DNA from: Clostridia bacterium
Lineage (GTDB): Bacteria; Bacillota; Clostridia; Oscillospirales; CAG-382
Direction: 5' to 3'
Length of the DNA: 64,000 nt
Assembly (NCBI GenBank): GCA_017620655.1
Contig: JAGAUT010000087.1
Coordinates: 2,384-66,383 of the forward strand
This document shows, in pieces, positions 1 to 64,000 of this stretch (positions within the stretch are counted from its first letter, which is position 1; each line of letters starts with the position of its first letter). Under the pieces are notes generated by a model. That model did no database searches and was not told the origin of the DNA. It worked only from the letters and a program-made list of their open reading frames with translations. Made by a program: the position numbers and the translations under genes.

Positions 1-984
1 TCCCCAATCACGAAGACGTTTTGTATCCTCAAAAACCCTTTCGAGTGTAAACGGGTGCGACGGGTCAAGGGTTACCTTGCAGGATTCCTTAAAAAATGCC
101 GCCTCGGCAGGAATATCTCCGATTGTGAGAAGCGGTCTGAACCAGATACCCGGCTTTGCTCCTGCCTTAACTACATCTTCAACGGTATTTCTCATATCGC
201 CGAACTTTTCGTTAGTTACCCAAGGACCGCCGTTAAAGGCTGCACCGGGAACAAAACCTCTGTTAATCTGCCAGCCGTCGTCAAGAATCATATATGGTTT
301 ATTCTTTGTACCGTCTGTCATTTCCATGAGCTGTTTTGTTTCAACCTGAATGGTTTCTCTTGAAATATGTCCATATGCCCAGTACCAGTTATTAACACCA
401 AAGACGGGTGTTTTGGGCATCACAGGGTTATCGCACATCATCTTGGTAAATTTCTGTGCCGCATGGTACACACTTTCACCTTCAGCCGAGAAGTATTCAA
501 CAACCTCACAGGCAACAATCGGTTCTTTAAGGTCTGTGCCTCTGCTGCCGTTCTGAAGATTTAAGAAAAGTGTAACTCCATGCGTGTCTGCCATCCAGAA
601 GGCAAGGCAGTCCGGTCCCGTCTTTACACCGTAAAATGCCGCTCTGTTATCTCCGATAAGGCAAGTATACCAAGGCATTACTCTGTTGGGTGTCAGCGAC
701 TTCCATTCGTGGGGAATTTTTCCGCCGCTGCAGGAACGTTCCCACTGGTCGCCGAGAGCCTTTTCAACAAAGTAGTGGTCACCGTTAAAACGAAGCTTCA
801 AAAACTTTACTGGTGACCCGCTTGGGTAAACAACCACCTTTGCGGACTTTTCTTCTATTATATATTCGTATTTAACAGGCGATTCACACCAGTTTTCTCT
901 TTCTTCAAATCTGAAGGGGCTGTCGTCTGTAGCACCGAGAACTCTGTCGGGTGTTCTGAGCACAGACAAAAACTCTTTTGACAT
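1..984 (-). CDS. alpha-galactosidase-like glycoside hydrolase (clan GH-D, GH36/GH27-like), 5' part only; C-terminus lies beyond window start
   Basis: ATG at 984 is preceded by AGGAGG (about 993-998 on the minus strand). The frame is open to position 1. Translation starts MSKEFLSVLRTPDRV and contains NNWYWAYG and ILDDGWQ, a DDGW-type motif typical of alpha-galactosidases. It is absent from the ORF track because no stop falls in the window. Confidence 0.7.
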   Translation of the reverse strand, partial: MSKEFLSVLRTPDRVLGATDDSPFRFEERENWCESPVKYEYIIEEKSAKVVVYPSGSPVKFLKLRFNGDHYFVEKALGDQWERSCSGGKIPHEWKSLTPNRVMPWYTCLIGDNRAAFYGVKTGPDCLAFWMADTHGVTLFLNLQNGSRGTDLKEPIVACEVVEYFSAEGESVYHAAQKFTKMMCDNPVMPKTPVFGVNNWYWAYGHISRETIQVETKQLMEMTDGTKNKPYMILDDGWQINRGFVPGAAFNGGPWVTNEKFGDMRNTVEDVVKAGAKPGIWFRPLLTIGDIPAEAAFFKESCKVTLDPSHPFTLERVFEDTKRLRDWG

Positions 985-1137
985 TTTGTTACCTCCTATT
1001 TTGACATATATACTATATATTGTAACTCTTTTTGTCTATGATACCATATTACCACCCGTGACGTCAACAGTAAATGTGTTTTTGTAACCCGTTTTTCACA
1101 AGTTTCGAAAAATGTATATTTATTTTCAATTTAGCTA

Positions 1138-1166
1138 TTGACAAATATTATTTACGGTGCTATAAT
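1138..1166 (+). promoter_or_regulatory. sigma-A type promoter of the amino-acid ABC operon
   Basis: TTGACA 1138-1143, 17-nt spacer, TATAAT 1161-1166, about 50 nt upstream of the ATG at 1216. Confidence 0.6.
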
Positions 1167-1215
1167 GTTATCACTTTAGCAAAGTAAATTACTAAAATCA
1201 AAGGAGAAATTTATC

Positions 1216-2091
1216 ATGAAAAAGTTTTTAGCATTAATTCTTGCGGCACTTATGTGTCTCACAGTATTCGTAGCATGCGGTCCTGCAGCAGTAGATGTTG
1301 ATGAAAACGCAAGCGACGCAAACCTCGAAGACAACGCAGTTGTTCCCGAAGATGACGCAGCAGACGATGAAACACCCGCCACAAGCGACCTTCAGGATAT
1401 CAAGGACAAGGGTGTTCTCGTAGTTGGTATCACAGACTTCGCTCCCATGGATTATCAGGACGAAGCAGGCAACTGGATCGGTTTTGACGCTGACATGGCT
1501 AAGGCATTCGCTGCTTACCTCGGTGTTGACGTTGAATTCCAGATTATCGACTGGGACAACAAGGTTATGGAGCTTAACAGCAAGACAATCGACGTTGTAT
1601 GGAACGGTATGACTCTTACAGAAGAAGTTAAGGCTGCTATGGAATGCTCCAACGCTTACTGCAACAATGCACAGGTTGTTATTCTTCCCGCAGCAGTTGC
1701 TGCAAACTATGCAGATGCAGAAAGCATGAAGGATCTTCTCTTCGCAGTTGAAGCAGGTTCCGCAGGTGAAGCAGAAGCGACAGCAGCAGGCTTCAAGACA
1801 GTTCCCGTTACAGACCAGGCTACAGCACTTCTCGAAGTTAAGTCCGGCTCTGCAGATGCTGCAGTTATCGACTCCCTCATGGCAGGTGCTATGGTAGGCG
1901 AAGGCACAAACTATGCTGAACTTACATACACAATCGGTCTTAACAGTGAAGAATACGGCGTAGGCTTCAGAAAGGGTTCCGATGCAGCTGCTGAACTCAA
2001 CAAGTTCTTTGCAGAAAGCTATGCTGACGGTTCCATGATGGCAACAGCTGATCTTTACGGTGTTGAAGCTGCAGTTATTCCTCAGGCATAA
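1216..2091 (+). CDS. polar amino-acid ABC transporter substrate-binding lipoprotein
   Basis: Lipobox LTVFVAC-G after a signal peptide, then an acidic linker and a type-2 periplasmic binding fold (GFDADMAKAFA, DVVWNGMT). It is followed by permease and ATPase genes. RBS AAGGAG lies upstream. Confidence 0.85.
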   Translation: MKKFLALILAALMCLTVFVACGPAAVDVDENASDANLEDNAVVPEDDAADDETPATSDLQDIKDKGVLVVGITDFAPMDYQDEAGNWIGFDADMAKAFAAYLGVDVEFQIIDWDNKVMELNSKTIDVVWNGMTLTEEVKAAMECSNAYCNNAQVVILPAAVAANYADAESMKDLLFAVEAGSAGEAEATAAGFKTVPVTDQATALLEVKSGSADAAVIDSLMAGAMVGEGTNYAELTYTIGLNSEEYGVGFRKGSDAAAELNKFFAESYADGSMMATADLYGVEAAVIPQA

Positions 2092-2118
2092 GTTTACAGA
2101 ATATATTTAACAGTTCGG

Positions 2119-2148
2119 AATCAGAGGACGTTACTGCCCTCTGATTTT
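2119..2148 (+). terminator. weak or partial intrinsic terminator after the SBP gene
   Basis: Stem TCAGAGG 2121-2127 pairs with CCTCTGA 2138-2144, followed by TTTT. Confidence 0.5.
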
Positions 2149-2187
2149 GGCTGTCAAGGGATAATCCATTTTTGAAAGGTTTTATTC

Positions 2188-3273
2188 ATGAAAAGATTTT
2201 TAAGCATTACTTTAGCAATCATTTTGCCATTGCTTTTGATTTCTTCCTTTGCTGTGTTTGCAGACGAAAGTCCCATAAGGACATCAGTAAACGGCAGAAT
2301 ATACGACACGGAATCAGGCGGTCAGGGTGCATGTCTTATTGACGGCGAGCCTTATATTCCCCTGACAATCGCGCTTGAAGCTGTCGGTGAAGATTTCAGT
2401 TGGGACGGCGAAGCTGATGTTACAATTTATGAAGGCGTGCAGATGATTTCCTCGGATACAGCATCAGATGTGTTTGGTCTTTCCGTAAAATACAACAGCA
2501 CAAGCTCGATAATTTCCGTAATCAAGCCCCAGGTCAAAGAAGAGGATACAGCAGTCACTGAGAACGGTGAAAGCGGTAATGAGAATGTAAAAAAAGAACA
2601 CGTTTTTATTACTGTTGTAAAGGCAATGAACGAGGGCTTTCTTGTAACCCTCAAGCTCTTTGCCGTAACTCTTATCGGTGCTCTTCCCTTAGGCCTTATA
2701 ATCTCGCTTTGCTCCATGAGCAAGTTCCTTCCCTTAAAGCTTATAACAAGACTTCTTGTCTGGATTATCAGGGGTACTCCTCTTATGCTCCAGCTTCTCA
2801 TCATCTTCTTTATCCCCGGTATGATGCTTGAAGGCGGAAGTCCCTGGCCGAGAGGCGAAGAAGGAAGATTCATGGCAGCAAGTGTGGCGTTCATTATCAA
2901 CTACGCCTTTTACTTCTCCGAAATTTTCAGAGGCGGTATTGAAAGCATACCCCACGGTCAGGTTGAAGCAGGTCAGGTTCTCGGCATGACAAAGACACAG
3001 ATTTTCTTCAACGTTACACTTCTCCAGATGGTAAAGAGAATTGTGCCTCCTATGTCAAATGAAATCATCACACTCGTAAAGGACACATCCATTGCAAGAA
3101 TCATTTCGCTTCAGGAAGTTATCTGGGCGGGCTATGCATTCCTAAAGAGTTCCCACGGTTATTCGGGTCTTCTCTGGCCTCTGTTCTTCACGGGCGTTTA
3201 TTACCTGTTGTTCAACGGAATTCTCACCATTCTTTTCGGCAAAATCGAAAAGAAGCTGGGTTACTTTAACTAA
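2188..3273 (+). CDS. amino-acid ABC transporter permease (His/Glu/Gln/Arg family) with an extra ~140-aa N-terminal extracytoplasmic domain
   Basis: The C-terminal ~220 aa carry the EAA-type permease core (IRGTPLMLQLLIIFF, EIFRGGIESIP, GQVEAGQVLGM). The N-terminus has a signal/anchor sequence and a domain resembling copper-amine-oxidase N-terminal (stalk) repeats. Confidence 0.85.
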   Translation: MKRFLSITLAIILPLLLISSFAVFADESPIRTSVNGRIYDTESGGQGACLIDGEPYIPLTIALEAVGEDFSWDGEADVTIYEGVQMISSDTASDVFGLSVKYNSTSSIISVIKPQVKEEDTAVTENGESGNENVKKEHVFITVVKAMNEGFLVTLKLFAVTLIGALPLGLIISLCSMSKFLPLKLITRLLVWIIRGTPLMLQLLIIFFIPGMMLEGGSPWPRGEEGRFMAASVAFIINYAFYFSEIFRGGIESIPHGQVEAGQVLGMTKTQIFFNVTLLQMVKRIVPPMSNEIITLVKDTSIARIISLQEVIWAGYAFLKSSHGYSGLLWPLFFTGVYYLLFNGILTILFGKIEKKLGYFN

Positions 3274-3284
3274 GGAGGTGCCGT

Positions 3285-4058
3285 ATTTCAGTACTTAATG
3301 TCAACAACATAAAAAAAAGCTTTGGCAAGGTCGAAGTTTTAAAGGGCATCTCATTCTCACTCGAACAGGGCGAGGTTATTTCAATAATCGGCTCCTCGGG
3401 AAGCGGAAAAACCACACTTCTCAGATGTCTCAACTTTCTTGAAACACCCGACGAGGGAACTATAACAGTCGGCGACAAGACCATCTTTGATGCAGAAAAT
3501 AAAAAGAAAATGAGTGATGCCGAAATCAGAGAAAACAGACTCAACTTCGGTCTTGTTTTCCAGTCCTTTAATCTTTTCCCGCAGTACACGGTTCTCAAGA
3601 ATCTGACACTCGCACGGGAGCTTATGGAAAAGAACAAAAAAGGCGGCATTTCAAAGCAGGAAATCACGAAGGAAGCTCTTGAGCTTCTCGAAAGAGTAGG
3701 ACTTTCAGACAAAAAGGATTCCTATCCCTGTCAGCTTTCCGGCGGTCAGCAACAGAGAGTTGCCATTGCCCGTGCCCTTTCAATGAAGCCTGCAATCCTC
3801 TGCTTTGACGAACCCACATCCGCACTCGACCCCGAGCTTACGGGTGAAGTATTGAGAGTTATCAAAGAGCTCAAGGAAACAAATACAACAATGATTATTG
3901 TAACCCACGAAATGGGATTTGCAAAAAATGTTTCCGACAAGATAATCTTTATGGCGGATGGAATTATTGAAGAGATGGGTACTCCCGAAGAAGTATTTGA
4001 CAATCCAAAAAGCGAAAAGACAAAGCATTTCTTTGCAAAATCTCTTGAAAACATATAA
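3285..4058 (+). CDS. amino-acid ABC transporter ATP-binding protein (GlnQ/HisP-like), probable ATT start
   Basis: Walker A GSSGSGKTT (from 3390), signature LSGGQQQRVAIARA, Walker B ILCFDEPTSALD. The reading frame opens at 3270 and has no ATG/GTG/TTG before Walker A. ATT at 3285 sits 6 nt after AAGGAGG (3272-3278). The ORF track only lists the internal ATG at 3510. Confidence 0.8.
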   Translation: MSVLNVNNIKKSFGKVEVLKGISFSLEQGEVISIIGSSGSGKTTLLRCLNFLETPDEGTITVGDKTIFDAENKKKMSDAEIRENRLNFGLVFQSFNLFPQYTVLKNLTLARELMEKNKKGGISKQEITKEALELLERVGLSDKKDSYPCQLSGGQQQRVAIARALSMKPAILCFDEPTSALDPELTGEVLRVIKELKETNTTMIIVTHEMGFAKNVSDKIIFMADGIIEEMGTPEEVFDNPKSEKTKHFFAKSLENI

Positions 4059-4059
4059 A

Positions 4060-4090
4060 GAAAAAGCACTCGCAATGAGTGCTTTTTTTA
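4060..4090. terminator. bidirectional intrinsic terminator between convergent genes
   Basis: A-run, stem AGCACTC 4065-4071 with GAGTGCT 4077-4083, then a T-run. Confidence 0.7.
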
Positions 4091-4663
4091 TTCGAGTGCA
4101 GGAACATACACCGTCATGTTTCCGTCATGATACATGCTGTCAACATCCTTGAATCTGTTTTCTCCTTTTACTATGTTGTCAAGAATTTTGACTATCGTCT
4201 TTGCCGTACCTTCAAAGTCTGTTTTATCCGCCTGTCTTTCCATGTCCACAAACGCCGCTTTTTTATAATTGTCGGCATCGCTTTCGGTATTTGTTCCGAA
4301 AAACACAACGGGTATTTCCTTCTGCATGGCAATCTCGGATGCATGCTCGCTTATGTCATCGTCGCTGACATCGACAATGAGTGCCTTGGCTCCGTTCTTT
4401 ACAGCGTCCTCAATCTGCTTTTCCATGGAATCGTCACTGCCCTTGGCATTGTACGAGGTATACTTCACACCTGAGCCGTCAAAGAGTGCCTCCAGTTCTC
4501 TTTTGACACCGGACACATATTCATTACTGTCATCCGCATAAAAAATTGCCGCCTCTCCCTCGTGGGATTCCTTTCCCGAAAAGCTGCACGAGGTCAGAAG
4601 AAAGAGAAATGTGAAAACGAACAGCATTAAAAATAATCTTTTCATTATGTTTTTTCCTTTCAA
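4088..4663 (-). CDS. hypothetical lipoprotein resembling one lobe of a type-1 periplasmic sugar-binding protein
   Basis: Signal peptide plus lipobox LLTSC. The alternating beta-alpha pattern (ALIVDVSDDD, IPVVFFGT) looks like half of a PBP fold. Function unknown. Confidence 0.55.
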   Translation of the reverse strand: MKGKNIMKRLFLMLFVFTFLFLLTSCSFSGKESHEGEAAIFYADDSNEYVSGVKRELEALFDGSGVKYTSYNAKGSDDSMEKQIEDAVKNGAKALIVDVSDDDISEHASEIAMQKEIPVVFFGTNTESDADNYKKAAFVDMERQADKTDFEGTAKTIVKILDNIVKGENRFKDVDSMYHDGNMTVYVPALE

Positions 4664-4925
4664 TATATGGTAAAGTTATTATTTTACATACTGCAATCAT
4701 TTATTCATGAGACTTCTGAAATTCCGGATAGTAATCATTTTCCAAAAACAACGACAAATTTTCAAACCATTATATGTGCATATGTTACAAACTTGATTTT
4801 TAACGCAGTTTTTTATATATTTTCACCAAACGTCTATTGACTTTTCACAAAAAATAGTGTAATATATATACAAGAAAAGTAAGGAAGCAATTCCTTTCAA
4901 ATAAACACCACAGGAGGAACATATT

Positions 4926-5336
4926 ATGATTAAGATTTTCGCAGGACTCAAAGGTTCCGGAAAAACAAAAAACCTTATTGAACTTGTTAACGCAGCACAG
5001 GAAACCACTTCAGGTTGCGTTGTATGTATAGAAAAGGGCTCAAAGCTTATGCATGAAATCAACAACAAAACAAGACTTGTTGACATTTCTGAATACAAGG
5101 TTAATACAGCTGAACAGCTTTACGGCTTTGTTTGCGGTGCTCTCAGTGCAAACTTTGACATCACAGACCTCTTTATTGACTCTGCTCTCAAAATCTGTCA
5201 GGAAGATCTTGCAGGACTTGAAAAGTTTGCCAACGATGTAAAGCCTCTTCTCGAAGCAAGAAACGTTAACTTCACAATGACAGTTTCCGTTGAAGTTGAA
5301 AAGGTTCCCGCTTCTCTTAAGGAATATCTTGCATAA
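4926..5336 (+). CDS. small P-loop NTPase-like protein, unknown function
   Basis: RBS AGGAGGA upstream. Walker A-like GLKGSGKT at residues 7-14 and a possible Walker B (DLFIDSA). Only 136 aa. Confidence 0.55.
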   Translation: MIKIFAGLKGSGKTKNLIELVNAAQETTSGCVVCIEKGSKLMHEINNKTRLVDISEYKVNTAEQLYGFVCGALSANFDITDLFIDSALKICQEDLAGLEKFANDVKPLLEARNVNFTMTVSVEVEKVPASLKEYLA

Positions 5337-5353
5337 TTAAATCAAAATCAATC

Positions 5354-5390
5354 AAAGCACCGATGTTAAAATGGCATCGGTGCTTTTTTT
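5354..5390 (+). terminator. intrinsic terminator
   Basis: Stem GCACCGATG 5357-5365 pairs with CATCGGTGC 5375-5383, followed by T7. Confidence 0.8.
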
Positions 5391-5461
5391 GCATATTTTT
5401 CATGTTTTAAATTTCATACTTTACAAAGAATATAAGTAAGTCTTAAAAGGAGGCTTAAAAC

Positions 5462-5896
5462 ATGAAAAAAACAAATTTACTTTTTATCATATCATTGGCA
5501 ATTGTCGCTGTGTTCTTACTCTGCTCATGTTCCAGAAGCAGCATGATGAGAGCCGGTGATACCATGAGAAACACCGCACGCCGTACCGAAAACTTTATGG
5601 ACAACGGACTCAATGCAGTTGAAAACGACGTAGAAAACGGCAAAAACACAGTTGTCGGAGGCGGAATGTACGGGGCAAACAGCGGTTACAGCGGAAATGC
5701 AGGTACAGGATCAGGCACATCTGTTGCCATGGGAGGAAAGGCTTCTCCCCTGCTCCCGACACTGGGTGACAAATCCCGTGACAACATGGGTCAGATAAAC
5801 ACCAACAACGGAGGTCTTGACGGCGGCATGGGCGACATTTATGATGATACGGATATGAACAGAAACTCACTCAGAAGAGATACTCTTACTAAGTAA
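5462..5896 (+). CDS. hypothetical Gly/Asn-rich lipoprotein
   Basis: RBS AAAGGAGG, signal peptide with lipobox LLCSC, low-complexity G/N/S-rich mature part. Confidence 0.55.
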   Translation: MKKTNLLFIISLAIVAVFLLCSCSRSSMMRAGDTMRNTARRTENFMDNGLNAVENDVENGKNTVVGGGMYGANSGYSGNAGTGSGTSVAMGGKASPLLPTLGDKSRDNMGQINTNNGGLDGGMGDIYDDTDMNRNSLRRDTLTK

Positions 5897-5961
5897 CACA
5901 TTTTGCATTTGACAACTTTCCAATTTATATAAAAACTCAATATACAGTTCTCGAGTGCAAC

Positions 5962-6005
5962 AATTCCCGACCGCCACAAATTTAGTCGGTCGGGAATTTT
6001 ATTTT
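5962..6005 (+). terminator. intrinsic terminator
   Basis: Stem AATTCCCGACC 5962-5972 pairs with GGTCGGGAATT 5988-5998, followed by a T-rich tail. Confidence 0.75.
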
Positions 6006-6009
6006 CCTC

Positions 6010-6038
6010 TTGAAAATTGAAAAGTAATATGCTATAAT
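6010..6038 (+). promoter_or_regulatory. sigma-A type promoter driving the structured leader and SLOG-like gene
   Basis: TTGAAA 6010-6015, 17-nt spacer, TATAAT 6033-6038. Confidence 0.6.
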
Positions 6039-6043
6039 ATGTA

Positions 6044-6247
6044 TGCTACACTTATAATTACAATAGAATAAATAGGATACTGTTCTCACAAAGGGGTACG
6101 CTATTGTAAAAAGCGTACACTTTTGTGTCGTCACACCCTTGTGAGCGTATCCGGGTGTTGTGATTATAAGTGTAGCAACTTGACACAAAGTCACTGCGTT
6201 TTTTGGTGCGTGGCTTTGCTTTCGAGTGAGCTACGCATTTTTTATTT
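6044..6247 (+). ncRNA. unassigned structured 5' leader (candidate riboswitch/attenuator) with its own intrinsic terminator
   Basis: A 22-bp helix joins 6044-6065 to 6156-6177 (20 Watson-Crick pairs plus 2 G-U). Inner helices are 6075-6080/6147-6152, 6085-6091/6139-6145, hairpin 6096-6102/6112-6118 and a small hairpin at 6124-6135. A terminator stem 6208-6216/6229-6237 is followed by TTTTTTATTT (6238-6247), 14 nt before the ATG at 6261. Confidence 0.5.
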
Positions 6248-6260
6248 CAGGGGTGTACAC

Positions 6261-6686
6261 ATGAAAGTTACTTTTTGCGGTCACAGTCAGATTGCTCCTT
6301 CAGAGATAAAGCATATAAGTGAACGGTTAAAGGAAGTTATTGAGGAGCTCATTTGGGAAGGTGCTGACGAATTTCTGCTTGGAGGCTACGGAGATTTTGA
6401 CAAATTATGTGCTGCAACAGTGAAAGAGTTAAAAAATACACACCCACATATCAAATCAATCCTTATCATTCCCTACATTGACAGAGCTTTCGACCAACAG
6501 CTATATGACTGCTCCGAATATCCACCTCTTGAAAATGTTCCGAAAAGATTTGCCATATCTAAAAGAAACGAGTACATGGTGGACAATTCAGACACTATAA
6601 TATCCTTTATAAATCACACTTATGGAGGAGCTTTCAAAACCTTTTCATATGCAAAACGAAAAGCAAAACAATTAATTGATATATAA
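6261..6686 (+). CDS. SLOG/DUF1273-like (YpsA/YoqJ-like) Rossmannoid protein
   Basis: Starts MKVTFCGHSQ, then LLGGYGDFDKLCA and NSDTIISF, a pattern like the DUF1273 branch of the SLOG superfamily. The ATG at 6261 is chosen over the longer track ORF (6123) because the upstream part is the terminator/leader. Confidence 0.5.
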   Translation: MKVTFCGHSQIAPSEIKHISERLKEVIEELIWEGADEFLLGGYGDFDKLCAATVKELKNTHPHIKSILIIPYIDRAFDQQLYDCSEYPPLENVPKRFAISKRNEYMVDNSDTIISFINHTYGGAFKTFSYAKRKAKQLIDI

Positions 6687-6722
6687 AATTCCCCGATGTC
6701 ACCTTTTGACATCGGGGAATGG
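6686..6722. terminator. bidirectional terminator (SLOG-like gene and icd converge here)
   Basis: 13-bp stem ATTCCCCGATGTC 6688-6700 pairs with GACATCGGGGAAT 6708-6720. There is a T-rich tail on the minus-strand reading. Confidence 0.7.
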
Positions 6723-6798
6723 TTATTTGCGCGAATAATATTATTGGCTTACATATAAAATTACCCGCGAAATTGCCAACGGGTGCTACCCGTTCTTT

Positions 6799-8007
6799 TT
6801 AGTAAAGAGAAAGTAAGTTCTTTTTGATTTCAAGGATAAATTCCTTGGAATTTACGGGCTTTGTTTCAATTCCCTCTGCAAGATTTACAAGGTCCTTTGT
6901 CATAACACCGCTGTTAAGGGTATCAATGCAGGCTTCTTCAAGCTTGTTTGCAAAATCTACAAGGTCAGAAAGACCGTCAAGTTCGCCTCTCTTGCGAAGT
7001 GCACCTGTCCATGCGTATATTGTCGCCATGGGGTTTGTGCTTGTTTCCTCGCCCTTGAGGTACTTATAATAGTGACGTGTAACGGTACCGTGAGCCGCTT
7101 CGTATTCATAGTTTCCGTCGGGGCTTACAAGAACACTTGTCATCATTGCAAGTGAGCCAAAGGCTGTGGAAACCATATCGCTCATTACATCGCCGTCATA
7201 ATTCTTAAGCGCCCAGATATAACCACCTTTACTTCTGATAACTCTTGCTACTGCGTCATCAATAAGTGTGTAGAAATATTCAAGTCCGAGCTCCTCAAAT
7301 TTTGCTTTATAATCATTTTCATAGATTTCGGCAAAAATATCCTTGAAGGTGTGGTCATACTTTTTACTGATTGTATCTTTTGTCGAGAACCACAAATCCT
7401 GCTTTGTATCAATGGCATACTTAAAACAGGAGTGTGCAAAGGCACGAATTGAGCTTTCTTTATTATACTGTCCCTGAAGGATGCCGGGACATTCAAAATC
7501 GTAGATTGTTTCTCTTGTTTCATTTCCCTCTTTATCGGTATAAACAAGTTCAGCCTTTACGCCTTCGGGAGCCTTAAGTTCAGCTGCCTTATAAACATCG
7601 CCGTATGCGTGACGGGCAATTGTAATAGGCTTTGTCCAGCTACGTACTGCGGGCTTAATACAATCAAGAAGAATGGGAGCACGGAAAACAGTACCGTCAA
7701 GCACGGCTCTTATAGTACCGTTGGGGCTCTTCCACATTTCAGTAAGGTTGTACTCCTCAACTCTCTGAGCATTAGGTGTGATTGTGGCACATTTTACCGC
7801 AACGCCGTACTTCTTGTTGGCATTCGCCGCATCCCATGTGACCTTATCCTTTGTCTTTTCTCTTTCAGGAAGACCAAGGTCATAATATTCTGTCTTGAGG
7901 TCAACGAAAGGAAGAATAAGCTCATCCTTTATCATCTGCCACAAGATTCTTGTCATTTCGTCCCCGTCCATCTCGACAAGGGGTGTTGTCATTTTGATTT
8001 TTTCCAT
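6799..8007 (-). CDS. icd: NADP-dependent isocitrate dehydrogenase (homodimeric, eukaryote-like subfamily II, ~402 aa)
   Basis: The full-length translation has hallmark IDH1/2-like blocks ([32 protein letters not shown]). Confidence 0.9.
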
Positions 8008-8019
8008 AGTAGTGTTCTC

Positions 8020-8547
8020 CTAAGAGTTATGCTTTTTATAATAATTCATAAGGCAGCCGTCAAGGATGATTTCCTTTTCGTCATCGGTAAGTCCCTTGAC
8101 ATAAAGCTTGATATCGCAAACTTCGCCGTCAGCACGAATCACCTTGGCATCAAATTCTTCAATGCCCTTTTCAATCTTTTCTCTGACATCGGGTACAAAC
8201 ACAAAGTCGCCTTCATTATAGAGGAACTTCTCGTTTTCGTCGATTGTGAAAGGTAGGATACCCCAATTTATACAGTTGCTTCTGTATCTCTTTGTCGCAA
8301 ATTCATAGCAGATATTTGCAAAGCCGCCGAGAACCTTCTGACAGGAAGCCGCCTGCTCGCGGGCTGAGCCGTCACCGGGTTTGTTTGCAAAGACGCAGGA
8401 GCCGAACTGGGTGTTCTTAGAAAGGTCGTCTGCATTTCCGACCTTGGAAAGTACGTTTCTTATCTTGTCGGAAACACTACCCTCTCTTCTTGCTCTTTCG
8501 TCCTTATCAACAGCCTTGCTTCTTCCGACATATTCGGGAACTCTTCT
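8020..8547 (-). pseudogene. C-terminal (swivel domain) portion of aconitase, in frame with and directly continuing the 8548..10275 ORF after a TAA
   Basis: Translation after the TAA is RRVPEYVGRSKAVDKDERARREGS...FANKPGDGSAREQAASCQKVLGG...NCINWGILPF, which is aconitase domain 4. No in-frame ATG/GTG/TTG with an RBS lies near its beginning. The track lists only a 60-aa fragment (8020..8202). Confidence 0.75.
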
Positions 8548-10275
8548 TTAAAGTGCAAACTCGGAAAGACGAAGAGGATTACTTCTGTAGGAGGAAGTTT
8601 CACCCGAAGGAATAAGTTCGTCTGTTGTTGTTACTGGGTCACGGATTACAGCACAAAGCTCAACAAGAAGGTTATCCGACAAATCATACATACTCGGCCA
8701 GTCTGTGATATTGGGGCCAAGGATAAGTTCTTCATCGGGATTTGCCTTGCCGAAGCCGTAATAGAGTCTGTTTTCGTATACAATTTTATCAAAGTAATAA
8801 TCAACATGATTGGATGTGTATTCAACATCTGTTGCCGCTGTGATTACACCGCCGTTAGCAGCCGTTGCGGCAATGCTTCTTGAATCCATGAGAGCAACGC
8901 CTGCAATCTGTCCTTCACCCGGTTTTGAACCTTCACGGTTAGGGAAGTTTCTTGTTGTGTGGCGAAGTGAAAGTCCGTTATGACTCGGTACATCGCCTGC
9001 ACCGAAGCAAGGTCCGCAGAATGACGGCTTAATTACCGCACCTGCTCTGAGGAGCTTTTCCGTAACGCCGATTTTTGTAAGTTCAATGCTTGTGGGAACG
9101 CTTGTGGGATAAACGGAAAGTGAGAAATATCCGTTACCTGTATTATTTTCATCAAGAATTGCCGCAGCTTCAACGATATTATCAAAAATACCGCCGGCAC
9201 AGCCTGCGATTACGCCCTGATCGGCATAAACCTTACCGTTTTTAACCTTTGATACAAGGTCATATTTAAGTCCGCCGAACTTTTCTGCCGCTTCCTTTTC
9301 AACCTTTGCAAGTATTTCTGCCGCATTTTCATTGAATTCGTGGATTGTATAAGCATTTGACGGATGGAAAGGAAGTGCAATCATGCTTTCCTGCTTTGAC
9401 AAATCAATCTCAATCATACTGTCATAATAAGCAACAGAAGCAGGCTTAAGTTCCTTGTAGCACTCGGGTCTCTTATGAATCTCGTAGTACTTCTTTGTTT
9501 CGTCATCTGTTTCCCAGATTGAAGAAAGGCATGTGGTTTCTGTTGTCATAACTTCAATGCCGTTTCTGAAATCAATGGGAAGATTCTTAACACCGGGACC
9601 GACAAATTCAAGCACCTTATTCTTGACAAAGCCCGTTTCAAACGTAGCCTTTACAAGGCTGAGTGCAACGTCATGAGGACCGATACCGCGTCTCGGTTCA
9701 CCCTTAAGGTACACAAGAACAACCTCGGGTCTCTTAACATCGTATGTGTTTTTAAGAAGCTGTTTTACAAGCTCAGGGCCGCCCTCGCCTACACCCATAG
9801 TACCGAGTGCACCGTAACGTGTATGGCTGTCGGAGCCGAGAATCATGCCGCCGCATTTTGCCAGTTCTTCTCTTGCATATGAGTGGATAACACTCTGGTT
9901 TGCAGGAACATAGATACCGCCGTACTTCTTTGCAGCAGAAAGACCAAATACATGGTCATCTTCATTGATTGTACCGCCGACAGCACAAAGGCTGTTATGG
10001 CAGTTTGTCATGGCATAAGGAATGGGAAATTCACGAAGACCGCTGGCTCTGGCTGTCTGAATAATGCCGACATATGTAATATCATGTGAAACAAGTGCAT
10101 CAAACTTTACGTGAAGCACATCTTTATCTGATTTATTATCATGAGCATCAAGGATTCTGTACGCAATTGTACCTTTTCTTGCTTCTTCGGGTGTCACATC
10201 GCACTTTTCAGTCGGAACACCGTCTACAAGATAAATACCCTCTTTTCTTAATGTAATCATGGGTTTTGCCTCCAA
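8548..10275 (-). CDS. aconitate hydratase, domains 1-3 and the start of domain 4 (575 aa), ended by an in-frame TAA at 8550-8548
   Basis: Fe-S ligand region SFCGPCFGAG and GSDSHT. It ends in DPVTTTDELIPSGETSSYRSNPLRLSEFAL followed by the stop, and the same frame continues as aconitase sequence. Confidence 0.85.
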   Translation of the reverse strand: MEAKPMITLRKEGIYLVDGVPTEKCDVTPEEARKGTIAYRILDAHDNKSDKDVLHVKFDALVSHDITYVGIIQTARASGLREFPIPYAMTNCHNSLCAVGGTINEDDHVFGLSAAKKYGGIYVPANQSVIHSYAREELAKCGGMILGSDSHTRYGALGTMGVGEGGPELVKQLLKNTYDVKRPEVVLVYLKGEPRRGIGPHDVALSLVKATFETGFVKNKVLEFVGPGVKNLPIDFRNGIEVMTTETTCLSSIWETDDETKKYYEIHKRPECYKELKPASVAYYDSMIEIDLSKQESMIALPFHPSNAYTIHEFNENAAEILAKVEKEAAEKFGGLKYDLVSKVKNGKVYADQGVIAGCAGGIFDNIVEAAAILDENNTGNGYFSLSVYPTSVPTSIELTKIGVTEKLLRAGAVIKPSFCGPCFGAGDVPSHNGLSLRHTTRNFPNREGSKPGEGQIAGVALMDSRSIAATAANGGVITAATDVEYTSNHVDYYFDKIVYENRLYYGFGKANPDEELILGPNITDWPSMYDLSDNLLVELCAVIRDPVTTTDELIPSGETSSYRSNPLRLSEFAL

Positions 10276-10290
10276 AAAGAAATATATTTT

Positions 10291-10319
10291 ATTATACTAA
10301 AATATGAGCCTCATGTCAA
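10291..10319 (-). promoter_or_regulatory. sigma-A type promoter of the aconitase-icd operon
   Basis: Minus strand: TTGACA (10319-10314), 17-nt spacer, TATAAT (10296-10291). Confidence 0.6.
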
Positions 10320-10361
10320 TAGAAAAGCATTCCAAAACAGTCGATTTCGGGAGGATTTTTT

Positions 10362-10389
10362 TAAAGAAATGGGTGTGCCGAAGCACACC
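10362..10389 (-). terminator. intrinsic terminator after the 10397..12322 gene
   Basis: Stem GGGTGTGC 10370-10377 pairs with GCACACCC 10382-10389 with a CGAA loop. The T/A-rich tail is on the minus strand. Confidence 0.6.
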
Positions 10390-10396
10390 CGAACAA

Positions 10397-12322
10397 TTAT
10401 TTTTTATCCTTATCTTTTTTAGCCTGCAAATCCTCGGTAATTCTGATATAGCTGTTCCCGCCGAACTTTTTGGAAATCGAAAGTGTTCCCGTTTTATCGG
10501 CGCTCACGGACTCGGAAGACTTTTCAATGCCCTCTTCAACAGTGGTAAGAACAAGCATTTCATTCTTTTTGAAGCCGCCGATTTTGAGTCTTACAGCAGC
10601 ATTTTCACTGCATGTAACATAAACGGTGTTTTCATTAAAAAGGAAATCATAACGGCGTCCCGCGAAGGCAATGTCCTTGATGCCGACGTTTTCTCCGTCA
10701 AGCACCGACTCAACGCACAAATTCTTTCCGTCGGTGGAAAGGCTGAACATTTCAGAAAGCTTAATGCTTGCAGCAAGCGCGTAGTGGAGATGAGGCTCTG
10801 CCTTTCCTGTTGGTGTGGGAAGTTCAAACAGGGCTTCATTTTCATTATATATTTTTGCAATGTTCTCCAAAACGTCTGCCTTATTTTTTACCGAAAGAAG
10901 ATAATAGTTTCCTGCAAGGACGGATGCCGCACCGTTAATCCAGTAATCGCCGAATTTCGCTTCATCGTCCAGCGAGTAGTTACCGTCGGCGTTGAACCAC
11001 CAATCATCAAGTGTAGTTGTTGAGAAAGCAGGAGCATCAACCGTAGAAACATAGTGGTTTGGAGACATACCGTCGGAGGCAATTTCTCTCTCGCCTTCAA
11101 CCCATGAAAGAATGCTTTCTGCCTTTTCTTCATCGGCTATTCCAAGGCTTACTGCCATAAGGTTTATTACAGTAAAGCCGGCATCGTGAATATCTCCCTT
11201 TTTATCGATACAGCCAACATATCTTCCGAGCTTTGAATTGTAAAGCTTTTCATTTATGGCGTTCTTGTTTGCTTCTGCAACGGCAGCATACTTTTCGGCG
11301 TTTTCCTTATCGCCCTTTAATGTATACAGTGCCGACAAATCCTGCATCGCCCTATTGAATACCATGTTATTATAGGCATCAACATAACCGAAGCGGTAGT
11401 TGAAGAAAATGTTGGAGGGCTTACCGGAAGAAGTACCGTTGTTATCGGCTGTCAGCACATATACAAGTCCGTCTTCCTCGTTATAGCGTACTCCTCCACC
11501 ATTGAGGTAATCTTCATAGTCGAAGAAGTGGGCTATAACTTTATTAAGCTTTTCGCCGACAGTCATTCCTACGGAAATATCACCATTCGCTTCACCGGTC
11601 ATATCTGTGCTGTCAAGGAAATCCGCGTCTCCGTCCCACAGGCATATATTGCAAACAGCAGACACAAAGGCTGCATTCGTATCATAAAGATAGGAATTCA
11701 CTTCGGACGACCTCATGCTGTTTTCCTCTGTCCATACATAGCCGTTGGAATACATGGGATAGTCTCTGACAAGCTGCTTGATTTTTTCAATTTCCTGCTC
11801 GGAGGCATTCCAGATGAATGAGTCTGTAATCATGGAAAGGTATGAGCCTTTGACCGGTGATTCAAGATAGGAAACCGAGGGTTTGACGCTGTTTGAAATT
11901 AATTTTTCAAGCACTTTTGGTACTTCTGACTTCTCTTCCTTGTCATTTGAAAAAACGGTCCCTTCAAAAGCTGCAAATTCCGCCAGAAGCTTGCTTTCCG
12001 CCGAGGATACCGCAGCACCGTTATCCTCGTTTTCTGTTTTTTTATCACCATTGAACAGTGAAACTACACCTATAATCAATGCCACAACCGCTATTACTGC
12101 CAACAGCAGTACAGACCATGCCAGAATCATCTGCTTGATTCTGTTTATCTTTTTACGGCGTATCATTTCGGCATGTCTGAGCTTTGCCGCCCGTCTCATT
12201 CTTCTTTCGCGTTCTATTCTTTCATTTTCTCTGATTCTCTGCATTTCGCTGTTGGCAGAAAAATCGACGAGGTCTATTTCACGGCTGTTGTTGAATTCAT
12301 TTCTGTCACTCACGTTTTTCAC
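10397..12322 (-). CDS. membrane-anchored extracytoplasmic protein, possible (alpha/alpha)6-barrel glycosidase-like domain
   Basis: Charged N-terminus (RERRMRRAAKLRHAEMIRRKK) and one TM helix (AWSVLLLAVIAVVALIIGVV), followed by ~540 aa with no motif I can name confidently. Confidence 0.5.
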   Translation of the reverse strand: MKNVSDRNEFNNSREIDLVDFSANSEMQRIRENERIERERRMRRAAKLRHAEMIRRKKINRIKQMILAWSVLLLAVIAVVALIIGVVSLFNGDKKTENEDNGAAVSSAESKLLAEFAAFEGTVFSNDKEEKSEVPKVLEKLISNSVKPSVSYLESPVKGSYLSMITDSFIWNASEQEIEKIKQLVRDYPMYSNGYVWTEENSMRSSEVNSYLYDTNAAFVSAVCNICLWDGDADFLDSTDMTGEANGDISVGMTVGEKLNKVIAHFFDYEDYLNGGGVRYNEEDGLVYVLTADNNGTSSGKPSNIFFNYRFGYVDAYNNMVFNRAMQDLSALYTLKGDKENAEKYAAVAEANKNAINEKLYNSKLGRYVGCIDKKGDIHDAGFTVINLMAVSLGIADEEKAESILSWVEGEREIASDGMSPNHYVSTVDAPAFSTTTLDDWWFNADGNYSLDDEAKFGDYWINGAASVLAGNYYLLSVKNKADVLENIAKIYNENEALFELPTPTGKAEPHLHYALAASIKLSEMFSLSTDGKNLCVESVLDGENVGIKDIAFAGRRYDFLFNENTVYVTCSENAAVRLKIGGFKKNEMLVLTTVEEGIEKSSESVSADKTGTLSISKKFGGNSYIRITEDLQAKKDKDKK

Positions 12323-12328
12323 CTCTCA

Positions 12329-14179
12329 TTATTGTTTTGAAACCTTTATGACTGCTGCGTCAAACGGAGCTATACAATCAGGGTTTCCGTAAACCGTCTT
12401 TTCTGTTTTATATGCTGCGTTTATTCTGAGATTCGGTTTTACTTCTTGTCCCGAATAATTTACAATCACAACATAGGCTTGCTTTTCATTTACGGCATGC
12501 TCTGTGATTCCGACACAGACATGGTCGCTGTCGGCTATATGTAAGCCTATCTTTTCGGCAAAGACATTGCGGTATATTTTATAATAATTTGTTTTGTGGG
12601 ACTCGGGGGTATCGAGAAGCATCGACTCAAGCGGAAAGTTCACAAAATAAACCTTGCCCTTGCCGTATTCATTTACCGCAACTATCGGGTTACCGTTACC
12701 GTTATGGGAAAGCACATTTGCGCTCGTCTCAGTCAAATTGAACACTCTTGACTTCCGGTAAGACATAGACTCTCCGAAGAATTCAAACGTGCCTTCTTCA
12801 TATGTAGTCTTTGAGTCATTTATTCTGAGACCCGAAAGTTCTTCAAACTCGGATATTACTGCATTATTAATTGAAATACAGACCGTTGCACCTTCATACA
12901 CACGCTGCTTAAGCTCTTTAAATCTGTAAGACGGCATCATTCTCACCGAAGAAACTGAAGGAAGAAGATAAACATCCGCCGCCGGAATTTCCTTTGATGC
13001 ATATGCAAAGGAAAGATTCACCTTTGCCTGCTTTGCAAGAAGGTTTGACATATATGCCACACCCCAGTTATCCTGACCGTCTGTCAAAAGGCATACGCCG
13101 TCAACTGTCGCTTCGGGAAGCTCAAAGTCAAGCCCCTTTACAAAATCCGAGAACTTCTTCATTTCGCGAAGAACAGGCTTTGGGGTCTTGTTTCTGTCGA
13201 GCATTCCCAGCTCGACCTCGCACATATTCCAGCAGTACGGCGGTGTTTCAAGCATCATCTGGTCATTTGCACACCACCATAAAACACCGGGCGAACCGTG
13301 TGCCCAATTTGAAAACATATTAACCTTCAAAAAGCCTGCAGCCGTTTCTTCATCACACATCATATTCCCAAGTGTTCCGATTTCCTCAACAAGACATGGC
13401 TTGTGTCCTACATCCGAGTAATACTTTGTCTCGGTTGTTGCATGAAGAAGTGTACGCATAGACGAAAAATCATCCTTTGTACAATGGGGAACGAAATAAG
13501 GATAAGGATGGGTTGTAAGCATATCGGTATAGTCAGCCTGATCCTCTATTCTCCACGGTCCGTCAAGGGAAAGGCCGTGCATACCCGAAACAATCATTCT
13601 TGAAGGGTCATTTGCCCTGATTGCATTACAGACAATACCGGTCCAACTCTGCGCCACATTATAATCATTTGTGTCTGTGAGATTATTACACTCGTTACCG
13701 AGATTCCATGCGTAAACTGCACTTTTATTCTTTATTCGCTTAACAAAGCCTTCAATGAACTTAAGCTCAAATCTCAGAGCAACCGGATCAGTAAACAGAT
13801 TCTTGCCGTAGAGTGCTACGGGAATGAATGTTCTGCCACTCATAAAGCCGGTGAGAATTCCGATGATAAGCTTCATGTTATACTCTTCTGCAATGTCGCA
13901 GAAAGCCTCAAATCTTTCGAGCATTGTTTCATCAAGATAATACTTGTTTTCGGGAAGCTTATCCTCGTTTACCCTGTATTCTCTGATGACACCTCTTCCG
14001 TCATAAAGCGGCCATACGGGCTGAAAATCACGCCAATTCGGGAAAACACGAAGGCATTCAACTCCGTTTTTTGACAGCACTTCAAAATCCTCGCGTACCG
14101 ATTTTTCATCCCAGTTTCTCCACATTTCCGTGCCTGCATGAGAAGCCCAGTAATTACAACCGAGAATAAATTCTTTCAT
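12329..14179 (-). CDS. clan GH-A (TIM-barrel) glycoside hydrolase, GH5/GH42-like, cytoplasmic
   Basis: N-terminal GCNYWASHAG...ECLRVFPNW and the NLGNECN (Asn-Glu acid/base) motif. No signal peptide. Confidence 0.65.
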   Translation of the reverse strand: MKEFILGCNYWASHAGTEMWRNWDEKSVREDFEVLSKNGVECLRVFPNWRDFQPVWPLYDGRGVIREYRVNEDKLPENKYYLDETMLERFEAFCDIAEEYNMKLIIGILTGFMSGRTFIPVALYGKNLFTDPVALRFELKFIEGFVKRIKNKSAVYAWNLGNECNNLTDTNDYNVAQSWTGIVCNAIRANDPSRMIVSGMHGLSLDGPWRIEDQADYTDMLTTHPYPYFVPHCTKDDFSSMRTLLHATTETKYYSDVGHKPCLVEEIGTLGNMMCDEETAAGFLKVNMFSNWAHGSPGVLWWCANDQMMLETPPYCWNMCEVELGMLDRNKTPKPVLREMKKFSDFVKGLDFELPEATVDGVCLLTDGQDNWGVAYMSNLLAKQAKVNLSFAYASKEIPAADVYLLPSVSSVRMMPSYRFKELKQRVYEGATVCISINNAVISEFEELSGLRINDSKTTYEEGTFEFFGESMSYRKSRVFNLTETSANVLSHNGNGNPIVAVNEYGKGKVYFVNFPLESMLLDTPESHKTNYYKIYRNVFAEKIGLHIADSDHVCVGITEHAVNEKQAYVVIVNYSGQEVKPNLRINAAYKTEKTVYGNPDCIAPFDAAVIKVSKQ

Positions 14180-14312
14180 GGTTCCGTCTCCTTTTGGATT
14201 TCATATAACTCTCCGCATACATTTTACCACAGTTATTTATCTTTTTCAACAACATTTACTCTGATATTTGTAAAGAAAAAAGAAGCACCGATATCCGACG
14301 CTTCAAAAACAC

Positions 14313-14747
14313 TTATTTTAGTTTATTTATAATCTCATCCATGGCATGGACATATCCTTCGAAGCCCTCGCCCGCAATTCTTGCAAAGCAGTACTTTCCA
14401 ACATAGGAAATCTGTCTGAAATCCTCTCTTGAGTCAACGTCGGAAATATGCACCTCTACTGCAGGAATATTAACAGCTTTGAGTGCATCGAGAATCGCAA
14501 CGCTTGTGTGAGTATATGCCGCAGGGTTTATCACTATTCCGTCAATTTTATGAAAATACGCCCACTGGATTTTATCAACAATATCCCCTTCGTGGTTTGA
14601 CTGGAATATTGTGACATCAACATTTCTATCTTTTGCCGCCTCATTTATCATTTCGCAAAGGTCACAATAGGTGTTTTTGCCGTAAATATCAGGTTCACGT
14701 ATACCTAAAAAGTTAAGGTTTGGACCGTTTATAACAAGAATTTTCAT
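14313..14747 (-). CDS. aroQ: type II 3-dehydroquinate dehydratase
   Basis: MKILVINGPNLNFLGIREPDIYG...FQSNHEG...INPAAYTHTSVA hallmark blocks. Confidence 0.9.
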   Translation of the reverse strand: MKILVINGPNLNFLGIREPDIYGKNTYCDLCEMINEAAKDRNVDVTIFQSNHEGDIVDKIQWAYFHKIDGIVINPAAYTHTSVAILDALKAVNIPAVEVHISDVDSREDFRQISYVGKYCFARIAGEGFEGYVHAMDEIINKLK

Positions 14748-14758
14748 AAGTATTCTCC

Positions 14759-16003
14759 TTAAAAGAGCTTTGGTAATTCTTCAAGTATCATTTTATAGAG
14801 TCTGTCTGCACATTCTTCGACATCCTCATGGGTTTCGATTACAACATCCGCCGCATTCTCGTAAAGTGCGTGTCTTTCTTCATAAAGCTTAAGTATTTTT
14901 TCATCTCCGCCCTGAGAAAGAGGTCTTCCTTCGGTTGACAGCTTATCAAGGTCACGTTTGAGATACACGACAACGCCGTTCTGCTTCATCAGCTCGACGT
15001 TCTTTTCCCTCTTTACCGCACCGCCGCCCGTTGCGATAACCTTTTCGCTCATAGACGAAAGCATCTGTATCGCCGCCGTTTCTTTATCACGAAAGGCTTC
15101 TTCGCCGTACTTTTCAAATATTTCTGGTATCGGCATACCTGCCTGCTCAACAAAAATGTCAGTATCAAGGAAGGAACGGCAGGTAAGGTTTGCATATGCT
15201 TTTCCTATGCTTGTTTTTCCGCATCCGGGCATACCGACAAAAACAACATTGAGTATTTTCATAAGGCACTTGAAGTAAACTTCCTCAATAACAGCATCAT
15301 CAACCTTTGTATCAAAGAAGTATTCATGTGCTCTTACTGCCTGTGCCACAAGCATGGGAAGTCCTGTTGTTGCAGGAATACTACGTTTTTCAGCCTCGAT
15401 TACAAGGGCAGTTCTTATGGGGTTATAGATAACATCAACAACGCCCGAAAGATTTTTGAAAATTGACAGATCCACAGGAGCTCTGCCATTGTCGGGGTAC
15501 ATTCCGACAGGCGTTGTATTGATAAGAACATCGGCATCGGCATGGTCTGAAATATTATTGTAATTAACTTCGCCTTTTCGTGAAACAACTACCGTTTCTC
15601 TTGCGCCCTCACCCTTACATACGGCACGCGAGGTAAGGCTTGTGCCGCCGCTTCCGAGGATTACGACCTTTTTATTCTTAAGTGTAATGCCTGCCCTGTT
15701 TAACATATAAACAAAGCCGAAATAGTCTGTATTATAGCCGTAAAGTGTTCCGTTTTTATTGACGACAGTATTGACAGAGCCTATTGCCTTTGCTTCATCC
15801 GATACGACATCACAGAGATTAAGTGCATCCTGTTTATAGGGAATTGTAACATTGAGAGCTGCAAAGTTTTTTGACTCGAAAAGCTCATAGAGTTCATCCT
15901 TTTCAAGACTCAAAAGCTCATATTTGTCGTTTCCGAGATACTCGTGTATTATTTTGGAATAGCTGTGCTTCAGCGTTCTTCCGCAAAGTCCGTAACTTAT
16001 CAT
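14759..16003 (-). CDS. bifunctional shikimate dehydrogenase (N-terminal) / shikimate kinase (C-terminal) fusion
   Basis: The N-terminal ~245 aa are AroE-like (SKIIHEY, NVTIPYK, GSVNT, GYNTDYFG, ILGSGGTS). The C-terminal ~165 aa are AroK-like with Walker A GMPGCGKTSIG and GGGAV. Confidence 0.85.
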   Translation of the reverse strand: MISYGLCGRTLKHSYSKIIHEYLGNDKYELLSLEKDELYELFESKNFAALNVTIPYKQDALNLCDVVSDEAKAIGSVNTVVNKNGTLYGYNTDYFGFVYMLNRAGITLKNKKVVILGSGGTSLTSRAVCKGEGARETVVVSRKGEVNYNNISDHADADVLINTTPVGMYPDNGRAPVDLSIFKNLSGVVDVIYNPIRTALVIEAEKRSIPATTGLPMLVAQAVRAHEYFFDTKVDDAVIEEVYFKCLMKILNVVFVGMPGCGKTSIGKAYANLTCRSFLDTDIFVEQAGMPIPEIFEKYGEEAFRDKETAAIQMLSSMSEKVIATGGGAVKREKNVELMKQNGVVVYLKRDLDKLSTEGRPLSQGGDEKILKLYEERHALYENAADVVIETHEDVEECADRLYKMILEELPKLF

Positions 16004-16021
16004 GGGTTATCACTCTTTTTG

Positions 16022-17179
16022 CTAAATTTCAATATAGTTTCCGAGGAATACAAATTCTTCGGGACGATTATCAAGCTCGCAAAGATACGAAATCAAATCC
16101 TCGGAAAGTCCATAGCTTTCGATTTCGGCATAGAACATGAATTCAAAGTCACGCCCCTTGATAGGACGGCTTTCAAGCTTTGAAAGGTTTACGCCGATTA
16201 CATTAAATCTTGAAAGTATGCTGACAAGGCTTCCTGCTCTGTGGGGAACGGTGAACATAATCGCAATCTTTGATGAGCCGGGGTAAATTTCAAGGTCTTT
16301 TGATATACAGATAAATCTTGTATGGTTATTATCACTGTTCTGAAGGTCATCTTCGAGGACAGAAAGTCCGTAAAGTGCGGCGCAGTCATAGGAAGAAATT
16401 GCCGCCACGTCGCATCGAGTGCTCTCAGACACCATCTTTGCCGCCATTGCCGTATTCTTACATACATTCACATTAATTTCGGGGTGATTTCTGAAAAATT
16501 CACTGCACTGTCCGATTGCCTGAGAGTGGGAATAAACTTCTTTTATATCGGATATTTCAGTGCCCTTTTTACCAAGAAGGACATGGTGAATGGGTATCTT
16601 TATACATCTTACGATATGGATTTTATTCTTAAATTCCTTAAGTAAGTCATATACTTCGCCAACCGAGCCGTGAAGGCTGTTTTCTATGGGAAGCACACCG
16701 TACTTGCATTCCCCGTCAGCAACCATTCTGAAGGCATCCCTGAAGGTTTCGGCGTAGGAAATATCGGGACGTCTGAATAATCTTTCGCAGGCTATCTGGG
16801 AATACGCACCCTCAACACCCTGACAGGCAACCTTTGCAACGGCAGGAAAATATTCTGCCGTATTCGCCTTTGCCTCTTTTATGTCAAGTGCCAGTTTTGA
16901 ATCGCCTGAAAGCAGTTTGTTTTGTCTTGCACGGGAAATTTCAAATATTGAATTATAGAGAACAGAAACATAGTTTGCCATTTCATCGTCGAGATTCTCC
17001 GTGAGATTCTTTACAATAGCCCTTTCCCGTGACGGGTCAAAAACAGGCTTTCCGGTCTGTCTTTTAGCCTCTGCAACCTGAGCAGAAACACCCATTCTTT
17101 CGGTGAAAAGCTTTACAAGTTCATTATCTATATTGTCTATTCTCTGTCTGAGTTCTGAAAGTTCCATGGTTTCCTCCAA
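16022..17179 (-). CDS. pheA: bifunctional chorismate mutase / prephenate dehydratase (P-protein)
   Basis: AroQ-class CM N-terminus (LRQRIDNIDNELVKLFTERM), a PDT domain (ENSLHGSV, TRF) and a C-terminal ACT domain. Confidence 0.9.
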   Translation of the reverse strand: MEETMELSELRQRIDNIDNELVKLFTERMGVSAQVAEAKRQTGKPVFDPSRERAIVKNLTENLDDEMANYVSVLYNSIFEISRARQNKLLSGDSKLALDIKEAKANTAEYFPAVAKVACQGVEGAYSQIACERLFRRPDISYAETFRDAFRMVADGECKYGVLPIENSLHGSVGEVYDLLKEFKNKIHIVRCIKIPIHHVLLGKKGTEISDIKEVYSHSQAIGQCSEFFRNHPEINVNVCKNTAMAAKMVSESTRCDVAAISSYDCAALYGLSVLEDDLQNSDNNHTRFICISKDLEIYPGSSKIAIMFTVPHRAGSLVSILSRFNVIGVNLSKLESRPIKGRDFEFMFYAEIESYGLSEDLISYLCELDNRPEEFVFLGNYIEI

Positions 17180-17182
17180 GGT

Positions 17183-18256
17183 TTAAAGCACAAACTGTGC
17201 CAACGCTATTGCCATTGCCGCTTCAATACAAGGTACGGCTCTCTGCACAATACAGGGGTCGTGTCTTCCCTTGATTTCAAGCACATCATTCTCACACGTC
17301 ATCAGATTCACGGTATTCTGTGCCTTTGCTATCGAAGGTGTAGGCTTCATTGCAACTTTAAAGGAAATCGGCATACCCGTTGCCATACCGCCGCATATAC
17401 CGCCTGCATTATTTGTACGTGTTCTTATATTTTTATCATCATCGTAGTAATATTCGTCGTTATTCTGCGAGCCGAAAAGCAGTGATGAACCAAAGCCGAG
17501 CCCAAATTCAATTCCCTTAACCGCAGGAATACCGAAAACAGCATGGGCAATCACATTTTCAAGTCCGTCAAACATAGGCTCGCCGACACCTACGGGAACA
17601 CCGACTGCCATACACTCTATAGTGCCGCCGACAGAGTCAAGGTTTGCCTTTGCTTCAAGGATTTTTGACTTCATTTCTTCGCCCTTATCATCATCTAGCA
17701 CAGGGAAATCCTTTTTAGAAGCCGACTGAAGAAGGTCTATATCAAAGCTTGTGTTATCAAAAGACGCATCCTCAATATTACCGATTGAGGAAATGTGAGC
17801 ACCGATATATACTCCCTTTTCTTTCAGGCACTGCATGATTATTGCACCTGCAATACATATGGGTGCCGTAAGTCGTCCCGAAAACTGTCCGCCGCCCCTT
17901 ACATCATAGGAATCGCCGAACTTTATATTTGCGGGATAATCTGCGTGAGACGGTCTCATTTTGGCACGAAGTTCACTGTAATCCTTTGAATGCTGATCCT
18001 TATTGTAAATCACAGCAGTCAAAGGCGCTCCAACCGTTTTTCCGTCAACAAGTCCCGAAATATATTCTACTTTATCGGCTTCTTTTCTGTTTGTGGAATA
18101 GGCGTTTTTGCCGGGTGCACGTCTGTCCAGAAACTCCTGTACCTTATCTGTATCCACCACAACTCCCGAAGGAAGTCCGTCAATAGTTACACCGATTGCT
18201 TCGGCATGGGACTGTCCGAAAACTGTTATTTTTATTTTATTTCCGAATGTATTCAT
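17183..18256 (-). CDS. aroC: chorismate synthase
   Basis: GQSHAEAIG, RPSHAD, GGGQFSGR and RHDPC motifs. Confidence 0.9.
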   Translation of the reverse strand: MNTFGNKIKITVFGQSHAEAIGVTIDGLPSGVVVDTDKVQEFLDRRAPGKNAYSTNRKEADKVEYISGLVDGKTVGAPLTAVIYNKDQHSKDYSELRAKMRPSHADYPANIKFGDSYDVRGGGQFSGRLTAPICIAGAIIMQCLKEKGVYIGAHISSIGNIEDASFDNTSFDIDLLQSASKKDFPVLDDDKGEEMKSKILEAKANLDSVGGTIECMAVGVPVGVGEPMFDGLENVIAHAVFGIPAVKGIEFGLGFGSSLLFGSQNNDEYYYDDDKNIRTRTNNAGGICGGMATGMPISFKVAMKPTPSIAKAQNTVNLMTCENDVLEIKGRHDPCIVQRAVPCIEAAMAIALAQFVL

Positions 18257-18268
18257 AAAATCTCTCCA

Positions 18269-19528
18269 CTAGCTTCTCATATTGAGTCTGTCAAAATCCG
18301 AGAAGAATGTTGTATAGGATTTTTCAACCGCCTGTGCGCCCTCGATTATAACCTGATTTTTACAAATAAGAGAGCATACGGCACTTGACATTACAATTCT
18401 ATGGTCATTATGACCGACAACCGTACCGCCGTCAAGTTTGCCTTTGCCTTCAATTTCAAGGCCGTCATCGGTAACGGTAACATCTGCACCGAGACGTGTC
18501 AGAAAATCGCGTGTTGTTTCAAGTCTGTCGCTTTCTTTAAGGCGAAGACGCTTTGCACCGTAAATTCTTGTCTTTCCTCTTGCGGCACAAGCAACAACCG
18601 ACAGCACCGGAACAAGGTCGGGAATGTTACTTGCATCTATTTCAACGCCGTGAAGTCTTCCTGCTTCAATAAGCAAGCCATCTTCGGTAACTATTTTCTT
18701 TGCACCGAATTTTTCAAGTATCTCAATGACCTTTCTGTCGCCCTGAGGACAGCTTTCATCAAGTCCCGAAAGCACAACATTTGCACCCAGTGCATCTGCA
18801 CAAAGCCAGAATGCGGCACTTGACCAGTCGCCCTGTGACCTAATTTCATGGGGTGATGTATAGTTCTGATTGGGAAGCACCTTGTAGCTGTTTTCGCTCT
18901 TTTCGATTTTTATGCCGAACTTTGTCATGGTATCAACCGTCATATCAACATAGCCTGCAGATTCAAGGGGTGTTGTGATTCTGACTTCACCGCCTTCAGG
19001 GAAAAGCGGAAGCATGAGAAGAAGTCCGCTGATATACTGACTGCTGATATTGCCGGGAATTTCATATACATCGCCGCGTTTTACGTTTGTTGAAACAGTA
19101 ATCGGCAGTTTATCCGACGAGAAAACAGCACCGCCCATCTTCAGACTTTCGCAAAGCGGTGAAAATGGTCTTTCGGGAAGTCTTCCGCTGCCCACAAGCG
19201 TTACATTCTTACATATTGCCGCAGCAATCGGCAGAAGAAATCGTGCTGTTGAGCCGCTTTCGGCGCAGTCAAGAGTAAGACCCTGCATTATCATTGATTT
19301 ATCGCAAGGGATAACCGTTATACAGCCGTCAAGAAACTCAGCCTTTGCACCGAGCATTTTTACACACTCAACAGTTGTGATAATATCCTTTGAAAGACCT
19401 GTAAATCTTATCTTTGTTGGTTTATCTGAAAGAGCCGCACAGATAATACATCTGTGTATATCGGATTTTGATGAAATTATATCCAATGTCCCCGAAAGCA
19501 CTGTTTTGGGGTCGAGGGTTACTGTCAT
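18269..19528 (-). CDS. aroA: 3-phosphoshikimate 1-carboxyvinyltransferase (EPSP synthase)
   Basis: SKSDIHR, ESGSTARFLLP, LKESDRL and DHRIVMS motifs. Confidence 0.9.
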   Translation of the reverse strand: MTVTLDPKTVLSGTLDIISSKSDIHRCIICAALSDKPTKIRFTGLSKDIITTVECVKMLGAKAEFLDGCITVIPCDKSMIMQGLTLDCAESGSTARFLLPIAAAICKNVTLVGSGRLPERPFSPLCESLKMGGAVFSSDKLPITVSTNVKRGDVYEIPGNISSQYISGLLLMLPLFPEGGEVRITTPLESAGYVDMTVDTMTKFGIKIEKSENSYKVLPNQNYTSPHEIRSQGDWSSAAFWLCADALGANVVLSGLDESCPQGDRKVIEILEKFGAKKIVTEDGLLIEAGRLHGVEIDASNIPDLVPVLSVVACAARGKTRIYGAKRLRLKESDRLETTRDFLTRLGADVTVTDDGLEIEGKGKLDGGTVVGHNDHRIVMSSAVCSLICKNQVIIEGAQAVEKSYTTFFSDFDRLNMRS

Positions 19529-19547
19529 TATTTTCAGTCCTTTTTAT

Positions 19548-20603
19548 TTATAACGCTTGAGAAAAAATTTCCTTTAAGTCTTCGACATTCACATCGTAAA
19601 GAATACACTTACCGATTTTTTCGGGAAGCACAAGAGTAAGTTTTCCTCCGCCGCGTTTTTTATCAGAAAGTGCCGCATCACAGAGCTGTTCGGGTGTGAT
19701 GTCGTACTTTATCGGAAGATTGTATTTTGTAAGCATATTTTCGACTTCTTTATATGTCCCTTTTTCGCATATTCCGAAGTTTTCTGCTATCTTTGTTGCA
19801 ATTACCGTACCTACCGCAACTGCCTGTCCGTGGGTAAGAGAATATGCGCTTACCTTTTCAATGCCGTGTGCCGCCGTATGACCGAGATTCAACAGCTTTC
19901 TTTCGCCGTTATCAAACTCATCCTTTTCAACTACATCACGTTTGAAAATCACGCACTTTTCAACAATTTCATTTATATCGTTTTCATCCTGCATAAGCTT
20001 GTCGCAGAACGCTTTTTCAAAAAGAATACCGTATTTTATTACCTCTGCATATCCGCACGCCACTTCTTTTTCGGGAAGAGTTTTGAATGTGTCAGTATCG
20101 CAGATAACGGCTATCGGCTGATAGAAAGCACCTGCAAGGTTTTTACCTGCTCTTAAATCTATTGCCGTCTTACCGCCGACCGAAGAATCCACCGCCGCAA
20201 GAAGGGTTGTGGGAATCTGAACAAAGTCAATACCCCTGAGGTAGCAGGATGCCGCAAAGCCTGTAATATCACCCACAACTCCGCCGCCGAGTGCTACAAG
20301 AAGGTCGCTTCGTGTAATCTTTTCGGATGCAAGAAATTCCAGAATATCAATAAAGGTTCCAGCACACTTTGACGTTTCACCTGCCGGGAAAACGTATTTA
20401 TCGGCAGGATAGCCTGCTTTTATCAAAGATTCCATTACAGTATCGGTATAAAGCTCATCGACGTTTGAATCGGTGACTATTACTGCACGGCAAGGCTTCT
20501 TGATTTTGTTCAGCATCTCGCCGACATTTTTAAGAACACCTGTGCCTATTGTAATATCATAGCTTCCCGATGCCTTTACGGATACGGTTTTTATATTGTT
20601 CAT
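19548..20603 (-). CDS. aroB: 3-dehydroquinate synthase
   Basis: GGGVVGDITGFAA, DSSVGGKT and HTAAHGIE motifs. The ATG at 20603 (MNNIKTV) has the AAAGGTG RBS. The longer track ORF (to 20720) overlaps the end of tyrA and is rejected. Confidence 0.9.
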   Translation of the reverse strand: MNNIKTVSVKASGSYDITIGTGVLKNVGEMLNKIKKPCRAVIVTDSNVDELYTDTVMESLIKAGYPADKYVFPAGETSKCAGTFIDILEFLASEKITRSDLLVALGGGVVGDITGFAASCYLRGIDFVQIPTTLLAAVDSSVGGKTAIDLRAGKNLAGAFYQPIAVICDTDTFKTLPEKEVACGYAEVIKYGILFEKAFCDKLMQDENDINEIVEKCVIFKRDVVEKDEFDNGERKLLNLGHTAAHGIEKVSAYSLTHGQAVAVGTVIATKIAENFGICEKGTYKEVENMLTKYNLPIKYDITPEQLCDAALSDKKRGGGKLTLVLPEKIGKCILYDVNVEDLKEIFSQAL

Positions 20604-20622
20604 GAAAAACACCTTTCTGTGT

Positions 20623-21480
20623 TTATTTGCGGCGTACTCTTCCCTGTTCAACAGAAGTCCAGGAGGCAATACGTTTCTGCTTACCGTCGGTAAGAAGTGC
20701 CATGAGAGCGTCTCTGTCACCTATGGAAATTGCCTCATAATATTCTGTAAGGTTATCTATAAGCACCTTGAGTTCTCCAAGCAGGAAGTCCTTGTTCTGC
20801 AGGAAAAGCTCAGACCACATATTTTCATTGAGGTACGCAACTCTTGTCATGTCCTTGAACGAGCCCGCCGAAAAGCCTAAATTCTGCAAAGATGTAGGGC
20901 TCTTTACATATGCACTTGATGCAATATGTGCAAGCTGGGAGGTATATGCAATAATCTTATCGTGTTCTTCGGCTGTAGTAACCGTAATTCTGTAGAAGCC
21001 GAGAGAGATAAAGAACATTTTTGCATAGTCAAGAGTTCTTGCATCTATATCTTCATCCGGTACCATAATCATAAATGCACCGTCAAAAAGGCTGTCTGTC
21101 GAGTAGTCATAGCCTGACTTTTCGATACCTGCCATTGGGTGTCCGCCGATAAAGGTAAAGCCGCTTTTCTTTGCAACCGGGAAAAGCTCTGTGCAAACCT
21201 TAGTCTTTGTACCGCCGCAGTCAATTACGATTGTATCTTTGAGATTATCTGCATTTTTCTTTACAAATTCAACTATATCGTCGGGATAAAGTGCAACAAC
21301 AACTATATCACATTTGTCAAGTGTTAAATCAAGCTCGCCGTCTATAGTGCCGTCAAGTCTTGCACTTTCCATCACCTTATCGCTCATGTCATATCCGAGA
21401 ACAATAAAATCCGTATGCTTTCTTATTGTTTTTGCTATCGATGCACCGATAAGACCAAGTCCTACTACACCTACTGTCAT
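20623..21480 (-). CDS. tyrA: prephenate dehydrogenase
   Basis: N-terminal GxGxxG (VGLGLIGAS) and GGHPMAG motif. It is the first gene of the aromatic operon. Confidence 0.85.
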   Translation of the reverse strand: MTVGVVGLGLIGASIAKTIRKHTDFIVLGYDMSDKVMESARLDGTIDGELDLTLDKCDIVVVALYPDDIVEFVKKNADNLKDTIVIDCGGTKTKVCTELFPVAKKSGFTFIGGHPMAGIEKSGYDYSTDSLFDGAFMIMVPDEDIDARTLDYAKMFFISLGFYRITVTTAEEHDKIIAYTSQLAHIASSAYVKSPTSLQNLGFSAGSFKDMTRVAYLNENMWSELFLQNKDFLLGELKVLIDNLTEYYEAISIGDRDALMALLTDGKQKRIASWTSVEQGRVRRK

Positions 21481-21525
21481 ATTATAACACCTCTTGCATT
21501 AATTTTCAACAAATATATATTAAAT

Positions 21526-21554
21526 AAAAAATCCGCAGCGTTTTTTCACTGCGG
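21526..21554 (-). terminator. leader (attenuator) terminator upstream of tyrA
   Basis: Minus-strand RNA CCGCAGUG-AAAAAA-CGCUGCGG (8 bp including one G-U), followed by AUUUUUUAUUU. It lies 46 nt upstream of the tyrA ATG and downstream of the promoter. Confidence 0.7.
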
Positions 21555-21588
21555 TCTTCTGTTTACATATGCAAAAACAAACCCGAAC

Positions 21589-21675
21589 TTATGCACAGCA
21601 ACAAAAGACCTTATCACAATAACCGATAAAGCCATAATAAAAATAAAACTGTGTATACATGTTGGTTGTCTTCAT
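21589..21675 (-). CDS. candidate aromatic-operon leader peptide (28 aa, Tyr/Phe-rich)
   Basis: ATG at 21675 has GGAG 7 nt upstream. Peptide MKTTNMYTQFYFYYGFIGYCDKVFCCCA with stop TAA 21591-21589. It is too short for the ORF track. Confidence 0.5.
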   Translation of the reverse strand: MKTTNMYTQFYFYYGFIGYCDKVFCCCA

Positions 21676-21704
21676 TTTTTCTCTCCGAAAATACATTTTT
21701 TGAT

Positions 21705-21733
21705 ATTATACTACCGCCGTCATTTCATGTCAA
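21705..21733 (-). promoter_or_regulatory. consensus sigma-A promoter of the aromatic operon
   Basis: Minus strand: TTGACA (21733-21728), 17-nt spacer, TATAAT (21710-21705). Confidence 0.7.
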
Positions 21734-21815
21734 GAATTTATACAAAAGTTAATATTTTTTTAACCTGTGTTCTTATTTTGAGCTTTTATTCACACTACGG
21801 CAACATTTTTGAGCA

Positions 21816-21843
21816 ACAAAAAGGACGGATTAAACCGCCCTTT
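21816..21843 (-). terminator. intrinsic terminator after the LtaS-family gene
   Basis: Minus-strand GGGCGG-UUUAAU-CCGUCC followed by UUUUU, 7 nt after the stop at 21850. Confidence 0.6.
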
Positions 21844-21849
21844 GTCAAG

Positions 21850-23769
21850 TCATTCAGCATTAAAATTTGTACCGGTGTAATATGCCGCACCCTTGAAGTC
21901 GCTGTATATTTCCGAAAGCTTTTCGGGCATTTCCTCTGTAAGATAAAAGTCGCCGTTTTTATCAATTATTCCGACTTCATTAAGGACGGGGATTTCCTTC
22001 ATGACAGTATCCGTATACTGCATATATGCACTTCCCTCATACCCGAGGCTGTCAAAAAGCACATTCATAAGGAAACAGGGGCTTGTCATGGGTCCCTCCC
22101 CGACAAAATCCTTGTCGAGAAGCTCCTTTGCCGCATCATTGGCTACTATCACATATTCTGTTCCGTAATAATTGAGGAAGCCTTCCTTTGTTGACACGTC
22201 AATGTTTATACCAAGTTCCTCATACACGCTGTTGCCGTCTCCCAGCCACGGTTTATGGTCGCCGAAAACTATTAAAACGCAAGGCTCTTCTCTTTGCTTG
22301 ATTTTCTCCACAAACTGCCAGAGTCTCCAGCCGGTATCCTTGATTGTGCCGAAATAGTTATTAAGAATACAGTCGGTTTCAGACGAAACATCCGCTCCGT
22401 GATACAAGGGATTTTCGTCGGTTCCCCAATATTTTCCCGTTGTTTCGTAGGGTGCATGCCCCTGATAGGTCACATGAAAACCGAAATACGGGTTTGTTTC
22501 AGTATCGACGTGAGAGACATAGTTTTCATAAAAGTCATCAAAAACAATACTGTCTGCACGCATCATATCACCGTACTTTTCGAGGAAGTAATTCTCTGCA
22601 AAGCGGTATTGCGAAAAACCGAGGTAACCGTTTGAGTTCTGTCTGTTATAGAACCAGTTTTCGGAAGGGTGGCTTCCGTCAACGGTATAGCCCTGAGAAG
22701 AAAAGAATCTTACATGGGAATTCACGTTTCTTCTGTAATCCTCGATATCGGGATATCCCGTAAGAAAGGCTCTTTCGGAATCAATTGTTCCTGCGGCAAA
22801 GATATTTGTCACAAGAGTACCCGAAAGATTCTCATCTTTCAGCATACGGTAAAGCTCATAAACGCTTTTGTCAATGCCTTCAATTCCGATATTTTCAAGA
22901 TCACAATACGCCTCAAGCATAACACCGATGACATTTACCCTTTTATCTTTATCGATTTTTCCGTCTTTATATTCCGACAAAAGCTCTTTTGACCTTTTTT
23001 CGTTATAGCCCTCGGGCTTTACATCAAGCACCTCGGCTATGCTGTGAACAAAGGGATACACAAAGCCTTTGGCAACATATTTCTGTGTCGGTGCCCATCT
23101 TATAACAACATCGTAATTATCGGTTTTCTTATCGTAGACATCCTTTCCGAGATAAACATCCGTAAGCATGAAGGATACTGTCAACACAAGTGTCACAGCA
23201 TACAGTCTTGAAGAAAAGCTTGGCACAAATCTCTGGAACAGGGCAAGCACAACCACAAAAAACAGGCATGCAAGTATTCCGCCAATCATTTCATCCGTCA
23301 GTTCGTACTTATAGCCCTCGGAGGAAATCTGAAGTGCTTCTCTGAAATAGAGAATATCCGAAAACATAAGCACATCGTCGCGGAACTTGAGAAGAAAGAA
23401 ATTTGCAAAGGTAAGTCCGAGTACAATTATGCTTTCGGCAAGATAGCAAATCCATCCCCTGCCGATAAGTGCATACAGCACAACAAAAAGTCCCAATACA
23501 GGAAGAAAGTTGAGAAGAAGAATAAGAGGATTCTCAAAATATCCGTCAAAAACCCTGTCGGAATATGCAGGCCCGTAGGCAACCGCAAGAGAGCTTACGC
23601 ACAGAGCAAAGGCTGCACAGATAACAAGAAAAGCATTGAAAATAAAATACACTGTTCTTTGTCCTGCAGAAAAACCCGCAGTGTTTTTTGACAAAAGCCA
23701 GAAGCTTTTCACATTCGACACAACGTCTTTTACTGAATTCAGCACTTTTCCGGCACTGTTTTTATTCAC
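21850..23769 (-). CDS. LTA synthase family (sulfatase/alkaline-phosphatase superfamily) membrane protein
   Basis: About 5 N-terminal TM helices and a C-terminal extracellular sulfatase-like domain (GVMLEAY, FAAGTIDSE, FGDHKPWLG). GTG at 23769 with AGGAG 7 nt upstream is preferred over the ATG at 23817. Confidence 0.75.
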   Translation of the reverse strand: MNKNSAGKVLNSVKDVVSNVKSFWLLSKNTAGFSAGQRTVYFIFNAFLVICAAFALCVSSLAVAYGPAYSDRVFDGYFENPLILLLNFLPVLGLFVVLYALIGRGWICYLAESIIVLGLTFANFFLLKFRDDVLMFSDILYFREALQISSEGYKYELTDEMIGGILACLFFVVVLALFQRFVPSFSSRLYAVTLVLTVSFMLTDVYLGKDVYDKKTDNYDVVIRWAPTQKYVAKGFVYPFVHSIAEVLDVKPEGYNEKRSKELLSEYKDGKIDKDKRVNVIGVMLEAYCDLENIGIEGIDKSVYELYRMLKDENLSGTLVTNIFAAGTIDSERAFLTGYPDIEDYRRNVNSHVRFFSSQGYTVDGSHPSENWFYNRQNSNGYLGFSQYRFAENYFLEKYGDMMRADSIVFDDFYENYVSHVDTETNPYFGFHVTYQGHAPYETTGKYWGTDENPLYHGADVSSETDCILNNYFGTIKDTGWRLWQFVEKIKQREEPCVLIVFGDHKPWLGDGNSVYEELGINIDVSTKEGFLNYYGTEYVIVANDAAKELLDKDFVGEGPMTSPCFLMNVLFDSLGYEGSAYMQYTDTVMKEIPVLNEVGIIDKNGDFYLTEEMPEKLSEIYSDFKGAAYYTGTNFNAE

Positions 23770-23904
23770 TCGTCCCACTCCTTTCCCAAAATAATTCAAA
23801 AAAATCAAAAAAAACAATATTTGGTATTGAAAAACACATCAAACTATATTATAATGAATAAAACAAAATTGTCAACATGACAAATCAAAAGGTGGTAGAA
23901 AATT

Positions 23905-24684
23905 ATGAAAATAGGTGCACAGCTTTATACTGTTACAAAGTTCTGTCAGACAACCGAGGACATCGCTGAAACTTTAAAGAAAGTTGCAGACATAGGATAC
24001 ACATCCGTTCAGCTTTCCGGTCTATGTGGTTATGAACCCGAATGGATGGCAGAGGAACTCAAGAAAAACGGTCTTGAAGCTCCCATCACTCACTTTGACA
24101 CAAACAAGGTTGCCGACAGCACAGAAGAGGTTATCGACTTCCACAAGAGACTTGGTACAAAGTATATAGGTATCGGCGGTATGCGCGGTCTCTGGGATCC
24201 CAAGTATAAGGAAACACCCATTGACTTCTGGGAAAAGTTTGCAAAAGATTATGTTCCCGCAGCGCAGAAAATCAAGGATGCAGGTCTTTATTTCATGTAT
24301 CATAACCACCACTATGAATTTATGGATGTTGAAGGAAGAATTCTCTACGATTATCTTCTCGAAAACTTCCCTGCTGATATCATGGGCTTTACAGCTGACC
24401 TTTACTGGTTCAAGGAAGCAGGCAAAGACCCTGTTGAAATGCTCAACGAATTAAAGGGCAGAACACCTGTTGTTCATTATAAAGATATGGCTATTATGCC
24501 CGACGGCGAGCACAGATATGCGCCTGTCGGCAGCGGTATTCTCGACTGGGATGCCATCATTGAGGTTTCCTTAAAGAACGGCATTGACTATGCAATGGTT
24601 GAACAGGACAACTGCTATGGCGAAGATCCTTTTGTTTGTCTCAAGAAGAGCTACGATTTCCTCACTTCCAAGGGTCTCAAGTAA
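23905..24684 (+). CDS. sugar phosphate isomerase/epimerase (xylose-isomerase-like TIM barrel)
   Basis: AP-endonuclease-2/XylA-like TIM pattern (YTSVQLSG, YHNHHYEF, VEQD). Confidence 0.75.
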   Translation: MKIGAQLYTVTKFCQTTEDIAETLKKVADIGYTSVQLSGLCGYEPEWMAEELKKNGLEAPITHFDTNKVADSTEEVIDFHKRLGTKYIGIGGMRGLWDPKYKETPIDFWEKFAKDYVPAAQKIKDAGLYFMYHNHHYEFMDVEGRILYDYLLENFPADIMGFTADLYWFKEAGKDPVEMLNELKGRTPVVHYKDMAIMPDGEHRYAPVGSGILDWDAIIEVSLKNGIDYAMVEQDNCYGEDPFVCLKKSYDFLTSKGLK

Positions 24685-24703
24685 TTACAAAACGGAAATA
24701 TTT

Positions 24704-24733
24704 AAGGCTTCGGCAATCGCCGAAGCCTTTTGC
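24704..24733. terminator. bidirectional terminator
   Basis: 11-bp stem AAGGCTTCGGC pairs with GCCGAAGCCTT, followed by TTT. It lies between convergent genes. Confidence 0.7.
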
Positions 24734-24734
24734 T

Positions 24735-25652
24735 TTACATATTGAGAAGCACAATTGCTACAACACCGCAGAAAATTGCCGCAATTTGTTTTAAAGAAAG
24801 TTTTTCTCTAAAGAAAACAACTGCAATTACACAGGTCAGTATCAACTGTCCCGCAGAAATCACGGGATAGAAAACAGAAACGTCAAGTTTATTGTTTGCA
24901 ACAACGGTATTCATAAGGTTATAAAGTCCGTTGCATATACCTCCGAGAGATGCAAGCGGAAGTGCAATTTTCAGGCTGTCAAGCATGAAGTTCTTTGTTT
25001 TACCATTCTCACAAGGAATCCTGATTTTTCCTTCGCGTAAAACAGCCGCTGCAAAGATGCCGGCAAATGCCATTGCGTACGCCATCACCATAAACACATC
25101 GTTACATGCAGATGCTGTTTCCTCACCGAGAGCAATACTGTGCAGCTTTATTGCCACCGGTGCAAGTCCTTCGCAGAAGAAGGATATTATCATGAGAATT
25201 ATCCATTTTGTTGACAAAAGTCGTTCGCCTTTTTCCGCCTTTTCGCCCATGAGCAGAAGTGCCGCCGCAAAAAGTACTATGCCGACAATCTTAAAAGCAT
25301 TTATAGGCTCACCCCATACGAGAAATCCCAGAACCGTGGGAATAATCAAGGCAAAGGAATGGATTGTTGTTGTAAGTGCAAGAGAACCGCAGCCGACAGC
25401 AAGAACATATGTAATTGTCGAGCCTGCATAGCATACCGCAAAAAACAGCGAGTACGGCAAGGACTGCATATTGAACTGAGACTTAGAAACGAGTGCAATT
25501 ATTCCGAAGAGAACAAAGGCGCACACAGCCGTTGCAAAGGTATATGTAATTTCAGCATTCGGGCGTTTATCGCCAAAACGCTTGATAAGAACACCTTGTG
25601 CCGTAAGTACAACAACAGACACTAGCGAAACAATCAAAAAAAGTAAATTCAT
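24735..25652 (-). CDS. DMT superfamily (EamA-like) transporter
   Basis: About 10 predicted TM helices in two EamA-like halves. Confidence 0.7.
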   Translation of the reverse strand: MNLLFLIVSLVSVVVLTAQGVLIKRFGDKRPNAEITYTFATAVCAFVLFGIIALVSKSQFNMQSLPYSLFFAVCYAGSTITYVLAVGCGSLALTTTIHSFALIIPTVLGFLVWGEPINAFKIVGIVLFAAALLLMGEKAEKGERLLSTKWIILMIISFFCEGLAPVAIKLHSIALGEETASACNDVFMVMAYAMAFAGIFAAAVLREGKIRIPCENGKTKNFMLDSLKIALPLASLGGICNGLYNLMNTVVANNKLDVSVFYPVISAGQLILTCVIAVVFFREKLSLKQIAAIFCGVVAIVLLNM

Positions 25653-25664
25653 AGCATCACCGTA

Positions 25665-25688
25665 TATTAAAAGTATGACGCAGCTTTT
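25665..25688 (-). terminator. intrinsic terminator after nahK
   Basis: Stem ATGACGCAGC pairs with GCTGCGTCAT with a 4-nt loop. Confidence 0.55.
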
Positions 25689-25713
25689 GCTGCGTCATTT
25701 GCGTTTATCAGAA

Positions 25714-26799
25714 TTATTTGCAGTACTTTGATACAATCGCTTCCATTTCAGCAGTCTTTGCTTCCATGTCTGCAACGAGCTTGAACTGAGTTCTCGCTCT
25801 GTCAATATTGTGATTTTCTCTGTGAATCTTGAAGTATGTATCACCGTTGAGGTGGTCTTCAAGGAATCTCATACCGCATTCAAATGTGAGAATCTTAACA
25901 CTGTTTACAAGATTCTTGATTTCGCCTTCAACGAGTGTTTCCTTCATTTCAGCCGCAAACCCCTTTGTAAATGCATCAAACATATCGAGGTCGAACCAGA
26001 TCTTATCGAGATCCTTTTCGTCTTCGGGACCGCTTGCAGCACCGAATCTCATTGCGTCGCCAAAGTCATAAAGTACAGAACCGGGCATTACTGTATCGAG
26101 GTCGATTACGCAAAGGCCCTTGCCTGTGGGAGCGTCAAAGAGAATGTTATTGAGCTTTGTGTCGTTATGGGTAACACGAAGCAGAATAGAGCCGTCTGCA
26201 AGACCGTTGTTAAGGATGTCTGCGAGGAATTCATGGTTCTTGACGAATTCGATTTCCTTTTCAACAGAAGCCTTTCTGCCTGCAACGTCATTTTCGATTG
26301 CACCCATGAGACGGTTATAGTAATTTCTTGTATCATGGAACTTGGGGATTGCTACAGAAAGTGTTTCTGCAGGGAAATCATCAAGCATATGATAGAACTT
26401 ACCGAGAGTTTCGGCAGCACTTGTCATCTGTTCTGTGCTCTGAGCCTTGTCTACGGAAAGATTGTTATCAATGAACTTATACATTCTGAAGAACTTACCG
26501 CTTTCAGTGATGAAATAAGGCTTTCCGTCAGAAGCATTGATAACAGTCATTGTTTCTCTTTCGGGGTCACCTCCGTTTGCAGCGATCTTCTTTTTGAGGT
26601 GTTCGGTAACATTTACGATGTTTTCCATTACACCTTCGGGGTTTTTGAAAATGTTGGTGTTGAGTCTCTGAAGAAGCATCTTCACACCGTTCTGGGACAC
26701 AACGTAAGTGTCGTTGATATGGCCGTTGCCGTATCTCTGAATTTCAATTTCTTCGATATCGAAATTTTCGATTACCGTTACAAGTTCCTTTGCGTTCAA
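25714..26799 (-). CDS. nahK: N-acetylhexosamine 1-kinase (NahK/LnpB-like, APH-fold kinase)
   Basis: Colinear with my recollection of Bifidobacterium NahK: GNGHINDTY, RVTHNDTKLNNILFD, IDLDTVMPGSVLYDFGDAMRFGA, ECGMRFLEDHLNGD. Confidence 0.8.
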   Translation of the reverse strand: MNAKELVTVIENFDIEEIEIQRYGNGHINDTYVVSQNGVKMLLQRLNTNIFKNPEGVMENIVNVTEHLKKKIAANGGDPERETMTVINASDGKPYFITESGKFFRMYKFIDNNLSVDKAQSTEQMTSAAETLGKFYHMLDDFPAETLSVAIPKFHDTRNYYNRLMGAIENDVAGRKASVEKEIEFVKNHEFLADILNNGLADGSILLRVTHNDTKLNNILFDAPTGKGLCVIDLDTVMPGSVLYDFGDAMRFGAASGPEDEKDLDKIWFDLDMFDAFTKGFAAEMKETLVEGEIKNLVNSVKILTFECGMRFLEDHLNGDTYFKIHRENHNIDRARTQFKLVADMEAKTAEMEAIVSKYCK

Positions 26800-26854
26800 G
26801 ATTAAATCCTCCTAATTGCAAATAATATATTGAACCTTCGCTGTTATTAACAAT

Positions 26855-27877
26855 TTAAAGTCTCTGCTGGCGCATTCTGGAAATATTGATTGTTCCTTCG
26901 GGAAGCACCTGAATGTTATCAAGACTTCTGCCCGTTCCGATTGCGACACAGGTTGATGGGTTTTCCGCAATATACGTTCTTATTCCCGTTGCATTTTCAA
27001 TGGCACGGTCAAGACCGTAAAGCAGACTTCCCGCCCCCGTCATGACGATTCCGCCGGAGGAAATATCTCCGACAAGCTCGGGTGGAGTTCTTTCGACAAC
27101 GTGTCTTACCGCCGTTACTATACTGCGTACAATAGGTTCAAGTGCATCCCTTATTTCAGCAGAATTTACCGAAATCATCTTTGGGAGTCCCTCTGTCAGG
27201 CATCTGCCCTTGACTTCAACAATATATTCCTTATCAAGAGGAAGCGCAGCACCAACCGTCTTTTTGATTTCTTCGGCTGTTACCTCTCCGATAAGCACGT
27301 TATACTTATGTCTGATATATTTTATAATTGCTTCGTCCATCTTGTCGCCTGCCATTTTTATAGAATCGCTGACAACAATATCACCGTAGGATATTACGGC
27401 TATATCACTTGTTCCGCCGCCGATGTCCACAATCATGCTACCATTCGGCTTTGATACATCAATGCCTGCACCGATGGCTGCTGCAAGAGGTTCTTCTATA
27501 AGGTATGTCTTTTTCGCTCCGGCACTTGTTGCCGCATCGCAGACCGCCCTTTCTTCAACCTCCGTGATTCCTCCGGGAACACAAATCATAACTCTAGGCT
27601 TGAAAAAGCTGTTTCCGCACACGCGTCTGATAAGATATCGGATCATATGCAAGGTCACGTCATACTGAGAGATAACGCCGTCCTGAAGCGGTCTTACGGC
27701 AAGAATGTTGCCGGGAGCTCTGCCGAGAAGAAGTCTTGCTTCCTTTCCGACCTTCAGGATTTTTCCCGTTTCCTTATCAACCGCCACAACAGACGGTTCC
27801 TCTATGACAATGCCCTTGTCCTTGACATACACAAGCACGTTCGACGTGCCAAGGTCAATTGCAATATCTTTGATCAT
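26855..27877 (-). CDS. mreB: rod shape-determining actin homolog MreB
   Basis: IAIDLGTSN, VDIGGGTSD and GGIVMTGAGSLL motifs of the actin/Hsp70 fold. Confidence 0.9.
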   Translation of the reverse strand: MIKDIAIDLGTSNVLVYVKDKGIVIEEPSVVAVDKETGKILKVGKEARLLLGRAPGNILAVRPLQDGVISQYDVTLHMIRYLIRRVCGNSFFKPRVMICVPGGITEVEERAVCDAATSAGAKKTYLIEEPLAAAIGAGIDVSKPNGSMIVDIGGGTSDIAVISYGDIVVSDSIKMAGDKMDEAIIKYIRHKYNVLIGEVTAEEIKKTVGAALPLDKEYIVEVKGRCLTEGLPKMISVNSAEIRDALEPIVRSIVTAVRHVVERTPPELVGDISSGGIVMTGAGSLLYGLDRAIENATGIRTYIAENPSTCVAIGTGRSLDNIQVLPEGTINISRMRQQRL

Positions 27878-28038
27878 GTGTATTTCTCCTGTTATTTATA
27901 TGGCAAAGTCGCATAGTTGCGCAACCATACAGATTGTATTATACATCATGATTTTTCAAATTGCAACCCCTTTTTAAAAAATCATGAAAAAATCACAAAA
28001 AAGTCATAAAAAAAGCCTCATTTTTATTACATTTTTAT

Positions 28039-28067
28039 TTGACTTATATAATATTATATGTTATAAT
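28039..28067 (+). promoter_or_regulatory. sigma-A type promoter of murI
   Basis: TTGACT 28039-28044, 17-nt spacer, TATAAT 28062-28067. Phased A-tracts lie upstream. Confidence 0.55.
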
Positions 28068-28142
28068 ATATACTGTTAATATATAGTGTCCCGTTTTGAG
28101 GCAACGGCATGTTGACAAATACGATTCAGGTGATGTGTTTTT

Positions 28143-28985
28143 ATGGGCAAAAACAATGCTATAGGAGTATTCGATTCAGGCCTTGGCGGACTCTCAGCCG
28201 TAAGGGTGCTGAAGAAGATTCTCCCCGATGAAAAAATCATATATTTCGGTGACACCGGCAGAGTTCCCTACGGCACACGTTCACCCGAAATAATCACAAA
28301 GTACGCTCTGGATGACATGAATTTCCTGTCGTCCTTCGGTTTAAAGGCAGCCCTCGTTGCCTGCGGAACCGTAAGCTCGGTGGCACTGGGTGCACTGAGA
28401 GAGGCGTTCGACATTCCCATTACGGGCGTGGTTGAAGCTTCGGCAAAAAAAGCATGCGAGATTTCAAAGAACAAACGCATTGCTCTTCTCGCAACTCCCG
28501 CAACCGTTAAGAATGCCGCACATGAAAGATATATTAACGAAAACTTTGACGGATTTTCGGTTATGGGCGTCGGCTGTCCCATGTTTGTTCCCCTTGTGGA
28601 AAACGCATACGTTTCACGCGACTGCAAGGTAACAAGAATGATTGCCGACGAGTATATCTCAAAGCTTTATGATTTTGCACCCGACTGTATAATCCTGGGC
28701 TGCACCCACTATCCCATTATACGTGACATCATCCTTGACAGTGCAAGAAAAATAATCTCGGAGGATATCAGTATTGTGGATTCGGGTGAGGAAGCGGCAC
28801 ATGAAATCAAACGCTTCCTTGAAAGAGAGAATCTTCTGTCTGACGAAAAAGGCGGCTCTGTGGAATACTATGTAAGCGACGAGGTTTACGGATTCTGCGA
28901 ATCGGCTTCCCTGTTTTTGGGAGAAACCATTTCCGACGTCAGAAAAATCGACATTACATCCTATCACTACACAGATAACAATTGA
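28143..28985 (+). CDS. murI: glutamate racemase
   Basis: GVFDSGLGGLS, ACGTVS and GCTHYP (the two catalytic Cys motifs). Confidence 0.9.
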   Translation: MGKNNAIGVFDSGLGGLSAVRVLKKILPDEKIIYFGDTGRVPYGTRSPEIITKYALDDMNFLSSFGLKAALVACGTVSSVALGALREAFDIPITGVVEASAKKACEISKNKRIALLATPATVKNAAHERYINENFDGFSVMGVGCPMFVPLVENAYVSRDCKVTRMIADEYISKLYDFAPDCIILGCTHYPIIRDIILDSARKIISEDISIVDSGEEAAHEIKRFLERENLLSDEKGGSVEYYVSDEVYGFCESASLFLGETISDVRKIDITSYHYTDNN

Positions 28986-28995
28986 GGAAACAGGC

Positions 28996-29658
28996 ATGAA
29001 AATCACACATTTACCGAAAGAGGTTTCCATAAGCATTTGCGGAAAGCACTATTTCGGGTGCGACTATATTTTCGCCAACATCTACGGCAGCAGCGTCTTC
29101 TCGGAAGAAGACAATGTTCAGATGCAGCATGATGACAATCTCGGCGAAATATCAAGGGACCCCGAAAGCGGAGATTTCAGCATGGAAACGCTTGAGGAAT
29201 TTATAAGCTCCGACTCGGGAAACTCGTTGGATCTATCCACCCTGCCCGATGTCAACAAGGAAATTGAATACTCCACCCTCGGAACGCTGCAAAGCGACGG
29301 AAAGGGCGGATTTCTCATCAGATACAGCGGTGATTTCACCCCTATCTGCATACACGCAGAAAACGGCAGGGTCACTCTCAACGGTCAGGATGACGACTTT
29401 GAAGAGCTTGTCTTTGAAAAGGACAAAAGAAACTACATATGTCTTCCCGAATCGCTGTTTCTTGAGGAAAGCACCGAAGAAAACGAGAATCAGTCCCCCA
29501 TCATGCTTTGTCTTACGGCAGAATGTGTGGAGAACAACTTAAAAGAGGACGGCGGCGTGCTTCACGTCAGCTATTCCATTGAAGTAAACGGCATTACTGC
29601 CGAGGTTACCGATTTTGTTCTTACGGCAACCTCAGGCGAGGAAGTGTCTCCCCTATGA
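28996..29658 (+). CDS. hypothetical protein (possibly DUF1934/YwiB-like beta-barrel C-terminal part)
   Basis: RBS GAGGAAACAGGC before the ATG. Acidic, with no TM helix or signal peptide. Its end overlaps the next gene by 4 nt (ATGA). Function not recognised. Confidence 0.45.
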   Translation: MKITHLPKEVSISICGKHYFGCDYIFANIYGSSVFSEEDNVQMQHDDNLGEISRDPESGDFSMETLEEFISSDSGNSLDLSTLPDVNKEIEYSTLGTLQSDGKGGFLIRYSGDFTPICIHAENGRVTLNGQDDDFEELVFEKDKRNYICLPESLFLEESTEENENQSPIMLCLTAECVENNLKEDGGVLHVSYSIEVNGITAEVTDFVLTATSGEEVSPL

Positions 29659-31442
29659 AAGGAAAAGAAATGAAACTCAAAAGAATTTTGGCTGCACTTG
29701 TTGCAGCATCGGCAATCACAACAAACGCATTTGCCTTCACCCCATACGGTCCCGGCAAAGAAGTGCCGGCAGAATCCGAAACGGAGCAAACCGAATCTTC
29801 GGAGGAACAGACACCGTCGGGAGTTATACAAAGCTTTAAACCCAAAGATTATCAGTACAGAATGCTCGAACAGATCCTTGATCTGTACGTCGAAAAGCAT
29901 CTTTACGATTTCACGGAAGAAGAAGTACTTCACAAGTTCTTTGAAGATTTTCTCGCTGACAATCCCATGTATTTTTCCTACATCATGGAATATCTTCTCG
30001 GAACAATGGACCCCTACAGCTCATACTACACAGCTTCATCCGGTTTTCTTGATCCCGGAAGCGAAAGCGTGGGCTTTGGCTTTACAATAAAGGACGGCGA
30101 AAACGGTGTTTACATCGATTCGGTACTCAAAGGCTCAAACGCCGAGGATGCAGGCTTTATGGCAGGAGACAGATTTGTCTCTGTAGCAGGAGTAAATGTT
30201 GAAAATCAAACATTTGATGTCGTTTCAACAATTCTTGCAAAGCCTCAGAACTTCATTGAACCCAAGGCTGAAACCGAAAACAGCGAAACTCAGTCATCCG
30301 AAGAAAACAAAGACGCTTCTCCCGAAGAATCTGCCAATGTACAGAAAAAGAAACACCCTGACGTTGAAATCGTCGTAGACCGTGGCGGAGAAAAGCACAC
30401 CTTCACCCTCTCAAGAGGTCCCATGGTGCTGTCGCAGATATCCACAGCCATTGATGAAAACGACGGAAAGAAAACAGCCGTCATTCAGGTGCTCAGTTTC
30501 CTTGGCGACGACACCGATAAAGAGTTTGTCGAGCTTGTCAAGAAATACGCCGACGACGGAATCAAGCATCTCACAATCGATCTTCGCGACAACGGCGGCG
30601 GTTCCCTTGACTATGCGTTAGCAATGTCCGAGGTCTTCCTCGAAAACGGCGAGCTTATCAGCTATTACATGGACAAGACTCTGGAAAAACCCGAGGCGGT
30701 TTACTCCACAACAGACAAAGTAAGCTTTGACAGTATCACGATTCTTATAAACGAAAACACCGCAAGTGCCGCAGAGCTTTTCACAAGCATTCTTCAGGAC
30801 AAGGGACTTGCAAAGGTGGTCGGCACAAAGTCCTTCGGCAAGAGCCTCGGTCAGGAGGTATATACACTTGCCAACGGCGACCACATCACCATAACAACCT
30901 ATCAGATGCTCAACGAAAGTCTTGAGTCTTATGACGGAATAGGCATCATACCGGACATTGTGATAGAAGATGTTGAAATGTGCTACACGCTTCCCCGGCT
31001 TGGCATATTCAACCATCAGAACTATGTTGAAATCAAAGAGGGACAGTACAGCGAAGTCACAAAGGCACTTGAAGACAGAATGAACGTCATGGGTATTCTC
31101 AGAGAAGAATTCTGCGACGGCATCTTTGATAACAAAACAAAAACCGCCCTGTCTGTTTTCCAAAAGGATCACGGAATAACTTCCGGCGGTGTTGTTGATT
31201 ACGAAACAGTATCGCTCATCACAAAAATAATAAACTCCTACAAGCCCCACACATACTACGACAACACTCAGTATGATGTGGCAATGATTATCCACCACTC
31301 CTTCTCACAGGGCAAGCGTCTTGCAAAGGAAAAGGAAAGGCTCAGAGAAGAGCAAGCGGAAATGATTGCGGAAAGAGACGCACGTCTCGACGCAGAGGCA
31401 GATGCAAAAGCCGAGGCTCAGAAAGCACAGGCAAACGGTTAA
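29655..31442 (+). CDS. S41 family C-terminal processing peptidase with PDZ and peptidoglycan-binding domains
   Basis: Signal peptide (AALVAASAITTNAFA), a PDZ region (GSNAEDAGFMAGDRFVSVAG), the S41 core (DLRDNGGGS, NENTASAAE) and a PG_binding_1-like segment (TKTALSVFQKDHGIT). Confidence 0.85.
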   Translation: MKGKEMKLKRILAALVAASAITTNAFAFTPYGPGKEVPAESETEQTESSEEQTPSGVIQSFKPKDYQYRMLEQILDLYVEKHLYDFTEEEVLHKFFEDFLADNPMYFSYIMEYLLGTMDPYSSYYTASSGFLDPGSESVGFGFTIKDGENGVYIDSVLKGSNAEDAGFMAGDRFVSVAGVNVENQTFDVVSTILAKPQNFIEPKAETENSETQSSEENKDASPEESANVQKKKHPDVEIVVDRGGEKHTFTLSRGPMVLSQISTAIDENDGKKTAVIQVLSFLGDDTDKEFVELVKKYADDGIKHLTIDLRDNGGGSLDYALAMSEVFLENGELISYYMDKTLEKPEAVYSTTDKVSFDSITILINENTASAAELFTSILQDKGLAKVVGTKSFGKSLGQEVYTLANGDHITITTYQMLNESLESYDGIGIIPDIVIEDVEMCYTLPRLGIFNHQNYVEIKEGQYSEVTKALEDRMNVMGILREEFCDGIFDNKTKTALSVFQKDHGITSGGVVDYETVSLITKIINSYKPHTYYDNTQYDVAMIIHHSFSQGKRLAKEKERLREEQAEMIAERDARLDAEADAKAEAQKAQANG

Positions 31443-31517
31443 ATAAAACATACAAAATATTTTGCGTAAGGTTTACCTTCGTCAAGAACACAAAATACTT
31501 TGGAGGAATTTCGAAAA

Positions 31518-34061
31518 ATGGACGAAAGATTTGAAGGTCAGAATATAACAGCAGTTGAAATCTCGGCAGAGGTTAAAAAGTCATTTATAGATTATGCAAT
31601 GTCGGTTATTGTTGACAGAGCACTTCCCGATGTAAGAGACGGCTTAAAGCCTGTACACAGACGTATTCTCTACGCCATGTACGATGACGGTCTTACACAT
31701 TCAAAGCCGTTCAGAAAATCGGCAACCACCGTCGGTAACGTACTGGGTCACTATCACCCTCACGGTGATGCTGCTGTTTACAATGCAATGGTAAGACTTG
31801 CACAGCCCTTCTCTTTAAGATACCCTCTCGTTGAAGGTCAGGGTAACTTCGGTAACATAGACGGTGACGGTGCGGCTGCTTACCGTTACACAGAAGCGAG
31901 ACTTGCAAGAATGGCAGACGAAATGCTTGCCGACATCGACAAGGACGTTGTTGACTTTATACCAAACTTTGACAACAAGGCTCTCGAGCCTACCGTTCTT
32001 CCGTCGCGTTTTCCCAACCTTTTAGTCAACGGTTCCGTGGGTATTGCTGTAGGTATGGCTACAAACATTCCTCCTCACAATCTAAACGAGGTAATTGACG
32101 GTGCTATTCACCTTATGTACAATCCCGAAGCAACAGTTGTTGACCTTATGCAGTTCATCAAGGGTCCTGACTTCCCCACATATGCCACAATCCACGGCAC
32201 AAGCGGTATCTATCAGGCTTACATGACGGGCAAAGGCAGAGTTGTTGTGCGTGCAAAAGCCGACTTTGAAGAAGAAAGAAACGGCAAGACAAGTATCATC
32301 ATCACGGAAATCCCCTATCAGGTAAACAAATCCATGCTTGTTGCAAGCATTGCAGACTTAGTTAAGGACAAGCGTGTTGACGGCATTACTGCGATCCGCG
32401 ACGAATCAGGCAGAGCAGGTATGAGAATTGTTATTGAGCTTCGCCGTGACGTCAATCCCCAGATTATGCTCAACCAGCTCTATTCTCTCACACAGCTTCA
32501 GGATACATTTGCTATAAATATGCTCGCACTTGTAGGCGGTGAACCCAGAGTATTAAATCTCAAGCAGATGCTCCGCCACTACATCGACCACCAGAGAGAA
32601 GTAGTTGAAAGAAGAATCAGATTCAATCTTGACAAGGCAAGAAAGAGAGCACACATTTTAGAAGGTCTCAAAATTGCCATTGACAACATTGACGAAGTAA
32701 TCAAGATTATCCGTTTCACACCCGGCGGTATTCCCGAAGTCAAGGAAAAGTTAATCGAAAGATTTGACCTTACCGAAATCCAGGCTACCGAAATCGTGCA
32801 GATGCCTCTCGGTCGTCTGTCAGGTCTTGAAATAGACAAGATTCTTGCAGAACTCGATGCTATCCATGCAAAGATCAAGGAACTTACAGAAATCCTTGAG
32901 AGCGAAACAGGCGTTATTGACATTGTTCGTGACGAAATGCTTGAAATCAAGAGAAAGTTCGGCGACGAAAGAAGAACGGCTATTGAAGAAGTAGAAAACG
33001 AAATTCTTATTGAAGACCTTATCGAAAGAAAAGACTGCGTTGTTACAATCAGCCACGCAGGTTACATCAAGAGACTTCCCGTAGATGAATACAATGCACA
33101 GAGACGAGGCGGCAGGGGTATCACTACAATGAAGACAAAAGAAGAAGACTTTGTTCAGAGTGTTATCATTGCCAATACTCATAACTATCTCATGCTCTTT
33201 ACAAACAAGGGCAGAGTGTTCATGAAGAAGTGCTATGAAATTCCCGAGGCTTCAAAGAATGCCAAGGGTACAAACCTTGTAAACATCATTGAACTTCAGA
33301 ACGGCGAAGCAGTTACTGCTTACCTTTCCATTGAAGACTTCAAGGCTTGTCCCTATCTTACAATGATTACCAAGAACGGTATCATAAAGCGTACACTTCT
33401 TGAAAGCTACAAAAATATCAGAAGAAGCGGTCTTATTGCCATAAATCTTGACGAAGGCGATGAACTTTTACACGTACTCAGAACCGACGGCAACAGCGAC
33501 GTTCTTCTTGCAACACACAAGGGCTTTGCAGTACACTTTGACGAAACAAGTGCTCGAACTCTTGGCAGAACTGCCCGCGGTGTTAAGGCGATAAACCTTT
33601 CCGAAGGCGACCTTGTTGTAGGTGCTGTAGCACTTAATAAGGACGACGAAAGACACATCCTCTTTATTTCCGAGAGCGGTTACGGTAAGAGAAGCCGCAT
33701 TTCCGACTTCCCGATTCACAACCGCGGCGGTAAGGGTGTAACCTGTCACAAGACAAGCGACAAACTCGGTATGCTTGCAGGTATACAGGCAGTTTCCGAA
33801 GACGACGACGTAATGCTTATTACCAATACAGGTATGATTATCAGAACAAGAGTATCCGAAATCAGCGTATACTCGAGAACTGCAGCCGGCGTTCGTGTTA
33901 TGAGAATTGGCGAAGATATGAAGATTGTTTCCTTTACCCGTGTTGACAAGCAGGAAGAAGCTCCGGAAGCCGAAGAAAACGTACAAGCAGAAGGTGTGGA
34001 AGGTTCTGAGACTGTTGAAGCTGTAGCAGAAAATACTGAAAGCACAGAAGTACAGGAATAA
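31518..34061 (+). CDS. gyrA: DNA gyrase subunit A
   Basis: DGLKPVHRR, the active-site region [11 protein letters not shown] and GyrA-box QRRGGRG in the C-terminal beta-pinwheel, with an acidic tail. The ATG at 31518 follows GGAGGA; the track start at 31500 is a TTG. Confidence 0.9.
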
Positions 34062-34064
34062 TAT

Positions 34065-34559
34065 ATGAAGCTCTACTTTTATGACAAAACATGCGGTCAC
34101 AAAAGAGAACAAACAGATATGATGATAAGGGAATCCCTGAAAGAGTACATTTCGGGGCATTCCCTTGCCCCATATGACGGAGAAATTCTACGAACTGAAC
34201 CTGGAAAGCCTTATATCGACTATCCGCTTTATATCGGTGTTACTCACACGGATGATATTGTGATAATCGGCATTGACAAAGACGCGTTCGGCATTGATGC
34301 GGAAAAGAAAAGCAGAAAAATGCCAAGGCGAGACAGTGTGGCGAAAAGATTTTTCACGGCAAGCGAATGTGCTTTGATTGAAAAAGCTGAAGATAAAGAC
34401 GAGGCATTTCTTGACATATGGGTAAAAAAAGAAGCCTATGTGAAGTTTACGGGCATGGGTCTTTCGGGTATGAAAGACTGCGACGTGACGACACTTTCGG
34501 GCTTTGAAAAGATAGAAAACGACAGGGATTTAATAATATATATCTACAAGGAAAAATAA
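34065..34559 (+). CDS. 4'-phosphopantetheinyl transferase superfamily protein (short Sfp-type)
   Basis: GKPY, GVTHTD (an FNxSHS-like position), GIDAE and WVKKEAYVKFTGMG (W..KEA..K motif). Confidence 0.65.
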   Translation: MKLYFYDKTCGHKREQTDMMIRESLKEYISGHSLAPYDGEILRTEPGKPYIDYPLYIGVTHTDDIVIIGIDKDAFGIDAEKKSRKMPRRDSVAKRFFTASECALIEKAEDKDEAFLDIWVKKEAYVKFTGMGLSGMKDCDVTTLSGFEKIENDRDLIIYIYKEK

Positions 34560-34560
34560 T

Positions 34561-35655
34561 ATGAGTGAAAATTTAATTTACGGTGCTAATATCACTGACT
34601 ACGGTGCGGTGGCTGACGGCAAGACGGATTGCAGGGATGCATTTATCAAAGCGATCGAAAACGGTGAGAGCCTTATAGTTGTGCCTTACGGTAAATATAT
34701 TATAAAAAAGACAATCAAACTGAATTCCAACACAAAAATACATCTTCATCCCAATGCACACATCATTTTCGACCATGAAAGCGATGAAAATGCACCACTC
34801 TTTTACGCAGAAGATGCAAGTTCTGTTGAAATCTGCGGAGGAAAGCTGGTAATACAAGACACAAGTGAAAAAAGAGTAGACAAAATGCTACACTTCAAAA
34901 ACACAAGCTGTATCAGAATCAGAAATTGCGATATGAGTATGTTTGAATCAAATGCTGTTATACTCGATTCATGTGAAGATGTGCGTATTTCAAATTGTGT
35001 AATAAAAAGCTATTCTTTTGCCATTAGTCTTACAGGCGAATGTGATGACATTACCGTAAAAAATTCAGAAGTGTCTACCGCGGTTTTCCTCAATATTGGA
35101 GATAACGATAAAAAAGGAAACATTTCACAACTTAACATTAGAAACATTACACTTAAAAATCCTCTGCATTTTATTAATTTCTTTAACGGAACAGCAAGAA
35201 ATGTGAGATGCGAAAATATTGAGGGAAAAATCGGTTTTTCTTTTGTTTCGGTTAACGATGGTTTTAACATGGAAGATGCCGACTTTGAAAACATAGATAT
35301 TCACTCGGTTTCCCACTTTAACGGCGGATCTAATATCGCTTATTTCAATTTCAGGGGCAGCATCGACGGACTTGAAATTACCGGTTTCAAGCGTAACACC
35401 GAATGTGAAGCCGTCCCCTTTGTCCCCACCCTTATTTTCATGGCAAGTGACGACAGCAAAGTAATCATTGACGGCATGATGTTGGATAATGTCATAAACG
35501 CAAGAGCATTATCAAAGACGGTTGACATGACAACGGCACGTCTTACAAATCCGACAAACAAGTTTATTTATACACTTGAATGTGGAATAAAGAAAAATGA
35601 TACACTCACAATCCCTCTCGGCGATTTTGATAATTTGACAATATACAAGAGGTAA
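34561..35655 (+). CDS. right-handed parallel beta-helix (pectate-lyase-3/GH28-like) protein, cytoplasmic
   Basis: N-terminal NITDYGAVADGKTDCRDAFIKAI, typical of the Pectate_lyase_3 family, and repetitive I/V-x-N coils. No signal peptide. Confidence 0.6.
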   Translation: MSENLIYGANITDYGAVADGKTDCRDAFIKAIENGESLIVVPYGKYIIKKTIKLNSNTKIHLHPNAHIIFDHESDENAPLFYAEDASSVEICGGKLVIQDTSEKRVDKMLHFKNTSCIRIRNCDMSMFESNAVILDSCEDVRISNCVIKSYSFAISLTGECDDITVKNSEVSTAVFLNIGDNDKKGNISQLNIRNITLKNPLHFINFFNGTARNVRCENIEGKIGFSFVSVNDGFNMEDADFENIDIHSVSHFNGGSNIAYFNFRGSIDGLEITGFKRNTECEAVPFVPTLIFMASDDSKVIIDGMMLDNVINARALSKTVDMTTARLTNPTNKFIYTLECGIKKNDTLTIPLGDFDNLTIYKR

Positions 35656-35660
35656 TTACA

Positions 35661-36623
35661 ATGACAAAAAATCTTATGTGGTGCTATCTTGCACATCTCG
35701 GCTATAATATGTGGGCAGACATGGATGCTGCTGACATATTTGAAGGTACAGGCAGTCATGACATTGCTACAGACTACCTTCAGTTTGAAAGAGAAACATG
35801 GAACAAGGTTTCAGACAAGCTCGCAAAAGGCGGCTGCAACACAATCGTACTTGACATCGGCGAAGGTATAGTTCTCGATTCACACCCGGAAATTGCCGTT
35901 AAAGGCTCATGGACAAAGAAAGAGGTTGCAGACGAGCTTTCTCGTCTTCGCTCTCTCGGGTTTGAAGTAATACCCAAGCTCAACTTCTCATCAAGCCACG
36001 ACGAATGGATGGGCAAGTATTCGAGAATGTTGTCTACGTCCGAATATTACAAGTTCTGCGACGATGTGATTGATGAAATATGCGAATTATTTGGAAATCC
36101 CAGACTTTTCCATCTCGGTATGGACGAAGAAGTAGCATCGGTTCAGGGCGGTTATACCTACACGGTTATCCGTGAAGGCAAGCTTTACTGGCACGACCAG
36201 AACAGACTTTTTAAGCGTGTTGAAAAGAACGGCTCACGTCCGTGGATATGGGCAGACTACATCTGGCACACAAAAAAGAGAGAAAAGATGTTCCTTGAGA
36301 ACATGACAAAGGATGCTCTTTGCAGTATCTGGTACTACAGAGATTTCAAGGTACTTAATGACTGGCACGACGACTGCTGGAATGCGTACGAGCTTCTCGA
36401 AAAGCACGGCTTTGACCAATTACCTGCCGGAAGCAATGTCGTAATGCATGAAAACCTTGATCATATTGTAAATCATACAAAGAAAACCATTTCCCCCGAA
36501 CATCTCGAAGGCTTTATGATAACGACATGGAAAGCCATGAGAAAAGAGAATGAAGCGAAGGTGCTTGAAACAGCCGACATTATAAATGAAGTTGCTGAAA
36601 AGTACAAGGGCGGTATCTATTAA
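35661..36623 (+). CDS. hypothetical TIM-barrel glycosidase-like protein
   Basis: FHLGMDEE resembles the H-x-G-x-D-E catalytic block of GH20-like enzymes. Otherwise unassigned. Confidence 0.45.
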   Translation: MTKNLMWCYLAHLGYNMWADMDAADIFEGTGSHDIATDYLQFERETWNKVSDKLAKGGCNTIVLDIGEGIVLDSHPEIAVKGSWTKKEVADELSRLRSLGFEVIPKLNFSSSHDEWMGKYSRMLSTSEYYKFCDDVIDEICELFGNPRLFHLGMDEEVASVQGGYTYTVIREGKLYWHDQNRLFKRVEKNGSRPWIWADYIWHTKKREKMFLENMTKDALCSIWYYRDFKVLNDWHDDCWNAYELLEKHGFDQLPAGSNVVMHENLDHIVNHTKKTISPEHLEGFMITTWKAMRKENEAKVLETADIINEVAEKYKGGIY

Positions 36624-36641
36624 TCCCCGAAAGGACAAAAT

Positions 36642-37517
36642 ATGTGGTACACAAAAGACTTTGACGATTACGAGCTTTTAGACTGCTCCGACGGTGAGCG
36701 TCTTGAAAGATGGAAGGACATAATTCTAGTCCGTCCCGACCCCCAGGTTATATGGAAAAATGCTAAACGCCATCCTGCCTGGAAAAAATACAACGCAAGA
36801 TACATTCGCTCATCAAAGGGCGGCGGAGCCTGGGACATAAAGAATCTTTCGGGCGACGAACTTAACGTCGGCTGGAATATAAACAGAAACGGTCTTACCT
36901 TCTGCGTACGTCCCACAGGCTTCAAGCACACAGGTGTTTTCCCCGAGCAGGCTTGTAACTGGGATTTTATCGACAGTAAAATAAGAAATGCAGGACGTCC
37001 CATTAGCGTACTCAATCTTTTTGGCTACACAGGCATTGCAACCATTGCTGCAGCAAAAGCAGGGGCTTCTGTATGCCATGTTGATGCGTCAAAGGGAATT
37101 GTGGCATGGTGCAAGGAAAACGCAGCTCTGTCGGGTCTCAAGGATGCACCCATACGCTACATCGTTGACGACTGCAAAAAGTTTATTGAACGTGAAATAA
37201 GACGCGGGCACAAGTACGATGCCATCATCATGGACCCGCCCAGCTACGGCAGAGGTCCCGGCGGTGAAATATGGAAGCTTGAAGACGACGTTGACAATCT
37301 TATTGCTCTCACGTCGGAGCTCATTTCCGACAATCCCTTATTTGTTATCATCAATTCCTACACAACAGGTCTTTCGGCTTCAACTGTAGGATATATAGCA
37401 AAGCTTCACTATGCCGACAAATTCGGCGGAACTGTAACAAGTGACGAAATCGGCATTCCCGTAACAACCACAGGTGCTGTTCTTCCTGCAGGAAGCAGTA
37501 CAAGGTGGGAAAAGTAA
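36642..37517 (+). CDS. class I SAM-dependent (RlmI/RlmK-like) RNA methyltransferase
   Basis: LNLFGYTGIATIAAAKAG (motif I), DASKG and IIMDPPSYGRG (motif IV, DPP-type). Confidence 0.75.
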   Translation: MWYTKDFDDYELLDCSDGERLERWKDIILVRPDPQVIWKNAKRHPAWKKYNARYIRSSKGGGAWDIKNLSGDELNVGWNINRNGLTFCVRPTGFKHTGVFPEQACNWDFIDSKIRNAGRPISVLNLFGYTGIATIAAAKAGASVCHVDASKGIVAWCKENAALSGLKDAPIRYIVDDCKKFIEREIRRGHKYDAIIMDPPSYGRGPGGEIWKLEDDVDNLIALTSELISDNPLFVIINSYTTGLSASTVGYIAKLHYADKFGGTVTSDEIGIPVTTTGAVLPAGSSTRWEK

Positions 37518-37534
37518 CAGACAGGAGGTACAAC

Positions 37535-38926
37535 GTGAATAATAATCCTGAAAACAACAACGGTAACATTGACGATATTCTTGACATTCTTCAAAAAAAG
37601 AAGACAGAGGATATAAAAAACAACAATTACAAAGACGATGCCCCGACAAGAATAGATACTGACGCCACAAAGGCTGTTCCCAAGCAGACACCGGCAAAAA
37701 ACAGCACGCCTCCCGCAAAGAATATTTCGCAGGAAAAACCCAAAGCCTCCGTTTATTCAAGGGGGTCTCAGGGCGGAGTCAGTCTTGACGACTTTGATGA
37801 GATCGTGGGCAGAAGAAATGCCCAGCCCGAAAAAAAGAAGAAAAAGCACATGTCCGGCGCCGCAAAGGTACTCATTTACCTTATATGCGTTATTGCCGTC
37901 AGCATTATTCTTTCGGTAACGGCGATAAAGGTCGGAAATGATGTCTTCGCCTTTGTAAAGGAAGACAAGGAAATTACTGTCAACATCAAGGAAAATGCAG
38001 ACCTTGGCGATGTTGCAAAGGAGCTCAGTGACAAGGGTGTAATTAAGTATCCATCCATATACAGAATATACTCACATTTCAGAATGGACAAAAAGAGCTA
38101 CTACACAGGCGGATTTATTGCAGGCGAACACAAGCTCAACTCAAATCTCGGCTATGACAAACTCATTTCACGCCTTGCAGAATCCAAGTATTCAACAGAG
38201 GTTGTAAGAGTTACCATTCCCGAAGGCTTTACTGTTTACGAAATCATAGACTTGTTCGTTGAAAAGCGTGTTATAAGCAAAGACTCGGTTGACGAGTTCA
38301 AGGAAAAGCTCAACACGGCATCCTTTGATTATGATTTCCTTGCAGATTTTAACGAAATCAAGGACGAAAACGGCAAAATCGAATCAGACAGAATCTATCT
38401 TCTTGAAGGCTATCTCTTCCCCGACACTTATGATTTCTATGTAGGAGAAAATCTTGACTCGGTTATCACAAAGCTTCTTAACAACTTTGACAGAAAGTTT
38501 GAAGATGCCTATTTTGACAGATGCGAGGAGCTGGGTCTTACGGTTGATGAAGTTGTGACACTCGCTTCAATGATTGAAGCAGAGGGTGACAACGCCGAAG
38601 ACTTCTACAAGATTTCCTCGGTATTCCATAACAGACTCAACAATGCCGGCTCTTATCCCTTCCTGGATTCTGATGCAACAACCCTTTATTCATATCAGGG
38701 AAAAAAAAAGCAGCTCGAAGCCGGTGACAACAAGACAAGAGAACATCCCTACAACACCTATCTCAACAAAGGACTTCCTCCCGGAGCTATTTGCAATCCC
38801 GGCAACGAAGCAATCCATGCAGCCCTCTACCCCGAAAAGACAAACTACTATTTCTTCTATACAGACTCCGAAGGAAAAACAACCTTCTCCAACAGATTCG
38901 TTGACCACATAAATGCTTACAACTAA
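37535..38926 (+). CDS. mltG: endolytic murein transglycosylase MltG (YceG-like) with a long low-complexity N-terminus
   Basis: TM anchor, then YceG blocks (TIPEGFT, ASMIEAE, FHNRL, YNTYLNKGLPPGAICNPG). GTG at 37535 lies 6 nt after AGGAGG. Confidence 0.85.
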   Translation: MNNNPENNNGNIDDILDILQKKKTEDIKNNNYKDDAPTRIDTDATKAVPKQTPAKNSTPPAKNISQEKPKASVYSRGSQGGVSLDDFDEIVGRRNAQPEKKKKKHMSGAAKVLIYLICVIAVSIILSVTAIKVGNDVFAFVKEDKEITVNIKENADLGDVAKELSDKGVIKYPSIYRIYSHFRMDKKSYYTGGFIAGEHKLNSNLGYDKLISRLAESKYSTEVVRVTIPEGFTVYEIIDLFVEKRVISKDSVDEFKEKLNTASFDYDFLADFNEIKDENGKIESDRIYLLEGYLFPDTYDFYVGENLDSVITKLLNNFDRKFEDAYFDRCEELGLTVDEVVTLASMIEAEGDNAEDFYKISSVFHNRLNNAGSYPFLDSDATTLYSYQGKKKQLEAGDNKTREHPYNTYLNKGLPPGAICNPGNEAIHAALYPEKTNYYFFYTDSEGKTTFSNRFVDHINAYN

Positions 38927-38937
38927 GAGGTAATAAA

Positions 38938-40182
38938 TTGAAAAGACCCGAAATCCTATCCCCTGCAGGCAACTTTGAAAAAATGAAGTTTGCAATTCTT
39001 TACGGTGCAGACGCAGTTTACCTTGCAGGGACAATGTTCGGAATGCGAACGGCATCCGACAATTTTACAAGAGAAGAGCTTATCGAAGCTGTAAAATATG
39101 CCCATGAGCACGGTGTTAAGGTGTATGTTACGGTAAATGTTCTTCCCCATGAGGACGAAATACATCTTCTTCCTGACTATCTCAAGTTTCTTGAAAACGA
39201 GGCAAAGCCAGATGCACTTATAATTTCGGATTTAGGTGTATTCTCGCTTGCAAAGCAGTATTCTCCCTCCATTGAGCTTCACGTTTCGACACAGGCAAGT
39301 ACGGTAAACTCCGAAGCCTGCAAGATGTGGCACTCTTTGGGTGCGACGAGAATAGTTTTAGCACGAGAGCTGAGGCTTTCGGAAATCAGAAAAATAAGAG
39401 ATGCAATACCACCCGAGCTTGAGCTTGAAGCCTTTGTTCACGGTGCTATGTGCGTTTCATATTCGGGAAGATGTCTTCTTTCAAACTTTTTCTCAGGACG
39501 TGATTCCAACCGCGGCAACTGTTCACAGCCCTGCCGTTGGGAATACTTTGACAAGGAGCAGTATGCCGAAATCTTCGAGAAAAAGAGACCCGAGGAAATT
39601 GTATCCCTTGTACAGAACGAGCGAGGAACATTCATGTTCTCCTCAAAGGATATGTGCATGATAGGACACATCCCCGAGCTTGTAAATGCAGGCATTGACT
39701 CCTTTAAGATCGAAGGCAGAGTAAAGAGTGCCTACTACACGGCGGTAACGGCTAATGCCTACAAGACAGAGCTTTTGCGTTACATGGAAAATCCCGATTC
39801 TTATGTGTTTGACGAAAGTTTTATGAGAGAACTTGAATGTGTCAGCCACAGAGAATACGGCACAGGATACTTCTTTGACGAGCCGCAGGAAACTGCACAG
39901 ATAACCAAAGACGGCGGATATATTCGCGACAAAGCGTTTATTGCGACGGTTGAAAGCTACGATGAAAAAACAAAGAGAGCAACGCTCATTCAGAGAAACA
40001 AGGCTCTTTGTGATGAAGTCTGCGAGCTCGTGTCCCCCGGTGTTAAGACTCGTGACATTATTCTTAAAGCAATGAAAAACGAAGACGGTGAGGATATCGA
40101 ATCCTGTCCCCATCCCCAGATGAGATTCTCGATTGAAGTTCACGAGCCGCTGAAATTCGGAGACATTATACGAGGCAAATAA
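38938..40182 (+). CDS. U32 family peptidase-like protein
   Basis: PEILSPAGNFEKMKFAILYGADAVY, ARELRLSEI and EAFVHGAMCVSYSGRC blocks. TTG start. Confidence 0.8.
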   Translation: MKRPEILSPAGNFEKMKFAILYGADAVYLAGTMFGMRTASDNFTREELIEAVKYAHEHGVKVYVTVNVLPHEDEIHLLPDYLKFLENEAKPDALIISDLGVFSLAKQYSPSIELHVSTQASTVNSEACKMWHSLGATRIVLARELRLSEIRKIRDAIPPELELEAFVHGAMCVSYSGRCLLSNFFSGRDSNRGNCSQPCRWEYFDKEQYAEIFEKKRPEEIVSLVQNERGTFMFSSKDMCMIGHIPELVNAGIDSFKIEGRVKSAYYTAVTANAYKTELLRYMENPDSYVFDESFMRELECVSHREYGTGYFFDEPQETAQITKDGGYIRDKAFIATVESYDEKTKRATLIQRNKALCDEVCELVSPGVKTRDIILKAMKNEDGEDIESCPHPQMRFSIEVHEPLKFGDIIRGK

Positions 40183-40193
40183 TTATATAAAAA

Positions 40194-40215
40194 AGCCACG
40201 GCAGTGCCGTGGCTT
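40194..40215. terminator. bidirectional terminator hairpin (copy A1 of a repeated hairpin)
   Basis: AGCCACGGC-AGT-GCCGTGGCTT with an A-run before and TTTT after. Confidence 0.7.
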
Positions 40216-40225
40216 TTGTGTTGGT

Positions 40226-41113
40226 TTAAATCTCAAGTCCTGCGTTCTTTACAGCCTTGAAAAGTGTCTTTTTTGTTTCTTCATCATATCTCTTCATGGG
40301 GAATGCGGCATTTCCGACGTTAAAGCCCATTTCTTCGAGAATCGCCTTGGTGCCGGGAATTGCTCTGTATTTCTTGAGCTCTGCAATAATACGGTCAGCC
40401 TTATTCTGCATTTCCTGTGCCTTTGCAAGATTGCCCTTTTCAAAATTATCGTAAACCGCTTTGATTATATCAAACATAAAGTTATATGTTGTACCTATAC
40501 CGCCGTCTGCTCCTGCATTAAGTCCCATAAGCAGCATTTCATCGGGGCCGTTGATTATGTTCATTTCGCCGTTTGTGATATCTTTAAGGCGTATCATTTC
40601 GTAGTAATCCGAGCTTGTCCACTTGATTGCCGTGATATTGTCAATCTCAAACATTTTTGCCGCAATTTTTGCATTGAACTTAAAGCCTGCACCGGGGTTG
40701 TAGTAAATCATCACGGGAATATGTACGCTTTCAGCCAGCTTTTTATAATAGTTATAAACATCATCTTCATCATAGCCGAAAAAGAGAGGCGGTGTTGCTG
40801 AAATTGCATCTGCACCTATGTTTTCTGCATGCTTTGCCAGCTCAATTGCATGAGGAAACACAGTTGACGCCACCTGAATGATTACCGGTTTCTTTTTATT
40901 AACTGTCTTTACCGCTTCCTCGGCGAGAATCATTCTCTCCTCTTTTCTAAGAGCAAGACCTTCGCCTGTCGCTCCGCCCACATAAAAGCCGTCTGCTCCC
41001 TGACCTAACAGGTAGTCTATAAGCGAGTGAAGTACGTCAACCTTTACTCTTTCGTTTTCATCAAGTGGTGTTACAAGCGCAGGCATTATGCCTTTGAATT
41101 TAATCATTTTCAA
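40226..41113 (-). CDS. DapA/NanA-family class I aldolase, N-acetylneuraminate-lyase-like
   Basis: GATGEG, the Y-x-x-P region (YYNPGAG), a Schiff-base Lys context (ITAIKWTS) and GGIGTTYNF, which resembles NanA more than DapA. The assignment is from motifs only. Confidence 0.65.
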   Translation of the reverse strand: MKMIKFKGIMPALVTPLDENERVKVDVLHSLIDYLLGQGADGFYVGGATGEGLALRKEERMILAEEAVKTVNKKKPVIIQVASTVFPHAIELAKHAENIGADAISATPPLFFGYDEDDVYNYYKKLAESVHIPVMIYYNPGAGFKFNAKIAAKMFEIDNITAIKWTSSDYYEMIRLKDITNGEMNIINGPDEMLLMGLNAGADGGIGTTYNFMFDIIKAVYDNFEKGNLAKAQEMQNKADRIIAELKKYRAIPGTKAILEEMGFNVGNAAFPMKRYDEETKKTLFKAVKNAGLEI

Positions 41114-42161
41114 TTCTCCATTTCTGACTCATTACTATTGATTGTTCTCCCTCATTGGGTGTTCCGTAGAATACTGTAAGTAAGCTTCCGTCAGACAGCT
41201 CTACGGTTGACGGATATCCGCAGTCATTGCTGACGGGATTTGTGTAAAGGGTGTGTCCCGTCTCCCAAGTTTCGCCCTCATCACGGCTGAACATGACACC
41301 CACGCCGAAGGGCTCTTCAACATAGCCGTAGGTACAAAGAAGAAGTCCCGACGAATGTCTGAACAGGTGTGGCGGCACCCCTCCCATATCAGAAAGTATC
41401 TGACGGGGTTTTGTCCATGTTCTTCCGCCGTCACTTGATTTTGACTGGAAGATTGTATAGTAGCCTGCCTTCTGAACTCGCATATGGGTAAGCAATGAGC
41501 CGTCTTTCAGCAATATTGTATGCGGCTCGCAGGAGGTGGCGTTCTCACCTTTTGGGTTCTTTATGTTTTCTATACAGCCGAGATAGTGAAACTCGCCGTT
41601 TTTATCCTGAAGATATGCCCTTATGATATCCCCGTCTGTTCTGTCAAAGGGCCGTCCCACCCACAAAAGCTCGCCCGACGCCAGTTCGAGTGGTCCGTGA
41701 GGATTTGACACGGGACTTTTCTTTATTTCACCGAAGGTTACACCGTAGTCTGTACTCACCCTGTAGGTGACACCGAGATACTTTTGTTCTTCCTCATCCG
41801 TCACCGTATCGAGATATGCGTGAATATATGGGTTGTCGGTGGACTCCCTCTGAAACTTTCTTGTATTGGTAAAGGATGTAACAATGACGTTTGACTTACC
41901 GTATGCCAAAATTCCGCCGTCTCTGTCATCAAGCGGCGTATCAATTACGGGACAGGGGTTAGTGAAGGTTTCGCCCTCGTCCTCACTGTAGGAAATTACG
42001 GTTTTCCCAAACGGACACACATGACCCAGTCTGAAACCTGAGGCAACCACCGCAATTTTACCGTTCTGAAGACGGCATACGGTCGGCCAGCCAAAGTAGT
42101 TATGCTTGGAATCGGGGTTTGACATAACCGTTTTAACTTCACCTATAAGTTTTATTTTCAT
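41100..42161 (-). CDS. cytoplasmic BNR/Asp-box six-bladed propeller, sialidase-like (paralog 1)
   Basis: Asp-boxes SEDEGETF, STDYGVTF, SSDGGRTW and SRDEGETW. No signal peptide. ATG at 42161 (MKIKLIG), by analogy with the paralog. Confidence 0.75.
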   Translation of the reverse strand: MKIKLIGEVKTVMSNPDSKHNYFGWPTVCRLQNGKIAVVASGFRLGHVCPFGKTVISYSEDEGETFTNPCPVIDTPLDDRDGGILAYGKSNVIVTSFTNTRKFQRESTDNPYIHAYLDTVTDEEEQKYLGVTYRVSTDYGVTFGEIKKSPVSNPHGPLELASGELLWVGRPFDRTDGDIIRAYLQDKNGEFHYLGCIENIKNPKGENATSCEPHTILLKDGSLLTHMRVQKAGYYTIFQSKSSDGGRTWTKPRQILSDMGGVPPHLFRHSSGLLLCTYGYVEEPFGVGVMFSRDEGETWETGHTLYTNPVSNDCGYPSTVELSDGSLLTVFYGTPNEGEQSIVMSQKWRIEND

Positions 42162-42171
42162 CCGTTTCACC

Positions 42172-43233
42172 TCAATCTCCGAATTTCCATTTTTGGCTCA
42201 TTATAATTGCCTTTTCACCCTCTTTCGGAATTGCATAGAACACCGTAAGAAGGCTGTTATCTTTGAGTTCCACCGTCGAAGGATATCCCATATCGGGACT
42301 TACTGCGTTCACATAAATATCGTGGTCAATGTCCCATGTTTTTCCCTCATCGTCACTTATCATCACCCTGACAATATAAGGCTTTTCACGAAGGCAATAG
42401 GATGAAACGAGTCTCCCCGAAGAATGACGGAAAAGGTGTGGCGGAGCACCTCCGAAGTCGGACAGAATTTGTTTGGGTTTGCTCCATGTCCTTCCTCCGT
42501 CATGGGACTCGGACTGAAATATCGTAAAGTAACCTGCAAGCTGTACACGCATTTGCGTAAGGATACTGCCGTCTTTAAGCACTATGGAATGGGGTTCACA
42601 GGAGGTTGCCTTTTCGCCCTTGTCGTTGAAGACATCTTCGATTTCGCCCACAAGCTCAAGCTCGCCGTTATCGGGAAGTCTGTACGCTTTGATGCAGTCC
42701 TTTACTTCTCTATGGTTATAGGGACGTCCTATGAACATTAGGCTTCCGTCGGGCATCTCTAAGGGACCGTGGGGTATTGTGACGGGACACTTTTTAATTT
42801 CACCGAAGGTCACTCCGCAATCGGTGCTGATTCTATAGCTTGCACCGAGGTACTTTTCTTCCTCCTCATCCGTCACGGTATCGAGATAGGCGTGAACATA
42901 TGGGTTGTCGGTGGATTTCCTCTGAAATTCTCTTGTATTATTGAATGATGTAACAATGACACCCGACTTTCCGTATGCCAGAATCCCTCCGTCTCTGTCA
43001 TCGAGGGGCGTGTCTATTACGGGCGCAGGATATGTGAAGGTTTCACCCTCGTCCTCACTGTAGGAAATTACGGTTTTCCCAAACGGACACACATGACCGA
43101 GGCGGAATCCCGATGCAACAACGGCAATTTTGCCGTTCTGAAGCCGCACGGCAGTCGGCCAACCAAAGTAGTTATGCTTGGAATCGGGGTTTGACATTAC
43201 CGTTCTGACTTGTCCTAAAAGCTTGATTTTCAT
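42172..43233 (-). CDS. cytoplasmic BNR/Asp-box six-bladed propeller, sialidase-like (paralog 2)
   Basis: Asp-boxes SEDEGETF, STDCGVTF, SHDGGRTW and SDDEGKTW. ATG at 43233 lies 6 nt after AAGGTG. Confidence 0.75.
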   Translation of the reverse strand: MKIKLLGQVRTVMSNPDSKHNYFGWPTAVRLQNGKIAVVASGFRLGHVCPFGKTVISYSEDEGETFTYPAPVIDTPLDDRDGGILAYGKSGVIVTSFNNTREFQRKSTDNPYVHAYLDTVTDEEEEKYLGASYRISTDCGVTFGEIKKCPVTIPHGPLEMPDGSLMFIGRPYNHREVKDCIKAYRLPDNGELELVGEIEDVFNDKGEKATSCEPHSIVLKDGSILTQMRVQLAGYFTIFQSESHDGGRTWSKPKQILSDFGGAPPHLFRHSSGRLVSSYCLREKPYIVRVMISDDEGKTWDIDHDIYVNAVSPDMGYPSTVELKDNSLLTVFYAIPKEGEKAIIMSQKWKFGD

Positions 43234-43355
43234 ATCAATCACCTTGACTTATGATGGTTTATCGTCTATAATTCTATTATAGTCAAAGAAAAGTCTATTG
43301 TAAATAGGCAGCAGCGACAATCGCAAAAAATAAATGTCGGATTAGGAAACATAGC

Positions 43356-44084
43356 ATGTACAACGAACTGATTTTTACTGTATCAAATGAAAAACACAGG
43401 GTTTTCTTTATGAACGGTTTTCTCTCATCTTCAAGGGATACGGCATCAAATCTCCACAAGCATAATTTCCCGGAGATTCATTTTATTACAGGCGGAAACG
43501 CCGTTTTTCTTGTGGGCGAGTGCAAGAAATGTCTTAAAAGCGGCGGTATTATGATTATTCCGCAAGGCGAATTCCACTGCTGTATTCAAAAAGATAACGA
43601 TGCGCTTCACAACGCCTTTCAGGTTGATTTAGATGTGAAAGAGGTCGGGACTGCCGACATCGGAAGCGGTGTTATTTCAAATCTGTTCTCCGAAATCGAA
43701 AGTCTCAAAAAGACGGGTGACTACTCAAAGGTTTCGGCATACGTATCGCTGTTTTGCAGTTATCTATGTCCCGAAGGAAAAAGAAGTGCCGCACCTGTTT
43801 CCGACTACGGTTTTATAATTCAGGAGTTTATTTCCATGAATTACAACAAAAGTATAAAGCTTTGCGACCTTGCAGGCGAGCTTCATCTGTCCGAAAGGCA
43901 GGCAGAACGGCTTGTGAAAACCTACACGGGAAACAGTTTCAAGGACGAGGTCAGAAAAATACGGATTAAGGTTGCACGTCAGCTTCTTTCTTCCTCTGAA
44001 ATGGCACTTTCAGAAGTTGCGGAGTATGTAGGATATGAATCCTATGCGGGATTCTGGAAAGCAATGAAAAGCAATGATGTTTAA
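43356..44084 (+). CDS. AraC family transcriptional regulator (cupin + HTH), divergent from the BNR/lyase operon
   Basis: Cupin-like N-terminus (HKHNFPEIHFITGG) and a C-terminal AraC HTH (GELHLSERQAERLVKTYTG, GYESYAGFWKAMK). Confidence 0.8.
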   Translation: MYNELIFTVSNEKHRVFFMNGFLSSSRDTASNLHKHNFPEIHFITGGNAVFLVGECKKCLKSGGIMIIPQGEFHCCIQKDNDALHNAFQVDLDVKEVGTADIGSGVISNLFSEIESLKKTGDYSKVSAYVSLFCSYLCPEGKRSAAPVSDYGFIIQEFISMNYNKSIKLCDLAGELHLSERQAERLVKTYTGNSFKDEVRKIRIKVARQLLSSSEMALSEVAEYVGYESYAGFWKAMKSNDV

Positions 44085-44090
44085 AAAGAG

Positions 44091-44112
44091 AGCCACGGCT
44101 GAGCCGTGGCTT
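44091..44112. terminator. bidirectional terminator hairpin (copy A2 of the repeated hairpin)
   Basis: AGCCACGGC-TGA-GCCGTGGCTT. The stem is identical to that of the 40194-40215 copy. Confidence 0.7.
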
Positions 44113-44123
44113 CTTGTTTTATT

Positions 44124-44639
44124 TTAACATCCAACCGCTGAAACAACAGCAGAGTGTCTTTCTTCCCTCTCTTTAGTAAATACACCGGGATTATTAAGTT
44201 CTTCCCTAAACGATGCACCATCAAGTACAAAGGCATTTCCTACCTTCATTCCTGCGTGCCATCTCTGAGCATTTCCTTCGGTGCTCATTATCTGACATAC
44301 ATTAACACCGGGATAAACTACGAATATCTTTTCACCGTCATCGGAAAGCTTTGGAAGCGTAATCTCTTTATACAAAGGAAATGTTATTCTTCCGAAAAGT
44401 CCTTGAAGAAGCATAACATTCGCCCAAATAAATGCTGTGGTTTCTGAAAAAAACCTTATTCCCGAATCTTTGAATCGGTACGAAGGAATTATGGCAATAC
44501 TGTATTTTTTGTTTGGTGTTATTATTGAAAACGGTGTATTGAAATCAATAATTCCGTCAACTGTATATCCGTTTTCTTTACAAATATCATAAATCTGCGT
44601 TTTAAGCGCATTTAATCTTTTTGTTTTGGATAAAATCAT
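44124..44639 (-). CDS. hypothetical protein (171 aa), monocistronic
   Basis: Own consensus promoter (TTGACA 44686-44681, 17 nt, TATAAT 44663-44658 on the minus strand) and RBS GGAGGTG. No recognisable motif. Confidence 0.5.
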   Translation of the reverse strand: MILSKTKRLNALKTQIYDICKENGYTVDGIIDFNTPFSIITPNKKYSIAIIPSYRFKDSGIRFFSETTAFIWANVMLLQGLFGRITFPLYKEITLPKLSDDGEKIFVVYPGVNVCQIMSTEGNAQRWHAGMKVGNAFVLDGASFREELNNPGVFTKEREERHSAVVSAVGC

Positions 44640-44705
44640 AATTACACCTCCGTGTTTATTATAACATAGTTACCTATTATTGTCAAAAATTGCTGGTTTA
44701 GCAAA

Positions 44706-44738
44706 ATTCCCTTGTGTCGGAGTTTGACACAAGGGAAT
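44706..44738 (-). terminator. intrinsic terminator after the ynbB-like gene
   Basis: 13-bp stem 44706-44718 / 44726-44738, with a T-run on the minus strand. Confidence 0.7.
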
Positions 44739-44816
44739 AATTCCAATCGAGAATATTACAATTTGTTTGCACTATAACCAAGTTGGTGCTAAATGCGAGT
44801 TCTTTTGGGTACTTTT

Positions 44817-46070
44817 CTACGAAAGAAAAGTACCTTCCGACTCAAGTGCCGCATAAAGAATACCAATCTTACCGCTTTCATAGGTAAGTCCGCCCTGAAG
44901 GTAAACGGTATATGGTGCAACGCAAGGAGCATCGGCAGACAGTTCAATTGATGAGCCCTGAGTAAAAGCTCCTGCCGCCATAACAACGGGAACGGCATAT
45001 CCGGGCATATCCCAGGGTTCGGGAGTTACGTAAGAATCAACTGGACTTCCGCCCTGAATACCACGGCAGAAAGCAAGAAGCTTTTCTTCCGTCTTCATAC
45101 TGATTGTCTGTATGATACAATGTCTTTCCTCTGTGGACTTAGGGCTTGTTTCATAGCCGAGGTTTTCATATACACGTGCCGCAAGGATTGCTGTCTTTAT
45201 GCTCTGGCAAACAGTATGAGGAGCATAGAAAAGACCTTTATACATATTCTTGTTCTGCCCGAGACTTGCACCGCATTCCACACCGATGCCGGGACAGGTA
45301 AGTCTGTATGAGCAGAGCTCAACCGCCTTCTTTGTACCTGCGATATATCCTCCTGTTTCTGCCATACCGCCGCCGGGATTTTTGATAAGACTGCCCATAA
45401 TCATATCTGCACCGTAGTATGTAGGCTCGTGCTCGTCGCAGAATTCACCGTAACAGTTATCGACAATTACAAATACATCGGGATTTACTTCGTGACAAGC
45501 CTTGGCTACAACACCGATTTCTTCGGCAGAAAGTGTTTTTCTTATATCATATCCCTTGGATCTCTGAAGGAATACGCACTTTACGTTTGAGTGGGATTTG
45601 AGATAATCTGTAACGGCAGGGATGTTTACATTGCCGTCAAGCATTTCAATCTGGTCGTATGAAACTCCGAAATCCTTGAGTGAGCCTGTGCCTTCTTCGC
45701 CTCTGATGCCGATGACTTCTTCGAGTGTATCATAGGGCTTGCCTGTGACGGAAAGGAGTATATCACCTGGTCTTAAAAGTCCGAAAAGACCGATAGCAAG
45801 GGTCTGTGTACCTGAAACTATATTATGTCTTACAAAGGCATCTTCTGCCTCAAAGACCTTGGCATAGATTTTATCAAGCATATCTCTGCCCTTATCGTCA
45901 TAGCCGTAGCCGGATGTGCCTGCAAAATATGAATCGGAAACCTTATATTCACGGAATGCTTCCATAACCTTTTTCTGATTATTAAAAGCAATTTTTTCTA
46001 CTCTTCCGAATACACCTTCGTCTATAAGCTCTTTTTCGCTTTTTTCAATAAGTTCTTCTATGTTTATCAT
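44817..46070 (-). CDS. YnbB-type PLP-dependent methionine gamma-lyase family protein (aluminium-resistance family)
   Basis: N-terminal block FREYKVSDSYFAGTSGYGYDDKGRD and GSLIKNPGG (the PLP-Lys region), typical of the PF06838-type family. Confidence 0.75.
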   Translation of the reverse strand: MINIEELIEKSEKELIDEGVFGRVEKIAFNNQKKVMEAFREYKVSDSYFAGTSGYGYDDKGRDMLDKIYAKVFEAEDAFVRHNIVSGTQTLAIGLFGLLRPGDILLSVTGKPYDTLEEVIGIRGEEGTGSLKDFGVSYDQIEMLDGNVNIPAVTDYLKSHSNVKCVFLQRSKGYDIRKTLSAEEIGVVAKACHEVNPDVFVIVDNCYGEFCDEHEPTYYGADMIMGSLIKNPGGGMAETGGYIAGTKKAVELCSYRLTCPGIGVECGASLGQNKNMYKGLFYAPHTVCQSIKTAILAARVYENLGYETSPKSTEERHCIIQTISMKTEEKLLAFCRGIQGGSPVDSYVTPEPWDMPGYAVPVVMAAGAFTQGSSIELSADAPCVAPYTVYLQGGLTYESGKIGILYAALESEGTFLS

Positions 46071-46082
46071 TGTCTTTTCCTC

Positions 46083-46631
46083 TTAAATTCTGTTATTTGC
46101 TTTAAGATTGGCGACCTTAAGTATTGCCGCCTGTGTCTTGGCATCCTTGATTTCGCCGTTCATTACCATTTCTACAGCTTTATCAAAGGGGATTTTGATA
46201 AGGTCGAGAAATTCGTCATCGTCGGGATTTGCATCGCCGTATTTAAGATTATCGGCATAGTACATATAAATAACTTCATTTACATATCCGGGAGAGGGAT
46301 ACAGCTCACCGAGGAACACAAAATTGTCACTTTCGGCTCCTGTTTCTTCTTTCAGCTCACGTTTTCCGCAATGAAGCGGGTCTTCATCCTTACTGTCACG
46401 CTTACCTGCCGGGATTTCGAGAAGCTCTGTCATATACGGATAGCGAAACTGCTTGACAAAGATGATTTCATTGTTATCGGTAAGAGGCAAAACGCATACG
46501 CCGCCGTTATGCTCCACCACTTCTCTGGGGGCTTCGCAGCCATCGGGAAGTATTGCAATATCACGGCGAAGGTTAATAATTCTGCCTTCAAATATGTATT
46601 CCTGCGATTTTGTTTTTTCTGTGAGGTTCAT
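46083..46631 (-). CDS. NUDIX hydrolase (ADP-ribose pyrophosphatase-like)
   Basis: Nudix box GKRELKEETG preceded by EIPAGK. Confidence 0.8.
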   Translation of the reverse strand: MNLTEKTKSQEYIFEGRIINLRRDIAILPDGCEAPREVVEHNGGVCVLPLTDNNEIIFVKQFRYPYMTELLEIPAGKRDSKDEDPLHCGKRELKEETGAESDNFVFLGELYPSPGYVNEVIYMYYADNLKYGDANPDDDEFLDLIKIPFDKAVEMVMNGEIKDAKTQAAILKVANLKANNRI

Positions 46632-46633
46632 AT

Positions 46634-47524
46634 TTATTCTCCTTGTTTATAGTCAAATACAGGCACATAGTCTTTCTTTGCACTCGACTTATCCTGCATA
46701 AAGCCGTATTCAAAGCCGAGGGTGCGTACAAAGTTTACTACCTTCATATATTCAAGAGTTGTTGTTTTTCTGTTAATTTCGGGATAGTTCTTTGAAAGAT
46801 GTGTCGGAAAATACTGGCACATTATGCTGACGGCAATTTCTTGCGGTTTTACCGTTTTTACAAGGTTATCAAACGCTTCTATGCTGTCCTTATACATTGA
46901 CGGCAGGACAAGATGGCGAACCATTGTACCGCTTTTCATATGTCCGTCATCATCAATGGTAGGTTTTCCCGTCTGTCTTGCCATTTCTGCTATCGCTTTT
47001 ACCGCAACATCAAAATAGTCGCCGCAACCCGAATACTTCTTGCTTATTTTGGGTGAATAATATTTCAAATCGGGTAGATATATATCAACATATCCGTCTA
47101 AAGCTTTTAGTGTTTCGATATTTTCATATCCTCCGCAGTTATAGACTGTGGGAATTTGAAGTTTATGCTTGACCCTGTCAAGTGCCAAAATAATTTTATC
47201 GGCATAATGAGTAGGGGTAACAAAATTTATATTAACTGCACCCATATCCTGTAATTTGAGCATTTCATCGGCAAGGGTATATACTGAAATTTCCGTTCCG
47301 TGAAGATATGAGGATATTTCGTTATTCTGACAGTATACACATCTCAGGTTACAGCCCGAAAAGAAGATTGTTCCTGAGCCTTTACCATAGGAAATGCAGG
47401 GTTCTTCCCATTCGTGAAGTCCTACTCTTGCAATGCGGACAGTGTCGGGACTTTGGCAGTAGCCGAGGCTTTTTGTTCTGTCAATATTACATTGTCTTGG
47501 GCAGAGGTTGCAGTTTTTTGCCAT
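46634..47524 (-). CDS. radical SAM protein, PflX-like putative activating enzyme
   Basis: CNLRCVYCQN (CxxxCxxC) cluster motif and an N-terminal Cys-rich CNLCPRQC. The ATG at 47524 (MAKNCNL) is preferred over 47575. Confidence 0.75.
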   Translation of the reverse strand: MAKNCNLCPRQCNIDRTKSLGYCQSPDTVRIARVGLHEWEEPCISYGKGSGTIFFSGCNLRCVYCQNNEISSYLHGTEISVYTLADEMLKLQDMGAVNINFVTPTHYADKIILALDRVKHKLQIPTVYNCGGYENIETLKALDGYVDIYLPDLKYYSPKISKKYSGCGDYFDVAVKAIAEMARQTGKPTIDDDGHMKSGTMVRHLVLPSMYKDSIEAFDNLVKTVKPQEIAVSIMCQYFPTHLSKNYPEINRKTTTLEYMKVVNFVRTLGFEYGFMQDKSSAKKDYVPVFDYKQGE

Positions 47525-47642
47525 AAAATATTCAAGTCCACCTATTTTTCTTTTTATTATATCATAATTACACATTCATTTCAATACCAAAAGATACAAA
47601 AAGGAACGGCAGAACCGTTCCTTAATTATGACTGTATTTTTA

Positions 47643-48629
47643 TTAAATCGATGCCATAAGCTCTTTTTCAAGAAGGAATTTGATTGAATCGGCAGCATCT
47701 GAAAGAGTTGCTTTTTCGACAGGAGTACCCAGCTTTGCACAATCGGTAAAGTACTTAAGCTCGTTGTAATATCCGCCGAGATCAGAAATATTTCCGGCCG
47801 CAGTGCCGCTTACAGCTAATTCTTCCTTTTCGATTGAAATGGGAGTTGCACCTTCATCTGTATAAAGAATAAAACTGTCAGCTGTCTTTTCTACTGTTGC
47901 CTTTTCAAAAACAACTCTGAAGGTTGCTTCAAAGGGATGAGTTCCGGGTAAGAACCATGTTCCTTCTACAGTTACAGGGAAATCCTTATACTGCATTATT
48001 GTGTTTATATACGAATTCTTTTCGCCTACAATATTTCTTACGCTTGCAAGTCTTTCGGGTTTTCCGAAAAGTGACAAAGCGTAATCAATATCATGTATAT
48101 GCAAATCCTGTGCAGCGCCGCCGGACAACTCAGGAGTTCTAAGCCAATCCTTCCATCCCCATGTGGGTGTAGGGCTGATTCTTCTGAAATTGGCATTTAC
48201 AATCTTACCGTAAATTCCGCTTTCAACAATTTCTCTGAGCTTTACATATTCATCCCAGAAGCGGATTACCTGTCCAACCTGAACAAAAGCCCCTGTCTCT
48301 CTCTGCTTTTCAAGAAGCATATCGCTTTCTGCCGATGTAAGAGTTACGGGCTTTTCTACAAAGACATATTTTACCTTTTCCATTGCAAGAGCTGTATACT
48401 CTGCATGAAGACATGTGGGAAGGCATATATCAATTATGTCAAGGTCTGCATTTGCAATAAGTTCCTTGCCGTCACCGAAAAGCTGTGCCGATGTGCCTTC
48501 AGCAAGCTCTTTAGCCTTTTCACTTCTGATATCAGCTATTGCACAGAGTTCCACGCCTTCTAAATTTTTATAACAGTTTGCGTGCATAGCACCCATAAAG
48601 CCTGCACCGATAAGTCCAACCTTAAGCAT
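47643..48629 (-). CDS. Gfo/Idh/MocA family NAD(P)-dependent oxidoreductase
   Basis: N-terminal Rossmann fold MLKVGLIGAGFMG and the EKP motif (VFVEKPV). Confidence 0.85.
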   Translation of the reverse strand: MLKVGLIGAGFMGAMHANCYKNLEGVELCAIADIRSEKAKELAEGTSAQLFGDGKELIANADLDIIDICLPTCLHAEYTALAMEKVKYVFVEKPVTLTSAESDMLLEKQRETGAFVQVGQVIRFWDEYVKLREIVESGIYGKIVNANFRRISPTPTWGWKDWLRTPELSGGAAQDLHIHDIDYALSLFGKPERLASVRNIVGEKNSYINTIMQYKDFPVTVEGTWFLPGTHPFEATFRVVFEKATVEKTADSFILYTDEGATPISIEKEELAVSGTAAGNISDLGGYYNELKYFTDCAKLGTPVEKATLSDAADSIKFLLEKELMASI

Positions 48630-48631
48630 TC

Positions 48632-49474
48632 TTATTTCCTCCCAAGAATCGCATCCATAGCATTGGATGTGTTATAAATTATTGTTTCTGTATGATACTT
48701 GTAATTGGGTATCATTTCTGCAGTTACCCAGCCGTCATAGCCGACTTTACCGAGCATTTCCACAACTGCAGGATAATTTACATCGCCTGCAAGAAGGTCA
48801 ACAAAACCGTGAAGACCGCCTGCTTCTGTTCGGTAGTCCTTGAAATGCACCTTTTTGATGCGTTTATTAAGGGTGGATATCCAATGTTCAGGATATCCGA
48901 ATGCCAACGTGTTTCCGATATCAAGATAGCTTCCTACCCATTCGCTGTCAACAGCATCAATAAAGCTTCTCATTTCAAGAGGAGAAAGAAGGAACTTGTT
49001 CCATACGTTTTCAAGTCCGATTTCAACCTTGTACTGTGCGGCGTATTCCTTTACCAGTTTTACTGATTCAAGACTGCGGTAATAGCTTGTTTCATAATCT
49101 ACTATCTTGCCGGGTGCAGCAAATTCCGCATTTACACAACCCGGAATTACAAGGATAGATTCACAGCCGAGAACAGAAGCACATTCAAGCTGTTTTTTTA
49201 CAATATCACGTGCCTTGATTCTCACTTTTTCATCATCGTCATTGAGGAAATATGACCAATAAAGTCCGCTTGCAACGCTGTAAAGCTCAATTCCGTTATT
49301 ACTTGCCTGTTTTTTAATTTCAAGCAAATCCTTTTCGGTTGAGTTTAATGTGATTTCTCCGTTCTTCTCGTCAAGAGCAACCTCAACACCCTCAAAACCT
49401 GCCTTCTTTGCGAGAGCAAAGCTATCATTCAAAGACATTGCTGGAAACGACCAGATGCTTATTCCTTTTTTCAT
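48632..49474 (-). CDS. sugar phosphate isomerase/epimerase family (xylose-isomerase-like TIM barrel) protein
   Basis: AP-endo-2 TIM pattern (GFEGVEV, IGLENV, HFKD). It is translationally coupled to the oxidoreductase (2-nt gap). Confidence 0.75.
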   Translation of the reverse strand: MKKGISIWSFPAMSLNDSFALAKKAGFEGVEVALDEKNGEITLNSTEKDLLEIKKQASNNGIELYSVASGLYWSYFLNDDDEKVRIKARDIVKKQLECASVLGCESILVIPGCVNAEFAAPGKIVDYETSYYRSLESVKLVKEYAAQYKVEIGLENVWNKFLLSPLEMRSFIDAVDSEWVGSYLDIGNTLAFGYPEHWISTLNKRIKKVHFKDYRTEAGGLHGFVDLLAGDVNYPAVVEMLGKVGYDGWVTAEMIPNYKYHTETIIYNTSNAMDAILGRK

Positions 49475-49592
49475 ACAAAAACCCCCTTGATTTTATTATT
49501 GTCTATGCTATAATTGTATTTGGTAAGTGGATTTTCGTACAGTCATTTTTGTGCACAAAACGGATACAATTGTATATTCGGAGGAAATTGTT

Positions 49593-50465
49593 GTGGAAAA
49601 GAATTATATTAAAACACGACCCAAAACAGTCATTGATATCACAAGAATCGTGACAATACATTACTATGAATTCGGGCAAAGCTTTGTATTTAACGGTGAA
49701 AGCCACGATTTTTGGGAAATGGTATATGTAGACAAAGGAAGTGTTGCAGTACGCAGAGACAACGAAGAAGAGTTTATACTCACGCAAGGTAATGTATTGT
49801 TTCACAAGCCAAATGAATTTCATGCCATAAGAGCACACGAATCATCTCCAAACTTTTTTGTAATTTCATTTGTATCATCCTCAATGGCGATGGTGAATTT
49901 TGAACGTTTTGAGGCATCTCTTGACAAGGTACACAAAAGTCTTGTGTCTGAAATCATAAAAGAAGCTGAAAAGTGCTACGTCATTCCAAAAAACGAGACT
50001 GAACTGAAAAAGCTTATCCGTCAAAAAAACCCTCCTCTCGGAAGTGAGCAGTTAATAAAGAGTTACCTTGAGCTTTTACTTATTTATTTGATGAGGACAA
50101 AGAAAAAAACACAGGATATTCCTGTGTTACAGCATGATGAGCACGAACCACTTATAAGTGCTATAAAAGAATATATTTTGTCACGATGCCAAGAGAACAT
50201 ACGAATTGATGAAATCTGCCGTGCATTTGGTTACAGCAAAAGTTTTTTAAGCCGATTCTTTAAAGAGCATACGGGAGAAAGTCTTGCATCGTATGCAAAC
50301 AAAATGAAAATCAATAAAGCAAAGGAACTACTCAGAAACAGCAACATGAATATTACGCAAATATCACTGCTTCTCTCATTTGAAAACCCTCAATATTTCG
50401 CAAGGGCATTCAAGCGCCAATGCGGTATGACACCTACCGAGTGGAGACGAAGAGCACACGTGTAA
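49593..50465 (+). CDS. AraC family transcriptional regulator, divergent from the oxidoreductase/TIM-barrel pair
   Basis: Cupin N-terminus (HDFWEMVYVDKG) and an AraC HTH (FGYSKSFLSRFFKEHTG, ENPQYFARAFKRQCGMTP). GTG at 49593 follows GGAGGA. Confidence 0.8.
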   Translation: MEKNYIKTRPKTVIDITRIVTIHYYEFGQSFVFNGESHDFWEMVYVDKGSVAVRRDNEEEFILTQGNVLFHKPNEFHAIRAHESSPNFFVISFVSSSMAMVNFERFEASLDKVHKSLVSEIIKEAEKCYVIPKNETELKKLIRQKNPPLGSEQLIKSYLELLLIYLMRTKKKTQDIPVLQHDEHEPLISAIKEYILSRCQENIRIDEICRAFGYSKSFLSRFFKEHTGESLASYANKMKINKAKELLRNSNMNITQISLLLSFENPQYFARAFKRQCGMTPTEWRRRAHV

Positions 50466-50487
50466 AACACGTTAACAATTACGCCTT

Positions 50488-50877
50488 CTACGCTTTGTTT
50501 ATTACTTTTACATTCGTGAGGTCATAGCTCATTTCCAAAAGCCAGAAGATTTGCTCAGGGCTTGTTTTATCGGTAAGCTCCACAGTTATCCAATGATTTT
50601 TGTTCATATGATAAGCAGGATATACACCGTCGTTTGCAATCAGCGAGCCTATAAGCATAGAGTCGGCTTTGAGGTTTACGACACTTATTTTGCCGTCCTC
50701 ACCAAGTCCGAGCTTTGATTTTGGAATATCCATTATTACGGCAAACCACTTTTTATTATTATCGTGGCGGTAGACGGCAAAGGAGGGTGCAGACTGCCAG
50801 GGATATTCGGCAAGGCTTGAGTATTTTTCGGTTATGTAAGAGTCGAGTTGTTGTCGGGTCATTATGTCACCTGCCAT
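50488..50877 (-). CDS. MmcQ/YjbR family DNA-binding protein
   Basis: YPWQSAPSFAVYRH...KWFA...GVYPAYHMNKNHWITV, the typical YjbR pattern. Confidence 0.7.
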   Translation of the reverse strand: MAGDIMTRQQLDSYITEKYSSLAEYPWQSAPSFAVYRHDNNKKWFAVIMDIPKSKLGLGEDGKISVVNLKADSMLIGSLIANDGVYPAYHMNKNHWITVELTDKTSPEQIFWLLEMSYDLTNVKVINKA

Positions 50878-51032
50878 GTAAAACGATATATATAATTATA
50901 TCATCAGGCAGAATAAATTTCAACAAAAATGTCTGAATCAAGCACAATTGTTACAAAAAAACGGGGCAAAATATGAGTTTTATGGGAATTTGCGAAAAAT
51001 GAGAAAAATGGCAAAAAAATCAAAAAAAGCTC

Positions 51033-51061
51033 TTGACAAGTCATTTCTTTTATGATAGAAT
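51033..51061 (+). promoter_or_regulatory. sigma-A type promoter of the tRNA pair
   Basis: TTGACA 51033-51038, 17-nt spacer, TAGAAT 51056-51061. Confidence 0.6.
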
Positions 51062-51106
51062 AATTGAGCGCGGTTGAGGGAAGCCTAATCGCAGACAACA
51101 AAATAT

Positions 51107-51183
51107 GGCGGAATAGCTCAGCTGGCTAGAGCATCCGGTTCATACCCGGCAGGTCGTTGGTTCAAATCCGACTTCCGCTACCA
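51107..51183 (+). tRNA. tRNA-Met (CAU), elongator type
   Basis: Cloverleaf read by eye: acceptor GGCGGAA/TTCCGCT, D-arm GCTC-AGCTGGCTA-GAGC, anticodon loop TTCATAC, T-arm GTTGG-TTCAAAT-CCGAC, encoded CCA. Confidence 0.85.
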
Positions 51184-51258
51184 GGCCCGTTGGTCAAGCG
51201 GTTAAGACACGGCCCTTTCACGGCTGTAACATGGGTTCGATTCCCGTACGGGTCACCA
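51184..51258 (+). tRNA. tRNA-Glu (UUC)
   Basis: Acceptor GGCCCGT/ACGGGTC, anticodon loop CTTTCAC, T-arm ATGGG-TTCGATT-CCCGT, encoded CCA. It starts immediately after the CCA of tRNA-Met. Confidence 0.85.
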
Positions 51259-51261
51259 AAA

Positions 51262-51296
51262 AGCAGAGTACACTTTTGTGTGCTCTGTTTTTTTAT
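51262..51296 (+). terminator. intrinsic terminator after the tRNA pair
   Basis: 10-bp stem CAGAGTACAC pairs with GTGTGCTCTG (one G-U), followed by T8. Confidence 0.75.
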
Positions 51297-51397
51297 TTAT
51301 TATTTAAGTGGGAATCGAACCCGATGTCGTAACCACATGCCAACCAATTTATGAATAATTGAGTCCTTGTCTGCCAAAATCACCAAGCAATAATTAA

Positions 51398-51443
51398 GTA
51401 AAAAAATGCACCTCTTTGACTTTCAATCAGTCAAAGAAGTGCA
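51398..51443 (-). terminator. intrinsic terminator after the anti-sigma gene
   Basis: 15-bp stem 51407-51421 / 51429-51443 (one mismatch), followed by U7 on the minus strand. Confidence 0.75.
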
Positions 51444-51497
51444 CTTGCATTATTCTTTTAAAAATTTATTAGCATTAATGTCAGTCGCCTTCAAGTA

Positions 51498-52322
51498 TTA
51501 TATATCACCCATATCTGGAGTTGGTGTCTCACCAATCTCATCATCTCTCCAGCCCTCTTTTAATTTGACAAGATACTGCGATGCTTCCTCCGGATTTGCT
51601 TTTGATGTATCTACTTCCATCTCAAATAAAATATTTGTTCCCGAGTAATCATCTTTTGCAGTTATTTCTCCTGTTTCATTATCTATATTAAAATGTTCGT
51701 TGTTAATAAAGAAGCTGTCTGTTACCGCCAGATATATTTTCTGGTCTGCGAAGCATTCTATGCTATCCATTTCGATAATACGATACAAAACGCCGTCAAT
51801 AATATCTTCAGTATAACTACCATGCATAGAAGCTATATTATATTCCCACGGATTAAGACCTTGAATAAGTGGGGTTATCATTAAAGGCTCGCCAATTGTC
51901 ATAGGGCTCTTGTCCGTTTTTTCGACTGCTACGACAGCATAAGTTCTTTCGAGTATTATATCCCAAGAGTAGCCTTTGAAATCACTCAAATCATTGCCGG
52001 AAACAACACCTAACAGAGATGCGGTATATTTTCCGTCTGTTAAAGTTTGTGCATCAAAATTAGTATTTTCAAATGATGAGGCAAGTTTATTGTCTCCAAG
52101 ATTGCGTGCAACCTCGCTCGGTGTTAAAAAATGTACTGCTGCAAAAACTGTAATGCCAAGCAAACAGGTAATTGCTGCTGCAAGTAATATTGATTTTTTG
52201 ATAGTGTGTCTATTTTTCGTCATTGCAAATTCCTCCGTTTTTATATCGAAAGGAGTTGCCATAACGGATTTCGTTACTTCTGCGTGCTTTCGCAATCTGT
52301 TTTCTAATTCAGATGTTTTCAT
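51498..52322 (-). CDS. putative anti-sigma factor (DUF4179-like, single-pass membrane protein)
   Basis: Overlaps the sigma gene by 14 nt. It has a cytoplasmic N-terminus, one TM helix (SILLAAAITCLLGITVFAAV) and an extracytoplasmic domain. Confidence 0.6.
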   Translation of the reverse strand: MKTSELENRLRKHAEVTKSVMATPFDIKTEEFAMTKNRHTIKKSILLAAAITCLLGITVFAAVHFLTPSEVARNLGDNKLASSFENTNFDAQTLTDGKYTASLLGVVSGNDLSDFKGYSWDIILERTYAVVAVEKTDKSPMTIGEPLMITPLIQGLNPWEYNIASMHGSYTEDIIDGVLYRIIEMDSIECFADQKIYLAVTDSFFINNEHFNIDNETGEITAKDDYSGTNILFEMEVDTSKANPEEASQYLVKLKEGWRDDEIGETPTPDMGDI

Positions 52323-52788
52323 TTATAACATCTCCTTCCAAATGTTTTTTTAGTTCTGATAGTGCTTTTTTAGTTTTGTATTCTACTGATGAAACTGGTT
52401 GTTTCAATGCTTTTGCCACTTCCTTATAGGTCATTTCGTTATAGAAACGAAGCGTAATGTAAATTGACATTTTGGGATTCATTTTACAAATGCAGTCTAT
52501 AATGCCCATTTCATCTGTCGGCATATTGTAGAATACATTAAGTGTATCCGTGAATTCTTCTGTAAATCGCCGTTTTTTTATGTAATCTTTACTCTTGTTA
52601 ATCACAATACGAGTTAACCAAGTTTTGAAGTATTCTTTATCTCTTAACGTATCATAAGCTTTCAATGCTGAAAGTATGGCTTCCTGCACACAATCCTTTG
52701 CATCTTCGGTATTATGCAAATAGCCGAGTGCAACTAAGAATAAAGATTTTTCACATTCTTTATATTTCTGTTCGAACAGTTCGTACAC
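52309..52788 (-). CDS. ECF-type sigma-70 family RNA polymerase sigma factor
   Basis: Region 2 (DAKDCVQEAILSALKAY...FKTWLTRIVINKSKD) and region 4 (MTYKEVAKALKQPVSSVEYKTKKAL). GTG at 52788 lies 7 nt after GGAGG. Confidence 0.8.
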   Translation of the reverse strand: MYELFEQKYKECEKSLFLVALGYLHNTEDAKDCVQEAILSALKAYDTLRDKEYFKTWLTRIVINKSKDYIKKRRFTEEFTDTLNVFYNMPTDEMGIIDCICKMNPKMSIYITLRFYNEMTYKEVAKALKQPVSSVEYKTKKALSELKKHLEGDVINENI

Positions 52789-53093
52789 TTTGTATCCTCC
52801 TTTCGTCTTTGTAAAAGCTTTTACACTTATTAGACGATTATAAAACCAAAAAATCCAAAAAACACAAAAAATAATTGTATTTTGATAATTATAACATATA
52901 TCGCCTCTGAACAACAGTTTTGATTTTTCGCAAAAAAGACAATTCCATTATAAATAATCGTCGGCAATTCCACTGCTTATTGTATTAGAGTTAACTTTGC
53001 CATAACATTATAGTGCTTTTTCTTTTTTCACTTGTATTTATCTTTCATTCATGCTATACTTATTACACAAACCTACTGCAAAGGAGAAGTCTT

Positions 53094-55817
53094 ATGTCAA
53101 CACCCTTTCGACTATTCTATGACAAAGAAGCCCCTTTCGGCTTTGAAAACAGAGACAGAGTTCCGGACACAAGCTACGAACAGATTTTCAAAAATATTGA
53201 CGATGGCTGGGAACGCTGGTCTCTGCCTCTCGGCAACGGATATGCAGGAATCAATGTTTTCGGCAGAACCGAGACCGAAAGAGTACAGATTTCCGAAAAG
53301 ACTCTGCACTTCCCTCATATAAGCTGGCACAACACAAAGGGCGGTCTTAATAGTTTTTCCGAAACGTACATAGACTTCGGTCATCCCTTTGAAAGAGTTA
53401 AGAACTATCAGAGATGGCTCGACCTTGAAACTGCCGTTTCTGGTGTAAAGTACGAATTTGACGGCGTTACATATGAAAGAAGTTATTTTGTTTCCTACCC
53501 CGACAAGTGCATTGTTATAAAGCTTTCCGCATCTGAAAAAGGCAAGCTTTCCTTTATTCTCCGCCCAACTGTTCCCTACAAGCAGGACTTTGCAAAAGCA
53601 CCCGACGACGGAGCAAAAAAGACGGGTGAAGTTATTTCATATGTCAAGGACAATGTCGGCGTGGTCGAACTTTCGGGCAATATGTCGTGCTACGACATTG
53701 ACTTTTTGGGTATTTACAAGGTGTTTTCCGACGGAAATGTGACTGCTGACACAGTAGAGCACACATATGTTGATACGTCGGAAACCGAACATACCGACAC
53801 CAACGGTGTAATCAAGGTTGAAAATGCAGAGAACGCATTGATAATCGTTACTCTCGGCACAGACTATGAACTTTGCCCTGATACCTTTACAAAGCCCGAA
53901 GGTCACAAGCCAACAAATTTCACCACGCTCGCCGACACAAGAAAAAAGGTCGAGGATGAAATGGCTCTTATCGAAAGTGCCACCTCTACCCTCTCGGTCG
54001 ATGAAAAGTATGAGTATCTGCTTTCACGTCATCTTGAAGATTACAAGGTGCTTTTCGGCAGAGTAAGTCTTGAGCTTGACTTTGACAAAGAGGATTTAGA
54101 ACTCACCACAGACAAGCTTTTATACAAATACAAAGAACAGGATAAAAGTGACTGTTCAAGATATCTTGAGGCACTCTATTTCCAGTATGGCAGATACCTG
54201 CTTATTGCTTCATCACGTAAAGGTGCACTTCCCTCTCATCTTCAGGGTGCATGGAACAGGTACAGAATATCACCGTGGTCATCGGGTTACTGGCACAATG
54301 TAAATGTTCAGATGAACTACTGGCCTGCATTCTGCACAAACCTTGCCGAGACATTTGAAAGCTATGCCGACTACAACAAGGCATACATGGATGCGGCAAA
54401 AATGAATGCAGACTCGGTTATGCGTACTCATTTTCCCGACAAATACGACGGCGAAGGAAACAACGGCTGGTGTATTGGTGTCGGATGCTACCCCTATCAC
54501 ATAACGGGCGACAGGTCGGCAGGACACCTTGGCTTTACAACCCAGCTTTTCTGGGAATATTATCAGTACACGGGCGACAGAGGTATTCTCGAAAACATTG
54601 TATTCCCTGTACTTTTAGAGGCGGCAAGATACATCACAAAGTGCGTTGACAAAGAAGACGACGGGAAGTATCTTGTACAGCATTGCGACAGTCCCGAAAT
54701 GTTCGTTGACAAGGTATGGTACTACACAAAGGGTACAACCTATGCACAGAGCTTTGCGTACCTAAACAACTACCACACCCTGCTTGCGGCAAAAGAACTT
54801 GGAATACTCGACAAAGCAGAAGGCAAATATGAAATATTAAAAACAGTAGCCGAACAGCTTGAAAACTACGACCCGATTATCATAGGTCTTTCGGGACAGG
54901 TAAAGGAATTCCGAGAAGAAGACTACTACGGCTCTGTCGGTGACGAAAAGCAGCACAGGCACATATCCCACCTTGTGGGACTCTACCCGGGAAATCTCAT
55001 AAACTCCACAACTCCCGCATGGCTTGACGGTGCAAATGTTGTTCTTGAAGGTCGAGGTGACAAGTCTACAGGCTGGGCGGTTGCTCACAGAATCTGTCTC
55101 TGGGCAAGAGCTAAGAAGGGAAACCGTGCCCACGATTTACTTAACGTAATTCTCGGAATTAATACGGCAACAAACCTCTGGGATTTGCATCCGCCATTCC
55201 AGATTGACGGCAACTTCGGTGCGGCGGCAGGTATATGTGAAATGCTCCTTCAAAGTCAAGCAGGATACATCGAGCCTCTCTGTGCGCTTCCCGACAATTG
55301 GAAAAACGGCTCATATTCGGGACTCTGTGCAAGAGGAGGATTTGAAGTATCTGCAAAGTGGAATGAAGGTTGCCTCACATCCCTTTCTGTTCTATCTAAA
55401 AACGGCAAAAAATGCGGCATTTCCTATCCGAATATCGCAGGGTGCAAGGTTATTGACGGAAACGGAAATGAAATTTCCTTTGTAACAGACAGCGATTGTC
55501 TTATATGGTTTGACACAAAGGCGGGACAGCAATACACCCTTTGCGGCTTTACCCCATTTGTAAAACCCGAAAAGCCTCTCGATTTGAATTATGCTTATTT
55601 CGAAGGTAAGTTTTCCTTTGTATGGGAAGGAAACAGTACAAAGTACAGGGTATATGCCGCTTTTGAGAGTGACAGGAAATATACACTAATCGGCGAAACA
55701 TGTGAACCTTCATTGGTTTACGAGCAGCAAAAAGTATGCCGGACCACTTTCAAGATAGTTGCTGTTGACAGCCGCGGCATCGAAAGCGACGGTGCAATCT
55801 CCTACTTCAATCCGTAG
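53094..55817 (+). CDS. GH95 family glycoside hydrolase (alpha-L-fucosidase-like)
   Basis: N-terminal WSLPLGNGYAGINVFG, LQGAWN and NVNVQMNYWPA blocks typical of GH95. The ATG at 53094 follows AAGGAGAAG. No signal peptide. Confidence 0.8.
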   Translation: MSTPFRLFYDKEAPFGFENRDRVPDTSYEQIFKNIDDGWERWSLPLGNGYAGINVFGRTETERVQISEKTLHFPHISWHNTKGGLNSFSETYIDFGHPFERVKNYQRWLDLETAVSGVKYEFDGVTYERSYFVSYPDKCIVIKLSASEKGKLSFILRPTVPYKQDFAKAPDDGAKKTGEVISYVKDNVGVVELSGNMSCYDIDFLGIYKVFSDGNVTADTVEHTYVDTSETEHTDTNGVIKVENAENALIIVTLGTDYELCPDTFTKPEGHKPTNFTTLADTRKKVEDEMALIESATSTLSVDEKYEYLLSRHLEDYKVLFGRVSLELDFDKEDLELTTDKLLYKYKEQDKSDCSRYLEALYFQYGRYLLIASSRKGALPSHLQGAWNRYRISPWSSGYWHNVNVQMNYWPAFCTNLAETFESYADYNKAYMDAAKMNADSVMRTHFPDKYDGEGNNGWCIGVGCYPYHITGDRSAGHLGFTTQLFWEYYQYTGDRGILENIVFPVLLEAARYITKCVDKEDDGKYLVQHCDSPEMFVDKVWYYTKGTTYAQSFAYLNNYHTLLAAKELGILDKAEGKYEILKTVAEQLENYDPIIIGLSGQVKEFREEDYYGSVGDEKQHRHISHLVGLYPGNLINSTTPAWLDGANVVLEGRGDKSTGWAVAHRICLWARAKKGNRAHDLLNVILGINTATNLWDLHPPFQIDGNFGAAAGICEMLLQSQAGYIEPLCALPDNWKNGSYSGLCARGGFEVSAKWNEGCLTSLSVLSKNGKKCGISYPNIAGCKVIDGNGNEISFVTDSDCLIWFDTKAGQQYTLCGFTPFVKPEKPLDLNYAYFEGKFSFVWEGNSTKYRVYAAFESDRKYTLIGETCEPSLVYEQQKVCRTTFKIVAVDSRGIESDGAISYFNP

Positions 55818-55834
55818 AATACGAGGTAAAATAC

Positions 55835-56398
55835 ATGAAACAAAAACAACTTGACGAATTAAAAGCAGTATGTAACCAATGCAAAAAATGTCCTCTGTGC
55901 GAAACGAGGACAAATGTGGTATTCGGTTCGGGAAATGCCAATGCGAAAATTCTCTTTATCGGCGAAGCCCCCGGCAAAAGCGAAGACGAGCAGGGTCTTC
56001 CCTTTGTCGGTGCATCGGGAAAGCTGCTTGACAAATACTTAGATGCCATCGGACTTTCAAGAGAAGACGCTTATATAGCAAACATCCTAAAATGCCGTCC
56101 TCCGAACAACCGTGACCCAAAGCCCGAGGAGGAAGAACAGTGCATCGGATATCTTCGTGAACAGCTTCGCATTATTAATCCTACGGTTATTGTTTGTCTC
56201 GGAAGAATATCGGCGTTCAAGATTATAAAACCGGACTTTAAGATTACGCAGGAACACGGCAAGTGGTTCAAGAAGGGTGACTATCTGATAACTGCCGTTT
56301 ATCATCCCTCGGCACTCCTGCGCGACCCCAGAAAACGCGACGACATGATGCGTGACTTTCTTATTATCAAGGACAAGATTGAGGAATTAGGTAAATAA
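55835..56398 (+). CDS. family 4 uracil-DNA glycosylase (Fe-S)
   Basis: C-x2-C (CKKCPLC), GEAPG and HPSALLR motifs. Confidence 0.85.
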   Translation: MKQKQLDELKAVCNQCKKCPLCETRTNVVFGSGNANAKILFIGEAPGKSEDEQGLPFVGASGKLLDKYLDAIGLSREDAYIANILKCRPPNNRDPKPEEEEQCIGYLREQLRIINPTVIVCLGRISAFKIIKPDFKITQEHGKWFKKGDYLITAVYHPSALLRDPRKRDDMMRDFLIIKDKIEELGK

Positions 56399-56407
56399 AC
56401 AAAAGGA

Positions 56408-56434
56408 CTCCCGCAGAAATCTGCGGGAGTTTTC
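56408..56434. terminator. terminator hairpin (copy B1 of a repeated hairpin)
   Basis: CTCCCGCAG-AAATC-CTGCGGGAG followed by TTTTC, between the convergent udg and BNR genes. Confidence 0.75.
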
Positions 56435-56435
56435 A

Positions 56436-57596
56436 TTAGCATTCTGTTTTTCCATAAGCCTTGCTTATTATCTGTTCTTTTATTGGGTTACCGTTTATAA
56501 TATCCTCTTCGGTGAATTTACAAAGAATTATTTCCTTTGCCCCTGTTCTATCGTGGTCATACACAAGATAAACCGTATCATTATAAGCATCAGCATCGGG
56601 GTAGGTTGTATGGTCGCCGAAATTGATGCAGTTTTTATACTTCCAGGTAACACCGTCATCCTCGGAAAGGTAGGCCGTCATCACTTCTCTTTGCAAGTTG
56701 TGGTCATTATTTATAAGCAATACCCTTCCTGATGGAAGTTTTGCAACATAGAAACGTGAATTTGGATTTGGAATATCGGTCGCTTTTCCGTCGCCAAAGC
56801 TTTTTCCGCCATCCTTTGAAACAGACTCGGCTATATATCCTTTTTCGGTGCGTGCCAGCATTACAATTGTCTCATCTTTCCTTTGATACGCCATTGTTTC
56901 ATCATAGGTATTTCCGATTTTTTTACCGCCGAGATGTTTTTCAAACGTCTGTCCCTTATCATAAGAAAGTGAATAGGCGTACCTGTCATAAATCTGGGCA
57001 TAATTACAGTAGAGATATGCACCGTTTTTGAGCACAGTCGGTTTACAACGAAGGAAACCGTCAAACAGATATCTCGGATTTGAAAACACAAGTTTATCGG
57101 CATCGGGATTCTCGCAAGTTATCTCCCATTCGGCATGGGTATAGTCACCAAAGGAATAACCGTCTACATACACGGTATCCCCCTCCCAGATTTTCTTGCC
57201 GAAATCCTCAGGAGAATTATGTATCTCAGCCTTATCCACATTATTCTGCACCCAGAATATATGAAGAACGCCCTCAGGGTCAACCCAGAGCTGAATGTCA
57301 AGAGCATGAATCTGAAGTTCTTTTGAGCTTGGAATTACAACGCACATCTGAGACCATGTTTTTCCGTTATCATCGCTAAAGTGTACAAGGTTATAGTTAT
57401 CCATATGCGGTTCATTAAAACCGCCTGCATACCATGCGACAAAGATACGTCCGTTTTTTGTCATTGCTATCGAAGGACAGCCCTGATATTCACGGCGTTT
57501 CTCATCATAATCTTCGGGGTTCGGGTCAACTATAACAGGGCATGAAACCTTATTTGCATTATCCATAAAAACACTTCTTTCGCTTATATACGTCAT
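56436..57596 (-). CDS. cytoplasmic BNR/Asp-box sialidase-like propeller protein (third, divergent family member)
   Basis: Asp-boxes SDDNGKTW, SYDKGQTF, SKDGGKSF and SEDDGVTW. No signal peptide. Confidence 0.7.
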   Translation of the reverse strand: MTYISERSVFMDNANKVSCPVIVDPNPEDYDEKRREYQGCPSIAMTKNGRIFVAWYAGGFNEPHMDNYNLVHFSDDNGKTWSQMCVVIPSSKELQIHALDIQLWVDPEGVLHIFWVQNNVDKAEIHNSPEDFGKKIWEGDTVYVDGYSFGDYTHAEWEITCENPDADKLVFSNPRYLFDGFLRCKPTVLKNGAYLYCNYAQIYDRYAYSLSYDKGQTFEKHLGGKKIGNTYDETMAYQRKDETIVMLARTEKGYIAESVSKDGGKSFGDGKATDIPNPNSRFYVAKLPSGRVLLINNDHNLQREVMTAYLSEDDGVTWKYKNCINFGDHTTYPDADAYNDTVYLVYDHDRTGAKEIILCKFTEEDIINGNPIKEQIISKAYGKTEC

Positions 57597-57603
57597 AAAA
57601 CTT

Positions 57604-57630
57604 CTCCCGCAGAAACCTGCGGGAGTTTTC
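57604..57630. terminator. hairpin (copy B2), identical to B1 at 26 of 27 nt
   Basis: CTCCCGCAG-AAACC-CTGCGGGAG followed by TTTTC. On the minus strand its 3' arm supplies the GGGAG Shine-Dalgarno 7-8 nt before the BNR ATG at 57596. Confidence 0.7.
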
Positions 57631-57640
57631 TTATAATTTT

Positions 57641-59344
57641 TTACGCTTCAGGAAGCATTGTTTCAAGTATTGCCTTCTGCTCATCGGTAAGATATTCATA
57701 GCTTTCGCTGTCTTTTACTGCCTGTGCCGACATATTAATACTTGAACTCGTGGTGTCGCCGTAAAGAATTACCGTTTCACCTTCACTTACAAACTTAACG
57801 TATGCTCTCGCAACAAGCTCGGTAGCATAGTTTGCCTTGGGGATGTTAAAGACAACACCCGTAAATGTGATTGTATCATCATCCTTGGAAAGGTAAATAT
57901 CCGTTTCAGAGTCGTATGCAACACCGATTACTTTTCTTCCTTTAAAATCAAAAGTAAGTTCTTGGCTTCCAAGCTCATCCTTTCTCGCCACGATAAAGCC
58001 GTATTCAAAGCAATAATCACGTTTAAAGGCTTCGATGGATGCTCTGAAGCGAAGACCGGAATCGCTCAGTCTTACGCTCTTTGTATCAGTAACATCCATT
58101 GCTCCATAAGACTTTGCTACGGTTCTGAGGCAAGGAATGTCATCTGCTTCTGACATATACCACATGTTATTAAAGTCAAATCCCAATGTAGCAGAATAAA
58201 ACTCTTGTGTTTTGAAGTTTTCAGAAGCCGTGGCAGTTGCAAGTGTATTGACAATAACTTTACCTACACTGCCGTTCACTGTCTGGGAAGAATTTCTGTA
58301 AATCTCGGTTTTAGTCACTGTTCCCGAGCCGTCAACCTTGGCAATAAAGCCGCCGACATATACATTTTTAGGTGCTTCACCGTATGCATTTCCGAATGCA
58401 GCACAATTTTCAAAATGATATGTTGTTACAGCCGCAAGCTCGGATTCCTCATCTTCACTTGCCCAGCCTGACCAGCCTGTTTCATCCTTGTTGACATATG
58501 CCGCAAAGCCCGCAACGGTGGATGAAATAGTATTTGATATGAGCTTGACATCACCAAAGCTTACACAATTCTTAAATGTAAAATCTTTTGACGAGCCTGC
58601 CTTTGCATATGCAACCAATCCGCCAACATAGCTGTCGCTTACAGCCTGTGCATCAAATGACATATAGCTTACGCAGTTTGTTACCTGCAGATTTCCGCTT
58701 TCTGCTTTGACCTGTCCGACAATACCGCCGGCATATACCGTATTACTGTCTTTTAAAACAATATCGCCATCGGTAGAACAGCCCTCAATTGTGACTGTTT
58801 TGGAAGAAGCAGGCATAACATTACCCACGATACCGCCAAAAAACTTGAGGTCGGAATAATTTCCTATCGTTTCCATATCCTTATAGGATACAGAAAGATT
58901 CTTGACAGTACCGTCTGTCATATAACCGATTATACCGCTGTTTTCAACATTGTTGATTGAAACATTGTAAATAGAGTATCCGTTACCGTCAAAAGTTCCA
59001 GTAAAGGGGTATGAAGATGTTCCGAAAGGAACAAGGACCGCATCGGCAAAATCCACATTTGCGGTAAGCTTATAGTATTTTGAGCCATAAGAAGCATTGT
59101 CGTTTTTGATGAGTGCCGAAAAGTTATTAAACTCAACAGTACAGGAAATCAAATAAGGTGATTCCTCTGTTCCGTCACCCATTAATCGAACAAGTTCTTC
59201 CGTCTCATCAGCATAGGGAGTTTCCTCTGCCGTATCAAAAACAGTCACCACACTCGGCGAAGCAAGCGCTGTAAGAGACATTACTGTTAATACAAATATC
59301 GCAATCAGAATTTTTGTGATACTTTTCATTGTTTTCTTCCTCAT
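57641..59344 (-). CDS. secreted GLUG-motif / beta-helix repeat surface protein
   Basis: Signal peptide (LTALASP), FTGTFDGNGYSIYNVSI and repeated GGIVG/GGLVA/GGFIA (GLUG-type) motifs. Confidence 0.6.
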   Translation of the reverse strand: MRKKTMKSITKILIAIFVLTVMSLTALASPSVVTVFDTAEETPYADETEELVRLMGDGTEESPYLISCTVEFNNFSALIKNDNASYGSKYYKLTANVDFADAVLVPFGTSSYPFTGTFDGNGYSIYNVSINNVENSGIIGYMTDGTVKNLSVSYKDMETIGNYSDLKFFGGIVGNVMPASSKTVTIEGCSTDGDIVLKDSNTVYAGGIVGQVKAESGNLQVTNCVSYMSFDAQAVSDSYVGGLVAYAKAGSSKDFTFKNCVSFGDVKLISNTISSTVAGFAAYVNKDETGWSGWASEDEESELAAVTTYHFENCAAFGNAYGEAPKNVYVGGFIAKVDGSGTVTKTEIYRNSSQTVNGSVGKVIVNTLATATASENFKTQEFYSATLGFDFNNMWYMSEADDIPCLRTVAKSYGAMDVTDTKSVRLSDSGLRFRASIEAFKRDYCFEYGFIVARKDELGSQELTFDFKGRKVIGVAYDSETDIYLSKDDDTITFTGVVFNIPKANYATELVARAYVKFVSEGETVILYGDTTSSSINMSAQAVKDSESYEYLTDEQKAILETMLPEA

Positions 59345-59353
59345 TAATAAAAT

Positions 59354-61015
59354 TTAGAGAACCTCAATCATGCTTTCGTCCCAGATTTCGGGTGCTTCAT
59401 AGCCCATGAGGTTAACGAGGGTTGCCGCAATATTAGAAAGACCGTATGTGTCCTTTTCGATTACCTTATAATTATCTGCAAACTTATTATCATAGATAAT
59501 GCAGGGAACGGGATTTAAGGTATGGCTTGTTTTGGACTTCATATTACCTTCCTTATCAAGCTTAGGTTCGCCTGTCTTCTTATCGATTTCGCACATTTCA
59601 TCTGCATTACCGTGGTCTGCTGTGATAAGTGCAACACCGCCAAGCTTATCAACAACTTCTAAGATTCTTGCAAGCTGAAGGTCGAGTGCTTCAACAGAAA
59701 CAACAGTCGCAAGGTAGTTACCTGTATGACCTACCATATCGCCGTTGGGGAAGTTTACACGCATAAATCTGTACTTACCTTCATTTGCCACTTCAATAAG
59801 TCTGTCTGTAATTTCAGCACACTTCATCCAAGGTCTCTGTTCAAAGGGAATTACGTCAGACTTGATTTCCTCATAAGTTTCTGTTTCTTCGTCAAACTTA
59901 CCGCTCTTATTTCCGTTCCAGAAGTATGTTACATGACCAAACTTCTGTGTTTCACTGAGGGCATACTGTGTAACGCCTGTATTTGCAAGATATTCGCCCA
60001 TTGTGCCCTTGATTTCAGGAGGAGATACAAGATATCTTGAAGGGATATGAAGGTCGCCGTCATATTCGAGCATACCTGCATAAGTTACTGCAGGAACTCT
60101 TACTCTGTCAAACTTATCAAAGTCCTTATCATCAAATGCCTTGGAGATTTCGATAGCTCTGTCGCCTCTGAAATTATAGAAAACAACGCTGTCGCCGTCT
60201 TCAATTGTTCCGACGGATGTGCCGTTTTCAGCAATAACGAAGGGAGGAAGGTCCTGGTCAATACAGCCGAGTTCGCTTCTATAAGTTTCAACAGCTTCCT
60301 TTGCTGAAGCAAACTGTCTGCCTTCACCGAGTACGTGTGTCTTCCAGCCGCGTTCTACCATGGACCAGTCAGCTTCGTATCTGTCCATTGTGATATTCAT
60401 TCTGCCGCCGCCGGATGCAATCTTAGCTTCGAAGCCGTCACCGTTAAGAGATGCGAGGAATTCTTCAAAGGGATTTATATATTCAAGTGCAGATGTTTCA
60501 CCAACATCTCTGCCGTCGATGAGGATATGAACTCTTACATTCTTGATGCCTTCAACCTTAGCCTGTGCGAGCATTGCCTTGAGGTGGTCAATATGAGAGT
60601 GAACATTACCGTCGGAGAAAAGGCCGATAAAGTGAAGTGTCTTACCTGTGTCCTTGACAGATGCGATTTCCTTCCAGGAATCGGAATTGAACATAAGACC
60701 CGATTCAATGGAGTTTGAAACAAGCTTTGCGCCCTGTGCGAAAACCTGACCTGCACCGATTGCGTTATGACCTACTTCACTGTTTCCCATGTCGTCATCG
60801 GAAGGAAGACCTACTGCCGTTCCGTGTGCCTTGAGCTTGAGGCAGGGGTACTTTGACATAAGCATGTCAAGGGTAGGAGTTCTTGAATTCTTGATTGCAT
60901 TGGAAATGTTATCCTTGCCAAGACCTATACCGTCCATTACGATACAGAATACAGGTCTCTGCTTTGCTTCTGCATCACCGTTTTTAAATGTAAGTGACTT
61001 GAGTACTTCTTTCAT
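59354..61015 (-). CDS. gpmI: 2,3-bisphosphoglycerate-independent phosphoglycerate mutase
   Basis: MDGIGLG, GNSEVGHNAIGAG, SDGNVHSH, GDMVGHTG and TADHGNA motifs. Confidence 0.9.
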   Translation of the reverse strand: MKEVLKSLTFKNGDAEAKQRPVFCIVMDGIGLGKDNISNAIKNSRTPTLDMLMSKYPCLKLKAHGTAVGLPSDDDMGNSEVGHNAIGAGQVFAQGAKLVSNSIESGLMFNSDSWKEIASVKDTGKTLHFIGLFSDGNVHSHIDHLKAMLAQAKVEGIKNVRVHILIDGRDVGETSALEYINPFEEFLASLNGDGFEAKIASGGGRMNITMDRYEADWSMVERGWKTHVLGEGRQFASAKEAVETYRSELGCIDQDLPPFVIAENGTSVGTIEDGDSVVFYNFRGDRAIEISKAFDDKDFDKFDRVRVPAVTYAGMLEYDGDLHIPSRYLVSPPEIKGTMGEYLANTGVTQYALSETQKFGHVTYFWNGNKSGKFDEETETYEEIKSDVIPFEQRPWMKCAEITDRLIEVANEGKYRFMRVNFPNGDMVGHTGNYLATVVSVEALDLQLARILEVVDKLGGVALITADHGNADEMCEIDKKTGEPKLDKEGNMKSKTSHTLNPVPCIIYDNKFADNYKVIEKDTYGLSNIAATLVNLMGYEAPEIWDESMIEVL

Positions 61016-61060
61016 TTTTCTAACCTCTCTTGATATATATAATTTTTTTGAAAAACATTT

Positions 61061-62083
61061 TTAACGTCTGTGATTTGCAATTCTCAGCACAGATTCATAG
61101 CCTTCTTTGGTCATAATCTTCTGAATACCGTCAATTACACAGTCCAAAGGACGCTTTGCCATGTAGACATTGACCTTGGTCTTTTCGCTTATAAGCTGAG
61201 GAAGTCCCGGCAAAAGTGCACCGCCGCCTGAAATTGTAATGCCGCCGGTATGTATATCGGCACAAAGCTCGGGAGGTGTGATTTCAAGTGTTGCCCTTAT
61301 TACATCCACAAGCTGATTTATGACGGGTGTTATAGCAACTCTTACCTCGGAGGAATAAATGTTGAAGACAGACGGAAGACCCGTGATAAGATTTCGTCCT
61401 CTTACCTCAAGCATGCCGAAATCCGCATTCTTATGGGCAGAGCCGATTTCCTTCTTTATTTCCTCTGCCGTCACTTCGCCGATTACAACATTGAACTTCT
61501 TGCGGATATATTCGACGATAGCTTCATTGAGCTCATCCCCCGCAACTCTCAGAGACTTTGACACAGCAAGTCCTCCTGCAGTCACAACTGCAACCTCCGT
61601 CGTGCCGCCGCCGATGTCAACAATCATGTTGCCGACAGGTGTCTTGAATGGAAGCCCTGCACCTATTGCCGCTGCCACAGGCTCTTCGACAATCGCCACA
61701 GCCCCGACGCCAACCTCAAAGAGTGCGTTTTCAAGTGCACTGTACTCAATCTCCGTTACACCGTAGGGAATGCAGACTACAACCTTAGGTCTTGCGAAAA
61801 GATTCTTTGACATTGCCTTTCTCACAAAATGGGAAAGCATTGCAAGAGTCAGTTCAAAATCCGAGATTACGCCGTCACGGAGCGGTCTTACAACAGAGAT
61901 ATTCGCCGCTGTTTTTCCTACAAGATTTTTTGCATCCTGCCCTATTGCTATTATTTCTTCTGTTTTAATATCATATGCCACATAGGAAGGCTCTCTTATT
62001 ATGACTCCCTTTTCAGGGGTGCATACAAGGGTATTTGCCGTACCCAAATCTATTCCTATGTAGCCGCCGGAAATAGCTGCCAT
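61061..62083 (-). CDS. MreB-family actin homolog (second paralog, Mbl/MreBH-like)
   Basis: IGIDLGTANT, VDIGGGTTEV and GGITISGGGALL motifs. It is clearly diverged from the copy at 26855..27877. Confidence 0.85.
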   Translation of the reverse strand: MAAISGGYIGIDLGTANTLVCTPEKGVIIREPSYVAYDIKTEEIIAIGQDAKNLVGKTAANISVVRPLRDGVISDFELTLAMLSHFVRKAMSKNLFARPKVVVCIPYGVTEIEYSALENALFEVGVGAVAIVEEPVAAAIGAGLPFKTPVGNMIVDIGGGTTEVAVVTAGGLAVSKSLRVAGDELNEAIVEYIRKKFNVVIGEVTAEEIKKEIGSAHKNADFGMLEVRGRNLITGLPSVFNIYSSEVRVAITPVINQLVDVIRATLEITPPELCADIHTGGITISGGGALLPGLPQLISEKTKVNVYMAKRPLDCVIDGIQKIMTKEGYESVLRIANHRR

Positions 62084-62101
62084 ATGGCTGTTTTCCTCCT
62101 A

Positions 62102-64000
62102 CTAAATGTTATCCCTGTCGTTTGCAAGGCTCTTTACAGTTTCCTTGCACTTTTGACCTGTAAGGCTCATGGGGGTAAGTGTAGTTGTCACTTTTGACTG
62201 TCCGTCAAGCATGCTCTTTATGAGAAGCTCATCGTGCATACTCATATTCTTATCCGCATCCACCAAGGCATACGGACCGTTTTCTCTGCCTGAGAATATT
62301 GTATTTGCAATAGAATTCTTGCCCTCACACGGCATGACAAGGGGATTTCTCATTACGATTGATGACATAAGGCTGCAGAGAATACTGTCTTCTCTGTCAA
62401 GCTTTGCATTTGACATATTTACGGGTATTCTTCCGTCTGAAAGCATTTCACAGAAGCTGTTGAAAATTGCTGCATTCTTACCCGAACGTCTGATTATTCT
62501 TGAGTCCTTGACATTGAGGCTTGTGAGAATATATGTCTTTTCTGTCTTTCTGTCGGCAATGCAAAGATATGCTTCGGGTATGGGTTCGTCCTTACCGATG
62601 CCGGCATATCCGAAATCCCATCCGATTCTTGCTTCCTTATCTGCACCGAAGCAGGCACTGACAACAAGGCTGTCATACTGCTTCATATAAAGTCTGTCGG
62701 GAGTGCAGACCGCAACCCTGCCCTCGAGTCTTGCCTGTGCAAGTACCTTATTCTTCTTCGAAAGGAGGTGGAGAAGTCTTTCGAGATTTGTACACTGTTC
62801 CTTTGTAAAGGCCGTCAGTGCCACGCGCTTTGTTCCGTCCTGAAGAAGCGAGGACGCCTTCACCATGGAATGCTCGGCTTCCGTCATATTGGTTCTGGTA
62901 GTTGTTCTGTCATATGTTCCTGTCATGCGGACAACCTCAACATTTGAGGTGTTATCCGAATTGATACACGACACCTTTTCACCGAATGAACCGGAATTCA
63001 GCCATGTAAAGAGAGAAATATCCCTGTTCTCGACAATTGAAGAAACGTTATATACAGGCACCTTTTTGCTCATTTTTGCACACAGCTCGCTTCTGCCTGT
63101 TCTTGACATATTCACAAGCATGCTTCTCTTACCGAAGCAAAGTGCAGGAAGCATTGTGTAGCCGTTATTCTTATTATCCACCGCAATTACAGTATCAAAT
63201 TCAGCATCAAGAGGAAGCACCTCAGACAGAATATTCTTTGTTACAACAATTACGGGAAGTGCCGTCTTAACAAGCGAGGCGTTATTTGTATAATAGTCGA
63301 TGAATGAAGTCTTTTCATACATACCCGGATTCACCGCAGGCATCTCTGATGCTATCTTCTTTACCGAGTTCATATACGCACCGAGCACATTTTTACCGGA
63401 AATCTCGCCTGCAGAGGTGATGAGTTCAATGTACTTATCCTTTGCCCTTGCAAGCTTTTCCTCGGAAAAGCCCTTCATGCTTTCCTCTCTTACGCTTTCG
63501 GCGATGGGAAGAAGCAGGCTTCTTGCGAAAATCCTGTCAACGTTTGAGCATGCACCGTGTTCATCGATATACTTCACAAAATGTGGAAGTATTTCGTTTG
63601 CCAATGATGATTTTTCTTTCCAGTCCGCCCAGACGTCGGCTATTTCAATGTTATCCTCAATACCCTGAAGATATTTACCGAGACCGTCAAAGCTGAGTGC
63701 GCCCGATTCAAACACAACATCGTCAAAGCTGAGTCCCATAACGCCCGACACAACGTTGAGATGGCTGTATTCGCCCGAGTAAAGCTCGGCAAATCTTGCC
63801 CTTGCGACGGTAATACGTCTTGCAAGAGAAGCATCTATGGGAATTACGGATATAAGTCTGAAGACATTTGATAAAAGTCTTGCGTTATTTGCTTTATTGG
63901 AATTGATTGCATCCACAAGGTATGACGCCTTTTCGGAAATCTTTGCAAGCTTAGATGTTTCCTCGTCGTCAGGAGTGCCGTTTGTACTTTCATTGAGTCT
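62102..64000 (-). CDS. large SF1 (Upf1/DNA2-like) helicase-related protein with degenerate motifs, C-terminal ~630 aa; N-terminus beyond window end
   Basis: The frame stays open upstream of the track's GTG (63916) to position 64000. Motif-like remnants are DTVIAVDN (motif II position), ALTAFTKEQ (xTPYxxQ-like) and VAVCTPDRLYMKQYDSLVVS (motif V/VI-like). No Walker A in the visible part. Confidence 0.5.
   Translation of the reverse strand, partial: RLNESTNGTPDDEETSKLAKISEKASYLVDAINSNKANNARLLSNVFRLISVIPIDASLARRITVARARFAELYSGEYSHLNVVSGVMGLSFDDVVFESGALSFDGLGKYLQGIEDNIEIADVWADWKEKSSLANEILPHFVKYIDEHGACSNVDRIFARSLLLPIAESVREESMKGFSEEKLARAKDKYIELITSAGEISGKNVLGAYMNSVKKIASEMPAVNPGMYEKTSFIDYYTNNASLVKTALPVIVVTKNILSEVLPLDAEFDTVIAVDNKNNGYTMLPALCFGKRSMLVNMSRTGRSELCAKMSKKVPVYNVSSIVENRDISLFTWLNSGSFGEKVSCINSDNTSNVEVVRMTGTYDRTTTRTNMTEAEHSMVKASSLLQDGTKRVALTAFTKEQCTNLERLLHLLSKKNKVLAQARLEGRVAVCTPDRLYMKQYDSLVVSACFGADKEARIGWDFGYAGIGKDEPIPEAYLCIADRKTEKTYILTSLNVKDSRIIRRSGKNAAIFNSFCEMLSDGRIPVNMSNAKLDREDSILCSLMSSIVMRNPLVMPCEGKNSIANTIFSGRENGPYALVDADKNMSMHDELLIKSMLDGQSKVTTTLTPMSLTGQKCKETVKSLANDRDNI

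Follow-up and report, generated by a model that had tools for sequence, protein, structure and literature searches.

A predicted leader-peptide attenuator with tyrosine and phenylalanine codons upstream of a shikimate, tyrosine and phenylalanine operon in Clostridia

Introduction

In Bacilli, aromatic amino acid genes are usually controlled by the T-box (RF00230) or by TRAP, and TRAP-regulated leaders carry nine to eleven (G/U)AG triplets placed 2-3 nt apart. In Escherichia coli, the pheL-pheA, trpL, hisL and pheM-pheST systems share the logic of ribosome-mediated attenuation, i.e., a short ORF carries codons for the product, the transcript forms 1:2, 2:3 and 3:4 helices, and a terminator precedes the first structural gene (PMC3082878, PMC11802643). 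A preliminary description of the locus studied here called this type of control classic for Proteobacteria; as a claim that it is essentially proteobacterial, this is now outdated. In Firmicutes, leader-peptide attenuators have been predicted or tested for His and branched-chain amino acids, including His leaders in the B. cereus group, Peptostreptococcaceae and Erysipelotrichales, and a Leu-rich peptide at the S. aureus ilv-leu operon (PMC2965389, PMC9413887, PMC5794164). Because these His and Leu leaders use the same mechanism, ribosome-mediated attenuation is not foreign to Gram-positive bacteria.

Two described systems come closer in amino acid and pathway. In Corynebacterium glutamicum, the aroR leader peptide, which contains F-Y-F, attenuates the aroF operon of the shikimate pathway (Neshat et al. 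2014, in PMC11802643); the account of that work given within PMC11802643 reports a response to Phe supply and none to Tyr. The uORFC-13-1 motif, with 24 representatives in Acholeplasma and unassigned environmental sequences, is a predicted uORF upstream of aroF, read as a Phe uORF (PMC8632094). Bacillota are classed among the bacteria with runaway transcription (PMC13323073), which raises the question of how a ribosome would keep pace with the polymerase on any such leader.

Comparison with described leaders

The window, i.e., the whole 64,000-nucleotide stretch of DNA from a Clostridia bacterium that was analysed, contains a leader with predicted 1:2, 2:3 and terminator helices ahead of its first structural gene, as in the classical E. 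coli attenuators. It differs from pheL-type leaders in having no sequence or covariance-model similarity to them (Rfam, E up to 10), in that it would read two amino acids, Tyr and Phe about equally, instead of one, in its clostridial host, in the seven genes of its operon and in an overlap of only 2 bp between antiterminator and core terminator. It shares mixed Phe/Tyr codons with aroR, and DAHP synthase is also the first gene in the wider family presented below; aroR, compared here by description only, belongs to Actinobacteria and has a 3-codon run, as against 4-7 consecutive aromatic codons. The likeness to uORFC-13-1 extends to the promoter, RBS, start codon, Phe-encoding U-run, adjoining intrinsic terminator, shikimate-pathway gene and Bacillota-related lineage (PMC8632094), while that motif is described as having "at least one" Phe codon with Tyr unmentioned, and it is by this verbal description alone that it is set apart from the present family. 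The Firmicutes His and Leu leaders have the same proposed mechanism and phylum, but concern other amino acids and operons and are unrelated in sequence. T-box and TRAP leaders likewise lie between the promoter and the biosynthetic operon and likewise decide between terminator and antiterminator; here, the proposed sensor is the translating ribosome.

The preliminary description had seen no T-box, and this is borne out by Rfam 15: positions 21300-22000 of the window hold no T-box match, either by the gathering threshold or with E relaxed to 10, and no other Rfam family matches the leader. The Rfam amino-acid leaders (Phe_leader, Trp_leader, His_leader, Leu/phe leader and others) likewise matched neither the window nor its Oscillibacter homologue with E allowed to reach 10, whereas the same search recovered a T-box at 112.7 bits in an unrelated locus (L017) used as a positive control. 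A TRAP site was not found either, the 220-nt leader containing only three (G/U)AG triplets and no triplet array. A plasmid similarity search with the leader returned no match. No Tyr/Phe leader of Clostridia was found in the literature searched, although a cross-phylum attenuator survey may hold an earlier description. The sequence family thus appears undescribed, whereas the kind of attenuator is already known.

Organization of the leader and operon

All leader elements were read on the minus strand, and the promoter, the ORF, the terminator and its U6 tract lie where the preliminary description put them:

21728..21733, minus strand: -35 hexamer TTGACA, invariant in 10/10 aligned relatives
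21705..21710, minus strand: -10 hexamer TATAAT, exact in 8/10 relatives and with one mismatch in 2/10
21683..21686, minus strand: GGAG, the Shine-Dalgarno sequence for the leader ORF, 7 nt 5' of the ATG at 21675
21589..21675, minus strand: leader ORF of 28 codons plus TAA, encoding MKTTNMYTQFYFYYGFIGYCDKVFCCCA, with equivalents in 9 further distinct close relatives
21628..21648, minus strand: putative regulatory codon run F10-Y-F-Y-Y-G-F16, present in every relative, where TAT and TAC, and F and Y, replace one another
21657-21655, 21621-21619 and 21606-21604, minus strand: aromatic codons outside the run (Y7, Y19 and F24, respectively)
21533..21554, minus strand: intrinsic terminator hairpin CCGCAGUG-A6-CGCUGCGG, an 8-bp G+C-rich stem of -12.9 kcal/mol
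21526..21531, minus strand: U6 tract of the terminator, one A separating it from the hairpin
21488..21493, minus strand: Shine-Dalgarno GAGGUG of tyrA, conserved in close relatives

The promoter hexamers, separated by 17 nt, match the consensus at 12/12 positions, and a 10-kb scan holds only two such promoters. The Tyr/Phe ORF was confirmed with its ribosome-binding site, and its peptide contains five Tyr and four Phe. Another in-frame ATG, at 21696, was not accepted as the leader start: it has no Shine-Dalgarno sequence, relatives lack it, and the predicted 5' end of the transcript is about 2 nt away. A plus-strand ORF covering the leader (21415-22194, 259 codons) was dismissed as spurious, with no Pfam match and with indels among relatives that are not multiples of three. 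The hairpin and its U6 tract rank first among the terminator-like sites of the 10-kb scan. The arrangement reported for the leader stands and three of its distances shift slightly: the leader stop codon and the terminator are 34 nt apart (not about 35), the U tract and the tyrA ATG 45 nt (not 46), and the upstream arm of the alternative helix ends 8 nt from the leader stop (not 9).

The operon downstream was identified by Pfam as tyrA-aroB-aroA-aroC-pheA-aroE/K-aroQ, and relatives with the identical order of these seven genes were found:

20623..21480, minus strand: tyrA, prephenate/arogenate dehydrogenase (Pfam PDH_N, PDH_C), the first gene that would be regulated
19548-20720, minus strand: aroB as the listed ORF (Pfam); its true start is probably just 3' of the tyrA stop
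18269-19528, minus strand: aroA (Pfam)
17183-18256, minus strand: aroC (Pfam)
16022-17179, minus strand: pheA, CM-PDT (Pfam)
14759-16003, minus strand: aroE-aroK fusion (Pfam)
14313-14747, minus strand: aroQ (Pfam)
14282..14304, minus strand: terminator-like hairpin at the operon end (10-kb terminator scan)

It thereby covers the Tyr branch (tyrA), the Phe branch (pheA) and most of the common pathway, and the match between operon content and leader codons proposed from the ORF translations is confirmed.

Alternative RNA structures

Compared with its dinucleotide shuffles, the leader folds better by 3 SD (z = -3.0), and three segments account for its alternative pairings:

21624..21633, minus strand: segment 1 (GGCUUUAUCG), codons 15-18, four pairs with compensatory changes
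21600..21616, minus strand: segment 2, in which UGAUAAGGUC pairs with segment 1 and GGUCUUUUGUU with segment 3
21553..21563, minus strand: segment 3 (AACAGAAGACC), 3' arm of the predicted antiterminator
21648..21653, minus strand: 5' arm (CACAGU) of an outer helix, pairing with 21599-21594 (GCUGUG)

Two of these helices had escaped the preliminary description. Hairpin 1:2 lies inside the ORF (21633-21624 with 21616-21607, -8.9 kcal/mol), and the outer helix encloses the aromatic codons, its place being taken by ACAAC/GUUGU or AAAAGCA/UGCUUUU in relatives. The 11-bp alternative helix that had been described is present as the antiterminator 2:3 (21610-21600 with 21563-21553), and in the window it extends to 21573 to give 19 bp and -20.1 kcal/mol. 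It does take the base of the terminator stem, yet only two G-C pairs of it. The exclusivity of the helices is therefore narrow: GGUC is common to 2:3 and 1:2, only CC (21554-21553) is common to 2:3 and the core terminator, and, according to RNAalifold, the central 8 bp of 2:3 are compatible with both other helices simultaneously. Antitermination may be partial, since a 6-bp hairpin (-7.2 kcal/mol) persists in the read-through form. The Shine-Dalgarno sequence of tyrA is free in every predicted fold.

Constraint folding of the window leader supports, within the limits of a thermodynamic model, the proposal that a stalled ribosome favours the antiterminator and one that has reached the stop codon the terminator. 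The full terminator is predicted for the free RNA and with a ribosome placed at the stop codon, while an A-site at codons 11-16 gives 11/11 antiterminator pairs and reduces the terminator to 6/8 pairs. The same switch is predicted in 9/10 relatives. In a nascent-RNA test on the window, the structure ahead of the stalled ribosome scored z = -3.6, and 0/200 shuffles were as good.

Conservation among close relatives

The close set comprises the window and nine further distinct leaders, these nine having TyrA identities of 67-89%. A TyrA alignment scan of genome contigs gave matches of which those listed were all at or below 54% identity, and the closer relatives were collected individually; an alignment containing antisense matches to the palindromic terminator was left out of the pair counts. 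The promoter, the start codon, a run of four to six F/Y codons and three helices are kept in 10/10 leaders. Aligning the orthologous tyrA upstream regions, as had been suggested, thus recovered the small ORF with its Tyr/Phe codons and compensatory changes in the terminator and in helix 1:2, and the in-silico tests proposed with the preliminary description were all favourable.

Over the 10 leaders, helix 1:2 is 92% paired with double changes at 4 pairs, and the terminator stem is 100% paired with 2 compensatory pairs; taken together, their pairing exceeds shuffles and slid controls (95.6% versus 38-51%). Covariation had been expected in both competing structures, and it holds for the terminator. 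For the antiterminator, pairing reaches 93.6% as compared with 39-62% in slid controls, but covariation is thin, consisting of one double change located in the window itself. RNAalifold independently gives the same helices. N-termini vary among relatives, and the frame from the ATG through the aromatic run is open in all. Segment 2 falls in three different reading frames, and relative to its start the leader stop ranges from 6 nt on the 5' side to 34 nt on the 3' side, which argues that segment 2 is conserved as RNA and the aromatic run alone as codons. One relative (L085, TyrA 60% identical) has an intergenic region of only 86 nt and no leader.

A wider family of F/Y-rich leaders

A search combining a covariance model with an ORF screen, on the coding strand and in the position expected for a leader ahead of the aro operon, found F/Y-rich leader ORFs with terminators in at least about 40 of 80 sampled species-level loci; the opposite strand, used as a control, gave six stray matches anywhere. 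The approximately 40 further species-level genomes are mostly labelled Oscillospiraceae or Clostridia, Oscillibacter valericigenes among them, and in the distant members the leader usually lies 5' of DAHP synthase-tyrA. Among 50 leaders, F and Y make up 33% of the residues and W occurs twice only.

These 50 leaders bear on whether the locus could instead be a structured RNA switch sensing a small molecule, a protein or a tRNA, with the small ORF incidental to a conserved U/A-rich sequence. Such a switch would fit the high conservation of the blocks GGCUUU and AAGGUCUUUCGUUG, the good fold with covarying helices, and a segment 2 kept as RNA and not as peptide. However, an ATG with a Shine-Dalgarno sequence opens the aromatic-run frame in 47/50 leaders (an SD-like 4-mer occurs in 22% of random 15-mers), whereas the other two frames are stop-rich, with 11-14% aromatics and 63 and 91 stops. 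What is conserved is the property of being an aromatic codon, as Tyr is written as TAT 97 times and as TAC 112 times and F and Y interchange freely. As the leader also forms simple hairpins only, with no complex conserved aptamer-like core, and lacks a match to an Rfam family, a T-box or a TRAP site, we consider an RNA switch very unlikely.

The length of the leader peptide, 16 to 43 residues with the aromatic run as the only common part, is difficult to reconcile with a functional hydrophobic micropeptide, or with a uORF that tunes tyrA translation with no control of transcription termination. The conserved ORF and its good Shine-Dalgarno sequence would be expected in either case, and a C-terminal DKVFRCC motif is common to some relatives, but in other close relatives the C-terminal half is frame-shifted or missing. 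Moreover, the 108 nt and the terminator between the leader ORF and tyrA place it too far away for translational coupling, the tyrA Shine-Dalgarno sequence is unsequestered, and a terminator lies downstream in 48/50 leaders, so that we give this explanation a very low probability. The notion that an AT-rich spacer (the leader has 34% G+C), in which TTT and TAT would be common, produced the ORF by chance and that the hairpin is the upstream gene's terminator is refuted by the comparative sequence data and retains almost no probability, since that gene has its own terminator-like hairpin (21843-21820) with the consensus promoter between it and the ORF, this ORF alone has 6/7 aromatic residues among 628 ATG ORFs of 10-60 codons on both window strands, and F/Y runs are still encoded in distant leaders with TyrA 44-54% identical and G+C up to 55%.

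The antiterminator is less uniform than the ORF and terminator across the family. In most distant members, strong 11-15-bp terminators stay intact when equilibrium folding is combined with a stalled-ribosome mask; this minimum free energy test was judged to represent a decision taken during transcription poorly and was set aside, and the nascent-RNA test used in its place is significant in only 26/48 family leaders. By these models, only the window's clade and about half of the other family members give good support for the antiterminator.

Proposed mechanism

Sequence and folding models together give the leader what a classical attenuator has: an ORF with its own RBS, a cluster of cognate codons, a terminator, predicted exclusive helices and the appropriate geometry of stall and stop. 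The leader is thus very probably a ribosome-mediated transcription attenuator, through which the cell senses how much charged tRNA-Tyr and/or tRNA-Phe is available. RNA synthesis would begin at the consensus promoter, and a ribosome would load onto the 28-codon ORF. With Tyr and Phe plentiful, the ribosome would traverse segment 2 up to the stop codon and make it unavailable; on an untranslated leader, hairpin 1:2 would form with the same outcome. The terminator and its U6 tract could then form, and the polymerase would halt 45 nt 5' of tyrA. With Tyr or Phe scarce, the ribosome would stall at F-Y-F-Y-Y-G-F (21648-21628), covering segment 1 and freeing segment 2 to pair with segment 3 through the 11-bp conserved core, extended to 19 bp in the window. 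Helix 2:3 would deprive the terminator stem of its two basal C-G pairs and allow read-through into tyrA-aroBAC-pheA-aroEK-aroQ. This model presumes that the leader ORF is translated, that ribosomes stall on it and that termination fails once the two basal pairs are lost.

We also lean, by a small degree, towards the broader proposal that the window leader belongs to a large family, as yet undescribed, of attenuators reading both Tyr and Phe and acting as the main regulator of shikimate/Tyr/Phe operons across many Clostridia.

Implications

If the attenuator reading is true, aromatic amino acids, and tyrosine especially, would join the short list of those read by leader-peptide attenuators predicted for Gram-positive bacteria. 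To our knowledge, tyrosine is rarely read by such leaders. It would also explain how the whole shikimate/Tyr/Phe pathway is controlled in many gut and rumen Clostridia that have no T-box, TRAP or known repressor. On the broader, family-wide reading, an intrinsic terminator could be controlled by a switch that exchanges as few as two or three pairs where three helices meet, and classical ribosome-coupled attenuation would be common in a phylum classed as showing runaway transcription. As the polymerases of Bacillota are classed as outrunning their ribosomes (PMC13323073), the leader family would be a natural test case for local coupling of transcription and translation.

The covariance model and ORF signature could be used to annotate such leaders in metagenome-assembled genomes. 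A simpler metagenome pattern, GGCTTT..AGGTCTTTYG..GACC, proved too loose, as it retrieved 120 chance loci from soil and water of which 0 match the covariance model. Genomes placed in the broader family are mostly labelled Oscillospiraceae or Oscillibacter, in addition to the window's own clade. Cultured carriers include Oscillibacter valericigenes Sjm18-20 (leader ORF L039:1756-1854, corresponding to about 3,570,149-3,570,247 of AP012044.1) and Hominicoprocola fusiformis, which makes the family experimentally accessible.

Organization of the tyrA leader

The leader ORF and the terminator lie on the minus strand ahead of the aromatic operon, where the following features are recognized.

21843-21820: terminator-like hairpin of the upstream gene (terminator scan)
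21733-21728, minus: -35 hexamer TTGACA, 17 nt from the -10, a perfect sigma-70-type promoter
21710-21705, minus: -10 hexamer TATAAT (promoter scan)
21686-21683, minus: GGAG, 7 nt before the leader ATG at 21675
21675..21589, minus: leader ORF MKTTNMYTQFYFYYGFIGYCDKVFCCCA, five Tyr and four Phe
21653-21648 with 21599-21594: outer helix round the aromatic codons (fold)
21633-21624 with 21616-21607: helix 1:2, an intra-ORF hairpin of 10 bp, GGCUUUAUCG with UGAUAAGGUC (-8.9 kcal/mol; -15.2 kcal/mol with the outer helix)
21610-21600 with 21563-21553: helix 2:3, the predicted antiterminator (-20.1 kcal/mol when extended to 19 bp)
21554-21533, minus: terminator hairpin CCGCAGUG-A6-CGCUGCGG, top terminator-like site of the scan (-12.9 kcal/mol; truncated, -7.2 kcal/mol)
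21531-21526, minus: U6 tract, separated from the terminator hairpin by an A
14304-14282, minus: terminator-like hairpin at the operon end (terminator scan)

The preliminary description had reported a consensus promoter, a GGAG and a 28-codon Tyr/Phe-rich ORF, all of which are present where it had placed them. The promoter is a 12/12 match, one of only two such in the 10 kb scanned, and the ORF contains the run FYFYYGF, in which six of seven residues are aromatic; among the 628 small ATG ORFs of the window (10-60 codons, both strands), 6/7 aromatics occur in the leader ORF only and 5/7 in one other. The terminator and U6 tract were likewise correctly located, while the spacings required adjustment: the hairpin follows the leader TAA by 34 nt (not about 35), and the tyrA ATG lies 45 nt (not 46) past the U6 tract. 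The hairpin can be ruled out as the terminator of the upstream gene, because that gene has a terminator-like hairpin of its own.

The operon was said to encode enzymes of both the Tyr (tyrA) and Phe (pheA) branches, and Pfam confirms this content: prephenate dehydrogenase, dehydroquinate synthase, EPSP synthase, chorismate synthase, chorismate mutase-prephenate dehydratase, a shikimate dehydrogenase-shikimate kinase fusion and type II dehydroquinase. The fusion is a single 414-residue ORF (14759-16003, minus) with Shikimate_dh_N and SKI domains. The longest aroB ORF (19548-20720, minus) has a GTG start 98 nt within tyrA; relatives have aroB called at 349-352 residues with a start 0-30 nt past the tyrA stop, which suggests a true start near 20606.

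Known regulators of aromatic operons

The asserted lack of a T-box is borne out, as neither a T-box nor a known amino-acid leader was found in 21300-22000 with Rfam 15 up to E 10; at gathering thresholds, the only matches in the window are two adjacent tRNA genes (51107-51255, plus). The same method recovered a T-box (112.7 bits) in L017, an unrelated locus fetched with TyrA. The genome concerned, from Lachnospiraceae, has no F/Y leader, and its T-box leader (479-689, minus) is encoded on the strand opposite tyrA, ~2.3 kb away. No TRAP site is found in the leader, since its (G/U)AG triplets number three, and no Rfam model for a Tyr/Phe leader was found.

Predicted ribosome-dependent switching

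The 181-nt leader has an MFE of -44.3 kcal/mol, 3 SD below dinucleotide shuffles. The alternative helix proposed initially (21610-21600 with 21563-21553) is present; together with the terminator and with helix 1:2 and the outer helix, neither of which had been listed, it would supply all four segments known from classical attenuators. Constraint folding gave the outcome that had been claimed, a stalled ribosome favoring the antiterminator and a ribosome at the stop codon the terminator. When a ribosome footprint is placed at codons 11-16, all 11 bp of helix 2:3 are present in the MFE fold, which lengthens the helix to 19 bp, and the terminator drops to 6/8 pairs. The terminator is complete if the ribosome is omitted or is placed at the stop or from codon 19 onward, and hairpin 1:2 re-forms where its sequence is free. 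The same switch is obtained in 9/10 relatives. In a comparison of nascent RNA with shuffles, covering the transcript between the stalled ribosome and the last nucleotide of the terminator 5' arm, the window gave z = -3.6, reached by 0/200 shuffles, and 26/48 family members, among the matches listed, passed at 5%. In an equilibrium test, distant members mostly retained the terminator.

Overlap between the antiterminator and the core stem of the terminator is limited to CC (21554-21553), and RNAalifold finds the 8 bp in the middle of helix 2:3 compatible with both other helices, so that switching would exchange three base pairs at either end of segment 2/3. A ribosome stalled on the Tyr/Phe run would allow helix 2:3 to form, and the terminator would lose basal pairs. 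The basal pairs adjoining the U-tract matter most for intrinsic termination. Loss of the shared basal pairs may suffice against termination here. The Oscillibacter antiterminator appears, from a reading of the sequence, to cover most of the terminator's 5' arm; the overlap therefore differs between subfamilies.

Conservation in close relatives

TyrA homologues were collected from uncultured Clostridia genomes, and contigs were fetched for those with 60-89% identity. Nine further distinct loci (67-89% identity) have a 310-370-nt spacer before tyrA, and all nine carry the element, with leader peptides MSKIYFAHNYFYYGFIGYCGEVFRCRAEICD, MKTNNMNVHNFYFYYFIRK, MTRSRCFFAHNFFYFGFVYFYDKVFRCCALIECA, MNKNTMYFAYNFFYYGFAKR, MKKLIVNVYNQFYYGFVFLEQGLSLLPFKLKV, MNFIGNKKAFYIYYGFVFTFFDKVFRCCAFAG, MKRTSFAYNFYYYFGFAEFEARSFVAL, MKMFDLIKTYFYYYYGFAFNTARSFVVVPSAA and MKISVFNSKYFYYYFGFVFNMTRSFAFCK. 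The small ORF and its aromatic run are kept, the -35 hexamer is unchanged throughout and the -10 is exact in 8/10 aligned leaders. In the ten-leader alignment, compensatory changes occur in helix 1:2 (92% paired, four double-side-changed pairs) and in the terminator stem (100% paired, two such pairs). The antiterminator is 93.6% paired (39-62% when slid), its single double change being U-A in the window versus C-G in the others. Overall, 95.6% of cells are paired, against 38-51% with slid partners, and the observed covariation score was matched by 0/500 shuffles. RNAalifold, unguided, recovers the same three helices.

In L085 (60% TyrA identity), only 86 nt (2415-2500) precede tyrA, with no leader ORF and no terminator, and the flanking genes are those of the window (sulfatase-family gene, tyrA, aroB, aroA); the putative attenuator seems to have been lost naturally in this locus. 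In the relatives with 67-72% identity (L084, L089-L091, L092), aroB is absent from the operon and EPSP synthase (aroA) directly follows tyrA, with a 141-residue minus-strand ORF in between in L092.

Probable selection on codons and on RNA

Some loci read the segment 2 block AAGGUCUUUCGUUG as K-V-F, others as R-S-F and another as G-L-S; relative to the segment 2 start, the stop codon falls between 6 nt upstream and 34 nt downstream, and in two loci the ORF ends just before or within segment 2. As frames and stops differ, segment 2 is conserved as RNA. Upstream of it, the frame from the ATG to the aromatic run is open in all loci despite differing N-terminal sequence and length, and within the run TAT alternates with TAC and F with Y. 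This pattern would be expected if selection acts on a translated Tyr/Phe codon run placed just before segment 1. Neither a purely structural RNA nor a functional peptide would be expected to show it. AT-richness does not account for the run, since leaders reaching 55% G+C still encode it.

A wider family

R1, a covariance model built from the ten leaders, matches ~30/80 species-level genomes fetched with TyrA, among the matches listed, mostly labelled Oscillospiraceae, Oscillibacter, Ruminococcus, Acutalibacteraceae or Clostridia. Nearly all matches lie ~1.1-1.25 kb 5' of tyrA. A DAHP synthase gene fills this interval, directly before tyrA, in 50/80 loci among the matches listed, where the element heads an aroF-tyrA-aroB-aroA operon. 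As tblastn finds no DAHP synthase gene in the whole window, its clade appears to have lost the first pathway gene or moved it out of the attenuated operon.

An independent screen for small ORFs with at least 5/7 aromatic residues gave coding-strand matches in 45/80 loci, ~40 at the expected place, among the matches listed, and six stray matches on the opposite strand. Representative leaders are:

Oscillibacter valericigenes: MSTFTFAAEYRYFSFTYYFGKAYFGLAENECV
L007: MKRNIFAAEYFYFYFINKS
L016: MKQFNAVTYYYYYYFV
L001: MKHFNNSAEYYYYFYYANKI
Hominicoprocola fusiformis: MKSIFVFAYYYYFTMDS

For 50 leaders among the matches listed, 33% of 1336 residues are F (235) or Y (209) and two are W, with Tyr encoded as often by TAC (112) as by TAT (97); in the remaining two frames, aromatics account for 11-14% and stops number 63 and 91. 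An SD-like 4-mer precedes 47/50 (22% of random sites), and a terminator hairpin of 8-16 bp follows 48/50. In L016 (Acutalibacteraceae; 1-227, 385-435), the Tyr-run leader (YYYYYYF) and tyrA lie directly beyond the 3' end of a 23S rRNA gene, the leader preceding tyrA itself, not DAHP synthase.

The predicted Tyr/Phe leader family is, on this genomic evidence, widespread in gut and rumen Clostridia. Its logic is that of pheL, trpL and hisL. In C. glutamicum, aroR-aroF combines mixed Phe/Tyr reading with a shikimate operon and is reported to respond to Phe alone (PMC11802643). Acholeplasma and environmental sequences have been reported to carry, ahead of aroF, a uORF of Phe type followed by a terminator (PMC8632094), and leader-peptide attenuators for His and branched-chain amino acids have been predicted or shown in Firmicutes (PMC2965389, PMC9413887, PMC5794164). 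In the papers searched, no Tyr/Phe leader is described from Clostridia. The leaders would be of a known type but form a new family at the sequence level, the Acholeplasma uORF being compared by its verbal description. A predicted ribosome-dependent attenuator family gains somewhat in interest from the view that polymerases in Bacillota run ahead of ribosomes (PMC13323073).

Additional promoter-like sites and an antisense ORF

Between tyrA and the terminator of the leader is a second promoter-like site (TTGAAA-17-TATAAT with upstream TG, 11/12; 21481-21509, minus), with its -10 abutting the tyrA ATG; the blocks TGTTGAAAAA and GAGGTGTTATAAT are kept in most close relatives. The site may represent no more than the ribosome-binding region of tyrA; alternatively, it may be a protein site or an internal promoter that acts independently of the attenuator. 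A/T-rich blocks 5' of the -35 (21737-21800, minus; alignment of close-relative upstream regions, consensus GTAAAGAAAATATTAAnTTTTGTATATATT) are conserved in close relatives, with TTGTAAACAAAAC ~60 nt further upstream diverged in the window; they could be a UP element or the operator of an additional regulator. A 259-codon plus-strand ORF (21415-22194), which spans the complete leader in antisense, from the start of tyrA into the end of the upstream gene, has no Pfam match, its frame is broken by indels in relatives, and it is probably spurious. A perfect TTGACA-16-TATAAT (23846-23875, minus) lies upstream of the sulfatase-family (LtaS-like) gene, faced by a divergent plus-strand 11/12 promoter (23827-23855).
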